A stretch of DNA of 64,000 nt, taken from positions 1 to 64,000 of the forward strand of contig JAHLWR010000001.1 of assembly GCA_019057815.1 (NCBI GenBank), written 5' to 3'. This document shows positions 1 to 64,000 of this stretch, piece after piece. The notes under the pieces are model-generated. The model did no database searches. It saw nothing but the letters and a program-made list of their open reading frames with translations, and was not told the origin of the DNA. Source of the DNA: Candidatus Heimdallarchaeota archaeon (GTDB taxonomy: Archaea; Asgardarchaeota; Heimdallarchaeia; Heimdallarchaeales; Heimdallarchaeaceae). A program made the position numbers and the translations under genes. Every line of letters starts with the position of its first letter. Position 1 is the first letter of the stretch.

Positions 1-106
1 AGCGAAACCTAAAACAACAGCAACTAAAGCGAAACCTAAAACAACAGCAACTAAAGCGAAACCTAAAACAACAGCAACTAAAACGAAATCTAAAACAAAG
101 AAATAG
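1..106 (+). CDS. 3' end of a CDS with a Lys/Thr/Ala-rich repetitive tail (partial, starts before the window)
   Basis: Frame 2 reads AKPKTTATK x3 then TKSKTKK, with stop TAG at 104-106. Confidence 0.75.
   Translation, partial: AKPKTTATKAKPKTTATKAKPKTTATKTKSKTKK
2..82 (+). repeat. 27-bp coding tandem repeat (gcgaaacctaaaacaacagcaactaaa), 3 copies visible
   Basis: Read directly from the sequence. Confidence 0.95.
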
Positions 107-260
107 TAATCAAGATATTTCTCAAGACTCTCAAATTTTAACAGAAAACCAAAATGATTTCTAAGTTTGTGTTGTTAAATACCAAGCAATATTTGATATT
201 AATTATTTTTTCAAATAAGAAGGGAAAAAGTTTTTACAGATTTGTGAGAAAAGGAAGTTA

Positions 261-1184
261 ATGATTACATTTCTATCAGGTGGCACAGGGACTCCTAAGT
301 TGATTCAAGGGTTTAGAAGGATTATCAACGATAATCAAATTAATATAATTGCCAACTCAGCTGATGATATTTGGATAAATGGACTTTACGTATCACCTGA
401 TGTAGATACTAATTTGTATTTATTCAGTGGACTACTAGATGTTTCAAAATACTGGGGGATTAAAGGTGATACGTATATTACAAGTGATTTTCTTAACCAG
501 ATTGACAGTAAAAATTGGTTTAGTTTAGGCGACAAAGATCTTGCAATTCATCTCTATAGAACGCAGAAAATTAGAGAAGGGATGAAGCTTTCAGAAATCA
601 CAAGAGGTTTATGTGAAAAATTAGATATAGATGCAAATATTTTACCTTGTTCTGATAATCATATAGAAACACGAATTATCACCAAAGAGGGGAATGATAT
701 TCATTTTCAAGAGTTTTGGGTGAAGTTAAAGGGAAAAGTGAATATCGAAGATATATATATCAAGCAAATTGAAATTGCAGAAGTTCCTGATAATCTTTTG
801 GAAAACCTTGAACAATCAGATTTAGTAATAATAGGCCCAAGTAACCCAATAACAAGTATTGGTCCTATCATAAAAATTAAAGAGATTAACAATTGGATGA
901 AAAAGAACAGAGAAAAATGCATAGCTATTAGCCCTATTATAGGAAAAACAGCAATTAGTGGTCCTGCTACCCAATTAATGAAAGCTAAAGGTTACGAGGT
1001 TACAGCTCTTGGTGTTTCAGAAATTTACAAAGATTTAATTAGCACTTTCATCATTGATCGATCAGATTCTGCAGAGATTGAAAAAATAACACAAACTACG
1101 GGAATTGAAACTCTAGCTGAGAATATAGTTTTTAAATCTGAAGCTGACGCAACAGAACTAAGTAAAATCATCCTAAAACGTTAA
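261..1184 (+). CDS. cofD: 2-phospho-L-lactate transferase (F420 biosynthesis)
   Basis: N-terminal LSGGTGTPKL, SPDVDT, LGDKD, HFQEFWV and IGPSNPITSIGPI motifs. Confidence 0.93.
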   Translation: MITFLSGGTGTPKLIQGFRRIINDNQINIIANSADDIWINGLYVSPDVDTNLYLFSGLLDVSKYWGIKGDTYITSDFLNQIDSKNWFSLGDKDLAIHLYRTQKIREGMKLSEITRGLCEKLDIDANILPCSDNHIETRIITKEGNDIHFQEFWVKLKGKVNIEDIYIKQIEIAEVPDNLLENLEQSDLVIIGPSNPITSIGPIIKIKEINNWMKKNREKCIAISPIIGKTAISGPATQLMKAKGYEVTALGVSEIYKDLISTFIIDRSDSAEIEKITQTTGIETLAENIVFKSEADATELSKIILKR

Positions 1185-1197
1185 AAGGAGAGAAGAG

Positions 1198-2013
1198 ATG
1201 AATAAAAAATTCGAGGTTCTCCCACCCATTTGTCAAGCTGCAATGGCTGGTTTTTCAGACAGAGCATTTTGTCAACAAATGCTTGACTATGGAGTAGGGA
1301 TGGTTACATTGGGTGGCTATTCATTAGATGAAACCTCCTTAACGGCAACCTACAATGTAGTTAAAAGGGGAAAAAAAGAGACGATAGTACCTCTAGAAAA
1401 AGAACAGTTCAATCAATGGTGCAAAAAAAATCTCATTTTAAATAAAAAGTCAGAAAAACAGTTGATAGCTGTAAATGGAAGAATAGCTAATACGAACAAT
1501 CAAACAGCAAACATTTTGAATATTTTATCTAGACATGTTGACTGTTTTGAACTAAATGCGCATTGTAGACAACCAGAATTCCTAAGAATAAATAGTGGCT
1601 ACAAGCTTTTACTAGATTTAGAAAAACTTGAGGAGATATTAGATTTTGTAAAGAATTTTTTCTCATCCAAACTCATTGGTATAAAAATAAGAGGATATAC
1701 TGTAAAAAACATATCACAGTTGTTTTCAGTTTTGGAATCATTAGATATAACTTATATACATTTAGATGCAATGAGAAAAGGAATAGAACAAGCTAATCTT
1801 AAATTAGTCCAAAAAATATGTAAACACACTTCAATTCCAGTAATAGGAAACAATTCTATCAGGACAATTAATGATATTAATAATATGCTAAAATCAGGAG
1901 CTATTGCAGTATCACTAGCACGTCCTCTACTCTCTAAACCTTATATTATACAAGAATTAATCAACAGCTTTGAAGGGAAAGTGAATGACAGTAGCAATAC
2001 TGATACCCTATAG
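1198..2013 (+). CDS. Dus-like FMN TIM-barrel protein (MJ0144/archaeal nifR3-related family)
   Basis: AAMAG, TLGGY, ELNAHCRQPE, IGNNSI and SLAR motifs. Confidence 0.8.
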   Translation: MNKKFEVLPPICQAAMAGFSDRAFCQQMLDYGVGMVTLGGYSLDETSLTATYNVVKRGKKETIVPLEKEQFNQWCKKNLILNKKSEKQLIAVNGRIANTNNQTANILNILSRHVDCFELNAHCRQPEFLRINSGYKLLLDLEKLEEILDFVKNFFSSKLIGIKIRGYTVKNISQLFSVLESLDITYIHLDAMRKGIEQANLKLVQKICKHTSIPVIGNNSIRTINDINNMLKSGAIAVSLARPLLSKPYIIQELINSFEGKVNDSSNTDTL

Positions 2014-2617
2014 AGGAACAAACAAAGGAAAAGGTAGGCTTCGTAAAGATATTGATGATTCTATTGTTGATAATATACTTTTTAAGATGACACAACATAT
2101 AATTGAAGAATCTTCAAAGGTTGATTATCAAAATAATATTTACTTGTTAACAAGAAGCCAAAACACAGAATTCAAAGGATCTTATAACTCACTTATTGAT
2201 GAAGGAGATGATTTAAACGACGCAGTGGGTCTAGCATCTAAAAAACTTGAGGAAGATATTGTTCTTGTGGTCATGGCCGACTTACCTTTGATTTCAAAAG
2301 ATGAAATAGAAAAGACAATTTATTTACTTCAGGAAACAAATCAAGTTATTATAGCCCCCTCTCAGGATAATGGAACTAGTCTTTTAGGATTTGTAAAAGG
2401 AAGTTTAACAGAATTTGTTTTCGGTAAAAATTCATCCTATAGATTCCAAGAAATATTCGAAACAAATAAAATTCCATATTACAAATTTAATTACAAAAAA
2501 TCATTTAAAGACATCGATACTTTTAAAGATTTAACGGAAATTGCACAAGACGATTTATGTCCTAAATGGCTAAAAGAAATCGTTATGGAGTATAGAAAAA
2601 ATGAAAGAGAAAATTGA
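1985..2617 (+). CDS. cofC: 2-phospho-L-lactate/PEP guanylyltransferase
   Basis: ILIP..K.RL, LN.A, MADLPLI, APSQDNGT, FG..S and DIDT..DL motifs; clustered with cofD. Confidence 0.88.
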   Translation: MTVAILIPYRGTNKGKGRLRKDIDDSIVDNILFKMTQHIIEESSKVDYQNNIYLLTRSQNTEFKGSYNSLIDEGDDLNDAVGLASKKLEEDIVLVVMADLPLISKDEIEKTIYLLQETNQVIIAPSQDNGTSLLGFVKGSLTEFVFGKNSSYRFQEIFETNKIPYYKFNYKKSFKDIDTFKDLTEIAQDDLCPKWLKEIVMEYRKNEREN

Positions 2618-3752
2618 ACGTATTCAAAACATGCTAAAAAAACACAATATTGATGCATGGGTAGTTTTTAGTCACCATTCTTATGATATTCACAGTAAAT
2701 ATCTATTACAGAAATGGGTCTCTAGTCCCGCTCTAGTAGTTATATCGCAAGATTCTTCCCGAGTAGTTATTTCAGCAATGGAAGCAATGATGATTAATCA
2801 TCAAGCATATGAAGTTCATGCTTATAAAAAAGGTTCAGAAATGAAGGAAAATATTGGGAAAATCATGAAAAGTTTCCCAGATGGAGCTAAAATAGCTCTA
2901 AATTTTGTTGAAGCTGATGATGCTTTAGACATGATGAATAGAGATATAATAGCAAGTGGAACAAAAATAGCCTTAATGAAATTTAATGAAAAACTGCAAT
3001 ATGTTTCAGCTAAGAATCTTATTTTTGATATTCGAAGTGTAAAAACAAAGAAAGAAATTTCGAATCATAAAGAAGCAGCAAAGTTAGCTGAAGAATTAAT
3101 GGAAACTGTTGTTGAATCTATGATAAAACCAGGGATGACAGAAAAAGAAATTGCAGCTTTAGTAGAATATGAATGTAATAAAAGAGGGGGAGTAGCTTTT
3201 GATGCAATAGTAGCTGCAGGATCTCATGCTGCTATTCCACACCACGAACCAGGAGAGAAGAAAATAAAGAACAACCAAGTTTTGTTAATTGATTACGGAG
3301 TCACCTACAAGTGGTCAAATAGTGATATTACACATACTTATTGGATAGGTTCAAATCCCCCTGAAGAAGTCCTAAATGCATATGAAGCTGTAGATCAAGC
3401 TAAAGAAGCAGCTTATAAACTGATAAAGGCTGGTGTCCTCTCTTCTGATGTTGAAGCAGCAGTTCGTGCTAAATTTGAAGAATTTGGATACGATCCTGAG
3501 AAATATTTTATCCATTCAACCGGGCATCCACTTGGCATTGAAACTCATGATATAGGGATTGGTATCCGTAGAGCTTATCCCGACTCACCTTCGAAACCTT
3601 TGCTTGAAAATTCAATTGTTACAGTTGAACCAGGTTTATATTTTGAAAACAAATTTGGTATAAGACTAGAAGATGATTGTGTAGTTACCAAGGAGGGTTC
3701 AATCAGATTATCAAATACACCTAAAAAAATGAAATGCTTAGATTTTAAATAG
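2601..3752 (+). CDS. Xaa-Pro peptidase, M24 family
   Basis: PHH, IDYG, SDITHT, HSTGHPLG..HD, TVEPGLY and GIRLEDD metal-ligand motifs. Confidence 0.92.
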   Translation: MKEKIERIQNMLKKHNIDAWVVFSHHSYDIHSKYLLQKWVSSPALVVISQDSSRVVISAMEAMMINHQAYEVHAYKKGSEMKENIGKIMKSFPDGAKIALNFVEADDALDMMNRDIIASGTKIALMKFNEKLQYVSAKNLIFDIRSVKTKKEISNHKEAAKLAEELMETVVESMIKPGMTEKEIAALVEYECNKRGGVAFDAIVAAGSHAAIPHHEPGEKKIKNNQVLLIDYGVTYKWSNSDITHTYWIGSNPPEEVLNAYEAVDQAKEAAYKLIKAGVLSSDVEAAVRAKFEEFGYDPEKYFIHSTGHPLGIETHDIGIGIRRAYPDSPSKPLLENSIVTVEPGLYFENKFGIRLEDDCVVTKEGSIRLSNTPKKMKCLDFK

Positions 3753-3878
3753 ATCAAGTCATTTCTAAACTCTTTTACACTTTTATCAATCAAAATTAAT
3801 TTTTATCAAAAATGTAATACTTCGGTGTAGTACGGATATTATGTCGTTTTTTACTAAGAAGTAAAAATGTTATATTAG

Positions 3879-4505
3879 GTGTTAGTTATGTCTTGGAAGC
3901 TGTGGCTTAAATCAAATAAAACAAAGAAAATTAATTTAGGTTTTTACGGCGAAGTGAATGCTGGGAAAACAACTCTTGCAAACAAGATAGGAATGGATTG
4001 GGCTAGTCAAGAAGTAGGAGAAGTTAGTGAAATCCCTCATGAAACTCGTGAAATTCAAAAGTTGGAAAAAGTAAAATTTGTTGCAGAGGGAACAAATTTA
4101 GATCTTACTCTTATAGATATGCCTGGTGTTGCAACGTCTGTTAATCCAAAAGATTTTATCAAATTCGGATTATCTCCTGCTGAGGCGCTTCAAAGAGCAA
4201 AAGAAGCTACAAGAGGGATTGTTGAAGCTATAAAATATTTGGAAAATGTTGATGTAGCTTTAGTTGTTGTTGACGCAACTAAACATCCTTTCGATCAGGT
4301 AAACTTCACTATTATTGGTAATCTTGAAGCTCAAAATAAACCATTCATAATTGTGCCAAACAAAGTCGACTTACCTGATTCTAACGCAGAATTAGTTAAA
4401 GATGCATTTAGTAATTATCATGTTGCTCCAATTAGTGCTTTACAGGGAGAAGGTATATACGATCTTTACAATATGATAGCTAGCTTGGCTAGGAAGGTGA
4501 GGTGA
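3879..4505 (+). CDS. Archaeal Era-like GTP-binding protein (OapA-like)
   Basis: GEVNAGKTTLAN, IPHETRE, DMPG, NKVD and ISAL motifs; overlaps the next gene. Confidence 0.88.
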   Translation: MLVMSWKLWLKSNKTKKINLGFYGEVNAGKTTLANKIGMDWASQEVGEVSEIPHETREIQKLEKVKFVAEGTNLDLTLIDMPGVATSVNPKDFIKFGLSPAEALQRAKEATRGIVEAIKYLENVDVALVVVDATKHPFDQVNFTIIGNLEAQNKPFIIVPNKVDLPDSNAELVKDAFSNYHVAPISALQGEGIYDLYNMIASLARKVR

Positions 4506-4861
4506 TAATTATGTCTTTTAGCGTTGATTTTGTTCCATCTACAGAAACCCAAGATCTCTCATATCACGATAAGATAAATTATATACTTACCAGAGTGATA
4601 CAACGAAGCATCGTTGTATTAGAAACAAGCCTAACACCAGAAGAGGAAATGGGCCTTATTGAAAAAACTATGAAACATATAAATTTCAAAGATTTCAACG
4701 GAATACGTTTGGTTTCGTTCGATAGCGGTGAAACACTTAGGAGAACTAAACTCTTTGGGCGATCTTCAAACACTAGAACTTTCACCATCGTAGCTCCAAA
4801 TGACGCAGTATCCATACTTAAAGACGATAGAGGTATTCTATCTATAAAATTTAACAGGTAG
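4502..4861 (+). CDS. DUF2073 / OapB-like protein
   Basis: IVVLE..LTPEEE..LIE.TM..I...F.GI pattern; usual position after the Era-like GTPase. Confidence 0.8.
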   Translation: MIIMSFSVDFVPSTETQDLSYHDKINYILTRVIQRSIVVLETSLTPEEEMGLIEKTMKHINFKDFNGIRLVSFDSGETLRRTKLFGRSSNTRTFTIVAPNDAVSILKDDRGILSIKFNR

Positions 4862-5378
4862 AATCCTCTTCTTTCCTCTCTTTTCTCCCTTTTATAATAT
4901 TTAAAACATCATTACAAGAGTTTTCTTCAGTTTCGTCAGTATTAACGACAGAAACATTTTCTTCTCCATAGGATTTCAACATTTCAGTTAAAATCACCTC
5001 CATAATTTCCGCTTCAACATTTTCTTCGATTTTAGAAGGTTTGTACTCACGTTCTTCTAATCTTATTCTTAGAGTCTTTATTGAGCATCGCAACACAATA
5101 CAGTGATAAATATACTCTGAAGGTATAATCATAACATGACCATCAAGAATAATTGGAACAGGAGAACTGTTATTCTCAATAAGCTCAACCAGAACAGGAG
5201 TCAATAAATTATCATCTACCACGTAACACTCCATTTCATCATCATACAGAGTATAAAGGTGTTTTTCTTTAACTATTTTACCTACTTCATGAACTTCGTA
5301 TCCATGAGTTGAAAGCATCTTTGAAATGGTTGTTTTTCCGGTTCCAGGAGTACCTGTTATTATTATAGCTTTATTCAT
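4851..5378 (-). CDS. Adenylate kinase, AK6/Fap7 type
   Basis: ITGTPGTGKTT, DGH, VLRC and K..ENVEAEI motifs. Confidence 0.9.
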   Translation of the reverse strand: MNKAIIITGTPGTGKTTISKMLSTHGYEVHEVGKIVKEKHLYTLYDDEMECYVVDDNLLTPVLVELIENNSSPVPIILDGHVMIIPSEYIYHCIVLRCSIKTLRIRLEEREYKPSKIEENVEAEIMEVILTEMLKSYGEENVSVVNTDETEENSCNDVLNIIKGRKERKEEDSTC

Positions 5379-5430
5379 TGTGGGGAGTTGAGGAAGAAGA
5401 ATTTAAAACTTCTTAAATTTGAGAAAATCT

Positions 5431-6162
5431 TTACTTTAACATCTCATCAGAAAGTTTACTCTTTCCTTTAAGTGCTTTAATAATCCTCATTTTTTTTGCT
5501 TCTCCTGATCTAATCTTCCTGAAATTATCTCTTTGCCTACTTAGCATAATAAGAGCAATTCCAAACATTAGACATGCCACTGCTAGATTACACTTAGCCC
5601 AAGGCATCATCATACATGGGGGTAGAAATAGAACTATAACTCCCGTAAGAGCTGTTACTAAAACATATGTAATAGAAGAATAACCTACAATGGTGATGAC
5701 AATTGGCCATAGAACGACCCAAAATAGAATTAATATTGGATTAGCAACAAGTAATGATCCAAGAACTACAGTTATTCCTCGTCCACCGTGAGATAGAAGA
5801 TAAATTGGCCAATTATGACCAAAAGCTGCTCCCAATCCAGCTATTGTTAGAGCGAAACATGATGGAATCACATCAGTATATGGCCAAAATTGGATTGGAT
5901 CTCCTTGTTCAAAGAAATATTTGAATATGAAATATGAAGAAGTTATTGCAGTTACTGACCTTGTTAAATCTAAAATTCCAGCTAAAATACCTAAATTTCT
6001 AGACTTTGTTGCTCTGTAAACATTCCTTCCACCTACATTACCAGAACCTATTTTTCGTAAATCTTCACCTGTTTTTAATTTGGTCACAATCCAACTAAAA
6101 GGTATTGAACCAATCAAATATGAACCGATAAATACTAGAATATAAGCCACAGCGAAATGCAT
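5431..6162 (-). CDS. plsY: Glycerol-3-phosphate acyltransferase PlsY-like membrane protein
   Basis: YLIGSIPFS, DLRKIGSGNVGGRNVYR and GHNWPIYL..GGRG motifs; multiple TM segments. Confidence 0.85.
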   Translation of the reverse strand: MHFAVAYILVFIGSYLIGSIPFSWIVTKLKTGEDLRKIGSGNVGGRNVYRATKSRNLGILAGILDLTRSVTAITSSYFIFKYFFEQGDPIQFWPYTDVIPSCFALTIAGLGAAFGHNWPIYLLSHGGRGITVVLGSLLVANPILILFWVVLWPIVITIVGYSSITYVLVTALTGVIVLFLPPCMMMPWAKCNLAVACLMFGIALIMLSRQRDNFRKIRSGEAKKMRIIKALKGKSKLSDEMLK

Positions 6163-6249
6163 AAACTATGTTCAAAACATCTTTAATATAAAATTTATGT
6201 GAGAGCAAAGTTAATCAAACTTTTATATTACAAAAAATTTCGTACTGCG

Positions 6250-7623
6250 ATGACAGATAACATTTCTCCTCATATTTTTCGAGCTTATGATATAAGAGGG
6301 TTGTACAATAAAGATTTAACTCCTGAAATTATGTACCAAATAGGTCTAGCGGCAGGAACATATGTTACAAACGAATTAAAAGGAAAAAAAATAGTTGTAG
6401 GAAGCGATTTAAGACAAACTAGTATGCCTTTAGCTTATGCATTCATATCGGGGGCTACTACAGTAGGCGTTGATGTAACTTATGTTGGTACAACCGCTTT
6501 TGGTCAAACTCTGTTCAAAGGATGGAGATTAAAAAAGGATGCTATAGCATTCATTACTGGGAGCCATCTACCTCCAGAATGGAATGGAATTAAGTTCTAT
6601 TTTTCTGACGGTGTTGGGTTTCCAGAAGAGGAATTAATGAAAATAAGAGATATTTGCTTAACAAAAGAATATTCAAAGGTAGAATGGGAAAAAATTGGAA
6701 AAATAGAGACCGCAGACGCAAAACAAGATTATTTAGAATTTTTCAAAAACAGAATGAATTTTGAGAAAGAGATAAAAGTAGCTTTAGACTGTGGAGGAGC
6801 GAGCACTACGCTTTCTGCCCCTCAGGTTTTTAGAGAAATTGGTTTAGAAGTAACACCAGTTTATTGTGAACCTGATCCAACATTTTCTGCGAGACCATCA
6901 GACCCCAAACCTAAAAATCTTACAAAACTAGTAGCAGAAGTCAAAATGAACAATTGTGATTTTGGTGTTGCTTTTGATGGAGATGGAGATCGAGCAGTAA
7001 TAGTTGACGATAAAGGAAGAGTGCTATCAGCAGATCAAACAGGGATAATTATAGGTAAATATGGTCTAGAAGAGAAAAAAGGCACAATAATTGTTAATGT
7101 GGAGTGTTCAAAATCTGTAGGAGAGCAACTCGAACCACTTGGGTTCAAAATAAAACAAATCCCAGTAGGTCACACATTTTTAACTCTTGAAGCAAAGAAT
7201 GAGAATTCTCCTTTAGGGATAGAATCTAGCGGACATCTGATTTTACCTGAATTTTTCCTATTTGATGACGCATTAGTTATACCTATGAAAATAGCGGAAA
7301 TAATTGAAAAAACAAAGAAAAAATTAAGCGAACTTGTTCAAGAGATACCCGTATACCCCATTAAAAAAGAAGAAGTAGACTGTGACGATGAACTAAAATT
7401 CAAGGTTATTGATATCCTAAAAAGTGAGCTTCTGAAAGAATACACAAATGTTAATATTATGGATGGTATTAGAGTAGAACTTGATGAAGGTTGGGTATTA
7501 ATCCGAGCTTCAAATACTTCCCCCTTAATCAGACTTACAGCAGAAGCGGATAATGACCAAATACTAAATGACATTGTAGACATGTTCAAAAACAAACTTG
7601 ATAAAGTCATAAAGCAATTATAA
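6250..7623 (+). CDS. Phosphomannomutase/phosphoglucomutase
   Basis: IFRAYDIRG, ITGSH.P, FDGDGDR, ESSGH and RASNT motifs; start placed at ATG 6250. Confidence 0.92.
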   Translation: MTDNISPHIFRAYDIRGLYNKDLTPEIMYQIGLAAGTYVTNELKGKKIVVGSDLRQTSMPLAYAFISGATTVGVDVTYVGTTAFGQTLFKGWRLKKDAIAFITGSHLPPEWNGIKFYFSDGVGFPEEELMKIRDICLTKEYSKVEWEKIGKIETADAKQDYLEFFKNRMNFEKEIKVALDCGGASTTLSAPQVFREIGLEVTPVYCEPDPTFSARPSDPKPKNLTKLVAEVKMNNCDFGVAFDGDGDRAVIVDDKGRVLSADQTGIIIGKYGLEEKKGTIIVNVECSKSVGEQLEPLGFKIKQIPVGHTFLTLEAKNENSPLGIESSGHLILPEFFLFDDALVIPMKIAEIIEKTKKKLSELVQEIPVYPIKKEEVDCDDELKFKVIDILKSELLKEYTNVNIMDGIRVELDEGWVLIRASNTSPLIRLTAEADNDQILNDIVDMFKNKLDKVIKQL

Positions 7624-7649
7624 AGAGATAATTAGTACAGGTTATTCAA

Positions 7650-8066
7650 ATGCCTTCTCCCCTCTCTTCTTTCAATTGTAAGTACTCAAAAGAGTGTTCT
7701 GAGTGTTGTCTAGAAACAGAGATGGCCTTATCAGAAGAGGATTTAGAGAGAATACAAAATCTTGGGTATAAGAAAAACGATTTTACTAGAAACATTGATG
7801 GTTTTTTAATACTGAAAAACATCGACAAAAACTGTTATTTCTTGAAAGAGGGGAAATGTTCGATATACGAAAACAGACCGCAAGGATGTAGATTGTATCC
7901 TATAATTGTAGATTTTGAGAATAGTTCCATTGTTATAGACAAATCATGTCCTAACCATGAGCAGTTTGAAGTGAGTGAATATTCACATTTATTCTATGAT
8001 TTAGTTAACTTTGTAGACTTGCTTCTAAGTGAGAAAGATGAGAGAGAAAAAAAAGAGAAAAAATAA
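7650..8066 (+). CDS. YkgJ family cysteine-cluster protein
   Basis: C..CC, CYFL....CSIYENRP..CRLYP and terminal CP motifs. Confidence 0.88.
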   Translation: MPSPLSSFNCKYSKECSECCLETEMALSEEDLERIQNLGYKKNDFTRNIDGFLILKNIDKNCYFLKEGKCSIYENRPQGCRLYPIIVDFENSSIVIDKSCPNHEQFEVSEYSHLFYDLVNFVDLLLSEKDEREKKEKK

Positions 8067-8215
8067 CGATGTTAGTCTTTTTCAAAAAGATTTTCGAATT
8101 CACTACTCCAAAAACATTAAAACTATAAAACAAGCAGTTATTAATTGTGCAGTGAACCCATCTACAGTAAGTATTAAACTAAACTTATAGAAAATATGTA
8201 TTTAAAATGTTCTAA

Positions 8216-9346
8216 ATGGAAGTACTAATAATGATAGGTTTAAGTTTGAAAAAATGGATATATCTTCTCTTTCAAAACAAGTTTAGAATTTATATTTTGT
8301 ATATGCCTAAGGCCATAATAGTAACTGCATTAATATTACTTCTATCTCCTCTGGTTATTTATGAGAAACTTCGTTTTTCCAAGAAAATCAAAAATACAAA
8401 GATTACTAAATCACCTATCTTTATTATTGGCCATTGGAGAACAGGAACAACTTTCCTTCATAGTTTAATGACTCAAGATGATCGTTTAGACTACTTAACT
8501 TTAGCAGAAATAGCATTTCCAAATATCATTCTTGGAAGCAGTAAACTCATCCATTCGATTTTAAAGCCTTTTATACCAAAGAGAAGAAAAACAGATAATG
8601 TTCCAATGTCTACTAGAATGCCCCATGAGCACGAATATGGTCTTATGCATCTAACCTTACTTTCTCCTTATACTGGACCATTTTTTCCTAGAAATATTAA
8701 TCACTATCTTAAGTATACTTCGTTTAAGGACGCTACAGAACAAGAAAGAGAAGAATGGAAAAACGCACTGGTTTACTTGCTGAGAAAGAAAACTTATCAG
8801 AATGGAGGAAAACAGCTAGTTTTAAAATCTCCTTTCGATACTGCACGAATTGAAATAATTTTGGAAACATTCCCAAACGCAAAGTTCATACATATTTATA
8901 GAAATCCTTATGAGGTTTTTTTCTCTACTCTTAGGATGCACAATACAAATAAGAAATTCTATTTGCTTCAAAAACCCAGATTTGATATTAAAGAGTTTAT
9001 ACTAAAATTTTTTCTTATGCTTTATGACAATTTCCTTAATGATCTGCATCTAATTCCCGAAGGAAACATAGTAGAAGTAAAATACGAAAATCTTGCAAAA
9101 GATCCAATCAAAGAACTTAGCAAGATTTACAACACGTTATCTCTTAACAATTTTCCATATCTAAACAATAAGATTCACTCTTATTTGGATTCTATTAGTA
9201 AACATAAAGTACACAAATATAATATTCCGTTAGCAGATAGAGAAATGATTTACCTATGCTGGCATGAAATGATTGATAGATGGAATTATGAGAAGATTCA
9301 GAAGGCTAAACAAGTACAAGCAACCCTTACAACAAAAACTGATTAG
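8216..9346 (+). CDS. PAPS-dependent sulfotransferase
   Basis: PIFIIGHWRTGTT (5'-PSB), LVLKSP, FIHIYRNP (3'-PB) and YE.L..DP motifs. Confidence 0.88.
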   Translation: MEVLIMIGLSLKKWIYLLFQNKFRIYILYMPKAIIVTALILLLSPLVIYEKLRFSKKIKNTKITKSPIFIIGHWRTGTTFLHSLMTQDDRLDYLTLAEIAFPNIILGSSKLIHSILKPFIPKRRKTDNVPMSTRMPHEHEYGLMHLTLLSPYTGPFFPRNINHYLKYTSFKDATEQEREEWKNALVYLLRKKTYQNGGKQLVLKSPFDTARIEIILETFPNAKFIHIYRNPYEVFFSTLRMHNTNKKFYLLQKPRFDIKEFILKFFLMLYDNFLNDLHLIPEGNIVEVKYENLAKDPIKELSKIYNTLSLNNFPYLNNKIHSYLDSISKHKVHKYNIPLADREMIYLCWHEMIDRWNYEKIQKAKQVQATLTTKTD

Positions 9347-9375
9347 CTATAACAGCACAAAATTTACATTCTATA

Positions 9376-10350
9376 ATGAGTTATTGCTTCTTAATGACCG
9401 AAAAACACTATTCAACTTTTGAAGAATATTTGAATAATATCGAATCTAACAGTCTACGGGATCTTATTTCAGAACTAGTTCAGTTGTCATTAGAAGTCAA
9501 AGGACAGATTCTTTCCTTTATGACAGGAGACAATGACTATTCTGGATCTATAAATGTTTCAGGTGATGAGCAACTAAGTCTTGACATTGCATCACACGAA
9601 CTGTTTCTCCAGAAATTACCAAAAAACCTATACTATTTGCTATTAGGTGAGGAAACTACGCCAGAAAATATCACAGAAGGAACAGGTGAATACATAGTAT
9701 TAGGAGATTTTATAGACGGCTCGTCTATAGTTAGAAGTCGAGGTCCAGGCGGAATCGTTAACATTATAGATAAAAATGGTACAATTCAAGCTGCTTTAAC
9801 AACAAGTTATATAGTTTTCACCCGTTTTGATTTAGCAACAGAAGCAGGATATATACAATTCATCCATGATGGTACTAACTTCCGTGTTTTGAAAGATAAT
9901 CTAAATATTAGTCCTTCTAAAAAACCTGTATATGGTTTTGGAGGTTCATATGATCAATATTCTAAACCCCAAAAACAATTCACTGATGGCGTTAGAAAAA
10001 AAGCTAAACTGCGTTATGGTGGATGTTTAGTACAAGATATGAATAACATCTTTGACAAAACAGGAGTTTTTGGATATTTCGCACCCAAACTAAGACTTGT
10101 CTATGAAATTTTACCTTATCTATACATTCTCTCTAAAATAGGCGGGAAAGGTTGTTACATTACAAAAGAAAACAAATCTGTAACTTTAGCTGAAGCTCCA
10201 CTCTTAGATGTTGATAAATTAACAGATATGGAATATCTTCACCGCAAAGTAGGGTTTGTTGGAGGATCAAAAGATCTTGTGTACATATGGCTCGATATAA
10301 CCAGTATTGAGAATTCTTATCTACCTCCTGAAGAACAAGAAGAAAATTAA
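9376..10350 (+). CDS. fbp: Fructose-1,6-bisphosphatase class I (divergent)
   Basis: N.SGDEQL.LD, EE, DFIDGSS, RYGGCLVQD and KLRLVYE motifs. Confidence 0.82.
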   Translation: MSYCFLMTEKHYSTFEEYLNNIESNSLRDLISELVQLSLEVKGQILSFMTGDNDYSGSINVSGDEQLSLDIASHELFLQKLPKNLYYLLLGEETTPENITEGTGEYIVLGDFIDGSSIVRSRGPGGIVNIIDKNGTIQAALTTSYIVFTRFDLATEAGYIQFIHDGTNFRVLKDNLNISPSKKPVYGFGGSYDQYSKPQKQFTDGVRKKAKLRYGGCLVQDMNNIFDKTGVFGYFAPKLRLVYEILPYLYILSKIGGKGCYITKENKSVTLAEAPLLDVDKLTDMEYLHRKVGFVGGSKDLVYIWLDITSIENSYLPPEEQEEN

Positions 10351-10366
10351 TTCCCTTAAGGGAATT
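10349..10366. terminator. Perfect palindrome between convergent fbp and fba, possible bidirectional terminator
   Basis: aattcccttaagggaatt followed by a T-run. Confidence 0.5.
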
Positions 10367-10368
10367 TT

Positions 10369-11538
10369 TTAATAAGTTTTTTCAAGATTGTTCTGGGTTA
10401 CGTATTTATAGCAAGCTGTTGCTGTATCTTTCATTTTAAGAGCATCAATAAATTTATTCATTTCTTCTTCTGCTTTTTTAATGATTGTATCTTTTGAATT
10501 CTCACTGATACCTTCTACTTCGTTGAAGAACGGCTTCCAAGCTAATTTCGAGTGTTTTTCAAACGTTTTGTGTTTATCAACATCAGACTCTCCAAAAGTT
10601 TCGAGTACCCAATAGCGCATTTTTTTGTAAAGAGCAGGTTCATACTCCTCTAACACGGAATAAACTAGTCGTTGCCAGTGTGTTCCAATATTTCCCTTTG
10701 CTACTATACCATGAGGAAATGTTGAAGCTATAACTTCAACAGGAGTACCAGTTATTCCATGTTGAGCTATTTTTGTTCCAATTCCATATTCTTTCAATGC
10801 TTCTACTATTTCTACAGTTCTTTGTACATTAATACCTAACTGTGGAATGACGTTTCCTTCAGTATCAATACTTACTCCATGTGTAGATCCATTTGCAATG
10901 GCAAGATAATCTAGGCTCACATTGTTCTCTGATAAAGTTTTGACATAGTGAAAAGCCTCTTCCACTGTTGTAAACTCTGTAATACCTATTTCACCTACTT
11001 CTCCTTCTAGACCATAAGGTCTGCTACCCATTTTTTCTTTAATAAAGTCGAATAAAATCAATCCTTTTTGGATTATAGAGTTTAATTGCCCTTGAACAGT
11101 TCTTTCATCACGATTAAACAAAAAAGAAGTATCTACAGCGTAACCAGTAAAATTAGCATCAATTCTAGCAGCAATTTCCTTTTTCACATTTTCAACTTCT
11201 TCATCAGTGCCTTTTTTTACAGTTAGATGATCAGCATGAAGAGCATATGCAAACCATTTCTCTTTTTCAGCAGCTGATTTAACTCTATCAGCAAACGTTT
11301 GAGGAGTATAGCCGGTATAACCTCCAGAAATTGACATTTCACTCAAAGCTAACTCCATAATCACAATTGCTCGAGAGTTTTTAGCTGCCCTGAGGATTCC
11401 ACGAATTACTTCTTCTGTAGCTCGAGGGTTTAATGCAGCTATTATAGTTTTCATCTTACTTACACCCTTCGTTAAATAATTTAAAGGAAAAGGATTTCTT
11501 GTCTCTTCAAAATAACTTACAACCTCATTTTTACTCAT
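10369..11538 (-). CDS. fba: Class II fructose-bisphosphate aldolase
   Basis: LHADH, VDTS, EGEVGEIG, AIANGSTHG, AQHGITG and KGNIGT motifs. Confidence 0.88.
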   Translation of the reverse strand: MSKNEVVSYFEETRNPFPLNYLTKGVSKMKTIIAALNPRATEEVIRGILRAAKNSRAIVIMELALSEMSISGGYTGYTPQTFADRVKSAAEKEKWFAYALHADHLTVKKGTDEEVENVKKEIAARIDANFTGYAVDTSFLFNRDERTVQGQLNSIIQKGLILFDFIKEKMGSRPYGLEGEVGEIGITEFTTVEEAFHYVKTLSENNVSLDYLAIANGSTHGVSIDTEGNVIPQLGINVQRTVEIVEALKEYGIGTKIAQHGITGTPVEVIASTFPHGIVAKGNIGTHWQRLVYSVLEEYEPALYKKMRYWVLETFGESDVDKHKTFEKHSKLAWKPFFNEVEGISENSKDTIIKKAEEEMNKFIDALKMKDTATACYKYVTQNNLEKTY

Positions 11539-11674
11539 TAACGATACACCTACTTAGAGAGATGAGAAATCAATTAAGAAGTTTTCTCAACCTCTATATG
11601 CACTGAGTATAATCTTTAGTCATCCCTGTTCATATTCAGAATCTGCAAAGTATTTTAGACATTTAACTGTTGAT

Positions 11675-13008
11675 AGCAGAAGTCCCCTTACTTTAGGGAG
11701 GGGATGAATGCTAGATGGTTTACTTTAGTATAAACTCAGCTTTTTATACTGAAAAAAGAACTATGAGAATGGACTAATGCTAACATACAAAGTGCAACTG
11801 TACCCTAATAAACAGCAGCAAGCAAAACTTGTTGAACAGTTGGATATTTGTAGAAAACTCTATAATAAGCTACTAGAAGAGTGCAAGAAAGCGCGAGAGA
11901 AGGGAGAAAAACTCACACAAATCAAAACTCAATCTTTTATAGTTTGGCTAAAAAACAACTCTATGCCAGAATTGAAAGGAGTTTATTCTAAAGTTTTACA
12001 GATGGTCAATTACACTCTATGGGCAAATATCAAGAGTCTATCAAAGTTAAAAAAGAGTGGACGTAAAATAGGTCACTTGAGGTTCAAAGGAAAGGGATGG
12101 TACAAAACTATCAATTATAACCAGAGCGGGTTCAAGATAGATGAACACAAAAACAAGCTAATCTTCTCTAAAATAGGAACTATCAATTGTAGAGGACTAG
12201 ATAATAGAGTAAGGAAAAACAAAATTAAAGGGATAATTCTCAAACGTTCTCAAACAGGTAGATGGTTCGCAACTATACAAATAGAAAATACCCCACTGGT
12301 TCTTCCTAAAACCAATAAAAGCGTAGGAATAGATGTTGGTGTTTCTTCGTTTATCGTCGATTCTGATGGGAGAAGCGTAGAGAACCCTAAGAATATAGAC
12401 AAACAATTAAAGAAAATCAAAGTCAAACAACAGACTCTTGCTCGTAAAAAGAAGGGTTCAAAGAACTGGTTAAAAGCCAAGTTACAATTAGCTAAACTTT
12501 TGGCACAAGTTACTAACCAACGTAAAGATTTTTTGCATAAAGTCTCCAGATTTTATGTTAATATTTATGACTTTGTCTGTGTAGAAGACTTGAATATTAT
12601 AGCACTATCACAGAAGGGTAATAAAAATAATAAGCGGTCACGCACTCTTCATCGTCACATTTTAGACGCTTCGTGGGGACAGTTCTTCAACTATTTATCT
12701 TATAAAGCTGTCAATGCTGATAAAAAAGTAGTTAAAGTTCATCCTAAAGGTACTACTCAAGAATGTTCTAGATGTGGAAGAATAGTTAAGAAAAACCTTT
12801 CAACCAGAATACACTTCTGTCCTTATTGTAACTTAGAGCTAGACCGTGATTATAACGCTTCAATCAACATTTTGAAGAGGGGTACGGGATGTTCCTCTAT
12901 ACTTGTGGAGAATAGACCTCTGGTCATTATCAGCGCTTCTGCTATTGTTAGTGGTCAAGTCTTTTCTATGAATCAAGCAACTCCTTCCTTAAGGTAGGAG
13001 TAGTTCAT
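11675..13008 (+). mobile_element. IS200/IS605-family TnpB-only element (IS1341-like), copy 1
   Basis: Left hairpin end (agcagaagtccccttactttagggaggggatgaatgc) and right end (..gtaggagtagttcat) shared with copy 2; no tnpA. Confidence 0.85.
11777..12997 (+). CDS. tnpB: RNA-guided endonuclease TnpB
   Basis: N-terminal YKVQLYP HTH region; RuvC GIDVG / VEDL / DRDYNAS; CSRC..CPYC zinc finger. Confidence 0.95.
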   Translation: MLTYKVQLYPNKQQQAKLVEQLDICRKLYNKLLEECKKAREKGEKLTQIKTQSFIVWLKNNSMPELKGVYSKVLQMVNYTLWANIKSLSKLKKSGRKIGHLRFKGKGWYKTINYNQSGFKIDEHKNKLIFSKIGTINCRGLDNRVRKNKIKGIILKRSQTGRWFATIQIENTPLVLPKTNKSVGIDVGVSSFIVDSDGRSVENPKNIDKQLKKIKVKQQTLARKKKGSKNWLKAKLQLAKLLAQVTNQRKDFLHKVSRFYVNIYDFVCVEDLNIIALSQKGNKNNKRSRTLHRHILDASWGQFFNYLSYKAVNADKKVVKVHPKGTTQECSRCGRIVKKNLSTRIHFCPYCNLELDRDYNASINILKRGTGCSSILVENRPLVIISASAIVSGQVFSMNQATPSLR

Positions 13009-13151
13009 TAAGAGCGTATATCTTATCTAATTATAGGAAGATGGCTTAATATGTTTACTGATTTCAAGATTTCGTATAATACTCTCTTATCCAACTAACT
13101 ATTCATCTGGTAGAAGATATTATGAATATAAGAAGAAAAGAGAAAAGGAGA

Positions 13152-15233
13152 TTAGATTGAAAATATTGCTACAACTGGCTTATGGTCAGAAGAAATTGCT
13201 TCCGTTATTACTTCACAATCAATGCAGATAATGTTTTTATAGAATATGTAATCAATTCGAATAAACTCACCTGCATCCTCTGCGGTTACACCATCAAAAC
13301 CAGTACCATTTACTCCTGAAGGATAGATGGACAACCAAGAATCATTAAACAATGTTCTAATAATAACATATTCTTCCAAATTTGGGATAGTATTGAAATC
13401 ACCAATTAAAAGATCAGCGTCTGAAGCATGAGGGGAATTAATAATGGTGGTTGACTGATTAATTCTATTATCTAAACTATCTGCATTAGTTTGATCATAG
13501 CTTAAGTGGGCAACAATTACATTAATTTCTTTGTTACCTAAATCTATTGTTGCAGATAAATACACTTTGTTATCAGTTGAGGAAGGCAATGATATTACAC
13601 TAGCTTCTGTAATTGGAAAACGAGACAGTAAAGCTAAACCATTATTTGTTTCAGATATTGAAGGAACCTGATAGAAATAATAATTAAGTTTCGTTGCTAA
13701 ATATCTTACAATATCCGAATTTAAATTGGTAATTCTTCCAGTTTGTGTTTCTTGCAACCCTATAATATCGGCATTGATCTCTAATAAGACGCTATAGACT
13801 GTTTCGTAGTTAAATTCTCCTTCTTCATTGAATCCTTGAAAGATATTATAAGTACATACTTTTATTGTTGAAGGCGCTGTTTCTACAGATGTCAACTTTG
13901 GTTGATTAAGAGAAGTTGCGAAAATCATACCTATAAGTAGAAATCCAATGAATATAGTATTCAATTTAATATTACTCTTCAGTTTAATCACTTGACTCTT
14001 TTTCCAAATAAGTACTAATGATAATAAAGCAATTATTGCTGGTAAAGCAATAAAAAGGGGGTATGTATTCTTAAGCAAAGATCCTATAGCTTTAGGTACA
14101 TAAGCAAAATTGAAAGCAAATGTTTGGAGAAGATACAAGAGTAAACCTATAAATGTTGATAAAGCAAATGCACCTATCCATTTCTTTCGGTTTCTTAGAT
14201 ATTTAAATGAATCAAGGGCAATAGAATCAAATAGTATTAACAATATAGGTAGAGAAATGAGACTAAGATAAAGGAAAACTCTGTGTTCTAGAAATACAAA
14301 TAGTACTATTAAGGATAATCCAACAAAGCTTATAGCCATTGTATAGCCTTTATGTAGTTTACTGAAAATCTTTTCATGTAGCATCTTTCTTGTTAGAAAT
14401 ATTCCTGCTAATAATGCAAATTCTAACCAAGTAATAAGCCAGAATTCTGTACTACCTGTACTAAACGTGTCAATTTTCCATCTTTGTTGCAAATTTGGAA
14501 AAATAAGCAAAGTCGAGACTAACATGATGAGAGAGACGATTGTAATAGATAAGACAAATAATGGAAAGAATTTGACAGATGTATCTTTTTCGTTAACAAT
14601 AATCTCATCTTTAATCTCATCTTTACTTTCTGCAAATTTGTCAGTTAAATTCATTGCAATAAATGCAATGGCTCCAACAACAACTAATACGATTGAACCG
14701 ATTAGTGTCAAAGTAATATCAAAAGTATTACCTATCATACGAAGAACTAGATCTATCATCAAAGCTAGAATGAATGAACTACCAATGTTTTTGAAAACCA
14801 TTTTTCTTTTGTTTTGAAATAATAAAGTTACCCATATTAAGAGAAAAGCTACACCTAGCGAAGAAATGATTAAGGTAATCATAGGTAGGATATCAAAGAC
14901 TAAAACTAATCTACAAACTAATGCTAAAATTGGAGTGACAATAAAAGTATGTTTATCGAATTTCTTAGGAATTATGTACAGGATTAGCGGTGTTAAAAAG
15001 CATAAAGTAAAAATGAAGCTGACAAAATTCAATTTACCTACACCTAGATTAAGGTAGAAAACGTAAGAAAAGAAATAACGCAGAAACTGTAATAACAATA
15101 ACCAACTGATTGCAAGACCGATTAATGTTGAAAACCTGAAATAACTATCTTTTTTTGTCACAAATAGTAAGTATACTAACGCTTTTATATAAAATTTATC
15201 ATTTTCATTTCTTATTTTTAGTCTAATAATCAA
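13152..15233 (-). CDS. Polytopic membrane protein with C-terminal EEP (endonuclease/exonuclease/phosphatase) domain, CWH43/PGAP2IP-like
   Basis: About a dozen hydrophobic segments followed by TYNI, DIIGLQE, LLSRFPI, GDFN, RIDYIF and SDHKPV motifs. Confidence 0.82.
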   Translation of the reverse strand: MIIRLKIRNENDKFYIKALVYLLFVTKKDSYFRFSTLIGLAISWLLLLQFLRYFFSYVFYLNLGVGKLNFVSFIFTLCFLTPLILYIIPKKFDKHTFIVTPILALVCRLVLVFDILPMITLIISSLGVAFLLIWVTLLFQNKRKMVFKNIGSSFILALMIDLVLRMIGNTFDITLTLIGSIVLVVVGAIAFIAMNLTDKFAESKDEIKDEIIVNEKDTSVKFFPLFVLSITIVSLIMLVSTLLIFPNLQQRWKIDTFSTGSTEFWLITWLEFALLAGIFLTRKMLHEKIFSKLHKGYTMAISFVGLSLIVLFVFLEHRVFLYLSLISLPILLILFDSIALDSFKYLRNRKKWIGAFALSTFIGLLLYLLQTFAFNFAYVPKAIGSLLKNTYPLFIALPAIIALLSLVLIWKKSQVIKLKSNIKLNTIFIGFLLIGMIFATSLNQPKLTSVETAPSTIKVCTYNIFQGFNEEGEFNYETVYSVLLEINADIIGLQETQTGRITNLNSDIVRYLATKLNYYFYQVPSISETNNGLALLSRFPITEASVISLPSSTDNKVYLSATIDLGNKEINVIVAHLSYDQTNADSLDNRINQSTTIINSPHASDADLLIGDFNTIPNLEEYVIIRTLFNDSWLSIYPSGVNGTGFDGVTAEDAGEFIRIDYIFYKNIICIDCEVITEAISSDHKPVVAIFSI

Positions 15234-15548
15234 CTGTTTTTCATTTTCTCCTTTCCTTTTTATTGTAAGAGAAGAAGGAATATCTCCAATTTCTCATTCT
15301 AGTTTCTTAATTCCTATTCCCTTTATTGTTACTAAATCTTCTGGGGAAGATTGAGTTCTCTAGTATAAATAGTGATTTTTTTGTAGAAAGTTTGCAAAAT
15401 TCATCAAGAAATTCAAATTCAGAGAGATAATTTTTATTGATAAGAAAAAAGTAGATTGAAGGTTGATTGGATAATAATTTTTGTGAATCCACATACTTTT
15501 TATTCATTGATGATTGTATTTTTTTTGAATATTTAGAAGGAATTAGAA

Positions 15549-16553
15549 ATGAAATACAGAAAAGTTGGAAAATCAGGATTGAAAGTTAGTGAACTCTCTA
15601 TTGGTTCATGGTTAACTTATGGAGGGTCGGTAGAGAATGAAACCGCAATAAAATGCTTAGAAACAGCTGTTGAAAACGGGATTAATTTTATAGATTCAGC
15701 CGAGATATATGTAAAAGGAGGTGCAGAAAAGGTAATTGCTGAATTCCTAGCCAATGAAACATTCGTCAGAAAAGATTTAGTTATTTCAAGTAAAGTTTTC
15801 TGGTCAATGAATAATGATGATATCAATAGATGGGGTTTAAGTCGAAAGAACATTACAAACGCAATAGAGGGCACTCTAGAACGACTCAATACGGATTATA
15901 TTGACATTTATTTTATGCATCGCTATGATTATATGACACCTTTGAAGGAGACTATTGAGAAACTCGATGATCTTATTCGAGATGGTGATGTTCATTACTG
16001 GGGAACTAGTGTTTGGACAGCTGCTCAACTCGAACGTGTCAATGCTATAGCAAGAGATTTGCGAGCTCACAAACCTATCGTAGAACAACCTATGTACAAC
16101 ATGTTTTTTAGACACATTGAATTAGAAATCATGTCAGTAGCAAAAAAGCATGGCATGGGATTCACAGTATGGAGCCCATTAGCTCAAGGATTGTTGTCTG
16201 GCAAATATAATGATGGTCAAATTCCAGAAGGAAGTCGAGGAGAGAGTTCACAATCGATTCAGAAAAACCTAACAAAAGAAAAAATTGCTAAACTTCAGAA
16301 ACTAGCTGAAATTGCATCATCACTCAGTATAAAAATGAGTCAACTAGCACTTGCGTGGATTCTAAGAAGAGACGAAATATCAACCGCTATCTTAGGTGCA
16401 TCAAAACCCGAATATATTACTGAAAACATTAAAGCTTCAGATATAGTCCTATCAAAGGATATTCTTAAACAGATAGAAGAAATATTAGACAATAAACCAG
16501 AATGGCCACTAACATATGAACCAAACATATACCATAAAGAAAAGATGCGATAA
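15549..16553 (+). CDS. Aldo/keto reductase (Kv-beta-like subfamily)
   Basis: GKSGLKVS..GSW.T, DSAE.Y, SSKVFW and WSPLAQGLLSGKY motifs. Confidence 0.93.
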   Translation: MKYRKVGKSGLKVSELSIGSWLTYGGSVENETAIKCLETAVENGINFIDSAEIYVKGGAEKVIAEFLANETFVRKDLVISSKVFWSMNNDDINRWGLSRKNITNAIEGTLERLNTDYIDIYFMHRYDYMTPLKETIEKLDDLIRDGDVHYWGTSVWTAAQLERVNAIARDLRAHKPIVEQPMYNMFFRHIELEIMSVAKKHGMGFTVWSPLAQGLLSGKYNDGQIPEGSRGESSQSIQKNLTKEKIAKLQKLAEIASSLSIKMSQLALAWILRRDEISTAILGASKPEYITENIKASDIVLSKDILKQIEEILDNKPEWPLTYEPNIYHKEKMR

Positions 16554-16631
16554 TCTTCAGTTTACTTACCTTTCGATAGCAGATTATAACAATTTTGACA
16601 CACAAAAATATCTAAAAATAAAATAAAGAGA

Positions 16632-16652
16632 TTGCTTTTTAAAAAAAAGCAA
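16632..16652. terminator. Inverted repeat between convergent genes
   Basis: ttgcttttt...aaaaagcaa with an A-run after it. Confidence 0.4.
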
Positions 16653-16657
16653 AAAAA

Positions 16658-17902
16658 CTAGAATTTATCTGTGTCTTCTTTTGCCCACTCTTCTGGATCA
16701 TAAGCAGGAGGCATACATCTCAAGGGTTTATCCTCATAATAACCTAGTTCATAACGTGCTTGGATAATTTTCTGAATTTCGTTACTTCCTTCATAAATGG
16801 TTGCTCCACGGACATTGCGGTAAATTCGAGCAACAGGATAATCATCACAGAAACCGTAAGCTCCGTGAATCTGAATAGCACGATCAGCGCACCGAACAGC
16901 AGCATTAGTTGCATACCATTTGGATAAAGCAGTTTCACGAGTGTTAATCTTACCTTGGTTTTTAACCCAACCACATTTCCAGACTAGGAGCTCTGATGCC
17001 TCTATATCAGCTACACTATTGGCAATCATCCCTTGAATGAACTGATGCTGTCCAATTTTCTTTCCAAAAGTTTCACGCTCATTTGCATATTTCACTGATG
17101 CCTCTAACGCTGCTTTAGCTCCTCCAACAGCACCAGCTCCTACTGTGTATCTTCCCCAATCTAATGCAGACATTGCAACTTTGAATCCTTCTTCAGGTAA
17201 ACCAAGAAGATTTTCTTTAGGTACTGGAGTATTATCTAGATGAATCCAACCAGTTTCACCAGCTTTTACACCCATTTTATGATCTATATTGTCAGTGGTG
17301 ATACCGCCAAAATCACGTTCAACAATAAATGCTCTCATTCCTTTATGGCGAACATTTTCTTCATAAGCGAATATTAAGAAGATATCAGAAGACACTGTAT
17401 ATGAAATCCACATCTTTTCACCATTTATAATCCATTCATCACCTTCTAATCGACATTTAGATATTAAGGCAGCTGGATCACTTCCTGCTGATGCCTCTGT
17501 TAAACCGTAAGTGCTCATTTTTTCCCCTGTAGCCAACATTGGAAGATATTTCTTCTTTTGCTCCATGTCACCCCATTGCCAGATTGTAGAGGTACATAAA
17601 CCATTATGGACACTTAAAATAACTCTGAAAGATGTATCAACCCTTTCCAACTCTTCACATGCTATTGCTAGTGCAATGTAATCCAATCCTCCTCCACCGT
17701 ATTTGACAGGGATGCTTAAACCCAATATTCCTTGTTCAGCCATTTTTTTGAGAATAGGTCTATGAAAAACGTGAGATTGGTCCCATTCTTTAACATAAGG
17801 AGCTATCTCAGTTTCTGCGAATTCTCTTACACTCTGTCTTACCATTTTGTGTGTTTCAGATAGTTCAAAGTGTGGTCCTATTTCACTTAACCCTTCATAC
17901 AT
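16658..17902 (-). CDS. Acyl-CoA dehydrogenase
   Basis: GLTEASAGSD, NGEKMWI, RETFGK.I, IQIHGAYG and IYEGSNEIQ motifs. Confidence 0.95.
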   Translation of the reverse strand: MYEGLSEIGPHFELSETHKMVRQSVREFAETEIAPYVKEWDQSHVFHRPILKKMAEQGILGLSIPVKYGGGGLDYIALAIACEELERVDTSFRVILSVHNGLCTSTIWQWGDMEQKKKYLPMLATGEKMSTYGLTEASAGSDPAALISKCRLEGDEWIINGEKMWISYTVSSDIFLIFAYEENVRHKGMRAFIVERDFGGITTDNIDHKMGVKAGETGWIHLDNTPVPKENLLGLPEEGFKVAMSALDWGRYTVGAGAVGGAKAALEASVKYANERETFGKKIGQHQFIQGMIANSVADIEASELLVWKCGWVKNQGKINTRETALSKWYATNAAVRCADRAIQIHGAYGFCDDYPVARIYRNVRGATIYEGSNEIQKIIQARYELGYYEDKPLRCMPPAYDPEEWAKEDTDKF

Positions 17903-18097
17903 TATTTACATCACCAAAATTTCTAATCATAACTGATAAAGGGAGAGCGGTTTTTAAAAGTAGTGCAAACTCGCTTCAAAAATGAATTGTAGGAGTTTAT
18001 TCTAGAAGAATCCTATAGATAAGTTGAGTATCTCTTTTCGATTTCATTTTTTTGGTAGTTTTATTCTAATTGTTCAATAATTAGCTAAAATACCTCT

Positions 18098-18517
18098 TCA
18101 TGCTTTTTTAACAAGCTCAATAAAGAAGTCCTCTGATAAAATACTAGATTCTGAAGATACTAAACTCCATTTCCCAGATTTTATAATCTTTATTGCACCC
18201 ACTTCAACTAATTCATTAATATGATGAGAGACTGTGGACTGTGAGAGACCTAGTATATGTTCAATCTCACAAGCACAACGAATCCCTTTCATAATTAACC
18301 ATAAAATAAGAAGTCTATTCTTGTTACCAAGGGCTTTGAAAAGCTTCAAATAACTGTTTAGCTTGCTATCTTTTTTTTTCTTTTCTAGCATTCGTTCAAG
18401 TTTTTCTAATAGTAATAACCGTTCATCTACTTTGATATCTATAATATCTTGATCCCTCAGAATGGTTAATTTTTCTTTCAATGCTTCTATGGATTTAGAT
18501 TGTGAAGTATTTGTCAT
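18098..18517 (-). CDS. arsR: ArsR/SmtB family transcriptional regulator
   Basis: FKALG..NRL.IL and CACEI..LGLSQSTVSHH motifs; divergent from the permease. Confidence 0.88.
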   Translation of the reverse strand: MTNTSQSKSIEALKEKLTILRDQDIIDIKVDERLLLLEKLERMLEKKKKDSKLNSYLKLFKALGNKNRLLILWLIMKGIRCACEIEHILGLSQSTVSHHINELVEVGAIKIIKSGKWSLVSSESSILSEDFFIELVKKA

Positions 18518-18598
18518 TTCTCATTTTAACATGAATATCTTATGAAATAAAGGTTTTTCTTTTCACTCTAATCAAACAGCTAAAACAAAAAGTTTTTT

Positions 18599-18618
18599 AT
18601 ATCGAATATTTTCGATAT
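18599..18618. promoter_or_regulatory. Putative ArsR operator (8-4-8 palindrome)
   Basis: atatcgaa-tatt-ttcgatat, 15 bp upstream of the permease start in the divergent intergenic region. Confidence 0.7.
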
Positions 18619-18633
18619 GATATAAACAGAGGA

Positions 18634-20031
18634 ATGATAATGGTTTCTGTATTCTGGGCAAAAGTATTAGAGATGCTTCTCGGAGGAGTCTATTCTCTTG
18701 CAGATTATTTGTCGTTACACGTTCTATTATGTTTGATACCGGCGTTCTTTATAGCAGGAGCTATGATAGTTTTCGTTCCTAAAGACACAATTGTAAAATA
18801 TATGGGGAAGGATTCAAAAAGGATAATTTCGTATCCAGTCGCGGCCATTTCAGGTCTACTCTTAGCAGTCTGTTCATGTACAGTTTTACCGCTCTTTGCA
18901 GGAATTAAGAAAAAAGGAGCGGGTTTAGGACCCGCTATAACATTTCTATTTGCAGCTCCAGCAGTAAACATTTTAGCCTTAACATATACAGGAGCACTAA
19001 TTGGAATGGATATAGCAATAGCTAGAGCTATTCTTGCGCTAGTTTTTGCTATTCTTATTGGTCTCATAATGGAGCTAATCTTTAAGGAGAGGAAGAAAGA
19101 AAAGGAAGGGGAGATAATAGAACCAACAGGAACAGAAAATCTTGAAGGCTCTGAAAGTACAGAAATAAGAGAAGATGAAAGTTCAAAATCATTAATAATG
19201 TTAAAAGTAGTTCTAGTGTCGTTCTTATTACTTATAGGTGTTCTTATTGCTTTCCTAAATAAAAGTAATCTAGAATCTATCAATGTGAGAAATCCACTAA
19301 TTATTCAAACTATATTGTGGGTAACGGGAGTAATATTACTTGTGATGATTTTTTTTGTTCTCAAGAATTCTAAAATCAACCTATTCTTGGGTCTTCTTTA
19401 TCTACTCTTTACAGGAACATCACAAATAAGTTATTTCTCGATAAGTAATTCTGAAACTGAACCAGAAATTATGCGTTCTTTTGAATATTTCAAATCTGAA
19501 GCATTCAGAGTTGATTTGGCTAACATGGTTATAAAGGCAGTTTTTTCTTTGATTATAGCAATAATTCTTGGAATCTATCTTTTTAAGAAATTTGAGAAAG
19601 AAGATAGAAAGAGTTGGATGCGTGAAACATGGATATTTGTAAAACAGATTTTACCTTTTCTTATAATAGGAGTGTTTTTAGCTGGATTTTTAGCTGTTTT
19701 AATCCCAAAGGAGTTTATTCAGAATCTTGTTGGAGAAAATACTGTCATAGCAAATTTAATTGGGGTTTCATTTGGAGTTGTAGCTTATTTTCCAACATTA
19801 ATGGAAGTACCAATTGCTAAAATGTTTTTAGAATTGGGAATGTCAAGGGGAGTATTATTAGCTTATTTGCTTGCAGATCCTGAACTTTCTATACAAAGCA
19901 TTCTGGTAACAAGGAAATTCATAGGAGATAAGAAAAATATAACATATGTTCTGCTTGTAATTATTTTTACAGTTATAGCAGGATTATTGTTCGGGTTATT
20001 TATATCAGGAGAATCAATCAAATTCATATAA
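18634..20031 (+). CDS. ArsP/DUF318 family permease
   Basis: HVLLCLIPAFFIAGA, LAVCSCTVLPLF and YFPTL.EVPI motifs; sits between ArsR and a small thioredoxin. Confidence 0.88.
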   Translation: MIMVSVFWAKVLEMLLGGVYSLADYLSLHVLLCLIPAFFIAGAMIVFVPKDTIVKYMGKDSKRIISYPVAAISGLLLAVCSCTVLPLFAGIKKKGAGLGPAITFLFAAPAVNILALTYTGALIGMDIAIARAILALVFAILIGLIMELIFKERKKEKEGEIIEPTGTENLEGSESTEIREDESSKSLIMLKVVLVSFLLLIGVLIAFLNKSNLESINVRNPLIIQTILWVTGVILLVMIFFVLKNSKINLFLGLLYLLFTGTSQISYFSISNSETEPEIMRSFEYFKSEAFRVDLANMVIKAVFSLIIAIILGIYLFKKFEKEDRKSWMRETWIFVKQILPFLIIGVFLAGFLAVLIPKEFIQNLVGENTVIANLIGVSFGVVAYFPTLMEVPIAKMFLELGMSRGVLLAYLLADPELSIQSILVTRKFIGDKKNITYVLLVIIFTVIAGLLFGLFISGESIKFI

Positions 20032-20045
20032 AAAAGGTAGACAAC

Positions 20046-20294
20046 ATGAATACAGAGAAAAAAATAATTCAGATAATAGGCAAAGGATGCAAAAAATGCG
20101 TGAAATTGTATGAAAATGCAGTGGAAGCGGTTAGATCTCTTGGAAAAGATGAAGAATATGAAATAGTCAAATTTGAAGAAGTAGAAAAATTTGCAGACTT
20201 AGATGTTTTTATGACACCAGCTCTCAGAGTAAATGGAAAAGTAGTGAGTGAAGGAAGAGTGTTAGGAACCAATAAAATTCGAGAATACTTGTAA
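20046..20294 (+). CDS. Small thioredoxin-like protein (MTH895/ArsE family)
   Basis: G.GCKKC and V..TPAL.VNG motifs. Confidence 0.9.
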   Translation: MNTEKKIIQIIGKGCKKCVKLYENAVEAVRSLGKDEEYEIVKFEEVEKFADLDVFMTPALRVNGKVVSEGRVLGTNKIREYL

Positions 20295-20383
20295 TCTTTT
20301 CGTATTATATAAGAAAACTAGGTAAATGTTGACACTTTGCAAACTATTATATCTTTTAATAGTTAATTAATGGTACGGATTTA

Positions 20384-21097
20384 TTGAGAACAGTCTACTC
20401 TAAACTCGATTCGCTTAGGAAATGGTGGGCAAATTTGGAAGGCGAGATAAAACAATATGCAACAGGCGCAATACTCCCTCTTGGAGATGGAGCAACAGGT
20501 AAAACAGTTTTAACTCGGCTATTGCTTAATCCATACATGGAGTCAATTGAACATGGTGACATCTTGTTCAATGCTAGTAAATCATATAATATAGAGATTG
20601 AGTTTAGTAGCGATGTAGTTAATGTGGACGGAGAAGAAATAACAACATCTCTACAATTTTATGTTTTTCCGGGTCAACGACAAAAAGCTTCAACTAACAC
20701 AACATCGTTTGATGAAATTGTTGAGATTTTTGATTGTTTTCCTGCTATGGAAAAAATAAATGTGCTACTCTTTTTGCATGATGCATCTCGTTTTCACACG
20801 CTTACTTCACTTGAAATGTGGCTAAGATTTTCTATCGTGAAAGACTGGATTTGGGAGAATACATTAATCATATTAGTAACAAATAAAATAGATCTAATTC
20901 AGCCCAAAGAAGAGGATATTAAGAAAGTGTGTTCAAGCATGTATAAACTCATAAAAGAGCATGAGTTTCCAATTGAAGAAAATCAAGTCCGGGCAATCAA
21001 CACTTCTTGTGTTTCTCTGGAAGGAGTAAAAGAATTGAGAGAGGAAATTATGAGTTGGGTTGCAAGAAAGGGTATGAAATTGAAGGGAATTCGCTAG
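20384..21097 (+). CDS. Ras-superfamily-like small GTPase (atypical G3)
   Basis: G1 GDGATGKT, G3-like VFPGQ, G4 NKID, G5-like TSC. Confidence 0.75.
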   Translation: MRTVYSKLDSLRKWWANLEGEIKQYATGAILPLGDGATGKTVLTRLLLNPYMESIEHGDILFNASKSYNIEIEFSSDVVNVDGEEITTSLQFYVFPGQRQKASTNTTSFDEIVEIFDCFPAMEKINVLLFLHDASRFHTLTSLEMWLRFSIVKDWIWENTLIILVTNKIDLIQPKEEDIKKVCSSMYKLIKEHEFPIEENQVRAINTSCVSLEGVKELREEIMSWVARKGMKLKGIR

Positions 21098-21351
21098 CAG
21101 CTCTAGTTTTTCTTCTAAAAAGATAAGTTTATACTTTTCTGTCTATTTTTCTCAATTCACGCTGTTCTCAAGAGTTTTTCACATTTAACATATCTTATAA
21201 TAAGGTATCTTCCAGTATAATACCGTTTCATTTGCATATAGTCTCACATGTTCAACAAGCGGGTTATAATAAGGTGGAAGATTCAATAAGGGTAGGGTTA
21301 TTACAATATAATGCAAACGATTTTTAGTGATGGTTTAATTCATAATTTAAT

Positions 21352-22626
21352 ATGGAAGAATCTTTCGCAAAGCTATGTTTCTATTGTTCAGAATATGCTA
21401 AGATAACCTCAGATTATCCAATTAACTCTGCTGTTCATGATATTGAAGAGTTCACTCCTCGTTGCAGTTTACATTGGAGCTATAAATGCGAACATTGTGA
21501 AAAAGAAATACACTTCAATGGTATTTCTTGGTGTCATAGCTGCAAAGAATTTACTTGTTTAAATTGTGCTGATGAGATCATGATTCGAGAAAATTTTCTT
21601 ATTTATGATTATTATTATTCAATCCCATGTAAGAGGTGTGGTAAAGAGAATTCTGCTTTAGATTACGCAGAATATGGAGGTACTCATCCTTATCAGATAG
21701 GTGACTTAGAACCAGTAGGAAATGTAGTAGTTTGGTTACCGATATACAAAGATGAAGCAGTGTCTTACACATTTCCTCATCCTGCATGGGGTTCAGAAAG
21801 GGTAGAAAATATGGGGATTAGATTCGAAATTACTAGACTTGATTCTCTAGATGAGGAAACACCTAAATCCGTTTGGGATGGAAATGCTCCCGAGTGGGCT
21901 GGAAAATGGCCAGAAGGAGGAGATTTTAGTCATAAGTATTTCATTATTCCTGAAGTTTTGCGTTTACTTGACGCAAAGAAGGGAGAAAAAATCCTTGACG
22001 TTGCTTGCGGAGAAGGAACCGTTACACGACATCTAGCTAAAAAAGGAGCTCAATTAACAGGTATAGATTTTTCAAATATGATAGATTACGGTATGGAGAG
22101 AGAGAATACAGAGAAATTAGGGATTAAATATGTCAAAGGTGATGCTCTTAAGTTAACAGAAGTTTTCGAGAAAGATTCCTTTGACAAAATAGTATGTAAT
22201 ATGGCTGTGATGGACATATCTAATCATAACAAGTTATTTCAACAAATCTCTTATCTTTTGAAAGAAGAGGGCAGTTTTATTTTTAGTTTAACACATCCAT
22301 GTTTTGCTGTTCCAACATGTACATCTATTAGAGTGCCTAGTGATAGTCAAAGAAACGAGGATAGAATCCGTATAGTCAAAAATTACTTTGAGCGTAGACC
22401 AACGTTAGTTAAATGGCCACCACTCCCAAAAAATATGCTGTATTTTCCCAGAACAATTGGTGAGTACATTAATGGATTATCTAAAGTAGGGTTATATGCT
22501 GTTGAAGTGAGTGAACCTCAAGCTACTGAAGAGTTAGTGAGGAAATTCCCAAGAAATACATACAAAGATATGGATACGGTTTCATATTTTTTGATTATAA
22601 AAACAAGGAAAATATCACGAGAGTAG
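21352..22626 (+). CDS. Class I SAM methyltransferase with an N-terminal Cys-rich putative Zn-binding domain
   Basis: Six CxxC/CxxH pairs in the first ~100 aa, then [14 protein letters not shown] and FSLTHPCF motifs. Confidence 0.85.
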
Positions 22627-23412
22627 TTTTAGCTTTAATCCTACAGGGCAATGATCACTCCCATAGATATCTGATAAGATATATGCATCAGAGACTTGTT
22701 CTATTAAATCATCAGAAACAAAGAAATAATCAAGACGCCAGCCAACATTTCTCTCTCTTGCTCGTGTCCTCATTGACCACCAAGTATAGTTTTTCGGTTT
22801 TTTGTTGAAATATCTGAATGTATCCACATAACCATTGGAAAAGAATTTGTCCATCCAATCACGTTCTATAGGAAGAAAACCAGATATTTTTTCATTTGCT
22901 TTAGGATGTGCCAAATCGATTTCCTTATGTGCAGTATTAACATCTCCACAAACAATAATGGATTTACCCTTTTCCTTTAAGTTGTTAATATAATCCAAGA
23001 AATGATCATAGAAGGTCATTTTATATTTCAAACGTTCATTACTTGCTTTTCCATTTGGAAAATAGACATTAAATAAAACAAAATCTGGATATTCAGTTTC
23101 AACAATTCTTCCTTCAGAATCAAGTTTATTGTAATTCAAAGAAAAGTTAACTTTAGTTGGTTTCGATTTGGAATATGTTACAACTCCGCTATAACCTTTT
23201 TTTTCTGCAGAGTTCCAATAACTCTTATACCCTTGAGGGCTTATCAACTTTGGTTCAAGTTGTTCAGGATGAGCTTTTGTTTCTTGTAAACACAATATAT
23301 CGGGTTTTGTTTTATGTAACCATTCTGTAAATTTCAACCCTTGATAGATTTCTTTTTTAGATACAGCACGGATACCATTAACATTCCACGATAAAAGTGT
23401 GATTTCACGCAT
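22615..23412 (-). CDS. xth: Exodeoxyribonuclease III / AP endonuclease
   Basis: [30 protein letters not shown] and GSDHCPV motifs. Confidence 0.96.
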
Positions 23413-23524
23413 AGTATTGAATAAGAAGACTATCTAAAAATACTTTGTTAATAAAAATTTAAAAAATACTTTCTATTTTCACTCTTTTGTATTTATTAGA
23501 TTCGTTTTATCCTTCAATAATATC

Positions 23525-24895
23525 CTAGGTTTTAGAAATTAAGTGTTTTTTCTTTTTGAAAAAGGGATCATAATCGCCCCAAACTAAAATTAGAGATGAC
23601 ACGAAAATTATTGCGGCTCCAATTGGTCCTAACATTCTTAAAGACAATGAATCGCTTAGTAAACCTGCAAAAAGGAACCCTAGGGCTTGAGCAATGTTTA
23701 CAGGAATACTTTTGAACCCAGTATACAGTCCAGCTCTATTTTGACCGCTTTTCCTTTCATCATCATCTGCTAAATCTGCAATTATTGCATAAGGAAATAG
23801 CGTCCCTGCTGATAAACCAATTCCTAGACCCAAACCAAAAATATAGCCTTGAATTTCTGCAGGTATCCAAGGTATTTTACCTACTACTGTAGTAAGCAGA
23901 AGACACGGCATTAACCACAAAAAGGATATTAATAGCGTCCACTTTTTTCCAATCTTCTTAGCCAATTTAGACCAGAAGTAAAAACTAGCAACTAGACTAG
24001 CAAACATACAACCTCCAAAGATAGCGAATTGAGATGTTTTTTCGTATTCTAGAATTTTTTGAATAAAATCAAGAACTAAAGCAGCGATTAGAGTTACTCC
24101 AGAAGACAGAACAGAAAAACCTAGTACCCAATAAATGTAATTCTTATTTTTCAGCACAGTTTTAAATTCATCAACTATGTTCCGTTTTATATATTTCACC
24201 TTTCTTTCTTTAATAAAAAATAATGCTGGGAGGAAAAAGAAAACTTCCAGAATCGCAACAATCACAGCAAAGACCATTAATGCGATTCCAGCTGTTGTTG
24301 TAAGACCTCCCGTCTTTTCGAGATATCCTGCAATAATAAAACCGAATCCAGAACCAATAAGATTCGAAACCAACATTGCTGAATTCTGATAAACTGAAAC
24401 AGTTACTCTTTCATCCTCTGTGGTTATTTCTGGCATCCATGAGTGGTAAGGCACATTTAGATAACCATAGAAGACATTGAATAAAGAATTCCAAACCAAC
24501 AGCCATATAAAAACTCCCGAACTACTTCCTGAATCTATTTGAATAAAAAGGTGGGGGATAAAAATCATAACAAACGAAAAGGCAAGTAAAGGAGCTCCAG
24601 TCCAAATGAAGAATTTTCTTCTTCCAAAATTGGATTCTCTAGGTCGCATCTTATCAGAGATATATCCAAACATGAAGCCTGATAGCGCTATAGCAACTTT
24701 GCCTACAGCATTTCCATACCCATTGAGCTTTGGATCTAAATTAAAATGGTTACCATAGATCCAGAAAGTTGCGATTGTTACAATATTCAACATGAGGACA
24801 GGACCAAGCTTACAAGCGCCGTAGAATAGCTTCTGTTGTGGAGACAATAGTGGCATAAGATTCACAACCTCTAACTTATGAATGATATGTTTCAA
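23525..24895 (-). CDS. MFS transporter (GPH/MFS_2-like)
   Basis: About 12 TM segments; GYISD...FGRRK, PY.SWMPEIT...ER and IADLAD.DE..G..RAGLY motifs. Confidence 0.88.
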   Translation of the reverse strand: MKHIIHKLEVVNLMPLLSPQQKLFYGACKLGPVLMLNIVTIATFWIYGNHFNLDPKLNGYGNAVGKVAIALSGFMFGYISDKMRPRESNFGRRKFFIWTGAPLLAFSFVMIFIPHLFIQIDSGSSSGVFIWLLVWNSLFNVFYGYLNVPYHSWMPEITTEDERVTVSVYQNSAMLVSNLIGSGFGFIIAGYLEKTGGLTTTAGIALMVFAVIVAILEVFFFLPALFFIKERKVKYIKRNIVDEFKTVLKNKNYIYWVLGFSVLSSGVTLIAALVLDFIQKILEYEKTSQFAIFGGCMFASLVASFYFWSKLAKKIGKKWTLLISFLWLMPCLLLTTVVGKIPWIPAEIQGYIFGLGLGIGLSAGTLFPYAIIADLADDDERKSGQNRAGLYTGFKSIPVNIAQALGFLFAGLLSDSLSLRMLGPIGAAIIFVSSLILVWGDYDPFFKKKKHLISKT

Positions 24896-25035
24896 GTTAA
24901 TTGTTATATTTAAAATTATTCAATGAATTTAGGTGAAGTTATTTTAAGCTGCACACAATATCTTAGAGAAATCTGGTTTTTGAGAAGAAGATTGAAAAAA
25001 AAATAGTTGAAAGCTTTATGCTTTCAAATAAACTA

Positions 25036-27996
25036 TTATGCGCCTCTTTTGAAAATCTTACCAAGTTTTATTTTCTTAGTTCCAAAGAGATATGCTAATG
25101 TACCAATAACCGCTATGCTAACAACAGGAATTATTACAGCTAAAGGTTGGAAAACTGAAGCGTTTTCATATTCAATAGTAAAGATATCTGATTCAGTGAC
25201 TAAGTCTAAATCATCAGTAGCTACAATTTTGAATGTTAAAATCCCTTCTGCACCAGATACTTTTATATCATAATAGTACTGACCAGTTTCAGTGTCAAGA
25301 GTCATATTAACTATAGTCCATTCTGTGTCATTGTCTAGTTTATAGTATAGTTGCACAAGTGTTAATGAACCATCATCCGTTACAGTAGCATTTATTCTAA
25401 TACTTCTTGCGTCCTCCATGGAATAGGGAGAGGAGTAAGGAGCATCTCCTAGTGTTATTACTGGACCTAGCCCGTTGTTAAAATCTATTAATACAGAACT
25501 TGTATTAGATGATAAACCTGATAAGTCAAATGCACGAACCATGTACTCTAAGGTTCCCGTAGCACTGTTGACTTGAACATAAGCTATATACATGTTCAGC
25601 TCTTGGTCAAACACCATAGGCATGAAACTCCAAGTGTCAGTTTCTGAGAATCTATAGTAAACATCAGCACCTGAAACTCCACCTTCATCAGTAATCTCTG
25701 CTGTAATGGGTATGTAATGGTCCCCATTTAGGTTATATGGAGTATCTAATGCTTCAAGATTTATTGTAGGAGCCAATCCATCAGAATAATAGAAATAATC
25801 TGATGTGTTCATTTCATTCCATAATAAATCAGTTAATGTAATATGGAACTGAACTGTTGTATCATTGTCTGAAGCAGGGATTGTAGCCATGAAACCATAA
25901 CCTAAAGGTATTGTATAATGGGTTAAAGTTAATTCAACACCTGTTATAGATCCAGAGTACAATTCGGAATAATCTTGAATTTCCAACGTAAAGATAGCAT
26001 CTGTGAAATCATCTTCATCTAAACCCAATGCTAATAAATCTACACTGAGGTTGAAAACACTAGTTTGAGGTTCTCTATCGAAGATTAAGAAACGCTCTCC
26101 ATCTTCTGTTACAAGCCAAATACGTATGTCTGTTGGTTTTTCGTGTGTTATATCTACCGATAAAGTGGCAACTGACACACCTCCACCTCTAATCACTTCT
26201 AGGTTTAGGTATGATGTAAGATCATTTTGTATGAAGAATGGAAGCTCATCAATGCTGAATGTATCTTCATAATCAATAAGTTCTGGAGCTTCGTAATCGA
26301 TAGGATTTGCAACAGCATTATCCCATATTAGTCCATCATCATAGCTGTACCAAACAACTGGTTGTTTGAGATCAGTATAATCTGAAGCATTAAAGAGCAC
26401 AGTGACATCTGTAATGTTTGATATAATTGAAGGATAAATGAGAAGATTGTCAATAGTTGGTGCCATTCCATCTGCGTAGTAATAGTATTCTGTTGTATTG
26501 CCAGTGTTACCCAAATAATCAGTTGTTTCAAAGAAATAGGAAACTAAAGCTGTATCAACTGTTGCTGGGATTGTTGCATTAAATTCAATCGGAGAAACAC
26601 TTATTTCGGTATCAGTTGTGTTCAACATTTCGATTTTCACAAAATCGCTTCCAGAGGGTATTGAATAGTATAGATTTACAGATTCAATTCCTAGAGGATC
26701 AGAGAATTCTGCAGTGACAAAAACATCTGAAGTAATTAATGCTACATCCGCATATTCAACTAGGTCAACTCCACCATCTATAGTTATGGTTGTAACTTGA
26801 GGATTCAGACTGTCAATTAGTATTGTCTCTATTCCGGAACTACCTTCTCGACCTTCTTGACTATCGACAATGTCAGAAGCATTAACAACTATGTATAAAA
26901 CAGTTTCAATATTATCAAGATTACTTGTTGGTATTATTCCAGTGTAAAAAGCGGTGTCACCAAAATCTAACGCAAGATCCATCAATACAAAACTCCATTC
27001 AGTTGCCCCGTCAAGCATATAATAAGCTACTACACTACTGTCATCAATAGTGTCTATTCCATCAGAATCCGTTACAGAAACGTTAAGAATGTAATCCTGA
27101 TCTCCTTTGATTGCAAAAGGTAAGTCATTAAGAGTTACTTCTGGTTCCGCGTCCATAAGGAAGGAATATGTATCAGTTATTGTTGATTGATTCAAATCAT
27201 CGAAAGCTATCATATAATAGTTTACCCAGCAAGGAAGATTAGCCGCAGGAATAGTAGCTCCATAAACATTCTGAGAGATTAGGAGATGGTCAAATCTAGG
27301 AGCAGGCGGGGAAACAGATTCCCTATAGGAAATAGCATAAATTCTATATCCTGCAACAAGTTCATTGCTCAGATAGTTTGCAGGATAGGGATCTACTTCA
27401 GACACACTTCCAAATATGCCATCTAGATATCGGAGTTCCCATTCACCAGTCGTATAGTTTTTAGCTTCAATTTTTACATAAACGAGATCGCTAATCCCAC
27501 CGGCTTCAATAGAACAATCTATATCATTCAACAATTCTCCTTCAGCTGCTTCGTAGACAAAGTCTCCAAATCGCCAGTCTGTTTTATCATCTGTTTCAAC
27601 ACCTGTATCTGTAATATATCCAGACCTTTGAAATTCCTCAGTATCTATGATTGAACTACTAGTTTCAAGCATAGAAATATTCTCGAAAACTCCAGGATTT
27701 AGAGTTTCATACTCCCAGTAAAGAGAAGCATTTTGTATCCCATCCTGGTCGCTAATAGCTGTTATAACTTCTGTATCATCAGTACTTTGAGGATATTCAG
27801 GAGAAAGGGAAGGTAATCCGATTAAAGGTCCTTCGCCATTACTCAGTAAAGTGTAGTCATAGAGTAAAGGATTAGAATTAGTCAATTGCCCGTTTACTTC
27901 TGCCATGATGTTAGTATTTGAAAGCATTAGAGACAGCAAAAAGACTGACAAGGATATAAGGGTATATTTTTTTAAACGATTATTTTTTTTAAACAT
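25036..27996 (-). CDS. Large acidic cell-surface protein with repeated Ig-like modules, an inserted P-domain-like segment and a C-terminal TM anchor
   Basis: Signal peptide; repeated D..G...V.LYY..W...M...Y...IP modules; LSVDITH..PTDIRIWL..TLEIQD..GSI segment; C-terminal TM plus basic tail. Confidence 0.75.
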   Translation of the reverse strand: MFKKNNRLKKYTLISLSVFLLSLMLSNTNIMAEVNGQLTNSNPLLYDYTLLSNGEGPLIGLPSLSPEYPQSTDDTEVITAISDQDGIQNASLYWEYETLNPGVFENISMLETSSSIIDTEEFQRSGYITDTGVETDDKTDWRFGDFVYEAAEGELLNDIDCSIEAGGISDLVYVKIEAKNYTTGEWELRYLDGIFGSVSEVDPYPANYLSNELVAGYRIYAISYRESVSPPAPRFDHLLISQNVYGATIPAANLPCWVNYYMIAFDDLNQSTITDTYSFLMDAEPEVTLNDLPFAIKGDQDYILNVSVTDSDGIDTIDDSSVVAYYMLDGATEWSFVLMDLALDFGDTAFYTGIIPTSNLDNIETVLYIVVNASDIVDSQEGREGSSGIETILIDSLNPQVTTITIDGGVDLVEYADVALITSDVFVTAEFSDPLGIESVNLYYSIPSGSDFVKIEMLNTTDTEISVSPIEFNATIPATVDTALVSYFFETTDYLGNTGNTTEYYYYADGMAPTIDNLLIYPSIISNITDVTVLFNASDYTDLKQPVVWYSYDDGLIWDNAVANPIDYEAPELIDYEDTFSIDELPFFIQNDLTSYLNLEVIRGGGVSVATLSVDITHEKPTDIRIWLVTEDGERFLIFDREPQTSVFNLSVDLLALGLDEDDFTDAIFTLEIQDYSELYSGSITGVELTLTHYTIPLGYGFMATIPASDNDTTVQFHITLTDLLWNEMNTSDYFYYSDGLAPTINLEALDTPYNLNGDHYIPITAEITDEGGVSGADVYYRFSETDTWSFMPMVFDQELNMYIAYVQVNSATGTLEYMVRAFDLSGLSSNTSSVLIDFNNGLGPVITLGDAPYSSPYSMEDARSIRINATVTDDGSLTLVQLYYKLDNDTEWTIVNMTLDTETGQYYYDIKVSGAEGILTFKIVATDDLDLVTESDIFTIEYENASVFQPLAVIIPVVSIAVIGTLAYLFGTKKIKLGKIFKRGA

Positions 27997-28152
27997 TTAT
28001 TTCACCCATTTTGAATTATAGTAATTCAATTGTTGAAGTATAATATTGAAATAATAAAAGAATAACTCTCCAAATTTCTAAAGTTCATGCATTAGAAAAT
28101 TAAAGTGATAATATCAGTTATACTTTTAACTATACGGAGAGATAACTAAATA

Positions 28153-29055
28153 GTGAATTTAATGACTGAAGAAGACTTGCAAAAAGCTATAAAATTCCTT
28201 ACTAGTGACACACCAGTCCTTCGCCAGTGGTCGCTCCAACAAATATCGAAACACAAAAATAAACATAGAGCTTTAAATGAAGTCATTAACACTCTCATAA
28301 ATGATGAAGATAAGGATGTACGTAGCTTTTCTGCTGAGATTTTGGGTGATATTGGTGATGTAATAGCTACTACTTCACTAGTTAAGATGTTAGAAGATAA
28401 GAGTTGGGAAGTTAGAGAATCTATATTAATAGCTCTCAGTAAATTACAAGATTCCAAAATCATTACCTATCTTATTACAGCACTAAAGGATGAGCACACA
28501 AAAGTAAGATTTACAGCAGTTAAACAGTTATCAAAAATTAATAATCCAAAAATCATTTCTCCCCTTTTTGACCTCCTTCTTGATGAATCAGATTCTGTAA
28601 GAGAAGAAGCTAAAAAAACTCTGTTAGGTTTTAGTGAAACTATACCTGTCTCTTCAATTACACAATACATACGTCATAGTAGCAAAACTATCAGAGAATT
28701 TTCCATTGATTTCCTTTCTGGACACATAGATGGTGACATAATAGCTATTCTAAACGATTTCATGAATGATTATGTCTGGGAAATAAGACTTGCAGCTTTA
28801 AAGAAATTATCTAAAATAGCTATTGATTTTAAAGAAAAAGATTCAAGACTCATCGATATAGGACTTACTGCTTTATCAGATAAGTATTATAGTGTCAGAT
28901 TTGAAGCGGTTAAGTTTCTAGAAATCCTTAAAGACTCAAAAGCAATTGAACCTTTAATAGAAATAGCAAGAAAGGATGAGGATCATAATGTACAGTTAAA
29001 AGCAACTGAAACGATAACTGCAATTATAAGAGCATTAAGATTAAACGAAATCTAA
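28153..29055 (+). CDS. HEAT-repeat (PBS lyase-like) protein
   Basis: Repeated L.D....VR..A...L units. Confidence 0.88.
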   Translation: MNLMTEEDLQKAIKFLTSDTPVLRQWSLQQISKHKNKHRALNEVINTLINDEDKDVRSFSAEILGDIGDVIATTSLVKMLEDKSWEVRESILIALSKLQDSKIITYLITALKDEHTKVRFTAVKQLSKINNPKIISPLFDLLLDESDSVREEAKKTLLGFSETIPVSSITQYIRHSSKTIREFSIDFLSGHIDGDIIAILNDFMNDYVWEIRLAALKKLSKIAIDFKEKDSRLIDIGLTALSDKYYSVRFEAVKFLEILKDSKAIEPLIEIARKDEDHNVQLKATETITAIIRALRLNEI

Positions 29056-29288
29056 TCAATTTGCTACAAAACCAATAAAAAAACAAGAAATTTCAGAGTT
29101 TACAAAAGAAAAAAGCATTAGAAATTCTAAGGGAAGAATATCGGGAAAAATGAGGGAAAATTCTTCAACTCTACCTTTTTATTCCAAAAGAAGATTTAAT
29201 GTTTTAAGCGAATAGTTGTTCTATTAATCAAATACATGACAAAATCTTTTAATTCGTAGTTTATAATATGTATAATTAGTGAAAAAGT

Positions 29289-29939
29289 ATGCTACTAGCT
29301 GAAGAAGTGGTTATACTAGCACTTGACGTCAATAAAGGGAAGATACCGTTTTCTAAAACTACATTAGTTGACTATGGTATCTCTGGAGCTATTTTAACAG
29401 AACTTGCTATAATGAATAGAATAGATATAGAAGCAGGAGTAGTCAAAATAGTTGATTCATCTCCTCTAAAAATACCCATTTTAGATAATATTTTGAAACT
29501 AATGAATGAAACTAAAACTGAAAAGTCACTCCAATACTGGCTGAAAAGTTTAATCAGAAGCAGTAAAAGCCTTGAAAAAGAGATTTTCAGAAATTTAGAA
29601 AAAAGTAATTTTTTGATAATAAAAAAGAAAAAATTTTTGGGAATATTTCCAATAATTCGGTATGAAATCACTAATATAGAGAAAAGAAACGAAATCCTAA
29701 GCACATTAAAAGAAATTGTTTTAGAAGGAAAGGAGACTGATGAATGTTCAACTTTTCTTTTAGGTGTAACACGTAATTGTGCACAAATAAAGGATTATTT
29801 CCCAGAGGATAGAAAGGATGACATTGTAAAAAGAATAGACGAATTAGCAAAGAATCAGATTGTGTGTAAAGCAATTCAAGAACTGATCAAAGCACAACAA
29901 CAAGCTTTCATCCTCACAAATGTAACAATGCCATATTAG
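29289..29939 (+). CDS. GPP34/GOLPH3/Vps74 family protein
   Basis: LAEEVVILALD..KGK, GAILTELA...RI and KFLGIFP..RY motifs. Confidence 0.85.
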   Translation: MLLAEEVVILALDVNKGKIPFSKTTLVDYGISGAILTELAIMNRIDIEAGVVKIVDSSPLKIPILDNILKLMNETKTEKSLQYWLKSLIRSSKSLEKEIFRNLEKSNFLIIKKKKFLGIFPIIRYEITNIEKRNEILSTLKEIVLEGKETDECSTFLLGVTRNCAQIKDYFPEDRKDDIVKRIDELAKNQIVCKAIQELIKAQQQAFILTNVTMPY

Positions 29940-29987
29940 TTAGGTTTGAAATCAGGTAAATCAAATATTTTATTTTCAAAGGTAGAT

Positions 29988-30233
29988 TTATTCATACAAA
30001 GGTTTGAATATTCTCTTAATAGAAGCTAAAAACTTAGAAAATAGACCTTGATCAGTGTTAACAGATGACAGGAGTGCCTGTTCCTCAGTTTTGTGTCTCA
30101 ACTTGTGTTCACCAATACAATGTATATGTATAATCATCTTACACTTATCACATATAACCATATTAGCTCCACAAGTCTTTTTTGATTCTTCAATTGGCCT
30201 TCCACACTGACCGCATCTACCAAAGAAACTCAT
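29988..30233 (-). CDS. Small zinc-finger protein
   Basis: CGQC ... CDKC...H..C..EH...H pattern. Confidence 0.65.
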   Translation of the reverse strand: MSFFGRCGQCGRPIEESKKTCGANMVICDKCKMIIHIHCIGEHKLRHKTEEQALLSSVNTDQGLFSKFLASIKRIFKPLYE

Positions 30234-30423
30234 AACAATTTAGAATTTTAAACACTTATTAACGCTTTGCAGTTGTTTATAGTACTCTCCTCAATTAAAA
30301 TTGCGCTATTATCAATCTCACTATTTACCAAAATAATGATTTAATTTAGATAAAACAGTTTTAGAAAAATAAAATATATTGTTTCTTTTATAAAATTGGC
30401 ACATCAATTTCTCAAAACCATTA

Positions 30424-30473
30424 TTGTCGGAAACTGGAGAATTTTTTAGTTTTAGACCCCAGTCCTATTTTCT
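30424..30473 (+). repeat. 50-bp direct repeat, copy A
   Basis: 48/50 identical to 42036-42085. Confidence 0.92.
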
Positions 30474-30638
30474 ATCTTTCACCTATTACATTTTTCTTGA
30501 TATCCATATCTCCATTAATAATGATTTTTTGTCTCCGTATCCTCTAAGGAAAGAGAGAGAAAAGTGGGGAGTATATAGGAAAGAAAGTAACAGTAAGTGA
30601 TGATTGTCTACTTCTTCTTCCTTTAAAGAAAGAAATAT

Positions 30639-31601
30639 ATGCTGTTAAAAACAATTTTTTATAGATTAAATTTAAGAGGTTTAATTTTGAACATTGACAG
30701 TAGAAGGCATAAAGTTGAGTATATGTGTAATAAATGCGGGAAATTAAGAGTTATGTTTGCTCTTTATGATTTGAAAACAGAAGATTTAGATTCAAAAGGT
30801 TATGTTGAAATCACAGACATTCATAACTGCGTCGGATCTAAACTCACGCCTATTACACTATATGTTGACGCTTCTTATTCTGTAAGATCTCAGTTTCCTA
30901 TTGAAGTTGAAGAAACTAAAACAACTGAGCCTCTACTAGGATTAGACATCCCCTTACCAAAAAAAGTAAAGATAGGTAATCGAGAAATCGAGAAAATAAA
31001 AGGTTTTAGAGGAAAAAGTATCCGAAGTATTAAAATAAATGATAAACTTCGGCAAACCAACTTCTTTTTAGATGTATCTAACAAAGGATATGAACTATCT
31101 TCGACTTCTAAAATGAGTCTTATTACAGTATCAATGAGGATTAAAAAAAATATAGCAGAAAAAAACGCAAAGAAATGGCTTGAAATAATAGCTTCAACAA
31201 TAGAAACGAGGATTATGTTAGATGAAACGATGCTATCTCACCTTCTTGTTTATTTAGAAGGTAAAATAAAGGAAAAACCAGAAGAAAATGAGAAAATCGA
31301 AGTTGAGTTGTTACTCTCAAATTCACATATAATTTCAAATGAAAGTTTACTGACAAATTTTAAAGAAAACAGGTCAAAAACATTTCCTGATTGGACAAAA
31401 GCAGAGTATTCTTATGCTACCAAAATAATTCAAAACTGTTGTACATCAAAACATAACACCCTTTGGGAAGTCTACGAAACGGTGAAAGATAAACAAACTT
31501 TCGCAGAATTCCTTAGCTTAGTTAGAGAATTAAGAAAACAAGAAGTTATTGAGGTTGAAAAAATGGAATTCTTCACGTTATCAGATCCTCAAACAAAATA
31601 G
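30639..31601 (+). CDS. Hypothetical protein with N-terminal CxxC...HxC Zn motif and possible C-terminal winged helix
   Basis: CNKC and HNC motifs; 320-aa ORF; true start may be downstream. Confidence 0.6.
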   Translation: MLLKTIFYRLNLRGLILNIDSRRHKVEYMCNKCGKLRVMFALYDLKTEDLDSKGYVEITDIHNCVGSKLTPITLYVDASYSVRSQFPIEVEETKTTEPLLGLDIPLPKKVKIGNREIEKIKGFRGKSIRSIKINDKLRQTNFFLDVSNKGYELSSTSKMSLITVSMRIKKNIAEKNAKKWLEIIASTIETRIMLDETMLSHLLVYLEGKIKEKPEENEKIEVELLLSNSHIISNESLLTNFKENRSKTFPDWTKAEYSYATKIIQNCCTSKHNTLWEVYETVKDKQTFAEFLSLVRELRKQEVIEVEKMEFFTLSDPQTK

Positions 31602-31901
31602 AAAAATTATCTTTTTTCTGTTCTTATTTGTTCTAGCGAAATAAATTAATAAATTATAGAAAATACTATTTCATGCCATGCTACACCAGATGAATCAGCA
31701 TATTGGAAAAAAAGCGTAATATATTAAAAAAGATAGGGTATAGAGATAACAAGAATATCGCATTTTTTCGTTTAATAAAGCCCAAAGTAAGGGTCTCTTT
31801 TCCTTCAACGATATCTTATTAATATGGAAGCATGTAGTTTACATTTAGGTTCAAATTATGTCACCATCACAGGTTTCTTACCTTTTAATTCTGCCTTCTT
31901 C

Positions 31902-31983
31902 CTTTTTTCTCGCTTCAACCCCCTCACTCTTTATCTCTTTATTACATATCTCACTCTCTTCTCTCACTATTTCTTCTTCAGTT
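31902..31983 (+). repeat. Pyrimidine-rich intergenic repeat, related to 40397-40447
   Basis: 24-bp identity (cttttttctcgcttcaaccccctc) plus a shared tttcttcttcagtt. Confidence 0.85.
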
Positions 31984-32036
31984 TTTTATTTTTAGATTGA
32001 ATAATAACTGTTAAATAGAATTTTTCTTGATATTGA

Positions 32037-32999
32037 GTGATTCAGATGAATTCTGCTCAAGAAGAAATTCAAAAATATCTCTCTACATTCAATAGTTATA
32101 GACTTGAAGCAGAGGAAATAATGATTCAGATTAATAGAAGTAAAGTTATTAAAAGAAGAGCACCAAGTGTTGTTTCACATTTCTTTGATGTTTCTAAAAG
32201 CGCAGTAAAAGACACTATGGATTTATTTTCAACAAAAACTGAAGATCCTTTTAAAAATTGGATATCTTCTTTTAATAGAGAAATTAAGGATTTAGATGAG
32301 TTCCTTTCGCTGTGTGTGATTTTAGATCAAGATTATTCTATCTCTAGAAGGAAACCAAAAACTTACATTTCAAAAGTTCATTCTGTTGAAACTCCAGAAT
32401 ATAAGGTTAAACATGTTCTTGATGGATTAGGAAAACTCCAACTACTTGGAAACAATATTAAGCTTAAGGAAGAGATTTCTTCCCGAGAAATTAAAAAAGT
32501 AAAAGGAAAGAAAACAGAAAAAATAACTCCCGTTAAAGTAGCTAAACAATTGTGGGAAAAAGTCCTAGATAATGATATAGATTTTGCTCTTTCGATAGAC
32601 GAATGTGAATACTTTGAGCGTAAGAGAGAAATGATTCAAACCAAAAAAACAGAAGAGCTCCTTGTCGCAATAACTAATACTTATGGAGGTATTGTAGTAT
32701 ATGGAATTACTGACGAAAAAGTTCCTTTGTTATTAGATAACAATCAAAGAGATGATATACAAAATCAGATAACTAATATTTGTAGAAATAATATTAGACC
32801 TCAAATAACTGCGGAATTCAAGTCTATAATCTTGCATAAAGACAAAGGTTACCTCTTTATATACGTTCCAAAAGATAAAGAAATTCTACACACAACAAAT
32901 AATGATATTTATTTCAAAAGAGTTGGTAGTAATAATGTTCGTATGTCTCCTGATGAGGTAAGAGCTTTTTATGACAAGAAAAGTTTAAAGAACAACTGA
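32037..32999 (+). CDS. Protein with C-terminal Schlafen AlbA_2 domain
   Basis: E.FE.K, VAITNTYGGIVVYGITDE and YFKRVGSNN..M...EV motifs. Confidence 0.82.
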   Translation: MIQMNSAQEEIQKYLSTFNSYRLEAEEIMIQINRSKVIKRRAPSVVSHFFDVSKSAVKDTMDLFSTKTEDPFKNWISSFNREIKDLDEFLSLCVILDQDYSISRRKPKTYISKVHSVETPEYKVKHVLDGLGKLQLLGNNIKLKEEISSREIKKVKGKKTEKITPVKVAKQLWEKVLDNDIDFALSIDECEYFERKREMIQTKKTEELLVAITNTYGGIVVYGITDEKVPLLLDNNQRDDIQNQITNICRNNIRPQITAEFKSIILHKDKGYLFIYVPKDKEILHTTNNDIYFKRVGSNNVRMSPDEVRAFYDKKSLKNN

Positions 33000-33052
33000 C
33001 AACATGGAATTTATTAAGTAAGATTTCTATTTAATATTGTCAAATGTACTCA

Positions 33053-33078
33053 TCATCTAGTGATTTATTATATCAAGA
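33053..33078 (+). repeat. Short repeat related to 40447-40482
   Basis: tcatctagtgatttatta...tatcaaga present at both loci. Confidence 0.8.
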
Positions 33079-33121
33079 AAAGAAAATTAAAGATATTTGG
33101 AGGGAGATTCAAAAAAACAAT

Positions 33122-33397
33122 CTAGACTATGTATCTATGGTAGATGAATCTGAGGCTTTTGATAGAAAAAGACAGTTTCATCCCAGGAACAGTTGTTTTC
33201 ACGATGAGATTAAAGTCTAGACTGACTGTAGTTAAACCTTCGATATTCAAATCTTCAAGTTCGAATGGAATTGTGTAGCTTTCTGCTCTTATTCCAGAAC
33301 TTAAAAGGAAAAAACCTAAAGCTAATGCAACGAATAGAAAGCAAGCTCTTCTCTTATTGGATAATGTATTCTTTTTCATAAAATTATTCCCAAACAC
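33122..33397 (-). CDS. Short ORF with signal-peptide-like N-terminus, possibly a truncated secreted protein gene
   Basis: Basic N-region, hydrophobic core and IRA-E cleavage-like site; ends after ~55 mature residues. Confidence 0.4.
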   Translation of the reverse strand: MFGNNFMKKNTLSNKRRACFLFVALALGFFLLSSGIRAESYTIPFELEDLNIEGLTTVSLDFNLIVKTTVPGMKLSFSIKSLRFIYHRYIV

Positions 33398-33547
33398 TTT
33401 GCATTCTTTTTTAGGTTTTATTTTTGAAGCCTAATAGTTTTGTTAATCTATTATATATTTCAAACTTTTCCTTAACTAGTTCTAAATATGCATTATTGTA
33501 TTGTTAATTAACAAAGCAGTGGGCAAAGTTTATATATCTTTAATTTA

Positions 33548-34099
33548 ATGTTTAAGAGAATAGTAGATACTATTCAGGATGATATTATGGTTCAAAAAAA
33601 GTTCAAACAGCTAAAATCAGTTGGATTGTTACTATTGATTGTTTTGAGTGCTTTTTCGATTATTTTCTTCATTAATCATGCTCAAGCAGCTAGCATACCA
33701 ATGCACATTATTTGGAATAGAATCATTGTCACAGAATCTTATGATTCTGGTAGAGGAGAGTTTAGGATTCAAATTAAATATAATGATGGTCAAAACATGC
33801 GAGCACAAAAATCTTCCACACACAGATGTTATGCCGGAGACTACAATCCTCAAATAACTTTCACTTTAGATGAAGAAGTATTATTGGGTACATTAATCTA
33901 TCTTAGATTGATCGAAGATGATGTCTTTCAGGACGATCAAATAATAAGACCGTATGACGAAAATTCTGGTAGTGGCATAAATAATGGCAACTGGTATTCC
34001 TATTTCTACGTAGGTACTACTTTTGAAGATTATATTTTTGAAATCTATAATTCCCGTGGAGATAGAATTTGGGTAAGATTTATAAACCTTGAAGCTTAA
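33548..34099 (+). CDS. Small secreted beta-rich protein
   Basis: Signal peptide ending AQA; directly upstream of the ABC exporter genes. Confidence 0.7.
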   Translation: MFKRIVDTIQDDIMVQKKFKQLKSVGLLLLIVLSAFSIIFFINHAQAASIPMHIIWNRIIVTESYDSGRGEFRIQIKYNDGQNMRAQKSSTHRCYAGDYNPQITFTLDEEVLLGTLIYLRLIEDDVFQDDQIIRPYDENSGSGINNGNWYSYFYVGTTFEDYIFEIYNSRGDRIWVRFINLEA

Positions 34100-34202
34100 T
34101 CAAACTAAAAATTTCAAGTTTTTTTATTTTTTTAATTTCTTTTAAAAAGAAAAAAAACTATTTAATCTATTGTATGAGAAAAGGATAAAAAAAGGTGTAT
34201 AA

Positions 34203-36923
34203 ATGAGTTTATTTCGATTGTTTTTTCTTTTGTATCGCAGATTTTTCAAACTCATATTACCATCAACAATCATAACTTTTATCATTCTTGTTTTAATGGG
34301 AAGCACAACAATAGCAATTACTATCACTTTTAATGCCAATTTTAGAGATGAATTAAATAATTTGTCTGTGAGTTTAAGTACCTCACTCCCTCAGAATAGC
34401 ATGCCGGATATTTCATTAGAGGGGCTATTTGATATTTTATCCTCAATTTCAGCTAATGATGATTCTTTAGGATATGGATTTGTTATTAGTTTTCAATTCA
34501 CGAGTCAGAATGAAACTATGAATATTCCATTCATTGGTTTAAGTGATGATTTGATCGAATTTCTTGGTTTTAATGACCAAGAAATTATTGGTTCTACAGG
34601 ATTTACAAATAAGTCTGTAAACTTGTTTGAACCTTTTCCCACTGATTCAAAAAGCTATAATATAAATATTACCAAAATCGAAGATTTAAGTACTAACAAT
34701 CTTTTTGAATATACTCAATTTATTATAGAAACCAATAATCTTCTTTCACTTAATTATACTACTAAAAGGTTCTCACATTTTCTTTTAGGCAATCTGACAG
34801 TAGTATCTGATTTAGTAAATCATTTTGATATTGATTCTCGTGAATTAGGTGCTTTTTTTCTAGAATTATTAGATAGTGGAGTATATTTAAACCGATTAAA
34901 AATTGATGAGATGGAAAATGAGATTTTTCGAAGAGAGAAAATTATTTTTCAAAGTTTAGTGGAAAAAGGATTCAACCCTGAGTTTATAATTTTCGATTCT
35001 CCTCTTAGAGTTGCTATAAACAACCTTGAAAGGAAAATGAATAAAGAGATAAGTTTAATCCAACTACTAAGCATTCCTAATCTTGTTATTGTTCTAATTC
35101 TTCTATTTACACTTGAAGTCGGAGCTTCAAAATTTATGAAAGCTGAAAGAAAAACACTTAAATCTAGGGGAATTTCTGATAAAAAAATTGTTTTTCTGTT
35201 CTTTGCCCATGAATTAATTTCAGATTTAATTGTTGTTTTTATTTCACAAGCTATTTTTTCATCCATTATATATTTACTAGGTTTACCAAAATCACTTATA
35301 TTTTCATTATTTCAGACATATGTCCTTGTTTATTTTCTGCTAACATTATTCAAATTACTTAGTTTTGCTGATATTAGTAAAGAAGATTCAAGCAAAAAAA
35401 CCAAGAAAAGAGGAAAAAAGCATTTAAGGGGAAGAAAAAAATTTTTTACAAGAAAATACTGGATCTCAGCTTCAATAATCTTCATATTTACAATAGAACT
35501 ATTCATTATTTTTGAACCTCTATTCTGGTTTCCCATTATTAGGGGAGTCATTAAAATAATTATTGATATATTGGCAGTTGCTATAGTTTCATATCTCCTA
35601 CTAACATCTATAATTTCAAATAGTGAATATGAGAAAAAAGAATTACTAAATCTTAAAAACTTACTCTTTCGTTTATATTCAAAAGGTTTAAAGAAAATTA
35701 GAATGCAATGTATTGTTACTCTCAGCCTATATACATTACTTTTTTATTTAGTAGTATTTCAAACAGCTAACCAAACTTTCAGTAATATATACAAGGATAA
35801 AGGTATGATTTGTGATTTTTATCTAGATAATAATGATCAAAGTGGGTTTAACTTTAATGAAGTAAAAAATTTAACAAAATTAATTCCTAAAATTAAGGAA
35901 ATTTGCACACTACAAGGTGGTGCAGGATATGTATTAGGAGAAGAAGAAATTATTCCTACTCAGTTATGGGCAATAAATTCATCCTTCTACTCATCAAATG
36001 ATCTAGGGTGGGAACATTTTATTGGATTTAAATCTAGCGGTTTAAGAAACACTAATTTAGAGGATCTTAGAAGTAAAAAAATTATTATTAATCAACGATT
36101 AGCAGAAAAATCTGGTTTAAGGGTTGGCGATGTTACTTCTCTTGATATAAATTTCCGTACCATATCCGAAGTTGAACTTTTACCACCTATTAGAAATTTA
36201 ACTGTTTTTGGTATTGTAGACACTTTACCTCTTCTCAGAACATTCAGTTCTACAATTCACAATTATGTTTTTATTGATATTTCATTACTTCTTGAAATAT
36301 ACTCTGAGATAGGAGTTGATGCGAAAATATCATCATTTGGAGTAAATTTAGTATTAGATGAGAATAATTCTCAAACTGACAAAAAAGCAGAAATAGATAA
36401 CGTTATAGAATCAATTCTTGGTGAACTAGAGCTGTTGAGAATAAATGTAGGTATTATAACATCTTTTTATGAACTTGCTGAAAATCAAGCAGGAACCTAT
36501 TTTACTGTTTTTGATATAATTTTTGCAGTTATTTTTCTTCCTTTGACTACTGTTATTTTCAGTCGAGCAACAATTAAAACTCTTGCTCCGTCTTTAATCC
36601 AATTGGGAACTCGAGGATATCCAGATAGGAAATTAAGAAAGAGCTATATTACTAAAGTTTATAGTTCCCTAGTGTTTAGTTCACTGATGGGACTTGTTTT
36701 AGGGTTAATAATAGGGCTAATATATGTTCGATCTTTTTTTCCGAGTCTTTTATCAGCTAATAATATTCATTTTTATAGCCAAATATCGTTATTTCTGCTT
36801 ACTATTTTTGTCGGAGGAATAGTATCTTTATTTACTATAATTCCATTTTCTGTGAAACAAATAAAAACTATTGTTAAAAACAAAGAAAGGAAGTTATTTA
36901 AGAATGAAACACATCATAGTTGA
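34203..36923 (+). CDS. FtsX/MacB-like ABC transporter permease
   Basis: Duplicated TM architecture; LKSRG.S and TRG.P motifs; overlaps the ATPase gene. Confidence 0.8.
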   Translation: MSLFRLFFLLYRRFFKLILPSTIITFIILVLMGSTTIAITITFNANFRDELNNLSVSLSTSLPQNSMPDISLEGLFDILSSISANDDSLGYGFVISFQFTSQNETMNIPFIGLSDDLIEFLGFNDQEIIGSTGFTNKSVNLFEPFPTDSKSYNINITKIEDLSTNNLFEYTQFIIETNNLLSLNYTTKRFSHFLLGNLTVVSDLVNHFDIDSRELGAFFLELLDSGVYLNRLKIDEMENEIFRREKIIFQSLVEKGFNPEFIIFDSPLRVAINNLERKMNKEISLIQLLSIPNLVIVLILLFTLEVGASKFMKAERKTLKSRGISDKKIVFLFFAHELISDLIVVFISQAIFSSIIYLLGLPKSLIFSLFQTYVLVYFLLTLFKLLSFADISKEDSSKKTKKRGKKHLRGRKKFFTRKYWISASIIFIFTIELFIIFEPLFWFPIIRGVIKIIIDILAVAIVSYLLLTSIISNSEYEKKELLNLKNLLFRLYSKGLKKIRMQCIVTLSLYTLLFYLVVFQTANQTFSNIYKDKGMICDFYLDNNDQSGFNFNEVKNLTKLIPKIKEICTLQGGAGYVLGEEEIIPTQLWAINSSFYSSNDLGWEHFIGFKSSGLRNTNLEDLRSKKIIINQRLAEKSGLRVGDVTSLDINFRTISEVELLPPIRNLTVFGIVDTLPLLRTFSSTIHNYVFIDISLLLEIYSEIGVDAKISSFGVNLVLDENNSQTDKKAEIDNVIESILGELELLRINVGIITSFYELAENQAGTYFTVFDIIFAVIFLPLTTVIFSRATIKTLAPSLIQLGTRGYPDRKLRKSYITKVYSSLVFSSLMGLVLGLIIGLIYVRSFFPSLLSANNIHFYSQISLFLLTIFVGGIVSLFTIIPFSVKQIKTIVKNKERKLFKNETHHS

Positions 36924-37569
36924 ATCATTATATAAAATATATAGTGGCATTGTGGAAACTGTAGCTTTAGAAAATATTAATGAAAAGTTTGAAAAAGGAG
37001 AAGTAGTTGCTATTGCAGGCCCTAGTGGGAGTGGAAAGACAAGTTTACTCACTTGCCTTGGGGGTGTTTTACGACCTACTAGTGGTAAAATACTAGTTAA
37101 TGGTGAGGATATTACTAAACTATCCGATGATGAATTAGTAACTTATAGACGCGATAAAGTTGGTTTAATCTATCAAGATTTTAATCTGATCAATCAATTT
37201 ACTATATATGAAAATGTTGCTCTTCCTTTACTTATCGCAAACAAGAAATCAGCATTTATCAAAGAGCGAGTAGATTTATTACTGGAGAGTTTAGATATTA
37301 CTCGATATAAGAAAACATATCCACCCTACCTTTCAGGAGGAGAACAACAACGTGTTGCTATTGCTGTAGCTTTAGCAAATGATCCTCAAATTATTCTCGC
37401 TGACGAACCTACTGGTAATTTGGATCTAGAATCTAGAGAAAGAATTCTTAATCTACTTATTAATAAAACTCGTGAACACCAAAAAACACTCATTATTGCA
37501 ACACATGACCCATTTATTTTAAAAAAAGTCAATCGTATTGTGCAACTTGCTAAAGCTAATGGTGAGTAA
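36904..37569 (+). CDS. ABC transporter ATP-binding protein (LolD/MacB-like)
   Basis: GPSGSGKT, LSGGEQQRVAIA, LADEPTGNLD and ATHD motifs; start placed at ATG 36904. Confidence 0.95.
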   Translation: MKHIIVESLYKIYSGIVETVALENINEKFEKGEVVAIAGPSGSGKTSLLTCLGGVLRPTSGKILVNGEDITKLSDDELVTYRRDKVGLIYQDFNLINQFTIYENVALPLLIANKKSAFIKERVDLLLESLDITRYKKTYPPYLSGGEQQRVAIAVALANDPQIILADEPTGNLDLESRERILNLLINKTREHQKTLIIATHDPFILKKVNRIVQLAKANGE

Positions 37570-39909
37570 ATGGTAAAAATTGTTTTTCTTTTTTTCAAAA
37601 GAAACCCCAAATTATTTTTGAAAGTTGGTAGCTTATCTTTTTTTTTATTTTTACTCATAAGCTTTTATGCAGTTGGATATGCTAGTTTTGAAAAAATCTC
37701 CGTAAACACAAAAATTGGTGACATAGAGAATGATTTAGAAATTCAAGGTCAGATAACAGATAGCTATACTATAGACAACATCTCTTTGATATACTCTTAC
37801 AATATCAAGTGGATTGATTCCCTGAAAGATTGGAAACAGTATGTTATTTCTGACGGACTAGTTCTTATTATCAAAACATCTTTTAATGAAGACTCATTTA
37901 TAATTGGTTTAGATTTGTCTTCAAATAGTAAAAATACAAAAAGGAGGGATTTAACAAATGAAACTATTGAATTCTTTAATAATCAATTGGATATCTCTAA
38001 CTTTACAAAACAAGATTCATTACCTTTTAATCTGGATATCTTAATAAACTACAATCAATTGAATAATTCACATTTTTCAGAGTTAAATATTGATTCCAAT
38101 AATTGTAATATGGGTTATTTTGTAGATATAAGTACGAAATTAATTTCCTCTTTTAAAATGTATACAAAAATACTGAACAAAATAGAAAGTAATTTTATAG
38201 TTTTTGTTTCTCAAAATGACATTATTTCATTAAATAGATTAGAATCCTATAAGATTGAAATTGAGATAGATCTCTTTAAAGAGTCGTTTCAATCTCTAAT
38301 ACTGTTAATTACTTTTATCTCAATTTTAATATCAACATGGTTAATTGAGTTTTTTTCCAGCTTTTATTATTACCAAATTAAAGAAGCACTAGATAAATTT
38401 CAAAAAAGGGGATTGAATGACAAAAAGCAGAACAAAATAACAAAATTTCTTCCAATAGCTACTGATACAATTAGTTTTATCATATTAGAGATTTTATACT
38501 TGCTTATAAGTATTGTTTTTCATATTAATCTTATTTATGCCTACATATCAGTAGTAATGGGATATTTCTACTTGTTATATAAAAGAATTAAATTAAGTAA
38601 TTTAAATGATGAAAATTCAATAAAAATGGGTATTGTTTCATTTGTGAAATATGTTATTATTCTGTTAATTTTCTCTATTATTCTTATTCTTACAAATAAT
38701 ACTCTTTATGCACTTATTCCTCCTTTGGTTTCTTCATTTTTCTCCACAGGATCGATTATTATTCAGTATTATGTAATAACGATTTTACTTTCTGAATTCT
38801 CTCTTAAACTTAAAAAAAAGGTCAATATCAATAAGTTAACAAATAATATGTTTAAACTAATTGAAAAATCTATAATTTCAGGAAAGCAAAATTTAAAATC
38901 ATGGATTCATATAACAATTCTTGTTATATGGTCTATGTCTATCATTTTTACAAGTATTAACACCTTCACAGCTAATTATAACTTGAATCAAACGATTGAG
39001 TATCCAACAGACATAATTATAGAGGTCGAAGGTGTTTATCTTGCCAATATTTCAAAAATTGAGATACTACCAGAGGTTGAAAATATATTACCCATTTCAC
39101 ATAGCGTTGAACAATATTTTTTTAACTATGATTACTATTTAATGGATTTTTCAAAAGTAAAAATAATGTTTCCAGAATTCGTTAAGCTGTCAAAATTGAA
39201 CGATATCCAAGAAGAATACACTTATATCCACAAGACAATGGCTGAAGAATTAAATTTGAATAATAATGACCTCTTCCCAACAAAATTTGGTAAAAATCAA
39301 ACAAATATTATAGTTAATCAGCCAATTTTTGTAACAAAATATTTTCCATTAATAAAAACAATAGAAGAAAGACCTTTTGTCGTATCAAATTATCGTGCAG
39401 AGTACGAGAATCTGACTATGATAACGAAAATTATGATAAATTTTAATAATTCTTTTGATGAAGAACAAAGCCTTGAAAAAATTAAAAATATTCTTAAAAC
39501 AAATTTCCAAATACAAAAGAAAAATGTTTCTCTAGATTATAATGTACCACTAAATATATGTAAATATTTCTTCTTTGTAATCTCTTTATTTATCTGTTCT
39601 TTGAGTTTTATTCAACTCATCTCACAGCTATCACCTATTTTCAGAAAAATGAATTTACGAGGGTTAAAAAAGAGACATATTTACACTTTACTGCTCAGAC
39701 AATTTAGCTCTTATATTATAACTGCCATTATTATTGGAGTAATTTCAGCTCTCTTCTTCATTTTTGTACAAATGCAAAAAACCATTTATCACATAACTCT
39801 GTTCACCCCGATAAAAATCTATTTTGATTTCTGCTTATTAATGTTAATTTTGGTACCATTATCATACTTTGTTATCCTATATATATTTAACATGTTAAGA
39901 AAGGATTAA
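37570..39909 (+). CDS. Second FtsX-like ABC permease (divergent)
   Basis: Multiple TM segments; KRGL and LRGL motifs; abuts the ATPase gene. Confidence 0.75.
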   Translation: MVKIVFLFFKRNPKLFLKVGSLSFFLFLLISFYAVGYASFEKISVNTKIGDIENDLEIQGQITDSYTIDNISLIYSYNIKWIDSLKDWKQYVISDGLVLIIKTSFNEDSFIIGLDLSSNSKNTKRRDLTNETIEFFNNQLDISNFTKQDSLPFNLDILINYNQLNNSHFSELNIDSNNCNMGYFVDISTKLISSFKMYTKILNKIESNFIVFVSQNDIISLNRLESYKIEIEIDLFKESFQSLILLITFISILISTWLIEFFSSFYYYQIKEALDKFQKRGLNDKKQNKITKFLPIATDTISFIILEILYLLISIVFHINLIYAYISVVMGYFYLLYKRIKLSNLNDENSIKMGIVSFVKYVIILLIFSIILILTNNTLYALIPPLVSSFFSTGSIIIQYYVITILLSEFSLKLKKKVNINKLTNNMFKLIEKSIISGKQNLKSWIHITILVIWSMSIIFTSINTFTANYNLNQTIEYPTDIIIEVEGVYLANISKIEILPEVENILPISHSVEQYFFNYDYYLMDFSKVKIMFPEFVKLSKLNDIQEEYTYIHKTMAEELNLNNNDLFPTKFGKNQTNIIVNQPIFVTKYFPLIKTIEERPFVVSNYRAEYENLTMITKIMINFNNSFDEEQSLEKIKNILKTNFQIQKKNVSLDYNVPLNICKYFFFVISLFICSLSFIQLISQLSPIFRKMNLRGLKKRHIYTLLLRQFSSYIITAIIIGVISALFFIFVQMQKTIYHITLFTPIKIYFDFCLLMLILVPLSYFVILYIFNMLRKD

Positions 39910-40396
39910 TATAAAACATTGCAAAGAGAGAGTTATTATTATTATTCAACTTTTCACATTTTATCTTTAGGGTGTATTATAGGCATAAAACGTTTACCTC
40001 CAATAACAGTGAATTTTATCACTACTTAATGAAAAGATAGAAAATATTCTCAAAAAATGGCTATTTTGCTAGTAAAACAGTGTTTGCTATTCGAGAAAAG
40101 ACACAACTTGTTATGTTGTACTAACTAGTCTAGCATTAAAAGAAATTGTTTACATTTATTAGAGACTGAATACTTGTATATGTTGATTTCTCAACTTAAT
40201 AATGGAAAAATGATGATTTTAATTTAATATTGACTTAATTCGATTTTTATAAGAAAGAAAACAAAGAAGGAATAGTTGCTATATAATCTATTTTTCGTCT
40301 TTTTTGAGAGAATAGTTTTATGAGTAGCAAAGGAACTACTACTATTAGTAGAGTAAATGTGAAATATAGATAAGTTTCATCAGTTCGGTATTCATT

Positions 40397-40482
40397 CTTT
40401 TTTCTCGCTTCAACCCCCTCTCTTTTCTCTCTTTTTCTTCTTCAGTTCATCTAGTGATTTATTAGATTTATTATATCAAGAG
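40397..40482 (+). repeat. Composite repeat joining the sequences found upstream and downstream of the AlbA_2 gene
   Basis: Matches 31902-31983, then immediately 33053-33078. Confidence 0.8.
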
Positions 40483-40562
40483 CTTTTTACAACTTTCTTG
40501 AATGCTAATACAGTTGAAATAACATTTATCAGTTTAAATATCCAAATCTTAATATCAAAATA

Positions 40563-40790
40563 ATGGATATTGATAATTTCTCTGATTTTCAATTAGGAAT
40601 AATACAAACAGAAACTGAAAAAGCTTATTTTGCTACTATTATTAGGCTAACAGAAGACCCCGTCTGGATTCCTAAGAGTGTTGTTGAACGTAAGACTATG
40701 AAACTCAAAAAGTGGTTTATCGATCAATTACAAAACGAACTTAAAACCAATAAACAAACAACTTTGGCTGATTATTTTTCTACAAAGTAA
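40563..40790 (+). CDS. Small hypothetical protein, mobile-element-like
   Basis: ETEKA...WIPKS pattern, which resembles small virus/plasmid proteins. Confidence 0.6.
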   Translation: MDIDNFSDFQLGIIQTETEKAYFATIIRLTEDPVWIPKSVVERKTMKLKKWFIDQLQNELKTNKQTTLADYFSTK

Positions 40791-40893
40791 TTTTGTAGGT
40801 TCATCCTCTAATCATCTGAAGATAAACTTGGTAAAAAGATGTGGTATTAACATATCGCATAATGCTATAAACTAGTATTTCTAATTATTATAC

Positions 40894-41172
40894 GTGAGCA
40901 ATTCAAGACTCAACTTTAAAAAGCCATGTGTTCAATGTAGAAATAAAACTATGACATTTTGTAAAACTTGCAGGAGATTCCTTTGTGGTAGATGTAAAAC
41001 AAAGAAACCAATTAGATTTCCTTTAAGTAAAATTCATTTTCCTTCTGGTGTATGTAAAGATTGTAAAGAACTCCTATTAATAAAATACTCATTAAATTTA
41101 GGACTTGATTTTACTTCTTTTCTTTTAAAACTACCTGAAAAAGTAGAAGAGTGGAAAAAGAGGTACCTTTAG
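40894..41172 (+). CDS. Small Cys-rich zinc-finger protein
   Basis: Four CxxC pairs (CVQC, CKTC, CGRC, CKDC). Confidence 0.6.
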   Translation: MSNSRLNFKKPCVQCRNKTMTFCKTCRRFLCGRCKTKKPIRFPLSKIHFPSGVCKDCKELLLIKYSLNLGLDFTSFLLKLPEKVEEWKKRYL

Positions 41173-41327
41173 ATCTCTCTTCTAACATGAAACACGTCTG
41201 TGAATACACTTTATTGTTGTTTATGCTAACCGTACGAGATCATTTTAATCTACGAAACAAACCAAAATAACAAAAAGAAGATATTTATTCTTCCGATTAT
41301 TCGAACAAAATATCAAGAAGTGGTATA

Positions 41328-41918
41328 ATGGATATTAAAAGAAAAATAAGCAATTTATCACGAGAAATTAGTGTGAAACTTTAAGAAATAGAAGATTTAC
41401 TTGAAACAAGTTACTTAAGTAAATCTTTTATTGACATTCCTAGTGGTCCAATTTCTTACGCAGATACGCATCGTAAGAGATTTTCGTTTCTTAAATGTCC
41501 AAAATTAATAAGTAATGTCTCCTACCACCTTATGTTGAATGACCTTTTTAGTTGGATGTTGCACAAATTTAATTTGTATTCTGTAGTTGAAGAAATGTTA
41601 ATCAAAATCTCAATTGCAAATTATGGTAATATAATTGCTGCTATTGTTACTCCCATTGCCAAACGCTTTATGAAACGCAAAAAACTTGGTTTTAATCAAG
41701 CTTGTAGTATTTTGGTTCAATCTAAGATTATTTCCTCCGATTTAAAAAAAGAACTGAGATGGGTATATGATATAAGATGTAAACAACATGTTGATACACT
41801 CAATCAATGGGAATATGAAGAATATAACTTAAGCCAATATAAGAAAACTGAAGATATTTGGTACAAACTTTTGAATCAAATAAAAACAGCTTCTAATAAT
41901 GGACTTATCCCTGATTAA
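41328..41918 (+). pseudogene. Hypothetical gene interrupted by an early in-frame TAA; weak HEPN-like R..H motif
   Basis: ATG 41328 is in frame with ORF 41532-41918; a single TAA at 41382-41384; C-terminal IRCKQH. Confidence 0.6.
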
Positions 41919-42035
41919 AATAAACTTTCGTTGATCTCTAATTATTTTCCGATATTATAAGTAAAGAAACATAAGCATATTTAATCCTGAAAAATATAGT
42001 TTGTGATTTTTCTTATGTTTTTCTGCGAACTATTT

Positions 42036-42085
42036 TTGTCGGAAACTGGAGAATTTTTGAGTTTTAGACCCCAGTTCTATTTTCT
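42036..42085 (+). repeat. 50-bp direct repeat, copy B
   Basis: 48/50 identical to 30424-30473. Confidence 0.92.
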
Positions 42086-42342
42086 GTGATTCTTTAAATT
42101 ATTTTTTTAACTCATCCCTTCCGTCAGTATTTTCCTTGGTGTTCTTGTCGTCATTATGAACATTTATAGTGAAAAGAAATTTTTCGTTTGAATAGGCTAT
42201 ATGATCTATTCTGATTCTTTCCTTGTTCTTGTTGAGAAAAAAGAGGAAAACTGATTTGTACTAATCCATCCTTTACTTCACCAATGTTTATAATTGATAT
42301 CTACTAACTTATTATGTTAAATTATTAAAAGAAGGACTTCAT

Positions 42343-44607
42343 ATGGACATCAAGGAATTCCTCGATAGACATCTTGGTAAAGAAGAAGTAAAATATTTAG
42401 CAAGATGTCTAGGTTTGAAACTAACTGGTAACAAAACTGAATTACTAGACAGTATAGTTACATGTGAGTATTTTGATAGAGACGATATCCCCAAAATCTT
42501 TCACAGAGACTTCTTAGATATGTTATCGAGAAAATATTCTCAACCTGTATCAGGATTAAAAGATGTGGCATGGAAAAGAATAGTAACTAAATTAAAACTT
42601 GATGGAGGAACATCAGCTTTAGAAGAGAAAATAGCAGAAGAACCTTTTGTAAAAACACAAATCCTAGATGAACCTATAGCTAAAGACAAAACTCTCACTG
42701 TAGAGAATCTAATAGTTGAAGGTGGTTATGAGGAAGCATATAATCAGATTCTTAAATTAGAAAAAAAACCTCTTAAAATTGAAGACAAAATCAAGTGTCA
42801 AATACTCAAAAGCAATGTTTTAAACAAACTAGGAAAATATGAACAATCTTTAGATCTTTCCTTAAATGTTTATGAGCAGAGTAAAAAAATCAACGACTCA
42901 ATATTAACAATGGATGCTGTTCTTAATATGTCCTATTCATTATGGAAAATAGGCAAATTTGATGATTCTTTAGCAATTATTGACAAACATGAAGATTTAG
43001 TGGAAAATCATAAACAGAAAGAACCTCATAAAGCTATAATTCAAAAAGCTACACTCTTAAGAATCAGAGGGGTTAACTTTCACGTTCTTGGAAAATTGAA
43101 TAAAGCTTTTGAATTCTATCAACAGAGTCTTGAACTATGGGAAAAATCTGATAATAAACAAGAAATTAGTTCTACTCTCAATAATCTAGGCGTACTGTGT
43201 AGAGGTAAGGGAGAATTACATAAAGCATTAGAATACTACCAGAGAAGCCTTGCAATATATGAAGAACTTAATAATGAAGATGATATAGCTACTTCATTAA
43301 ACAATATTGCTAATCTTTATCGGAATCAAGGTGATTTAGAAAGAGCCTTAGATTTTTATCGTAAAAGCCAAGCTACATGGGAAAAAATAGGTAATCAATC
43401 AAATATTGCATTATCTTTCTGTAACATAGGTGAGATATTTCTACAACAGGGGAATATAGACAATGCAATTGAATATCTCCAAAAAAGCCTTCGTCTCAGA
43501 GAGAAAGTAGGAAATAAACACGAATTAGTTTTAACTCGCTTTTATCTCATTTCTGCACTCTTAGATAATAGAAGAACTAAAGATGCACAGAAACATCTTA
43601 TCCACATCAAGGAGATTGTAGAAGGTGAAACAGATCCCTTCTTAAGTCAGATAACACGAGTATCTGAAGCTATGATTCTAAAAACAAGTACTCGTATAAG
43701 AAATAAAGCTAAAGCTGAGGAAATTTTTCAAAAAATCATAGAAGAAGACATTGTTGATTATTCAATAACTATTGTAGCTCTTCTTAATTTTGCTGAATTG
43801 CTACTTGACGAGCTAAGAATTACTGGAGACACAGAAGTACTAGCGATGCTTAAATCAATTTCTCTTAATCTTCTGGATGTATCAAAAAGGCATAATTCAT
43901 ATCTATTATTAGCAAAAACATATTGTCTTCAATCTCATTTAGCTTTAATAGATTTAGATCTAAACAGAGCACGAAGTTTGCTTACACAAGCTCAATTTAT
44001 TGCAGATGATAAAGGTATGTGGAGAATGGCAAGAAAGATTTCAAGTGAGCATGATGTTTTATTAAGCCAAACAGACAAATGGGAGGCGCTTGTAGAAAAA
44101 AATGCGCCAATGATTGAAAGGTTGGAACTTGCTCAATTGAGTAATATCATGCTAAGAATGATACAAGATGGGGAACTTACACCACCAAAATTGCTGAATG
44201 AAGAACCTGTTCTCTTACTAATATTAGCAGAAGGTGGCATGCCCTTATTTTTCAAGAACTACCATACAGAAGGACAACTTAATAGTTATCTTATAGGGGG
44301 CTTTTTATCAGCAATCAATGCATTTAGCAAAGAAACATTTTCTGTTGAAGGCTCAATTGAGAGAATAAAACACAATGAATTTACAATGCTCACAAAAAGC
44401 TTCGAACCATTTTTATTCTGTTATATCATGAAAGGACAAACTTATGCAGCCATGCAGAAATTAGAGGGGTTTGTGTATAGCATAACTTCCTCGGTTACAA
44501 TAAGTAATGAACTACTTAAATCAGTAAAAACTTCTAAAACCCTCACTCTTGAGTCATCAAAAGCTATTGAGGATATAGCTGTAAACATATTTCCAAGCAA
44601 AAGGTGA
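42343..44607 (+). CDS. TPR-repeat protein with N-terminal tandem SAP-like motifs and a C-terminal longin-like domain
   Basis: LNNLG/LNNIA..G....AL.YY..SL TPR units; N-terminal LARCLGLKLTGNKTELLDSI; C-terminal LLIL..GG.PLF..GGFLSAI..F. Confidence 0.85.
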   Translation: MDIKEFLDRHLGKEEVKYLARCLGLKLTGNKTELLDSIVTCEYFDRDDIPKIFHRDFLDMLSRKYSQPVSGLKDVAWKRIVTKLKLDGGTSALEEKIAEEPFVKTQILDEPIAKDKTLTVENLIVEGGYEEAYNQILKLEKKPLKIEDKIKCQILKSNVLNKLGKYEQSLDLSLNVYEQSKKINDSILTMDAVLNMSYSLWKIGKFDDSLAIIDKHEDLVENHKQKEPHKAIIQKATLLRIRGVNFHVLGKLNKAFEFYQQSLELWEKSDNKQEISSTLNNLGVLCRGKGELHKALEYYQRSLAIYEELNNEDDIATSLNNIANLYRNQGDLERALDFYRKSQATWEKIGNQSNIALSFCNIGEIFLQQGNIDNAIEYLQKSLRLREKVGNKHELVLTRFYLISALLDNRRTKDAQKHLIHIKEIVEGETDPFLSQITRVSEAMILKTSTRIRNKAKAEEIFQKIIEEDIVDYSITIVALLNFAELLLDELRITGDTEVLAMLKSISLNLLDVSKRHNSYLLLAKTYCLQSHLALIDLDLNRARSLLTQAQFIADDKGMWRMARKISSEHDVLLSQTDKWEALVEKNAPMIERLELAQLSNIMLRMIQDGELTPPKLLNEEPVLLLILAEGGMPLFFKNYHTEGQLNSYLIGGFLSAINAFSKETFSVEGSIERIKHNEFTMLTKSFEPFLFCYIMKGQTYAAMQKLEGFVYSITSSVTISNELLKSVKTSKTLTLESSKAIEDIAVNIFPSKR

Positions 44608-44727
44608 AATATTTCTACATAAGGGGTTATTATACCAGTAATTGCAAATGGTTAGAAGTTAATTAACCATTCTCATTTTGAGAATCTTAAAACACTTTAA
44701 AATATCTGAATCAAATTCCAAGTTAGA

Positions 44728-45603
44728 ATGAATAAAAAGAAGATTTTACAATTTTTAGAAATTGCATTTCTTATACTGACTATAATCGGCTCGCTAGTTT
44801 TCAGTTTCACTTCAATATCTATTGGAATTCGAAACACATCTCTGAATGTAAGAGAAGGAGATATTCTACGTTTGATAATCCACGCATATGAATTTGATTA
44901 CACCAACACAGGAAATGTGTCACTCTATGATATAGTTGCAGGTATATTTTTGTATCCCTTTGAACTTGAATCTAAACAAGAAATTACTACTGAGGAAACT
45001 GAGAGCTCATCAGGAGAAAATGAAACAACGTATAACGATATAGATTATCCTATGCATAGTGATCGAGATATACCATTATTTGAAGGAAATCTTACTACAA
45101 ATCTAGTAATAACATTTGAAGTAATTGAAAAAATAGATGAAGACCATGCCATTTTACAAATTAAGGAAACTGGAGAAAATTTCACTTTGTGGTTATCTGA
45201 AACTTATAGAGCTCACAATCCATTTGCTTCCCCAAAAATGTATATTGGACTTGTAATAAGAGAAAAAACTAATCTAACACAGAGTTATGTTCATTGGAAT
45301 CCTATAAGCATTTTTTCCAGTAAAACTACAAGAGAAGCTCTCAATTGGATGAGTAGAGAATCAGAGAATATTGCAAATTTTGAAGTTCTTAAACTGTCAA
45401 AGAATCAATTTATGTCACCAACAGGAACAACTTCCGCGGGAGGTAATTATCAGTCTAATACTACCTGGACACTAGTTTCAAATAGTAACAGAATACAGTC
45501 CATTTCTAGTTATTCCCCTACTACTGTAGCTGATGATTTGGTTTGGAGTTTTAGTTATTCTATCGAATTAGAATGGGAATATCCAAAGGAGGGATCTACA
45601 TGA
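44728..45603 (+). CDS. Hypothetical membrane-anchored or secreted protein
   Basis: N-terminal hydrophobic segment; 291-aa ORF. Confidence 0.65.
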   Translation: MNKKKILQFLEIAFLILTIIGSLVFSFTSISIGIRNTSLNVREGDILRLIIHAYEFDYTNTGNVSLYDIVAGIFLYPFELESKQEITTEETESSSGENETTYNDIDYPMHSDRDIPLFEGNLTTNLVITFEVIEKIDEDHAILQIKETGENFTLWLSETYRAHNPFASPKMYIGLVIREKTNLTQSYVHWNPISIFSSKTTREALNWMSRESENIANFEVLKLSKNQFMSPTGTTSAGGNYQSNTTWTLVSNSNRIQSISSYSPTTVADDLVWSFSYSIELEWEYPKEGST

Positions 45604-45821
45604 AGCCAGAATACGTTTTTTATTCTTTATATTCATTGATTGCAATTGAAATGATCATTGGACTAATTCTGAGGAGGTACATCCTCCTTATTTCTTGTCT
45701 TATACTGTTATTCTTTGCGGTCTCGATGAGGATATTACGTTTGATAGAATTTAAGATGCCAAAAAAGAGAAGCATGCTAATTTTTCCCCATTTTTCCCAT
45801 ATTTCTGTTAGCTTTTTATAG
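45600..45821 (+). CDS. Small two-TM membrane protein
   Basis: ATGA overlap with the upstream stop; two hydrophobic segments. Confidence 0.5.
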   Translation: MKPEYVFYSLYSLIAIEMIIGLILRRYILLISCLILLFFAVSMRILRLIEFKMPKKRSMLIFPHFSHISVSFL

Positions 45822-45840
45822 GAAAATCTAATAGAAGTAC

Positions 45841-46077
45841 TGTCTTAAGCCAATGGCTAGAGACAAAGTAGAGTCATCTACTTACACCCGGAGCTGGAGT
45901 GAGAGCCTAAGGTTCTCAATAACATAGTCTTCAGTAATGAGTCCCGGAGAGGAGATGAACCCTCTCACCTCCGCTAACACTGTGTGTTGGAGGTGTAATC
46001 CCAGAGCTTGAAGCTCCCCCTACGCTACTGCTTGATGCGATGCGACCTTAAACGTTCTTGGGTTGGGAAGAGTCCTC
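45841..46077 (+). ncRNA. Putative structured non-coding RNA of unrecognised family
   Basis: Locally GC-rich, no ORF in the track, at least 6 consecutive hairpins; G-U pairs favour the + strand. Confidence 0.6.
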
Positions 46078-46126
46078 AAAATTATTCGTCACTACCCTTA
46101 AGTGGGAAAAGTGGGAAAAATAACTC

Positions 46127-46609
46127 ATGAATTGGACAGATGTACGAACTCTTCTTTACGAAACCCTTGTTGAACAAAAGATTCTTATTAATGGAAAAAA
46201 AGCGATTAAAGGCGGAGCAGGAGGGAAAATCGTTGATTCCATCCAACATGTTGAGGATAATTATTTCAAGGAAAATAAGGCTTTTATTTCAGAATTAAGA
46301 GATATTGGAATTGATGGAATTTTATGCTTATTTTTCCTTATGCAACAAGAACCAGCTCTAACTGCTGTTAAAATCATCCATAAGATACTGCAAATTCCTG
46401 TAGCTTCAACTTATAGAATTATGCAAAAAAATTTGGATAAGGAACTAGTTACACTTCACTATTTAACGAACAAGCCAGGGAAAGCTTACTATCGTATAAC
46501 CGATGAAGGAACTTCTCTAATAATCCAACTTTACGAGCTATTAGGAGGGAAAATAATCCTTCCCTTCTCTAACTCAAAAGCGCAACAAGGCGTAGATGCG
46601 ACAATTTAA
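46127..46609 (+). CDS. Winged-helix (MarR-like) DNA-binding protein
   Basis: IHKILQIPVASTYRIMQK..DKELV HTH and YRITDEG wing. Confidence 0.75.
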   Translation: MNWTDVRTLLYETLVEQKILINGKKAIKGGAGGKIVDSIQHVEDNYFKENKAFISELRDIGIDGILCLFFLMQQEPALTAVKIIHKILQIPVASTYRIMQKNLDKELVTLHYLTNKPGKAYYRITDEGTSLIIQLYELLGGKIILPFSNSKAQQGVDATI

Positions 46610-46703
46610 TAATAAAATGTAAAAAGAAGTTCTTTCTTTTTCCATCATTTTTCTTTACTCTGATCTTAATGACGAGGAAGTGTCACTTTCTTTTTTTAAT
46701 GAT

Positions 46704-47108
46704 TTATTCATACAATAGCGCTTTTTCTGGACAATATTTCACACACTGTGGTTCGCCTTCACATAAATCACAAGTTATTGCAACATTGTTTACGGGGTGT
46801 ATGTACATGACCCCAAAAGGACAAGCAAGCACACATTCTCTGCAACCTGTGCACTTTCCACTATCTATTTGAACAGCACCAGTTTTTTCAGATTTAGATA
46901 TAGCTCCCTCTGGACATGATTCTACGCATTTATAACAAAATCTACATACATTAGGTACAGCTATACCTTCCTTTTCATTTTTCTTTACTCTAATACGGGA
47001 ATGTGATGGAGCATAAAATCTTTCGTGAAAAAATGAACAACGCAATTCACATATTCTACAACCATTGCATTTTTCTTTTATTACAGATATACGTTTTATT
47101 TGAGTCAT
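46704..47108 (-). CDS. 4Fe-4S dicluster (HydN/DmsB-like) electron-transfer subunit
   Basis: Four Cys clusters (CNGCRICELRC, CRFCYKCVESCP, CTGCRECVLACP, CDLC...CVKYCP). Confidence 0.92.
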   Translation of the reverse strand: MTQIKRISVIKEKCNGCRICELRCSFFHERFYAPSHSRIRVKKNEKEGIAVPNVCRFCYKCVESCPEGAISKSEKTGAVQIDSGKCTGCRECVLACPFGVMYIHPVNNVAITCDLCEGEPQCVKYCPEKALLYE

Positions 47109-47118
47109 TTTTTCACCT

Positions 47119-49038
47119 TCAAATCAAATCAAAGCGTTCTGCCATTTCTAATAATCCTAATTCTTCCAATTTTTCTTTCAAAGGATAACCTGTCTCGGCA
47201 TCCCATTTTCTTAATGCATAATATTCTGGAAGCATTTTATCCAATTCTACTTTTTGACCCTTTGCTGGTCCATCAGGAAGTGGTTCATCTGTAAAACGTT
47301 TGGGTAAATAGTCTTGTTTTTCTCCCATTCCTTCTCTTTGATTGAAAAGCCTCTCAAGATTATATATTCTTTCACCAATCTTAAGCACGTCATCTGCGTC
47401 TATTTTCATCCCAGTTGCATAAGAGATGAATTTGGCCATATCTTCTGGTTTAACTGCGTATGCAGAAAAACATGTGTATTTGCACATTTCTGCTGAATCT
47501 ACTACAGCACCCAAATTTTCATGCCACACAACCATTCTTGCTTTACTTTCCCATGCATAAGGATCTACAGCTTTTTTGGAACCAAACCACTCTATACCCT
47601 TTTCTTCAGGATAACCTAGCAGCTCGAAATTTGGTAAAGCTGTAAGATGATCAGCTCCTCTGTTTGCTGTCGCCCATCCTAAGCCAAAAGCTTTGGCAAT
47701 TCTTACATCATAAGCAGGAGGTTCCATACCTTTAACGTGTAAAGCGTATTCTTCCGAACCTTTGTTAATTTTTTCAGCTACACGTTTCGTTCCCTCCGCT
47801 AGTAAATCTCCTATTCCTTCTCTCTTTGCTATTTTTGTTATGAGTTTAATGACTGCTTCTTCATTACCCCAAACAAGTTCTAATCCATCTGTGTTTTCTT
47901 TTGTTAATACGCCTTTTTCATATGCTTCCATCGCAAAAGCGATTGTATCCCCTAATGATATAGTATCCATACCATATCTGTTGGCAAGTTCATTAGCATA
48001 AATTACTGCATCCAAATTACCTATTCCACATTTTGAACCTAAACAGATAATCGTTTCATATTCAGGGCTCCCACCTTTTGTTCCTTTGTATGGACCTTCT
48101 TTTACTTCAGAATATTTTCCACAATGAATTGGACAAGCAAAACAGCTTTCAGACTTGACTTTATATTTCTCATAAAAGGTTTCAGCTGAAAGACCTTCAT
48201 ACTTGTCAAAGGTACCGAATTGATTATTATTCGTAGCTAAACCTCCACCGATATAGGATAAATCTACTAAGAAAGAGGTTCCATATTCAGATAAACTTGG
48301 ATAAGCAGGATCAGTGTAAATTTTTTCTAAAGTTTCTTCAATTAGTAAGTCAAACTTCGCTGGTTCAGCTACAGTTACAGCTCCGGTGCCTTTAACAGCT
48401 ATAGATTTAAGATTCTTTGAACCCATGACAGCTCCTACTCCAGTCCTAGCCGCTGCTCGTGAAAGATTATTCAGAATAGCTGCGTATCGAACCAAGTTTT
48501 CCCCTGCTTGACCGATAGAGAGAATTTGAATATCATCTATATCGATTTCTTTTCTAAGCATTTCATCTGTTTCCCAAGTATCCTTCCCCCACAAATTAGT
48601 GGCTTCTCGAATTTCAACAATTTCACCTTCTATAAAAATATACACAGGTTTTTCTGCTTTTCCATGAACAAAAATCGCATCATAACCAGCATAGGCTAGC
48701 TCAGGAGCAAAATGTCCTCCAGCATTCGAATAACCAATACAACCGGTTAAAGGGGATTTGGTAGCAATGGTATACCTGTTAGAAGAGGGAGCTAGTGTTC
48801 CAGTAAGGGGACCAGTACTTATAACGAGAATATTATTTGGACTAAAAGGTTCTGTGCCTTTAGGTAAATTATCAAATAGATATTTAATCGCGATACCCCT
48901 CCCACCTAAGTAATTTTCAATAATAGAATGATCTATTGCTTTCTTCTGAATTTCTCCATTAGACAGGTTTACAATTAGAACTTGACCTCTATATCCTTTA
49001 TATTTTGGAATGGTACCTTTCAATGTAAAATAAGTCAC
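47119..49038 (-). CDS. aor: Aldehyde:ferredoxin oxidoreductase (tungsten/pterin family)
   Basis: TKSPLTG, GAVMGSKNLK, CFACPIHC, PEYET, GMDTIS and RGADH motifs. Confidence 0.95.
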   Translation of the reverse strand: MTYFTLKGTIPKYKGYRGQVLIVNLSNGEIQKKAIDHSIIENYLGGRGIAIKYLFDNLPKGTEPFSPNNILVISTGPLTGTLAPSSNRYTIATKSPLTGCIGYSNAGGHFAPELAYAGYDAIFVHGKAEKPVYIFIEGEIVEIREATNLWGKDTWETDEMLRKEIDIDDIQILSIGQAGENLVRYAAILNNLSRAAARTGVGAVMGSKNLKSIAVKGTGAVTVAEPAKFDLLIEETLEKIYTDPAYPSLSEYGTSFLVDLSYIGGGLATNNNQFGTFDKYEGLSAETFYEKYKVKSESCFACPIHCGKYSEVKEGPYKGTKGGSPEYETIICLGSKCGIGNLDAVIYANELANRYGMDTISLGDTIAFAMEAYEKGVLTKENTDGLELVWGNEEAVIKLITKIAKREGIGDLLAEGTKRVAEKINKGSEEYALHVKGMEPPAYDVRIAKAFGLGWATANRGADHLTALPNFELLGYPEEKGIEWFGSKKAVDPYAWESKARMVVWHENLGAVVDSAEMCKYTCFSAYAVKPEDMAKFISYATGMKIDADDVLKIGERIYNLERLFNQREGMGEKQDYLPKRFTDEPLPDGPAKGQKVELDKMLPEYYALRKWDAETGYPLKEKLEELGLLEMAERFDLI

Positions 49039-49126
49039 ATCCTTGACTGATATAAATTTTGCTTAGCATCTATTTTATTTCTACATTATTAACTGTATTA
49101 GGTTTTATAATATGAAAAATGGTTAC

Positions 49127-49681
49127 TTATGTTATTCCATACAAACGAATGACAACAATATTTTCAGCTAAGAACGATAAATCTGTTTTTTCAGGATCAT
49201 CCTTTTTCTTATCCCAACCCATTAAAGCTTTTGCAGCCATAGGGTGTTTACTGACATACCAATGAAAGACACCTTTTCTCTCTTCTATGTCGATTATCTC
49301 AGGTTTAACATCATATTTCTTGAAATTAATACGGATTTTTACATCCTCCGGATTAGCTTTTAAGTTCATTAACCAATTCGCTTTATCCCCTCGACCAGCA
49401 AAAATGTGAATTATTCCATTTATTTTGTGATATTCAAGGGGACTTATTCTTATTTGACCTGTTTTTCTTCCTTTTGTGAACAATAACAAAAAGATAAAAC
49501 CTGCACCTAGAAGAGGTAAAAAGCCAACTCTGTAGAATGGGACCGTAAAATATTTGTTTACACACTTCCATTTTTTCAGTGTTTTTTTCTGTTGTTCTTT
49601 GTCAGCTATTAAGAAATTATATTCAGCGGAACCTTTTCTTGGATAAAATGTTGTAGATTTACTAGTATCCTCGGAAGTCAT
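49127..49681 (-). CDS. Deazaflavin (F420)-dependent nitroreductase-family oxidoreductase (Ddn-like)
   Basis: LLL.TKGRKTG..R.SPL and W..NLKANP motifs. Confidence 0.85.
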   Translation of the reverse strand: MTSEDTSKSTTFYPRKGSAEYNFLIADKEQQKKTLKKWKCVNKYFTVPFYRVGFLPLLGAGFIFLLLFTKGRKTGQIRISPLEYHKINGIIHIFAGRGDKANWLMNLKANPEDVKIRINFKKYDVKPEIIDIEERKGVFHWYVSKHPMAAKALMGWDKKKDDPEKTDLSFLAENIVVIRLYGIT

Positions 49682-49846
49682 TCAGATCAATAAGAAGCTG
49701 GGAGTTCATATATATTATTTTTATTCTAATAGTAATACTTTTTAAAATACTTTCAATTTAATATCACTATGTGTAGAATTAGTTGATGAAAAGAGGTTTT
49801 AACCCCTCAGCTTTTGCTCACATAGGCTTTAAAGGAGAGTAATAGA

Positions 49847-50326
49847 ATGGGAAAAAACTTAGAAATAGAATCACAAAAAGCAACAAAACAAACTTCTAAT
49901 AAATTAGATTATAAGAAAATTGAAATCATTATTTTGACACTTTGTTCAGCAACTTACTCATTCTTTTTTTTGATTACACTCTTTATAGGATTTGAAAATT
50001 ATATTAATTTCTTTGAGGAACTATTTAAAGCACAAGCCATTTTAGTCATTATTATTCCTGCACTTTTCGCTCTCATTTATACTACACTTACCCTTTACCT
50101 TTCCTATAAAAAAGAGAACTCACAAAAAAGTTTCTCTGTCTTCAATATTGTTGGATTGATAAGCCTTGGTCTATGTTTCATAGTGAGTCCTTTTATTAAT
50201 TATCCAGCTACATCAGGCTTCGCAACATTAATCTATGCTTCTGTTGCTTGTTTAATTTCTATAATTGTTGCTATAGTAGGTGTGTTTATTGTTAAAATAG
50301 TGGAAAAAAAATATAAAAAACATTAG
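49847..50326 (+). CDS. Hypothetical four-TM membrane protein
   Basis: Four hydrophobic segments. Confidence 0.7.
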   Translation: MGKNLEIESQKATKQTSNKLDYKKIEIIILTLCSATYSFFFLITLFIGFENYINFFEELFKAQAILVIIIPALFALIYTTLTLYLSYKKENSQKSFSVFNIVGLISLGLCFIVSPFINYPATSGFATLIYASVACLISIIVAIVGVFIVKIVEKKYKKH

Positions 50327-50381
50327 CAATATCAAGCTATGGAAAACCTATGTTTCTAGAGAAAAAATTGCCGTTTGATGT

Positions 50382-51146
50382 TTATTTTTGCGCTTTAATG
50401 AAAAATCTGTGATCATAAAGGTCTAAATAACCTTGTTTTTCTATTATTTCATGAATATACCTTAATTGAGTCTTGTGTTTTTTGATAGAAAAACCGGGAA
50501 CTTCCCATTTTATATTAATTAGGTGATAAACAACTGCACCAACATCAAATATGCGGGTTAATGGATAGTGTTCTTTATATTCCAAAACTATAAATCCTGC
50601 TTTTTCGAGTTCTTTAACAGCAGAAACTGCGTTCCATTCCACACATTCTGGTTTTTCATCACCAAGTATCAACTTCCGTAATAAATCATTATTTCTAGCA
50701 CCTACTTGTTGAGTTATAAAATATCCACCTGATTCTAAGATTCTATAAACTTCTTTAGGTGAATATGATTCATGGCGATTGATAATCAGCTCAAACTCCT
50801 CATCCTTAAATGGTAAATCTTCATCTTTTTCACACTGAAACACTTTTACACCTAAAGGTTCCAATTTTTTTGTAGCTACAGGCAAGTTAGGTTCATATCC
50901 TTCGGTAGCACATGTATGTCTCGGTAAAGGAATTAATTCTGATAAATGCTCTCCTCCACCTGTTCCCATATCAAGGAGAGATTTTGCTTTTCTGATATAA
51001 AGTAATACTATACTTCTGTAGCTCCAAGTCAGGGGAGCTGTTACGTACCTTTCTTTATTATAAGGGAAATTCCAACCTATTATTGATCTTTTTTCTGCTT
51101 CAGACACGTAAAGATCAAATTTCTCGTCACTTGTTAATTCTTTCAT
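50382..51146 (-). CDS. Class I SAM-dependent methyltransferase
   Basis: LDMGTGGGE, ATEGY.PN, IINRHES and FITQQVG motifs. Confidence 0.9.
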   Translation of the reverse strand: MKELTSDEKFDLYVSEAEKRSIIGWNFPYNKERYVTAPLTWSYRSIVLLYIRKAKSLLDMGTGGGEHLSELIPLPRHTCATEGYEPNLPVATKKLEPLGVKVFQCEKDEDLPFKDEEFELIINRHESYSPKEVYRILESGGYFITQQVGARNNDLLRKLILGDEKPECVEWNAVSAVKELEKAGFIVLEYKEHYPLTRIFDVGAVVYHLINIKWEVPGFSIKKHKTQLRYIHEIIEKQGYLDLYDHRFFIKAQK

Positions 51147-51265
51147 CTATGCCACCATAACAAGTGGAAATGCAATTATTATCCTCTGACATTCCACTCA
51201 TCAACAACTATATTAATGATTTCAAGAGATTGTCTTTAAAAATTAAGGTAATATTAGGTGTAAAT

Positions 51266-52141
51266 ATGAAAAAGCAGTTTGTTTTTGTTTTACCAATAAT
51301 TATTTTTTTACTATCTTCAACCTTTAGTACAGTACATGTGTCTGCTGATGATGAATTAGGCATTTTCGCAGAAGAAATGACTAAAGACTCAATGTATTTA
51401 TGGTATTTCACAGAATTAGAATTCTCAGGTCTCTGGGATGGCTATGGGATAATTCTCAATGAAAAAACAGTTAAAGAAGGAAACACTATAGGAGTAAAAG
51501 TACTTACAGGAGCTAATGAAACACAAGTTTATAGAGATAATAGTTCCAAAATCAGCTTTGAAACTGATGAACCTATTTTCGAATATTATTTCGAAGATGA
51601 ACTCCTAACAGATAAGAGTCTTGACGACCTTTTGCATCTTTTTACTGTCAACGTTTCCAGTTTAATTCTCCCAATTATTGCACAAAATGGAACGTCACAA
51701 GAATCATGGTTCCAAGGACCTTATGACTTCTTTCATGAAAATTGGGAGATGGTTAATGAAACAGAACAAGATGACTATTATTATCTTCGATACGAAAATG
51801 ATATGGATTTCATTTTAGAATCATCATTTTTCACTATAACTATGAATGAACATTTAGTTTACAAAACCTATGATAATGGGGTGGTAAACGCAACAGGTGA
51901 TGAACTCATAGATCTTGAGTTAAAGTTTAACGTAACAAGTGGGCGTTTCCATAGTTTTCGTTTCACTTATGATGTTGAAGCAGAAGTAGAAGGAGACCAA
52001 CAATCGGGTAGAGTTGTTATTGAAATTGGAGGAGAATATGAATCATCCTTCTTACCCTTTGAATGGGGCTATGGTATAATAGGTCTAGTAATTGCGGGTT
52101 TTGCTGTAATTGTGATAAGGAAAAGAAAAAGAAACAAGTAA
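51266..52141 (+). CDS. Acidic secreted protein with C-terminal TM anchor
   Basis: Signal peptide from ATG 51266; C-terminal PFEW-TM-RKRKR. Confidence 0.72.
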   Translation: MKKQFVFVLPIIIFLLSSTFSTVHVSADDELGIFAEEMTKDSMYLWYFTELEFSGLWDGYGIILNEKTVKEGNTIGVKVLTGANETQVYRDNSSKISFETDEPIFEYYFEDELLTDKSLDDLLHLFTVNVSSLILPIIAQNGTSQESWFQGPYDFFHENWEMVNETEQDDYYYLRYENDMDFILESSFFTITMNEHLVYKTYDNGVVNATGDELIDLELKFNVTSGRFHSFRFTYDVEAEVEGDQQSGRVVIEIGGEYESSFLPFEWGYGIIGLVIAGFAVIVIRKRKRNK

Positions 52142-52332
52142 TTTACTTGGGTTTAGATATTGAACTAAACCATTTTATTCTACCTACTTGCTTATGGCAT
52201 GAACTTTGTACATTTCTTTGTATATTTAATCCTTTAGAAGTACTTATTATATTGAATCCAAATTACAAAATCCATTTTTGTAAGTAGTGAAGTTTTTTAA
52301 ATAATATACCATTATTATTTTAGTGAATAATC

Positions 52333-52713
52333 ATGGAATTTTATGGAACCGCAGATTGGAAAACAGAAAAACATGTACCAGTTATTGAAGTACCGGAAAC
52401 AATTGAAAAAGGAGCTTTAATTTCTGTTAAAGTATCAGTAGGAAAAGAAATAGCTCACCCAAACACTACAATACATCATATCCGATGGATAAAACTGCTG
52501 TTTTGGCCAGAAGAAGAGAAATATCCTTATGAAATTGGAAAAATAGAATTCAGTTCTCACGGAGAATCTATCAAAGGTGCTGATACAAGTACAGTATATA
52601 CAGAACCTTTTGGTAAATTCCGTTTCAAAACAGAAAAATCTGGAAAACTAATAGCTACAAGCTCATGTAACATCCACGGATTATGGAAATCTGAAAAAGA
52701 AATTAAGGTTTGA
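52333..52713 (+). CDS. sor: Superoxide reductase (neelaredoxin / class II SORL)
   Basis: EKHVP, HPNT..HHI.WI and CNIHGLW motifs. Confidence 0.93.
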   Translation: MEFYGTADWKTEKHVPVIEVPETIEKGALISVKVSVGKEIAHPNTTIHHIRWIKLLFWPEEEKYPYEIGKIEFSSHGESIKGADTSTVYTEPFGKFRFKTEKSGKLIATSSCNIHGLWKSEKEIKV

Positions 52714-52768
52714 AACCTTTAATCCTTCCTTTTTTTCTTTTAGTAAAAATAGAACGTTTTATTTATTC

Positions 52769-54111
52769 ATGAACTACTCCTACCTAAAGGTAGGCGTTTC
52801 TTGATTCATTGAAAAGACTTGTCCACTGATGATTGCCGAAGCAGTAAGAGTGAACAGGGGTCTGTTCTCCACAAGTAAAGAGGTATGTCCCTTACGCCTC
52901 TTCAAAATGTTTATTGAAGCGTTATAGTCACGGTCTAGCTCTAAGCCACAATAAGGACAAGAGTGTGTCCTATCATTTAATGTCTTGGGGACTATCTCTC
53001 CACATCTGGAACATTCTTGAGTAGTGCCTCTAGGAGGAACTTTAACTAGTTCTTTATCAGCGTTTACAGCTTTATAAGCTAAATAGTTGAAGAATATTCC
53101 CCACGAAGCGTCGAGAATGTTACGATGGAGTGTGCGTGACCGCTTGTGTTTCTTATTTCCGTTCTGTGTGAGTCCTTTAATATTCAAGTTTTCCACACAG
53201 ATAATATCATAATTATCTACATAAAAGTTTGAGACTTTATGTAAGAAGTCTTTACGCTGGTCAACAGCTTTAGTGTAGAGTTTAGCCAACTGATATTTGG
53301 CTTTTAACCAATTCTTTGAACCTTGCTTTTTACGACTAAGAGATTTGTGCTTATTTTTAAGTTTCTTTAATTGTCTTTCTATGTTTTTAGGATTCTCTAT
53401 CTCTCGTCCATCCGAATCCACTGCGTAAGAATTTATCCCTACATCTATCCCTACGCTTTTAGAGGTTTTAGGAAGAGATATAGGAGCGTTCTCTACTTGT
53501 ATATTAGCGAACCATCTACCTGTTTGAGAACGTTTGAGTATTATGCCCTTGACTTTGTTTGTACGTATACGATTGTTTAATCCTCTACAATTGATAGTAC
53601 CTATCTTAGAAAAGGTTAGTTTATTTTTGTTTTCATCTATCTTGAATCCACTCTGGTTATAGTTGATAGTCTTGTACCATCCTTTTCCTTTGAAACGTAA
53701 GTGACCGATCTTATGTCCATTCTTCTTTAATTGTGCTAGACTTTTGATATTTGTCCATAGAGTGTAATTGACCATCTGTAAAACTTTAGAATATACCCCT
53801 TTCAATTCAGGCATAGAACTGTTTTTTAGCCCCACGATAAAAGATTGAGTTTTGATTTGTGTGAGTTTTTCTCCCTTCTCTCACGCTTTTTTGCGCTCTT
53901 CTAATAGCTTATTATAGAGTTTTCTGCAAATATCCAACTGTTCAATGAGTGTGGCTTGTTGCTGTTTATTAGGGTACAGTTGCACTTTGTAGGTTAACAT
54001 CAGTTCATTTCCTTATTTCCTTAGTACTTTTTTCACTATAAAAAGACGAGTATATGCTAAAGTGATGTTTCTATCGCATTCATCCCCACCTAAAGTTAGG
54101 GGATTTCTGCT
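52769..54111 (-). mobile_element. IS200/IS605-family TnpB-only element, copy 2
   Basis: Left end (agcagaaatcccctaactttaggtggggatgaatgc) and right end (gtaggagtagttcat) homologous to copy 1. Confidence 0.85.
52780..54000 (-). pseudogene. tnpB: tnpB with a nonsense mutation at codon 40
   Basis: ATG at 54000 aligns with the copy 1 start; CGA (Arg40) in copy 1 is TGA here (53883-53881); the rest of the frame is open. Confidence 0.88.
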
Positions 54112-54122
54112 ATGCTCAATAT

Positions 54123-54533
54123 TTAAAAGTCTTCAGCAGTAGCAGATTCTTCTTTTTTCTTCACTACTTCAGCTGCATCTGCTTCTTTTTGTGCTTCCTG
54201 AACTTTTTGCTCTCTTTTGTTTAACTCTTGTTCTTTATCTGCAATTTTTACTTCAAGTTCGCGTATTTTAAGTTCTTTCTCAGCAATTGAAGCTTCTATT
54301 TTCTTAACAGCAACTTCTAGCTTAAAGGCTTTATCTGGTCGCCCTTTTTCTTTTTCTTCTGCAGCTTTCATTAGTTTTTCTTCAATTGACTTGTAATCCT
54401 TGAAACTCTTCTTATGTTGAGATGCGACTTTTTTCCTAAGATCTTGGATGTCTTTAAGAGTGTCATAAATATCCATTTCCAAATCATATTGCTCTTCACG
54501 CAATTCATAATACTTCTTTCCTTCTTCACTCAT
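54123..54533 (-). CDS. Coiled-coil hypothetical protein
   Basis: Lys/Glu-rich heptad pattern. Confidence 0.75.
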   Translation of the reverse strand: MSEEGKKYYELREEQYDLEMDIYDTLKDIQDLRKKVASQHKKSFKDYKSIEEKLMKAAEEKEKGRPDKAFKLEVAVKKIEASIAEKELKIRELEVKIADKEQELNKREQKVQEAQKEADAAEVVKKKEESATAEDF

Positions 54534-54606
54534 TTAGATCACAAATTCTAATGCATATTTGCTATATTAAATCTATTTGTTTGTAGATTATTTAGCTTTT
54601 CAGAAT

Positions 54607-55173
54607 TCAGAAAAGGAAAGTATCACTTAATTCGATAAAAGGAGTAAACAATAGATGTATTTTGTCTCTTAATAGATATAAAATTATAGAACCTATAATT
54701 CCAGCTATTGATCCCCCCAAAATATCCAAGAAATAGTGAGCTTTTATAATTATCCGTCCATAACCTACTAGAATAGCCCAAATAAGGATTATCCAGCCTA
54801 TCTTTGGGAAAAGAAGCATTATCATAGTAGCTGAACAAGCCATTCTACCCGCATGACCACTTGGAAAACTCCAAATATCTAGTTTACTCACATATTTACT
54901 CTGTACTTCTTTGGATGGTCTTTTCCTTCTAATGATTCGTTTAAGTATCTGAATGACCAAACCAACAACAGCTATAGCGGTTATTTGTAACAAATTTTCA
55001 AATCTAGGGAATATTATGTCAAAGATATAACATATTAAACTGAAAGCTAGCCAAGGTAAGAAATCTCCTGATTTTGCAAAAAAACCTGCAAATTTATGAT
55101 TCATGAGGTCTGTATCAACAATACGCTGAGTAAGAGTCTGATCCCATGTTCCTAACTTGCTCAACGTTGACAT
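54607..55173 (-). CDS. PAP2 family membrane phosphatase
   Basis: K....R.RP, SFPSGH and GR....AHY..D motifs. Confidence 0.92.
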   Translation of the reverse strand: MSTLSKLGTWDQTLTQRIVDTDLMNHKFAGFFAKSGDFLPWLAFSLICYIFDIIFPRFENLLQITAIAVVGLVIQILKRIIRRKRPSKEVQSKYVSKLDIWSFPSGHAGRMACSATMIMLLFPKIGWIILIWAILVGYGRIIIKAHYFLDILGGSIAGIIGSIILYLLRDKIHLLFTPFIELSDTFLF

Positions 55174-55371
55174 TGTAAGTAGTAATAAGAATCAAACCCT
55201 AATGAATATAATGTTAGTTGAAATTTACTTAAAGAATAGAAAATTTAGAGAAAAAAGGATTTATGTTCTTTTCTTCACTTTTTCTAATAACAGAAAAGAA
55301 AAATTTAAGAAGTAAGGTAAACGAAAAAAGATTGTAGGAGCAATGAGGGAAACCTTGATGCACCAAAAAGT

Positions 55372-55492
55372 CGGGCCTTAGCTCAGCGGCAAGAGCGGGC
55401 GGCTGTAGAGTAAATCGCACTTGTGAATAGTGATCAAGGTGTCAGTCGCAAAAACCGTCAGGTCCCGCGTTCAAATCGCGGAGGCCCGACCA
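55372..55492 (+). tRNA. tRNA-Tyr(GTA) with a 45-nt intron at position 37/38 (55409-55453) and encoded CCA
   Basis: Acceptor stem CGGGCCT/AGGCCCG (C1-G72, A73); D arm GCTC/GAGC; anticodon GTA at 55405-55407; T arm CCGCG-TTCAAAT-CGCGG. Confidence 0.93.
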
Positions 55493-55775
55493 AATATTTC
55501 TAATTTTCTTTTTACTTCCTAAAAAACTATGAAGATAACATAATTCTAATTTTGGTAAATGTTACTATTTTAATAGATTATAATTAAATTAATAATTAGA
55601 ATATAATTTCTGAGTGTAACATTTTGTTAAGAGGTAATAGGATACTGCTGAAGAATATTATCAAAACTATTTCAAAAGTAATCATTCACAATCTTATTGT
55701 CGCATTGTAATAAATCCAAAAAGCGCTAAATTCAAGAAAAAACACTCAAAACATCTAAGGAAGCCAAATCTCAAA

Positions 55776-56534
55776 TTATATTTTTCTACCCACAGCTGTA
55801 AAAATAGGAATAAAAATCATCCTTGTGTTTTTCTTTATCATTTCCTTTTCCGTTCTTATAATTTCAGTAAATTCCTTTTCAGATATTTGTGAAGTTTCTA
55901 ACACTCTCCGCCATTCTTCTTCTATATTTTCAGTTAAGTGTTTCTTACTCCAAGTCTGAGCCACTACAGATACTGAAGTTTCTAAGTTTGCTGACTGGAA
56001 TAAATCCAACAATTGTCTACCCATAAACGGATTTGCACCTTGCTTTTTAAGACTCTCAACATGATACTTACCTAAGCTTAGTTCAGGATTTTCTATCCAT
56101 CCGCCATAATCAGGTTCTGCTAAAGCGATAACATATCCTCCTTTTTTACAAACTCTTACCATTTCATGAAGAACATCACTGGGTTTTGGGAGCCATAAGA
56201 AGAAATAATGGGAGAACACTATATCATAAGAAGCAGGCTTAATTTTCATAGACTTCGCATTTTCTACTAAAAAATCTACATTTTCAACCATAATTTTGGC
56301 TTTTTCAATCATCAATGGATCAGAATCTATTGCAGTAATTTTTGCAGAACATTTTTTTCTAATTTCTTTGGTTACAACTCCAGTGCCACATCCTACTTCT
56401 AGTATTCTCTTTGCGTTTAGCAATCCTATCTGGCGATAGATGTTGTTTCTGAAACCTTTTGTCCATTGAGCTTGACGCTTGAACTGTCTATCAAAAACAT
56501 CATATTCATTGTCTTTAAGATCTTTACTACTCAT
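55776..56534 (-). CDS. Class I SAM-dependent methyltransferase
   Basis: ILEVGCGTG, EMVRVCKKGG.V and EPDYGG motifs; 37 bp downstream of the radical SAM gene. Confidence 0.9.
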   Translation of the reverse strand: MSSKDLKDNEYDVFDRQFKRQAQWTKGFRNNIYRQIGLLNAKRILEVGCGTGVVTKEIRKKCSAKITAIDSDPLMIEKAKIMVENVDFLVENAKSMKIKPASYDIVFSHYFFLWLPKPSDVLHEMVRVCKKGGYVIALAEPDYGGWIENPELSLGKYHVESLKKQGANPFMGRQLLDLFQSANLETSVSVVAQTWSKKHLTENIEEEWRRVLETSQISEKEFTEIIRTEKEMIKKNTRMIFIPIFTAVGRKI

Positions 56535-56571
56535 TTAGTTCACCCAAAAAGAGAGGATGGTGTTTTAGTTT

Positions 56572-57876
56572 CTATGAAAAGGCGTTTTTACATACGTTTC
56601 CAGGGGTTATATAATTGAGAGGACAACCTCCTCCACACAACTCTCGTTCAGGACATTCAGTACATTCTTGAGGAAGATACTTCATGTTACGAAGATGTTT
56701 TGCTAGCTTATGGTTCCAGATTTTCTTCCACCTCGTTGTTAGAATGTTACCTAGGGGTTCGAAGTAACTCTGACATGGGATAACCATTCCATCTGGTTCA
56801 ATAGCCATTGCTATATGAGCAGCTGAACACTGTTTCATTCCCAAGTTCTTCTCTATTGGATTGAAATCACAATATCTTGTTGGAGAGTACCAGAGGAAAC
56901 CCATTTTAAGCTCTTCAGCCTTGTTCATCACAAGATTTAGAGTATCATCCAGTTGTTCGATAGAGAGAGATAAAGCTGGATTTTTCCCACCACCAGATTT
57001 TATTATGGCGTTTGCAGCAAATTTTTCTATTCCAAGTGAAGCTAAAAAGGAAATTGTTTCTTCAACTCCTTCAATATTATGTGGTGTTAAAGTTGTATTT
57101 GTCATAATATAGACAGGTGTTGGTATAACATTCTTTATCCCTTCAACGGTTTCCTTCCAAGCTCCTTCTACTCCCGATAATTTATCATGGGTTTTTTCAT
57201 CATAACTCTCTATTGTTACTTGAAAATGATCAATTCCTGCTGTTACTAGACTTTCAACTAGTTTTTTATCTTTCAGCTTTCTTCCATTAGTGATTATTCC
57301 AGTAACTATCCCTAAATCTTCAGCATGTTCTACTAGCTCTGTTAAATCATCTCGAAGTGTTGGTTCTCCTCCTGTAAAAGTCACATGAGGTATACCTATC
57401 TCCCATAATCTATCTAGAACTCTTTTCCACTCTTCTGTACTTAACTCTTTGATTTCTCTATTAGTTTCAACATAGCATTTTGTGCACTTGTTATTACATC
57501 TGTAAGTTAAAGCTAAATCTACTCGAAGTGGAGCTGAAAAAGGTGCTTCTTGTAAAGGTGAAATATCTTGCGAGAGATCTTGAACTGGGTCTATATCTGG
57601 TTCAGCCATTAACTCTTGTATTGATGTTCTTAGGTCATCCAAATCGTCAATAAGTTGCTGTTCTGTAACTTTGTATTTCTTCTTCAATTCTCTAATTATT
57701 TCATCGTCACCTTTTCCTTCTATTATTCTAGAGACGATTTCCGTTGCTGTCTTATTAAGATAGAAGATTCTTGTAGCATTAATTATAAGAATACCTTCAC
57801 CTTTTTTCTCTTTTCTGAGATGCATTCTACCAAAAGTTTCTGTATCTCGAAAATGATAAATTTTTGTTGACTTCAT
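56572..57876 (-). CDS. Radical SAM/SPASM enzyme with N-terminal PqqD/RRE-like domain
   Basis: YLNKTATEI...EI...L...Y.V....L..D (PqqD-like); CNNKCTKC; FTGGEP; SPASM C..IEPDG.V.PC...C..C.....CGGGC; true start is the ATG at 57876 overlapping the upstream TAA. Confidence 0.92.
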   Translation of the reverse strand: MKSTKIYHFRDTETFGRMHLRKEKKGEGILIINATRIFYLNKTATEIVSRIIEGKGDDEIIRELKKKYKVTEQQLIDDLDDLRTSIQELMAEPDIDPVQDLSQDISPLQEAPFSAPLRVDLALTYRCNNKCTKCYVETNREIKELSTEEWKRVLDRLWEIGIPHVTFTGGEPTLRDDLTELVEHAEDLGIVTGIITNGRKLKDKKLVESLVTAGIDHFQVTIESYDEKTHDKLSGVEGAWKETVEGIKNVIPTPVYIMTNTTLTPHNIEGVEETISFLASLGIEKFAANAIIKSGGGKNPALSLSIEQLDDTLNLVMNKAEELKMGFLWYSPTRYCDFNPIEKNLGMKQCSAAHIAMAIEPDGMVIPCQSYFEPLGNILTTRWKKIWNHKLAKHLRNMKYLPQECTECPERELCGGGCPLNYITPGNVCKNAFS

Positions 57877-59651
57877 TATCTTCCACCTCCGGCACACGCG
57901 CATGCACAAGCGCAAGCACAAGCACATCCTCCTCCACCGCCACCTGACCGTCCTCCAGATGTTCTTGTTGGCGCTGGCCTTGTTACTCTCTGAATTGATC
58001 GATGTAGTGACCTAGGTTTTCGAATTAATCCCGAACTAAAACTTGACACAGGGGCTATTGGTCTGATATTTCCATGGGGTTTAATTCTTCTAAATAACCT
58101 TGTGCTTGTTGGTATATAGCTAGTATTTCCTGAATAGTAGTAATAATTTACAATGTACCAGTTAGGATAGTAATAACTGCCATAATACCGATCGAAATTT
58201 TCTTCATAACCTTCGTCTACCATTACCCATAAGAACGCATCTTTCAGTTCTGGTTTAGACTTACTTAAATCTTGCCAAGATTTTTCTACAATATCTTCAT
58301 AATAATTTTTTGTTCTTCTAAGCGAGAATCCTTTCATTTTTTTGGATACATTTTTAATATGTGCCAGCAATGCTGCTTCCAGTTCCTTTTGATGTACAGG
58401 TTCGGTTGCTATACTTCCTGACATTTCTCCTTTACTAATTTTCACCGTTTCTTTATTTCTTCGTTCAATCCCTTTGATTATTTGCGTTTGACTAATGGTC
58501 ATTGTTTTTACTTTCTTGTTAACTTGTAACCTAAATGGAGATTTTTGTTTGATTGAAATATAACCCTTTTCCATCATTTCAAATAGAATAAGAGTTGCTA
58601 CTTGAGCCAACGGTCTCTCCATTACAATAGCTGCTTCTGAAGGAGTAAGGTTTTCTCTTACTCCACCTCCAAGGGAGTTAATTGATGGAGGAAGATATTT
58701 TCTAGCTTTTCTTCTTTTATTCCATAAAGAGAAAATGACTATAAAAATTATTATTGCACCAAGTGCAATTACGTACCTTTTTTCATATAATGTTAGTTTC
58801 CAAAATACTGAATGTACTTTTACATATGTATCAGGAAAAGCTATTCCAACAAAATATCCTTCATCAGGATATCCATCTATCAGGCTAAACTCTATATATG
58901 ACCCTAATGTAGTGAAATCATATACATTGAAATCACCAGAAGTTGTAAGTCTTTCTTCAACAACAGATAAGTCAATATATTCCCCAGGAAGAAAGATTCG
59001 TACAGTTCGATTTGTTGTTCCGCTCGTAAAAGAAGAGCTAAACCATGTTTGATCAAATAATAGAGATGCATATCCTTCATTCTCATCTGGAAAAATCATT
59101 GCAGGATTATGACAATATACTACTAAAACAGCTGTATGTTCAGGTAAAATAGCGTGCTCTTCTAGATATATTTCAGGACCGATTTCAATATATGTACTCT
59201 TTTGAATGTTAAATATTTCAATGCCATCTATCCATGCACGAACTGAATTTATCTTATAGTTATGATTGGGAATACCAATATCCACTATGTCGATTGGATC
59301 CGCTCCAACTAGATTCTTGAAGACAATTGTGTAGTAAATATCTATGGAACCATCTTTTAAAACAGTAATATTAGTAGTCATTGTAGGGACTTCAAAATTG
59401 TATGATTGAACAGTTGATTCATTGCTTTCAGGAATTGTAATTTCAGCAACAGCTGAACTACAAAGTAAAATTCCTATAACTAAAAGAACAAAACTTAGTG
59501 AAACTACTTTTGGAAACCTTATTTTAGACACCTTTCTTACATTTATCTTACTGCTTTTTAAATTTTCTAGCAACGTCCATCTTCTGTACTTCACTTGATT
59601 ATCTATTATATCAATAGCGAAAACAAGATTTGTTCTAATGTTAGAGTACAT
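57876..59651 (-). CDS. DUF2207-like single-pass membrane protein with C-terminal G6-(CA)6-GGGR tail
   Basis: Signal peptide; ITVLKDGSIDI N-terminal domain; TM followed by KRRKARK; LTPSEAA..ATLIL..M..KGYI; Gly/Cys-Ala tail; true start is probably downstream of 59651. Confidence 0.85.
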   Translation of the reverse strand: MYSNIRTNLVFAIDIIDNQVKYRRWTLLENLKSSKINVRKVSKIRFPKVVSLSFVLLVIGILLCSSAVAEITIPESNESTVQSYNFEVPTMTTNITVLKDGSIDIYYTIVFKNLVGADPIDIVDIGIPNHNYKINSVRAWIDGIEIFNIQKSTYIEIGPEIYLEEHAILPEHTAVLVVYCHNPAMIFPDENEGYASLLFDQTWFSSSFTSGTTNRTVRIFLPGEYIDLSVVEERLTTSGDFNVYDFTTLGSYIEFSLIDGYPDEGYFVGIAFPDTYVKVHSVFWKLTLYEKRYVIALGAIIIFIVIFSLWNKRRKARKYLPPSINSLGGGVRENLTPSEAAIVMERPLAQVATLILFEMMEKGYISIKQKSPFRLQVNKKVKTMTISQTQIIKGIERRNKETVKISKGEMSGSIATEPVHQKELEAALLAHIKNVSKKMKGFSLRRTKNYYEDIVEKSWQDLSKSKPELKDAFLWVMVDEGYEENFDRYYGSYYYPNWYIVNYYYYSGNTSYIPTSTRLFRRIKPHGNIRPIAPVSSFSSGLIRKPRSLHRSIQRVTRPAPTRTSGGRSGGGGGGCACACACACACAGGGR

Positions 59652-59696
59652 ATCATTAATAGAGTTTTACTCAAAAACCTAATCAAGAGATAAATA

Positions 59697-60617
59697 CTAA
59701 ATTTTTGTTTTAATTGTCCTTTCTCCTTTAATCATCTTACTTTTTCTTTTTTGCTTTGGTTTAGGTTTAGGTTTTATACCGAAAACTATCCGTTCTTTTG
59801 ATTTATCTATTGTAATAGTTACTTTTAGACCGCTTTTTTTTGTTCTTTTATCCCATTTGTATTTCAGAAGGTCTAAATATTCATCCTCAGTCATTTTGTT
59901 GAAATCAGAAATCTGTTCTAACGCTTTTAAATCTTTAAACCTATCAAAAATGATTTCATATTCATTATCCTTTTTCATTATTACTCCCTTCCAACCAGTT
60001 ACATTTGATCCTATTACTGCTATATATGCTGCTATTTTGAAGGAACCTTCTAGAAAACCAAATAACTGATCTACTTTCTCATTGAACTCATCAGAATCAT
60101 CAAAAAACGCCTTAGCTTTCTGTTTTCCTTGTTCTTTCTTGATTTTAGTATAAATTTTATTAATTGTTTTTATCTTCTCATAATTTTGAAGATGTTCTTT
60201 CATGTTTATATCTAAACGAGGAATTTCAGTTCTTTTTCTTTGTGTTTCTTCATAAATTGGGATAGTCATTGTATTTATACTTTCAATAACAAGCCTTTGA
60301 GCTTCTCCTTTTGGTTGAACCAATGTCCATGTAATATCACTTGTTTCCGTTGGAGAAATACGCGTTGATGAATGCATGCGTATTTTTCCGTTTCGAAGTT
60401 TTTTAACAAATCTGGGATAAACTCTAAATCTAGTAGTGCTTTGTTTAAAATTAGAAATCAACATACTCAAGTATGCTAGAATAACGCCCATTATCCCCTC
60501 ACCTCCAACTATTTCCTCTAGAGCCCAAGTTTTGTTATTATTAATTACTGATTCTAAATTAATTAGAAGATAATTAATCATTTCTTGTTCTTCTTCATTT
60601 ACATTTACATATTGCAT
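59697..60617 (-). CDS. Hypothetical protein
   Basis: 306-aa ORF with a basic C-terminus; no motif recognised. Confidence 0.7.
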   Translation of the reverse strand: MQYVNVNEEEQEMINYLLINLESVINNNKTWALEEIVGGEGIMGVILAYLSMLISNFKQSTTRFRVYPRFVKKLRNGKIRMHSSTRISPTETSDITWTLVQPKGEAQRLVIESINTMTIPIYEETQRKRTEIPRLDINMKEHLQNYEKIKTINKIYTKIKKEQGKQKAKAFFDDSDEFNEKVDQLFGFLEGSFKIAAYIAVIGSNVTGWKGVIMKKDNEYEIIFDRFKDLKALEQISDFNKMTEDEYLDLLKYKWDKRTKKSGLKVTITIDKSKERIVFGIKPKPKPKQKRKSKMIKGERTIKTKI

Positions 60618-60715
60618 CCAACCACTACCTTTCGATACTACTTAACTATATTATGCTTAATTATTTTTGCTGATGTTGATTTTGAGAAAAAAATCAACCC
60701 ATATATCGTATTTAA

Positions 60716-61432
60716 TCAATAGAAAAGATGTTCTTTTTCCTTCTTCTCTTTTCTTATCCTTATTCTTCTTCGTCTCTTATTGTTCCCTTTATCCTCTTTT
60801 TTAGGTTTTCTAGGAGGAACGAATGTTAATTTCTTATTGAACTGATTTGATATCTCTTCCAGTTTGCTATAAATCAAAAACTTCATTTTAGTACTTCTTT
60901 CCATCTCGTAAATCATTGATAGTTTCCCTAGCGTTTCTTCATCAGCATAAAAAGGTAAAATACTCAAAGCCATTTGTCTTGTAAATAAAGCTGAATCATT
61001 GGTTAAAACTGAATACAGAAGTGAAATTATCTTATTCTTATCACACTTTTTTCGTTCATGCAAATGCTTTAAAGCTATAGAACGCAAAATGTCAATTTTA
61101 TCTTTCTCTACAGCAAGCTCTAGAATTTCTTCAACTTTCGAAGAATCATATGTTGACATAGCTTCAATAATCGCTAATCTAACTGAATGTTCCTTTTCAA
61201 AAAGGTATAATTCAGCTAATTTGTCTGCAATCTCTTCGCCTTTATTTTTATTCAATGCAAGAATTGCTTGTATCCTGATTTTTTCATAAAGGTCATTTTT
61301 CGCTAAGTTTAGAAGAAAATTTTTAACTTCTTCTTTTTCAGAATAATTACCAAAATCTAGAATAATTGTTAGTTTTTCTCTATCAGTTGATTTCTTGAAT
61401 TTCTCGAATTTAGTACCCAAATCACTATTCAT
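60716..61432 (-). CDS. HEAT-repeat protein with basic tail
   Basis: Repeated D...IR..A...L units. Confidence 0.8.
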   Translation of the reverse strand: MNSDLGTKFEKFKKSTDREKLTIILDFGNYSEKEEVKNFLLNLAKNDLYEKIRIQAILALNKNKGEEIADKLAELYLFEKEHSVRLAIIEAMSTYDSSKVEEILELAVEKDKIDILRSIALKHLHERKKCDKNKIISLLYSVLTNDSALFTRQMALSILPFYADEETLGKLSMIYEMERSTKMKFLIYSKLEEISNQFNKKLTFVPPRKPKKEDKGNNKRRRRIRIRKEKKEKEHLFY

Positions 61433-61516
61433 TGTTAAAAAATCTTCTTCTTTGTTTTTAAATGATGTGAATTTGAATACTTCTAAAAGAAAATTCGGGG
61501 GTTTATATATCCAAAG

Positions 61517-62107
61517 TTGGATATAGAAATAATGTCGTTTTTTAGTTCTACTCGTACGGAAAACAGAGCTACAGATGGTTTTGCAGTCGTGTTTTTCAAT
61601 GATATGGGATTTGAGCTTTTTGCTACAAACATAACAGATTCAAAATTAATTACAAATTTAATCCATTATCCTGCATTAATGGGAATGCTTCAAAATCAAA
61701 AACCAGAAGGGTTAGCAACGACAAAAATACAGAAAAATCTCTTTCTCTTTGCGTATGTGATTTTTACAAAAAATCTTGAAGCTAAGGATCCTAGATTGCA
61801 TCAGAGTACAATGACAGTCATTAATTTCCTCGTAAGCCGTGAGAGTTACCAACATTTAATGGTACGTTTTGATGAATTTGAAGGTTTTTTAGAAAATTAT
61901 TTTTATCCAATTGCTTTCATCGAGGATTTATATGCATTAGATTTCACAAAAATTATCCCACAGTTTTTAGATCAGCAAAACAAGAAACAAGAGCTTGTTC
62001 TTAAAAACGTTCATGAAAACGTTCATGAAAACGTTCATGAAAGTCGAGAATATTCTCTTGCTTTGGAATTTAAACGATGGTTAAAAAAAGTGAAATTCAA
62101 CTCATGA
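61517..62107 (+). CDS. Hypothetical protein, possibly longin/uDENN-like
   Basis: FAVVFFNDMG.EL start and LFAYVIF......KDPR......INFLV strands. Confidence 0.55.
   Translation: MDIEIMSFFSSTRTENRATDGFAVVFFNDMGFELFATNITDSKLITNLIHYPALMGMLQNQKPEGLATTKIQKNLFLFAYVIFTKNLEAKDPRLHQSTMTVINFLVSRESYQHLMVRFDEFEGFLENYFYPIAFIEDLYALDFTKIIPQFLDQQNKKQELVLKNVHENVHENVHESREYSLALEFKRWLKKVKFNS
62004..62039 (+). repeat. 12-bp coding tandem repeat (aaaacgttcatg) x3, encoding NVHE
   Basis: Read directly from the sequence. Confidence 0.95.
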
Positions 62108-62192
62108 GCAAATTATCCTAATGATTTCTTTCAAATCGTTTTATTCAATAATCTTTTAATGGTTGCTTAAGCTTGATACTTAGTGGTCGTCA

Positions 62193-63107
62193 ATGCTAGA
62201 GATTCGATTTCATGGCAGAGGAGGTACGGGGACTGTATTAGCTTCAAGAGCTTATGCCAAGGCTGTTTTTTATGCAGGAAGACATGCTATAACCTTTCCA
62301 TCATTTGGTCCAGAGAGAAGAGGAGCTCCTGTTCTTGCTTTCGCTAGAATTGACAACAAGAAAATTTACAAGAGAACACAGATTTACGAACCAGATGTTG
62401 TTGTATGTCTTGATGATGCAATTATGGAACTAATTGATATAGCTCAAGGATTAAAAATAGGAGGGAAGGGTGTGCTAAATTCTCCAAATAAACCAGAAGA
62501 AATTAAACTTTCCAAATCTATTGAGGTAGGTGTTGTTGACGCTACAAAAATAGCTAAAGAAGTTTTAGAAAGCACTATCACTAATAGTGCAACTCTAGGT
62601 GCATTAATAAGAACAATTGATAGTATATCCTTCAAACATTTAGAAAAAGGGATTTTATCTGTTTTTGGTGAAAGACTTGGGGAGAAACTTGCAAAGAAGA
62701 ATGTCGAGGCTGCTAGAATAGCATTTGAGGAGACTATCTTTGGAACAACACTAAGTGGGAGAAATTATTCTCAGGAAAAACGTTGGTTACCAACAGTTGA
62801 TGAACTACCGATTGGAACAATTTTATCTAAATCAGAAGTTAATTCAGGACAATTAATTGGTCCGGGATCTGCTATTACTCGCAAAACTGGGACATGGAAT
62901 CACAAAAAAGCAAAAATCAATCAAGAAAAGTGTACTAAATGCTTAATATGTGTTTTTCATTGTCCTGAAGGAACTATTCACCGAGAAGGAGATATTATCA
63001 AAATAGATCATACCTATTGCAAAGCTTGTGGTATATGTGTTGAAGAATGTCCAGAAAATGCAATTTCTATGGTTGAAATAAAAGATTTCTCAGAGATTAC
63101 ATCTTAA
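62193..63107 (+). CDS. 2-oxoacid:ferredoxin oxidoreductase gamma subunit fused to a delta (ferredoxin) subunit
   Basis: EIRFHGRGG.G and SFGPERRGAPV; C-terminal KTG.W plus two 4Fe-4S motifs. Confidence 0.92.
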   Translation: MLEIRFHGRGGTGTVLASRAYAKAVFYAGRHAITFPSFGPERRGAPVLAFARIDNKKIYKRTQIYEPDVVVCLDDAIMELIDIAQGLKIGGKGVLNSPNKPEEIKLSKSIEVGVVDATKIAKEVLESTITNSATLGALIRTIDSISFKHLEKGILSVFGERLGEKLAKKNVEAARIAFEETIFGTTLSGRNYSQEKRWLPTVDELPIGTILSKSEVNSGQLIGPGSAITRKTGTWNHKKAKINQEKCTKCLICVFHCPEGTIHREGDIIKIDHTYCKACGICVEECPENAISMVEIKDFSEITS

Positions 63108-63138
63108 GAAAAGAGCGATAGTTAGAATATTGAATAAA

Positions 63139-64000
63139 TCATTTGTATTTATCTAAATCCTCAGCCTTATCATCTAAACGTTTTAAAGAGCTGTGAAGAC
63201 TAAAGAAATCTTCTTCTTTATCACGATTTGAGGATTCCTCTCCATTATCTTCCTCGTATTCAAATGATTCATCATATTCATCAAATTCTTCTTCTCCTTC
63301 TGATATTATTTCCATTTCACCCTCTAAAAATGAAGAATCAAATTCAACGAGCTTATCAGAATGTAGGTTGTCTCCAACTATCTTTTCTAATTCTTTAAGT
63401 GCTAAAATTGAAGCATCTATATCAATGTCATAAGTATTGCAATAAGATAGAATAGCTAATACTGGTTGTTGAAATGCTGTACCTTCCGTTAGCAAGAAAT
63501 TTAGAGGACCCTTGATGGTTTGTTGATCTTTGAATGTTCTTTGTGTTCCATACAATTCTGTGTACAGTGGAGTTGGAATTAGACTAGTCCATTCTTCATC
63601 TGTTGTTTTTCTAATATCTTCTCTTAAACCTCCGATGACAATATAGCGCTTAGCTTTCCAAGACAATATTTCTTCAGACAACCACTTCCAAAACGCGTCA
63701 GGAAGTGCATTATAACCTACAACAGGGACAGGTAAACGAGACGCAACAAGTACAATTTTATTTTTATTTTTTGTTGAGTTAACATCTAGTGTATATATTG
63801 TAATAGGGGTTTCTAAATTACCTTGATGATACCAACTTATTGAACCCCAAAATCCGATTGAAGTCACAGGTAAGGTTTCGATAAGATGGTTTAAAACTAC
63901 ATTACCTACAGAACCATAACCTGAGAATCCAAGAATTACAGTAGTTTCTTTATCAATATAATCTGTATTAATACTGAACTGATTAAGGAATTGAATTGTG
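63139..64000 (-). CDS. PAC2 family proteasome assembly chaperone with acidic tail (5' partial)
   Basis: Frame is open to the window edge: TVILGFSGYGSVG..V..HLIE; IVIGGL; acidic C-terminus. Confidence 0.82.
   Translation of the reverse strand, partial: TIQFLNQFSINTDYIDKETTVILGFSGYGSVGNVVLNHLIETLPVTSIGFWGSISWYHQGNLETPITIYTLDVNSTKNKNKIVLVASRLPVPVVGYNALPDAFWKWLSEEILSWKAKRYIVIGGLREDIRKTTDEEWTSLIPTPLYTELYGTQRTFKDQQTIKGPLNFLLTEGTAFQQPVLAILSYCNTYDIDIDASILALKELEKIVGDNLHSDKLVEFDSSFLEGEMEIISEGEEEFDEYDESFEYEEDNGEESSNRDKEEDFFSLHSSLKRLDDKAEDLDKYK

What the first reader, a model, noticed from the sequence alone, without database searches (positions are those of the whole stretch)
45781..46609. Unrecognised multi-hairpin RNA-like element bracketed by inverted repeats, directly upstream of a winged-helix gene
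About 240 bp that are far more GC-rich than their surroundings fold into back-to-back stems: tgtct..agcc-aat-ggct..agaca (45841-45865); aagtaga-gtca-tctactt (45866-45883); tgagagcc-taa-ggttctca (45900-45918) enclosed by ctggag/cttcag; gagagg..cctctc (45947-45966); cacctcc..aacac-tgt-gtgtt-ggaggtg (45966-45995); gagctt-g-aagctc (46004-46016). G-U pairs work on the + strand. The block is flanked by near-inverted repeats, tttttccccatttttcccat (45781-45800) and gtgggaaaagtgggaaaaa (46102-46120), and the latter ends 6 bp before the wHTH start codon. I cannot match it to tRNA, SRP RNA or RNase P RNA. Inference: a novel ncRNA or leader RNA functionally tied to the wHTH protein, or the folded end/origin of a small mobile element.
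Basis: partly seen in the sequence, partly recalled or inferred. Interest (0 to 1): 0.75.

Follow-up and report, generated by a model that had tools for sequence, protein, structure and literature searches.

The report
Guide-RNA-only TnpB mini-transposon splitting a gene
The GC-rich folded block is the guide-RNA (omega RNA) part of a 353-base, gene-less copy of a jumping element that elsewhere in this Asgard archaeon's genome encodes the RNA-guided nuclease TnpB; it landed inside a membrane-anchored winged-helix gene and is not a control RNA for that gene.

Summary
There is a 47-54% GC block in a 33% GC genome, the hairpins are at the stated coordinates, and the inverted TGGGAAAA-dimer repeats are real. 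No Rfam family or tRNA/tmRNA matches.

The interpretation changes. The block and its repeats form a 353-bp repeat unit (45776-46128). This Heimdallarchaeota genome has six such short copies and five 1.78-kb copies. The long copies carry a 488-492 aa TnpB gene between the same ends, and the block covers the last 23 tnpB codons plus about 220 nt up to the right end, as a TnpB omega RNA does.

- Conservation stops exactly at ...CTCAT, where the guide would start.
- 20 copies from 7 genomes give 12 compensatory pairs against 2.8 in shuffles.
- The scaffold core evolves about ten times slower than tnpB synonymous sites.
- The short form joins the TATA-box promoter directly to the scaffold.

The link to the wHTH gene is accidental. 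A same-genus genome has the empty site, and the two flanking ORFs align end to end, at one Met, with an intact 226-aa two-TM plus PadR-like homologue.

The element has 26-bp terminal inverted repeats, not IS605 hairpins, and no enzyme that moves it was found. The scan already reached this reading on other copies in this genome.

The parts
45573..45776 (+). 5' fragment of the split host gene (two hydrophobic helices). Its frame now runs on into the element and stops at TAG 45819-45821.
   Evidence: Aligns to residues 9-67 of the intact 226-aa homologue L055:1303-1980 (53% identity, E 4e-16). ORF list.
45773..45775 (+). CAT of the target site. It is identical to the element's last three bases and present once in the empty site. 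It is the candidate TAM core.
   Evidence: Junction alignments and the empty site in G001. The base before CAT is never T in 19 distinct sites.
45776..46128 (+). The 353-bp gene-less mini-element (left end, promoter, omega RNA scaffold, right end).
   Evidence: Repeat limits from 11 genomic copies and copies in relatives. Absent from the orthologous site in G001.
45776..45803 (+). Left terminal inverted repeat with two tandem TTTTCCCCA-type units (45781-45800).
   Evidence: Conserved in all copies. It is the reverse complement of the right end. The unit changes in the same way at both ends in a 63%-identity sister family.
45813..45820 (+). TATA-like box (TTTTTATA) of the tnpB promoter. In this copy it would start transcription near 45840-45845 (inferred).
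   Evidence: CTTTTTATAG is conserved upstream of tnpB in this family and in relatives with 43-64% TnpB identity. The distance to the tnpB ATG in long copies fits a leaderless archaeal mRNA. No transcript data.
45840..45910 (+). Remnant of the last 23 codons of tnpB plus its stop (TAA 45908-45910). It begins at the deletion junction 45839/45840.
   Evidence: tblastn-type match to TnpB residues 466-488, 83% identity. The junction is shared by all short copies.
45840..46128 (+). Omega RNA scaffold. It contains an almost neutral variable loop at about 46012-46053.
   Evidence: Covariation: 12 pairs with changes on both sides against 2.8 +/- 1.2 in shuffles (0/500) and 2-5 in slid controls. G-U pairs work only on the + strand. 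Core K = 0.03-0.05 against dS 0.35-0.42. Motifs are kept in relatives down to 55% TnpB identity.
46102..46128 (+). Right terminal inverted repeat (two TGGGAAAA units) ending in TAACTCAT. This is also the 3' end of the scaffold.
46129..46148 (+). Predicted guide of this copy's omega RNA: the first ~20 nt of flanking DNA, GAATTGGACAGATGTACGAA. The length is assumed from known TnpB systems.
   Evidence: Conservation among all copies ends abruptly after CAT, and each copy has a different sequence here. Guide function is inferred, not shown.
46127..46609 (+). 3' fragment of the split host gene (PadR-like winged helix). Its ATG is the internal Met codon of the ancestral gene.
   Evidence: Aligns to residues 67-221 of L055:1303-1980 (50% identity, E 3e-55). 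Weak PadR match (0.03), stronger in the intact homologue (2.2e-5).

Best explanation
Window 45776-46128 is a non-autonomous, gene-less derivative of a 1.78-kb TnpB-only insertion element of a Heimdallarchaeota archaeon.

Anatomy of the full-length element:
- 26-bp terminal inverted repeats.
- A TATA-box promoter in the left end.
- A leaderless tnpB gene of 488-492 aa.
- An omega RNA of about 290 nt. It starts inside the last 23 codons of tnpB and ends at the right boundary (...TAACTCAT). Transcription would then continue into the flanking DNA, which supplies the guide.

The short form arose once, by a deletion running from the tnpB start codon to the 5' end of the scaffold. The promoter now drives the omega RNA directly.

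Inferred mechanism: the RNA is bound in trans by TnpB made by one of the three intact full-length copies. The complex recognises the empty site (a CAT-containing TAM followed by GAATTGGACAG...) and cuts it. Recombination with a filled copy then restores the element, which is the retention/homing role shown for TnpB in IS605-type elements.

This copy inserted at an internal Met codon (..AGC CAT|G AAT..) of a gene for a two-TM, PadR-like winged-helix protein and split it. The position 'upstream of a wHTH gene' is therefore an accident of insertion.

Shown here: the repeat family, the TnpB gene, boundaries, empty site, split gene, RNA covariation and purifying selection.
Inferred: transcription, TnpB binding, guide use, the TAM, and which enzyme moves the element.
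For: 1. Repeat family.
- The genome has 11 copies at 86-100% identity. Six are about 355 bp. Five have the left ~70 bp and right ~290 bp separated by ~1.42 kb.

2. The 1.42 kb encodes TnpB.
- Pfam Cas12f1-like_TNB, 2.5e-13 (above cut-off). NCBIfam guided_TnpB, 1.3e-21 over positions 26-389 of 389 (below that model's cut-off).
- PDB sequence hits are TnpB and Cas12f chains.
- Three copies are intact and two are broken.
- dN/dS is 0.13-0.21. GIDLG, the CxxC..CxxC zinc finger and NADLNGAKNIA are conserved.

3. Position of the block.
- It overlaps TnpB residues 466-488 and ends at the right boundary. Similarity among 20+ copies stops there within one base.

4. RNA signal.
- + strand fold z = -2.0 against -0.4 for the - strand.
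- 97.4% of cells are paired. 12 pairs have changes on both sides, against 2.8 +/- 1.2 in shuffles (0/500) and 2-5 in slid controls. These controls can overstate significance for related sequences, as the tool warns.
- Several pairs alternate G-C/G-U or A-U/G-U, which only works on the + strand.
- The non-coding core has K = 0.03-0.05 against dS 0.35-0.42 in the adjoining ORF. An internal loop has K = 0.30-0.68.
- Hairpins change by compensatory substitutions in relatives with 55-63% TnpB identity.

5. Mobility and boundaries.
- Flanks differ at every copy.
- The C38 and C9 copies are 99.4% identical.
- The G001 orthologue carries ...GAAAAG CAT TAATTGGACAG with no element.

6. Split gene.

7. 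The kind is known.
- PATE-like gene-less elements that often encode omega RNAs to be used in trans are described by Meers et al. (10.1101/2023.03.14.532601).
- TnpB elements with symmetrical ends and Asgard-specific TnpB groups are described in PMC10691335.
Against: - There are no transcript data, so the promoter, RNA ends and guide length are inferred.
- The TnpB matches NCBIfam's guided_TnpB model only below its curated cut-off (77 against 100 bits).
- The position where the RuvC-II glutamate is expected reads Gly (VVVGFP). Activity therefore depends on a relocated glutamate, as proposed for RIIr clades in PMC10691335. I did not test this by structure.
- The ends are terminal inverted repeats, not the subterminal hairpins of IS200/IS605. 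Single-strand DNA folds of the ends are no better than shuffles.
- No transposase with matching ends was found in this assembly or in 40 relatives.
- If the mover is a cut-and-paste enzyme that leaves footprints, the 'cut the scarless empty site' model would need changing.
- The long-range part of the fold differs between two alignments. Most of those pairs never vary, so they carry no comparative evidence.
Confidence: 0.88

Rival explanations
1. The block is a cis-acting leader or a regulatory ncRNA that belongs to the wHTH gene. The wHTH protein would bind the TGGGAAAA repeats.
For: The repeat ends 6 bp before an ATG that opens a 160-aa winged-helix ORF on the same strand. Read-through from the element's promoter would carry that ORF.
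Against: - Ten other copies in the same genome lie next to unrelated DNA.
- The genome has only one such wHTH gene.
- wHTH homologues in 10 related genomes lack the block.
- The same-genus orthologue has an empty site.
- The ATG is an internal Met of a 226-aa protein in the intact homologue.
Confidence: 0.03
2. The conserved interior is a DNA-level signal (transposase binding sites, a recombination site or an origin) and not an RNA. The hairpins would matter as single-stranded DNA or not at all.
For: - The outer 26 bp at each end are clearly DNA signals (inverted repeats).
- Their repeat unit changes in the same way at both ends in a sister family.
- No transcript data exist.
Against: - Compensatory changes keep pairs in the interior.
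- G-U alternations make the pairs strand-specific.
- The block has the position and length of a TnpB omega RNA, overlapping the 3' end of tnpB.
- The short form keeps exactly promoter plus block.
- Single-strand DNA folds of the ends are not better than shuffles.
Confidence: 0.05
3. The insertion has been co-opted. The element's promoter now expresses the soluble C-terminal wHTH fragment, freed of its membrane anchor, so the element acts as a new promoter and leader for a truncated regulator.
For: - The internal ATG is rebuilt at the junction, and the 160-aa frame is intact.
- Transcription of the omega RNA must run into this ORF.
- The fragment is 96% identical to the G001 orthologue.
Against: - The insertion looks recent. 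This copy is 99.4% identical to the C9 copy, so an intact frame needs no selection.
- There is no sign of a ribosome-binding site or of conservation of this arrangement in any other genome.
Confidence: 0.04

Closest known systems
PATE-like gene-less derivatives of TnpB/IscB IS elements that carry only the ends and an omega RNA (Geobacillus stearothermophilus ISGst families; Meers et al., 10.1101/2023.03.14.532601)
   Same: - No protein gene, and the same ends as full-length tnpB elements in the same genome.
- Several copies at different sites.
- Retains the omega RNA, which would have to be used in trans by TnpB encoded elsewhere.
   Different: - The ends here are 26-bp terminal inverted repeats made of two tandem 9-10-bp units, not subterminal palindromic hairpins.
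- No Y1 TnpA with matching ends is present.
- The deletion joins the archaeal TATA-box promoter directly to the first base of the scaffold.
- The host is an Asgard archaeon.
TnpB-omega RNA (OMEGA) systems of IS200/IS605-type elements such as ISDra2 (named from my own knowledge; general description in PMC10691335)
   Same: - The RNA overlaps the 3' end of tnpB and ends at the right boundary.
- The guide comes from flanking DNA.
- A short conserved motif lies next to the left end (a TAM candidate).
- RuvC-I, zinc finger and RuvC-III motifs are present.
   Different: - The scaffold is about 290 nt, longer than the ~130-150 nt I recall for ISDra2.
- The protein is 488-492 aa, and Gly stands where the RuvC-II Glu is expected.
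- RuvC-III has the NADxN form of 'derived' TnpBs.
- The ends are not IS605-like.
TnpB elements with symmetrical ends linked to DDE transposases, and the Asgard Cas1-linked TnpB groups (PMC10691335)
   Same: - Inverted, symmetrical ends.
- The tnpB 3' end lies within 250 bp of the element end.
- Asgard host.
- Solo tnpB copies are presumed to be moved in trans.
   Different: - No DDE or Cas1 gene lies inside or next to any copy.
- This genome has no DDE_3 (IS630-type) match, and its four DDE_Tnp_1 genes have unrelated ends.
- The GTTCACTCA motif described downstream of the Cas1-linked group is not seen in the flanks.
The classical IS605-type TnpB-only family of the same genome (about 10 copies of 1.35 kb, two of them in this window)
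   Same: TnpB-only, multi-copy, with a defined target motif.
   Different: That family has a 406-aa TnpB, a TTTAA target, and GC-rich subterminal hairpins at both ends on one strand. It shows what real IS605 ends look like in this genome and that the element studied here lacks them.

Membership tests
TnpB / omega RNA (OMEGA) system | A TnpB-family protein (RuvC-like nuclease with zinc finger) encoded by the element | tested here: met
   This holds for the full-length copies, not for this copy. Pfam PF07282 at 2.5e-13 is above cut-off. NCBIfam guided_TnpB at 1.3e-21 covers the whole model but scores below its cut-off. PDB sequence hits are TnpB/Cas12f. The motifs are conserved and dN/dS is 0.13-0.21.
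TnpB / omega RNA (OMEGA) system | A complete RuvC catalytic triad (D, E, D) | tested here: inconclusive
   The D of GIDLG and the D of NADLN are present. The strand where the Glu is expected reads VVVGFP in all copies. PMC10691335 describes large clades with this Glu-to-Gly change and a relocated Glu. No structure was predicted here.
TnpB / omega RNA (OMEGA) system | A structured non-coding RNA that overlaps the 3' end of tnpB and ends at the element boundary | tested here: met
   Overlap with TnpB residues 466-488. Covariation and strand-specific G-U pairs. Strong purifying selection on the non-coding core. Conservation in distant relatives. That the RNA is actually made was not tested.
TnpB / omega RNA (OMEGA) system | A guide taken from DNA flanking the right end, and a TAM next to the left end | tested here: inconclusive
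   Similarity ends within one base after ...CTCAT, and each copy has a unique sequence there. The left flank always ends in CAT, preceded by G, A or C and never T, in 19 sites. The element's own right end has T at that position. Cleavage and TAM use cannot be tested with these tools.
IS200/IS605 family (ISfinder sense) | Subterminal imperfect palindromes (hairpins) at both ends on one strand, and no terminal inverted repeats | tested here: not met
   The ends are 26-bp inverted repeats. Single-strand DNA folds of the ends give -2 to -7 kcal/mol, within the range of shuffles. The true IS605-type family of this genome has clear hairpins.
IS200/IS605 family (ISfinder sense) | Mobilised by a Y1 (HUH) TnpA with matching ends | tested here: not met
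   The genome has two Y1_Tnp genes, but the end motif of this element occurs only in this family. The assembly is 95% complete in 48 contigs, so absence is not proven.
Gene-less (PATE/MITE-like) derivative of a TnpB element | Same ends as a full-length element, no ORF, and several copies at different sites | tested here: met
   Six short copies in this genome, and others in two related genomes, share one deletion junction and have different flanks. An empty site exists for this copy.
Rfam families / tRNA / tmRNA | A match to a curated covariance model | tested here: not met
   No hit at gathering score in 64 kb. Only chance-level hits at E up to 10. ARAGORN found none.

The most novel reading that the evidence does not exclude
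This Asgard-wide TnpB lineage may ride on a so far undescribed type of transposon. Three features point that way:
- The ends are 26-bp terminal inverted repeats built from two tandem 9-10-bp units, and the units co-vary between the two ends across sister families.
- Insertion is next to CAT, with CAT at both junctions.
- No Y1, serine, DDE or Cas1 gene is linked to any copy.
Either an unrecognised transposase or a host enzyme moves it.

Its promoter-plus-guide-RNA miniatures could then act as free-standing guide units for TnpB supplied in trans. That would be a step towards an array-like, multi-guide system.
Probability: 0.15. Interest if true: 0.6.

Novelty: new member of a known kind. Interest (0 to 1): 0.3.

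Why it matters
For annotation, this removes a false lead. The 'structured RNA upstream of a winged-helix regulator' is an insertion, and the two ORFs around it are halves of one disrupted gene. That gene should be annotated as a split membrane-anchored PadR-like protein.

For biology, the case is a clean natural example in an Asgard archaeon of a TnpB guide RNA that has become independent of its nuclease gene. It keeps its own promoter, and an empty site in a sister genome gives the predicted target outright. The family's inverted-repeat ends and the missing mobilising enzyme are the only parts not covered by current descriptions. They are worth noting for work on how TnpB moves between transposon types. 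The kind of element itself is known, and the scan has already reported other copies of it.

Tried and rejected
- Known RNA families. Rfam at gathering score and at E up to 10, and ARAGORN, gave nothing.

- A mover with the same ends.
  - A fuzzy search for the end motif in the genome and in 40 relatives found only this family, plus hits that lie inside long coding frames.
  - Solo left ends in G017 and G024 lie next to a FEN1-like gene, not a transposase.

- Candidate enzymes in this genome.
  - Two Y1_Tnp, six resolvase-type, three Cas1 and four DDE_Tnp_1 genes are present. There is no DDE_3 match.
  - None lies next to a copy.
  - The DDE elements have unrelated inverted repeats.

- Survey of genome repeats.
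  - Ten of the 16 repeat regions I sampled were scanned against Pfam. Nine are paralogous surface-type proteins (eight NosD/beta-helix, one with Ig-like domains) and one has no Pfam match. None is a recognisable IS.
  - The 1.35-kb family is a classical IS605-type TnpB element with different ends.

- Wider collections.
  - Species-representative genomes gave 5 loci and metagenome contigs gave 4 short loci. All are TnpB-only.
  - Neighbourhoods of relatives with 43-64% identity are also TnpB-only.

- IS605-style DNA hairpins at the ends. The folds are no better than shuffles.

- Not done.
  - I did not build a covariance model, because a ~290-position model would probably exceed the calibration limit.
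  - I did not predict the TnpB structure, so the relocated-glutamate idea is untested.
Full report
**1. The observation**

The sequence is as described. In 100-nt windows, GC rises to 0.47-0.54 between about 45850 and 46100. Neighbouring DNA is 0.27-0.37 and the genome mean is 0.328. Rfam has no match at gathering score anywhere in the 64-kb window, and only chance-level hits in 45500-46400 at E up to 10. ARAGORN finds no tRNA or tmRNA. The + strand of 45830-46110 folds better than shuffles (z = -2.0) and the - strand does not (z = -0.4). The repeats at 45781-45800 and 46102-46120 are inverted copies of each other.

**2. The block is a repeat, and the long form encodes TnpB**

A search of the window's own genome (3.74 Mb, 48 contigs, 95% complete) with the block found 11 copies at 86-100% identity plus one remnant.
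- Six copies are about 355 bp long, including the one in the window.
- In five copies the left ~70 bp and the right ~290 bp are separated by about 1.42 kb.

That insert is one ORF of 488-492 aa on the same strand as the block.
- It matches Pfam Cas12f1-like_TNB (2.5e-13).
- It matches NCBIfam guided_TnpB over the whole model (1.3e-21), although below that model's cut-off.
- Its only relatives among solved structures are TnpB and Cas12f chains.
- Three copies are intact and two carry stops or frameshifts.
- Intact copies here and in relatives have dN/dS of 0.13-0.21. They keep GIDLG (RuvC-I), a CxxC..CxxC zinc finger and NADLNGAKNIA (RuvC-III).
- The strand where the RuvC-II glutamate is expected reads VVVGFP. 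PMC10691335 describes large TnpB clades with exactly this Glu-to-Gly change and a relocated glutamate. It also describes the NADxN form as typical of 'derived' TnpBs. I did not test this by structure.

Record titles of the nearest relatives name Candidatus Heimdallarchaeota. The protein family extends, at 34-46% identity, over Heimdall-, Thor- and Lokiarchaeota.

**3. The block is the omega RNA of that element**

Its first ~70 nt are the last 23 codons of tnpB (residues 466-488). The tnpB stop (TAA 45908-45910) sits in the loop of the third hairpin. The rest runs to the right boundary. Among more than 20 copies, similarity ends within one base after ...TAACTCAT, and every copy has a different sequence after that. 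A TnpB omega RNA has this layout: a scaffold inside the element and a guide read from the flank.

An alignment of 20 distinct copies from 7 genomes gave a consensus fold with 70 pairs.
- 97.4% of cells are paired.
- 12 pairs have changes on both sides, against 2.8 +/- 1.2 in column shuffles (0 of 500 reach the observed value) and 2-5 when partners are slid by 1-3 columns. These controls can overstate significance for related sequences, so I read this as moderate support and not as proof.
- Several pairs alternate G-C/G-U or A-U/G-U, which works only on the + strand.
- Between the three intact long copies, the non-coding core (alignment columns 71-175) differs by K = 0.03-0.05, while synonymous sites of the adjoining ORF differ by 0.35-0.42. 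An internal stretch (window ~46012-46053) drifts at 0.30-0.68.
- Downstream regions of relatives whose TnpB is only 55-63% identical keep the same motifs (GCCAATGGC, CCGGAGCTGGAG, AATGAGTCCCGG, TGGGTTGGG.AGAGTCCTC). They change the hairpin at 45900-45918 by compensatory substitutions.

The other two, gagagg/cctctc and gagctt/aagctc, are broken in most copies. Long-range pairs replace them: 45949-45953 with 46073-46077, 45960-45962 with 46065-46067, and 46000-46007 with 46054-46062. How the domains close (45937-45946 with the right end, or CCCGG 45887-45891 with CCGGG near 45943-45947) differs between two alignments and has no covariation. I leave that open.

**4. The short form**

All short copies, including those in two other genomes, share one junction (...AATAGAAGTA|CTGTCTTAAGCC). 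In long copies the left part continues ...AATAGAAATA ATG..., the tnpB start. The right part is preceded by tnpB codons. The deletion therefore removed tnpB from its start codon to the first base of the first hairpin.

The left end carries CTTTTTATAG (TATA-like, 45813-45820). This motif is also conserved upstream of tnpB in relatives at 43-64% identity. It lies about 20-25 nt before the tnpB ATG in this family, as expected for a leaderless archaeal mRNA (general knowledge of archaeal promoters, an inference here). In the short form the same promoter would start the RNA at about 45840-45845. The miniature is thus 'ends + promoter + guide RNA'.

The copies in C38 and C9 are 99.4% identical, so transposition was recent.

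**5. Boundaries, target and empty site**

At the left junction every copy reads flank-CAT|G... At the right junction it reads ...CTCAT|N, where N is G in most copies and A, C or T in the rest.

The same-genus genome G001 has the orthologous region without the element. Window 45300-45782 and 46126-46678 match one continuous stretch of G001, which reads ...GAAAAG CAT TAATTGGACAG with a single CAT. The element is therefore 45776-46128 (353 bp) with CAT at both junctions.

Three explanations fit this pattern, and the data cannot separate them:
- a target motif plus an identical element-terminal motif (the TAM/TEM arrangement of IS605-type elements);
- a 2-3-bp target duplication;
- a shared crossover site.

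The base before the left CAT is G (9), A (6) or C (4) and never T in 19 distinct sites. With T at about one third of bases, the chance of this is about 5e-4. The element's own right end has T there (CTCAT). This would let a TAM of the form [G/A/C]CAT distinguish the empty site from the filled one. That is an inference.

**6. The wHTH gene is a split gene**

The ORF that runs into the left end (45573-45776, then 14 element-encoded codons to TAG 45819-45821) and the 'wHTH gene' (46127-46609) are in the same frame once the 353 bp are removed. The first piece aligns to residues 9-67 (E 4e-16) and the second to residues 67-221 (E 3e-55) of one uninterrupted 226-aa protein of a related genome, L055:1303-1980. 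The two pieces meet at the same Met.

Five other homologues have the same build: an N-terminal hydrophobic region plus a C-terminal domain with weak PadR/HxlR/winged-helix matches. The ATG at 46127 is therefore an internal Met codon rebuilt by the CAT|G junction, not a start codon placed behind a leader.

The genome has only this one homologue. The homologue loci of 10 related genomes do not carry the element.

In G001 the site is empty, but the N-terminal part is in another frame because of a 1-nt difference in an A-run about 15 nt upstream. I cannot tell whether that is real.

**7. What moves it**

The ends are 26-bp terminal inverted repeats, each with two tandem units (TTTTCCCCA[C/T] at the left end and its complement at the right end). 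In the 63%-identity sister family the unit is TTTTCCGAC at the left and GTCGGAA at the right, so both ends changed together. That points to a protein that binds both ends.

Single-strand DNA folds of the ends are no better than shuffles. The genome's classical IS605-type TnpB family (about 10 copies, TTTAA target) has obvious GC-rich hairpins.

The end motif occurs nowhere else in this genome or in 40 relatives, except inside coding frames. The Y1, serine-recombinase, Cas1 and DDE_Tnp_1 genes of the genome are not linked to any copy and have other ends. No IS630-type DDE was found. Relatives in other collections are also TnpB-only.

PMC10691335 reports symmetrical ends for DDE-linked TnpBs, Asgard Cas1-linked TnpB groups, and solo TnpBs moved in trans. 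Trans-mobilisation by an enzyme missing from these incomplete assemblies is therefore the simplest reading, but it is not shown.

**8. Comparison and verdict**

Functionally this is a PATE-like, omega-RNA-only derivative of a TnpB element, a kind described by Meers et al.. It is not a member of IS200/IS605 in the strict sense, because the hairpin ends and a matching Y1 transposase were tested and not met.

Earlier follow-ups of this scan reached the same reading on other copies in this genome. I arrived at mine, before looking them up.

Interest is low to moderate. The feature is real and neatly explained, but it is of a known kind. Only the end type and the missing mover remain unexplained.

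Noticed in passing
window 11661-13011 and 52768-54127: Two copies of a different, classical IS605-type TnpB-only element, present about 10 times in the genome. It is 1.35 kb with a 406-aa TnpB, inserts after TTTAA, and has GC-rich subterminal hairpins at both ends. Two Y1 TnpA genes elsewhere (C8, C4) are the likely movers.
   Followed up: partly
L054 (G001:C195), reverse strand around locus position 1480-1510: In the same-genus genome the insertion site is empty. However, the N-terminal (membrane) part and the wHTH part of the orthologous gene are in different frames, because of a 1-nt difference in an A-run. The site also reads CATT instead of CATG, so no ATG is present. This may be a real frameshift or a MAG error.
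   Followed up: no
L090, L091, L092 (metagenome contigs; TnpB 63% identical): A sister family has the end repeat unit changed in the same way at both ends (TTTTCCGAC at the left, GTCGGAA at the right). It keeps CAT|G at the left junction and TAACTCAT| at the right. Identical proteins have different upstream flanks, so this family is mobile too.
   Followed up: partly
G000:C27:90260-90313; L035 (G017:C69) and L046 (G024:C1): Solo remnants of the element. One is a right-end fragment in C27. The others are orthologous solo left ends next to a FEN1-like (XPG_N/XPG_I) gene in two related genomes.
   Followed up: partly
G000, many contigs (e.g. C7:61276-63765, C18:41173-43301, C30:152-2094): Most of the longer repeats I sampled in this genome are not IS elements but a large paralogous family of NosD/right-handed beta-helix proteins of 240-660 aa.
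   Followed up: partly
window 46704-47108 (-) and 47119-49038 (-): A poly-ferredoxin (4Fe-4S dicluster) gene and an aldehyde:ferredoxin oxidoreductase gene lie just downstream on the opposite strand. They are unrelated to the element.
   Followed up: no
window 45937-45946 with 46111-46115 and 46124-46128: Predicted long-range pairing between AUGAGUCCCG and the last bases of the scaffold (GUGGG ... CUCAU) would bring the guide-proximal end next to the core. The pairs are invariant, so this is untested. A paper in the library reports circular isoforms of archaeal omega RNAs (PMC12558985). I saw only its title and the start of its abstract in the search results and did not open it.
   Followed up: no

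Follow-up and report, generated by a model that had tools for sequence, protein, structure and literature searches.

A conserved (Cys-Ala)n-GGGR tail on a membrane protein, putative substrate of a linked radical SAM enzyme in Asgard archaea and other anaerobes

Results

Gene organization of the locus

The window analysed is a stretch of 64,000 nucleotides from a Heimdall-group Asgard archaeon (Candidatus Heimdallarchaeota archaeon, GCA_019057815.1, JAHLWR010000001.1:1-64000). Three genes follow each other there on the minus strand: P0001, coding for a membrane protein with a Cys-Ala tail; P0002, coding for a radical SAM (rSAM) enzyme; and P0003, coding for a methyltransferase (Table 1). The last A of the P0001 stop codon TAA (57876-57878) doubles as the first base of the P0002 start codon ATG (57874-57876), which suggests that translation of the two genes is coupled. 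P0003 starts 37 nt past the rSAM stop codon. A preliminary description of this DNA had pointed out both the TAATG overlap and the class I methyltransferase on the same strand, and its statements about the sequence itself all proved correct. The source genome contains exactly one tail gene and one rSAM ortholog. The 306-aa ORF upstream of P0001 shows synteny only among close Heimdall relatives (L035, 55% identity; L008, 54%) and, on this comparison, is outside the conserved core of the cassette.

Table 1. Features of the locus in window coordinates; P0001 residues follow the 591-codon ORF
Feature	Position	Strand	Basis
Class I SAM methyltransferase P0003, 252 aa	55776..56534	-	Methyltransf_11, 76.6 bits
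RRE + radical SAM + SPASM enzyme gene P0002, 434 aa	56572..57876	-	Pfam, NCBIfam, structure search, alignment A2
SPASM domain of P0002	56623..56871	-	PF13186, 39.9 bits (cut-off 21.5)
Radical SAM core of P0002, residues 123-278	57043..57510	-	Radical_SAM, 95.8 bits
PqqD-like RRE of P0002, residues 34-82	57631..57777	-	PF05402, 31.2 bits (cut-off 23.4)
TAATG stop/start overlap, P0001/P0002	57874..57878	-	Sequence
Tail-bearing membrane protein gene P0001	57876..59651	-	591-codon ORF; homologues 28-53% identity; AF2 pLDDT 84.4
Disordered C-terminal extension, residues 560-591, TRTSGGRS-G6-(CA)6-GGGR	57879..57974	-	AF2, alignment A1
Invariant C-terminal GGGR	57879..57890	-	Sequence, A1, Asgard relatives
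(Cys-Ala)6 repeat, residues 576-587, proposed core/substrate	57891..57926	-	Sequence, A1
Folded cytoplasmic domain, residues 337-557	57981..58643	-	Domain model, pLDDT 91.7
Single TM helix, residues 292-316, then cytoplasmic-side KRRKARK	58704..58778	-	Sequence, AF2 model
Extracellular beta-sandwich domain, residues 86-273	58833..59396	-	AF2 model, Foldseek
306-aa ORF upstream of P0001, no Pfam family	59697..60617	-	Synteny

The membrane protein

The preliminary description gave P0001 as a 591-aa ORF. Its codon count and C-terminal end stand, but translation probably begins at an in-frame GTG (59531), giving a protein of 551 aa. With this start a normal signal peptide is N-terminal, and the length agrees with the 546-569 aa of homologues. 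In the AF2 model the signal/anchor helix covers residues 46-65, and the model agrees with the topology proposed earlier, namely a signal peptide, an ectodomain, one TM helix, KRRKARK and a cytoplasmic C-terminal part. Residues invariant in alignment A1 are distributed across both domains, which are modelled with pLDDT above 90. Foldseek relates the ectodomain fold to the N-domains of ribophorin I/OST1 and of M1 aminopeptidases (E-values 2.8e-8 for 8pn9_E, 4e-7 for 6ezn_A and 1.9e-7 for LTA4H). In its model, the cytoplasmic domain combines a winged-helix-like unit with a helical bundle; it is similar to DUF2207_C, and its best solved-structure match is GOLPH3/Vps74 (3kn1_A, Z 6.6; 2zih_A, Z 5.6; next match 3.1). 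A ribophorin-I-like ectodomain joined to a GOLPH3/Vps74-like cytoplasmic fold is curious in an Asgard setting. We see no case for a eukaryote-specific link, because the P0001 family is mainly bacterial.

The preliminary description had also placed the protein beside DUF2207. Pfam membership had to be rejected: P0001 stays below the gathering scores of PF09972 and PF20990, it has no Pfam match at E<=1, DUF2207 included, and a PF09972 profile search of the whole genome gave no match. In the family, the PF09972/PF20990 test gave only weak matches, in 4 of 53 members (to DUF2207_C, PF20990) and in 2 of 53. What survives is at most a remote fold similarity, the cytoplasmic domain reaching TM 0.51-0.58 against ESM Atlas DUF2207/DUF2207_C clusters with the same domain order. 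In general layout P0001 resembles DUF2207 proteins, which have a signal peptide and a beta ectodomain, then a TM helix, a helical domain in the cytoplasm and a Gly-rich C-terminus, whereas the (CA)n-GGGR end and the rSAM partner are particular to the P0001 family.

The Cys-Ala tail

P0001 ends, as previously read, in SGGRS-G6-(CA)6-GGGR-TAA. Disorder begins at about residue 560 of the AF2 model, with pLDDT below 50 from residue 570 on, and the tail is predicted to be a disordered cytoplasmic extension within reach of a cytoplasmic enzyme. It is preceded by a conserved VTRPAP motif (P559 at least 90% conserved in A1), and C578-A587 are invariant columns of the same alignment. Codon use is mixed over the six CA units (tgt/tgc and gct/gca/gcg/gcc); therefore the repeat is not a DNA microsatellite. 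The DNA for the last ten residues differs at 119 of the 120 loci described below, codons vary among the Asgard relatives, and selection on the tail acts at the peptide level. The GGGR codons ggaggtgga double as a Shine-Dalgarno-like sequence just 5' of the rSAM ATG.

Profile A3, made from the P0001 cytoplasmic domain with the tail excluded, matched 715 cluster representatives. When the 100 best with a length of 500 aa or more are considered, the (CA)n-GGGR ending is found on 90 and a CA/CV-run variant on 8; in a whole-protein search all five full-length homologues bear the tail. By these searches, the (CA)n-GGGR tail defines the P0001 family. Across the system it has 5-7 cysteines, with Ala between them and GGG alone after them. 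The pattern is far beyond chance: it occurs in 50 of 301 Asgard genomes, compared with none for the reversed-pattern control.

The radical SAM enzyme and the methyltransferase

The CX3CX2C motif of P0002 (C127, C131 and C134) is invariant in alignment A2 and is found in 78 of 79 orthologs. The SPASM domain has seven conserved Cys (C336, C350, C368, C405, C408, C414 and C418), CX2CX5CX3C included. Just N-terminal of the PqqD-like RRE lies a family-invariant H19-L20-R21, and the N-terminal block is conserved (A2). CX3CX2C, a seven-Cys SPASM domain and a PqqD-like RRE are the sequence marks of RRE-dependent rSAM/SPASM peptide maturases. A genetically linked candidate ribosomal substrate with putative recognition and core regions is present as well, unusual in that the "precursor" would be a membrane protein some 550 aa long.

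By NCBIfam cut-offs, P0002 falls within no curated rSAM family. Rejected assignments are SkfB (TIGR04403, 111.3 bits against a cut-off of 300), AlbA (NF012164, 74.1 against 850), StsB (NF045574, 95 against 625), CrpC (TIGR04463, rSAM_vs_C_rich, 31.6 against 525), the rSAM of the ACGX system (TIGR04340, 67.2 against 400) and PqqE (TIGR02109, 151.7 against 381, with no pqq genes nearby). Because no curated thioether-synthase model is reached, the chemistry of P0002 cannot be read from family membership. The nearest solved structures by sequence are SkfB, PqqE and SuiB (E-values 3.6e-26 for 6efn, 5.1e-24 for 6c8v and 2.6e-14 for 5v1q). All three share the radical SAM core and SPASM/twitch with P0002, and SkfB and SuiB also the N-terminal RRE; their substrates are short peptides, unlike P0001.

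The Rossmann domain of P0003 matches Methyltransf_25 (69.1 bits) in addition to the model in Table 1 but reaches no specific NCBIfam equivalog. An ortholog is found at 48 of the 68 loci with room to see it, and P0003 is by this comparison the third conserved member of the cassette.

Distribution and co-occurrence

A scan for (CA)3GGGR followed by a stop codon found at least 120 loci in many phyla. The preliminary description had proposed a search of this kind, with tails independent of the rSAM clade as the result that would count against its reading. Adjacency meant that the ortholog started between -400 and +700 nt relative to the tail stop, and a locus could be judged if 1.5 kb or more of downstream sequence was available. 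By this measure, an rSAM ortholog (40-75% identity) lies directly 3' of the tail gene on the same strand at 75 of 97 loci. At the 11 loci where both flanks are large, the rSAM is always present, and in a second tail type it lies upstream of the tail gene. Five large-flank loci have no adjacent rSAM, and in all five of these bacterial genomes the ortholog is found elsewhere (309-454 bits). Among the 301 Asgard genomes, a high-scoring rSAM occurs in 49 of the 50 that bear the tail; in one Asgard family (f5), tail and rSAM are both found in the same 11 of 21 genomes. Tails independent of this rSAM clade are thus not what the genomes contain.

The order tail gene, rSAM, methyltransferase recurs in Heimdall, Hodarchaeota, Methanomassiliicoccales and Thermoplasmatota, and likewise in Chloroflexota, Planctomycetota, Acidobacteriota, Fermentibacterota and others. 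All tail carriers seen are anaerobes. No short or Cys-rich precursor ORF is conserved at the 120 loci, which extends what had been noted for this locus alone, and the window has no room for one between P0001 and P0002 because the two genes overlap. The sole conserved Cys-bearing neighbour of the rSAM is the tail protein.

On a tree of the rSAM the tail subtypes cluster, with 5 changes compared with 19.1 when labels are shuffled; as related sequences have labels in common, this evidence is weak. Counting against the tail as substrate, Asgard family f17 includes an rSAM-methyltransferase pair without an adjacent tail gene (L174). Of 5 such genomes that lack the tail pattern, 4 gave no tail protein in a search with the family profile; these MAGs are only 80-89% complete, and several f17 tail hits sit at contig ends. 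A second observation against it is a related rSAM clade, Asgard family f11 (33-37% identity, 53 of 76 genomes), which is without such a tail.

Discussion

A possible modification of the tail

The reading put forward in the preliminary description, that the tail is the core of an rSAM substrate carried on a full membrane protein, is supported by all tests that could be computed. We consider it fairly likely that P0001, P0002 and P0003 form a single operon whose product is a post-translationally modified membrane protein and no free peptide. That the tail is the substrate of P0002 is probable, since this is the simplest account of the strict co-occurrence of tail and rSAM; that the modified tail stays on the membrane protein is slightly favoured; and that the reaction is thioether formation is a tentative proposal. 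There is perhaps an even chance that we are dealing with an undescribed, ancient modification, in which the rSAM and the methyltransferase of many anaerobes turn the cytoplasmic (Cys-Ala)n-GGGR tail of an otherwise intact, conserved membrane protein into a new crosslinked or cofactor-like structure.

In such a scheme, the PqqD-like RRE would dock P0002 onto the C-terminal region of P0001, with the conserved VT-x-P-x-P segment as candidate contact, and the Gly linker and Cys-Ala repeat would be threaded into the active site. There, a 5'-deoxyadenosyl radical and two SPASM auxiliary clusters may modify the cysteines one by one. The most likely chemistry would be Cys-S-to-carbon thioether bridges to neighbouring Ala or Gly, by which a floppy, thiol-rich tail may become a rigid, thiol-free thioether ladder. 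P0003 could then add at least one methyl group, candidate sites being a leftover thiol, the C-terminal carboxylate and a backbone or side-chain site. There are precedents: CrpC modifies a protein of 29 kDa, CrpA, forming thioethers in motifs that include ACAGM and CAVD (PMC13692751), and StsB bridges a CxCxC core to GxGxG (PMC10288494).

The same observations may be seen differently. It is unlikely, in our view, that the tail is an unmodified metal-binding, Fe-S-binding or redox site, with the rSAM and the methyltransferase acting elsewhere (on a cofactor or small molecule) and the membrane protein serving as partner, scaffold or regulator. Alternating Cys-X-Cys runs are a classic metal-thiolate or Fe-S ligand motif, and the tail has such a run; all carriers seen are anaerobic, a setting in which free thiols survive; and several of the closest NCBIfam scores of P0002 belong to the cofactor enzymes PqqE, NirJ and AhbD. 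Expression of the CrpA operon rises on pyrite, and the study that reports this suspects a metal-binding role (PMC13692751). However, the cofactor models are far below their cut-offs (see PqqE above), no further cofactor-pathway gene is conserved in the cassette, and P0002 has a fused PqqD-type RRE above the Pfam cut-off, typical of ribosomal-peptide enzymes. The strict co-occurrence of tail and rSAM is again most simply explained if the tail is the substrate.

It is comparably unlikely that P0002 modifies the tail in some way other than thioether formation, by oxidation of Cys to formylglycine or dehydroalanine, epimerisation to an alternating D/L peptide, C-methylation or C-C crosslinks. SPASM enzymes include anSME, which converts Cys to formylglycine, and rSAM epimerases work on alternating positions; P0002 fits no thioether-synthase model, and the cassette keeps a dedicated methyltransferase. 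Nevertheless, a characterised RRE-bearing rSAM/SPASM enzyme with a Cys-rich substrate usually makes thioethers (PMC10288494, PMC13692751), and the best solved-structure relative of P0002 by sequence, SkfB, is a thioether synthase. The conserved motif, Gly linker, core and C-terminus of P0001 do resemble the leader-core layout of RiPPs. Large precursors with C-terminal cores, such as borosins, exist, but it is very unlikely that P0001 is only a precursor and anchor from which a (CA)n-derived peptide or metallophore is cleaved and freed, as the cassette has no conserved protease or exporter in the lineages examined, the single genomic copy would yield one peptide per 551-aa membrane protein made, and the rest of P0001 is strongly conserved and well folded, which argues for a function of its own.

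Comparison with known systems

The closest analogues of the proposed modification of the tail on its membrane protein are QhpD/QhpC, StsB/StsA and CrpC/CrpA. No paper describing this tail/rSAM/methyltransferase system was found in the literature. QhpD, an rSAM/SPASM enzyme cited in PMC13692751, reportedly forms Cys thioethers in QhpC, the gamma subunit of quinohemoprotein amine dehydrogenase, which stays a functional subunit. QhpC is small, soluble and periplasmic; its links are Cys-to-Asp/Glu, and it has a quinone cofactor. A repeat tail, a membrane protein and a methyltransferase, all present in the cassette, are absent from this pair. The ACGX system has, like the cassette, an rSAM/SPASM enzyme (rSAM_ACGX); its substrates are short repetitive Ala/Cys/Gly-containing peptides, unlike the membrane protein of the cassette.

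CrpC/CrpA of Methanococcus voltae, like the present locus, combines an archaeal RRE, radical SAM and SPASM enzyme with a neighbouring full-size Cys-rich protein (PMC13692751), and the CrpA thioether motifs resemble CACAG of the tail. CrpC modifies a whole protein instead of a short peptide, as is proposed here for P0002. In contrast, CrpA is a soluble protein with ten repeats of 17 residues each and an N-terminal recognition region (PMC13692751), whereas the cassette has an integral membrane protein, a single invariant C-terminal (CA)n-GGGR tail and a methyltransferase. The sactipeptide systems StsB/StsA and BlaB/BlaA share with the cassette an alternating Cys (CxCxC) core and an rSAM/SPASM enzyme working with an RRE; in StsA, Gly residues are the acceptors and a hairpin ladder of sactionines results (PMC10288494). 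However, the precursor StsA is free and short, its GxGxG acceptors form a block of their own, and the RRE of the system resides on another protein (PMC10288494). The tail of P0001 has, as described above, Ala between its cysteines and only GGG after them.

Implications

If the tail is indeed modified, RiPP-type chemistry would here be housekeeping protein modification, with a natural product not the purpose. To our knowledge, RRE-bearing rSAM/SPASM enzymes have been studied almost wholly as makers of small-peptide natural products, and we know of only a few cases of whole-protein modification: QhpC, methyl-coenzyme M reductase and, in 2026, CrpA. The cassette would add an integral membrane protein to the substrates of rSAM/SPASM enzymes, and a reaction on an alternating Cys-Ala string. 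Its tail would be among the most strongly conserved core sequences known to us, the same peptide being found from Chloroflexota to Asgard in the sampled loci, and its broad spread in anaerobes points to a cellular over an antibiotic role. With a tail some 30 residues long, a single rSAM enzyme and a single methyltransferase, the system is readily testable, and Ornatilinea apprima is a cultured carrier.

The Cys-Ala tail as a conserved peptide

The membrane protein P0001 ends in G6-(CA)6-GGGR, and most of its relatives have a tail of this kind. A search with the whole protein returned eight relatives, and all five full-length ones end in (CA)n-GGGR, down to 28% identity. An unbiased test is provided by a profile of the P0001 cytoplasmic domain from which the tail is excluded (A3), searched against 1.84 billion representatives. 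It gave 715 hits, 294 of them with E<=1e-30. Among the best 100 hits with a length of 500 aa or more, the end is (CA)>=2-GGGR in 90 and a variant with CA/CV runs in 8; the other 2 have no tail, one of these being cut just before the tail position. At the DNA level, the pattern (CA)3-GGGR followed by a stop codon was found at no fewer than 120 genome loci. The pattern is present in 50 of 301 Asgard genomes, while the reversed pattern is present in none, and at 119 of the 120 listed loci the codon choice for the last ten residues differs. On this sequence evidence, the conserved entity is the peptide and not the DNA. The repeat could alternatively be a slippage-prone microsatellite or an assembly artefact, but this is rejected by the mixed codons of the six Cys-Ala units in the window DNA and by the retention of the peptide despite heavy synonymous change.

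The bacterial consensus form of the tail is (CA)4-G-(CA)3-GGGR. A second type, (CA)2-3-G-(CA)4-GGGR, has a different upstream motif, and the uninterrupted (CA)5-6 form of the window is found in Heimdall and Methanomassiliicoccales genomes. Some Chloroflexota carry two tail paralogues in tandem (L063, L101); at L101 both are visibly Cys-Ala-tailed, and at L063 the second copy extends past the locus end.

Organization of the operon

The preliminary description of the operon (a 591-codon ORF ending in (CA)6-GGGR, a TAATG overlap, a radical SAM (rSAM) gene with RRE and SPASM regions, then a methyltransferase gene) agrees with the sequence in every part. The final A of the P0001 stop codon is also the first base of P0002, the rSAM gene, and P0003, the methyltransferase gene, starts 37 nt past the P0002 stop. 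The ORF and tail of P0001 are as described; the 591-aa protein length is probably not, since homologues of 546-569 aa are in line with a likely true start at an in-frame GTG, which gives a normal signal peptide. P0001 is matched by no Pfam or NCBIfam model. The genome holds a single copy each of the tail gene and the P0002 ortholog.

Features of the cassette and its surroundings in the window
Feature	Position	Strand	Details
P0001 gene, tail-bearing membrane protein	57876-59651	minus	591-codon ORF; end SGGRS-G6-(CA)6-GGGR-TAA
Likely P0001 start (GTG)	59531	minus	551 aa
P0001 ectodomain	58833-59396	minus	residues 86-273
P0001 cytoplasmic domain	57981-58643	minus	residues 337-557
GGG codons of GGGR (ggaggtgga)	in 57879-57890	minus	Shine-Dalgarno-like
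P0002 start codon (ATG)	57874-57876	minus	
P0002 gene, RRE-rSAM-SPASM enzyme	56572-57876	minus	434 aa
P0002 PqqD match			residues 34-82; Pfam 31.2 bits, cut-off 23.4
P0002 Radical_SAM match			Pfam 95.8 bits
P0002 SPASM match			Pfam 39.9 bits
P0003 gene, class I methyltransferase	55776-56534	minus	252 aa
P0003 Methyltransf_11 match			Pfam 76.6 bits
Desulfoferrodoxin/superoxide reductase gene	52333-52713	plus	110 bits
TnpB/IS200-IS605 OrfB-like ORF	52780-53835	minus	351 aa
PAP2 phosphatase-family membrane protein	54607-55173	minus	
HEAT-repeat protein	60716-61432	minus	
PAC2-family protein	63139-63999	minus	

The GGG codons of GGGR make up a strong Shine-Dalgarno-like stretch, placed 6-14 nt 5' of the rSAM start codon, and GGAGG(N)GG is kept at the tail end in Heimdall relatives. 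The tail end therefore doubles as a ribosome-binding site in the window operon. This cannot be the sole role of GGGR, because it is retained even in genomes whose tail and rSAM genes lie apart.

A 306-aa ORF upstream was considered as a fourth member of the cassette and rejected, its conservation being limited to close Heimdall relatives. A promoter and terminator scan gave fewer matches than shuffled sequence; the sites were of bacterial consensus and the host is an archaeon. A tRNA scan found none near the cassette.

Coupling of the tail gene with the rSAM and methyltransferase genes

In all four independent homologue contexts, the tail gene is followed by an RRE-rSAM-SPASM gene with a methyltransferase gene close by. 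The genome search proposed in the preliminary description extends this observation. Adjacency was defined as a P0002 ortholog starting within -400 to +700 nt on the same strand, counted at loci with at least 1.5 kb downstream. Among the 120 pattern-selected loci listed, an ortholog (40-75% identity) is adjacent in 75 of 97 judgeable loci, and it is found in all 11 listed loci that have long flanking sequence to either side. With the second tail type, the rSAM gene lies upstream and the methyltransferase gene directly downstream. Five listed loci with ample flanks have no rSAM gene, but all five genomes hold an ortholog elsewhere (309-454 bits). Of the 68 listed loci with enough room to show a methyltransferase ortholog, 48 have one.

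In the 301 Asgard genomes, high-scoring P0002 orthologs occur in 26/28 genomes of family f1, 11/21 of f5, 19/19 of f17 and 4/68 of f14, and also in f28 and f30. The tail pattern occurs in 24/28, the same 11 genomes, 7/19 and 5/68, respectively, and again in f28 and f30. The rSAM gene is present in 49 of the 50 tail-bearing genomes, the exception being a MAG of 89% completeness in which the tail sits at the end of a contig. Tails occurring independently of this rSAM clade, which had been named as an observation against the proposed pairing, are thus not what is seen. Likewise, the earlier failure to notice a short precursor ORF holds more widely: around the cassette, the 120 listed loci show no recurrent ORF that is short or Cys-rich, and those small ORFs that do recur are off-frame shadows of conserved genes. 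In the rSAM tree the tail subtypes cluster, with 5 label changes where shuffled labels give 19.1; little weight is given to this, because relatedness alone could produce it.

Some caveats apply to the coupling. In f17, the rSAM-methyltransferase pair stands without an adjacent tail gene (L174, G016:C1:31500-41500). The tails that are found in f17 lie on contigs other than that of the pair, frequently no more than 260 nt from a contig end, and one genome has two copies. In four of five f17 genomes without the pattern, a search with the family profile gave no tail protein; these MAGs are 80-89% complete, so that absence is not proven. In addition, 53 of 76 genomes in family f11 have an enzyme of a more distant sister rSAM clade, 33-37% identical to P0002; there the (CA)n-GGGR tail is missing from the genome, and no adjoining gene is an obvious substrate (for example, L168, G080:C1:753500-762700).

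In many bacterial cassettes, a second, rSAM-like paralogue (about 385 aa) separates the active rSAM from the methyltransferase (L010, L012, L013, L020 and 43 other bacterial loci, for example L066:2121-3278 of Ornatilinea apprima). In 41 of 47 cases it keeps an N-terminal RRE-like block without the CX3CX2C and SPASM cysteines. This paralogue, the gene for which is missing from the Heimdall operon of the window, may be a non-catalytic recognition or chaperone subunit.

Structure of the tail protein

The AlphaFold2 model of P0001 (53 homologues, pLDDT 84.4) comprises an N-terminal signal/anchor helix, a beta-sandwich ectodomain, a single TM helix (residues 292-316) followed by KRRKARK, a well-folded cytoplasmic domain and, from about residue 560, a disordered tail. 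The model and the positive-inside rule both support the previously proposed topology, with one TM helix and the tail on the cytoplasmic side. A C-terminal sorting signal, as the main reading of the tail, is rejected: the tail has too little hydrophobicity to span a membrane, and its cytoplasmic placement also speaks against this.

The solved structures closest to the ectodomain are ribophorin I/OST1 and the M1 aminopeptidase N-domain. For the cytoplasmic domain, which reaches pLDDT 91.7 when modelled alone, a wide structural search placed GOLPH3/Vps74 nearest (Z 6.6 and 5.6, next best 3.1) and gave no other outstanding solved fold; since these Z values are moderate, the likeness is a lead only. 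Both likenesses are to eukaryote-flavoured folds, here in an Asgard genome. These are probably old, widespread folds, because the tail-protein family is mostly bacterial. The cytoplasmic domain also resembles ESM Atlas clusters with DUF2207/DUF2207_C (TM 0.51-0.58). The earlier assignment of P0001 to DUF2207 does not stand as sequence membership, and P0001 is instead, judged from the models, probably a remote structural relative of DUF2207 proteins.

The rSAM enzyme and a possible mechanism

P0002 has the CX3CX2C motif (C127, C131, C134) and a seven-Cys SPASM region (C336, C350, C368, C405-X2-C408-X5-C414-X3-C418), both conserved in 43 orthologs (alignment A2). By sequence, SkfB, PqqE and SuiB are its closest relatives of solved structure. 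P0002 falls below every curated cut-off: PqqE (152 bits, cut-off 381), SkfB (111, 300), StsB (95, 625), AlbA (74, 850), the CrpC family TIGR04463 (31.6, 525) and the ACGX system TIGR04340 (67.2, 400). By these scores, it is a distinct, unnamed clade in the RRE-rSAM-SPASM class.

The interpretation of the tail as a core peptide is supported by every computable test, and the tail is fairly likely to be the rSAM substrate. The RRE of P0002 would dock on the C-terminal region of P0001. A candidate contact, suggested by conservation, is a VT-x-P-x-P segment that lies some 18 residues ahead of the first Cys and in which P559 is at least 90% conserved (alignment A1). Of 113 sampled tails, 83 have a P-x-P-type motif and 16 more have the second-type motif. 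A co-model of P0002 (A2; three 4Fe-4S clusters, SAM) with P0001 residues 525-591 (A1) gave a score of 0.02 and a mark of 0.32, which carries no weight either way on binding. Through the flexible Gly linker the Cys-Ala string would gain access to the active site, P0002 would convert its cysteines sequentially, and the P0003 methyltransferase would complete the product.

Thioethers are the usual product of RRE-bearing rSAM/SPASM enzymes on Cys-rich cores. For this reason, and by analogy with two precedents, thioether bridges are the chemistry we favour: acting on a whole protein, CrpC forms its bridges inside motifs like ACAGM and CAVD (PMC13692751), and StsB joins CxCxC to acceptor Gly residues (PMC10288494). 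The cassette has no conserved protease or exporter and the rest of P0001 is strongly conserved; we therefore think that the tail stays attached to the membrane protein.

No description of the tail or cassette was found in the searchable open-access literature, and a published account may exist elsewhere. The text of Precord 2023 mentions neither membrane substrates nor Chloroflexota, and there is no NCBIfam model for the tail or cassette. QhpD is one rSAM/SPASM maturase that acts on a neighbouring full-size Cys-rich protein. The same principle was published for CrpC in 2026 (PMC13692751).

Neighbourhood of the cassette

The PAP2, HEAT-repeat and PAC2 genes are not conserved alongside the cassette. 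The TnpB-like ORF, recognized by eye, has a putative C-terminal CxxC...CxxC zinc ribbon. A desulfoferrodoxin gene also lies near the cassette in a Heimdall relative (L008), and this neighbour fits an oxygen-sensitive lifestyle.
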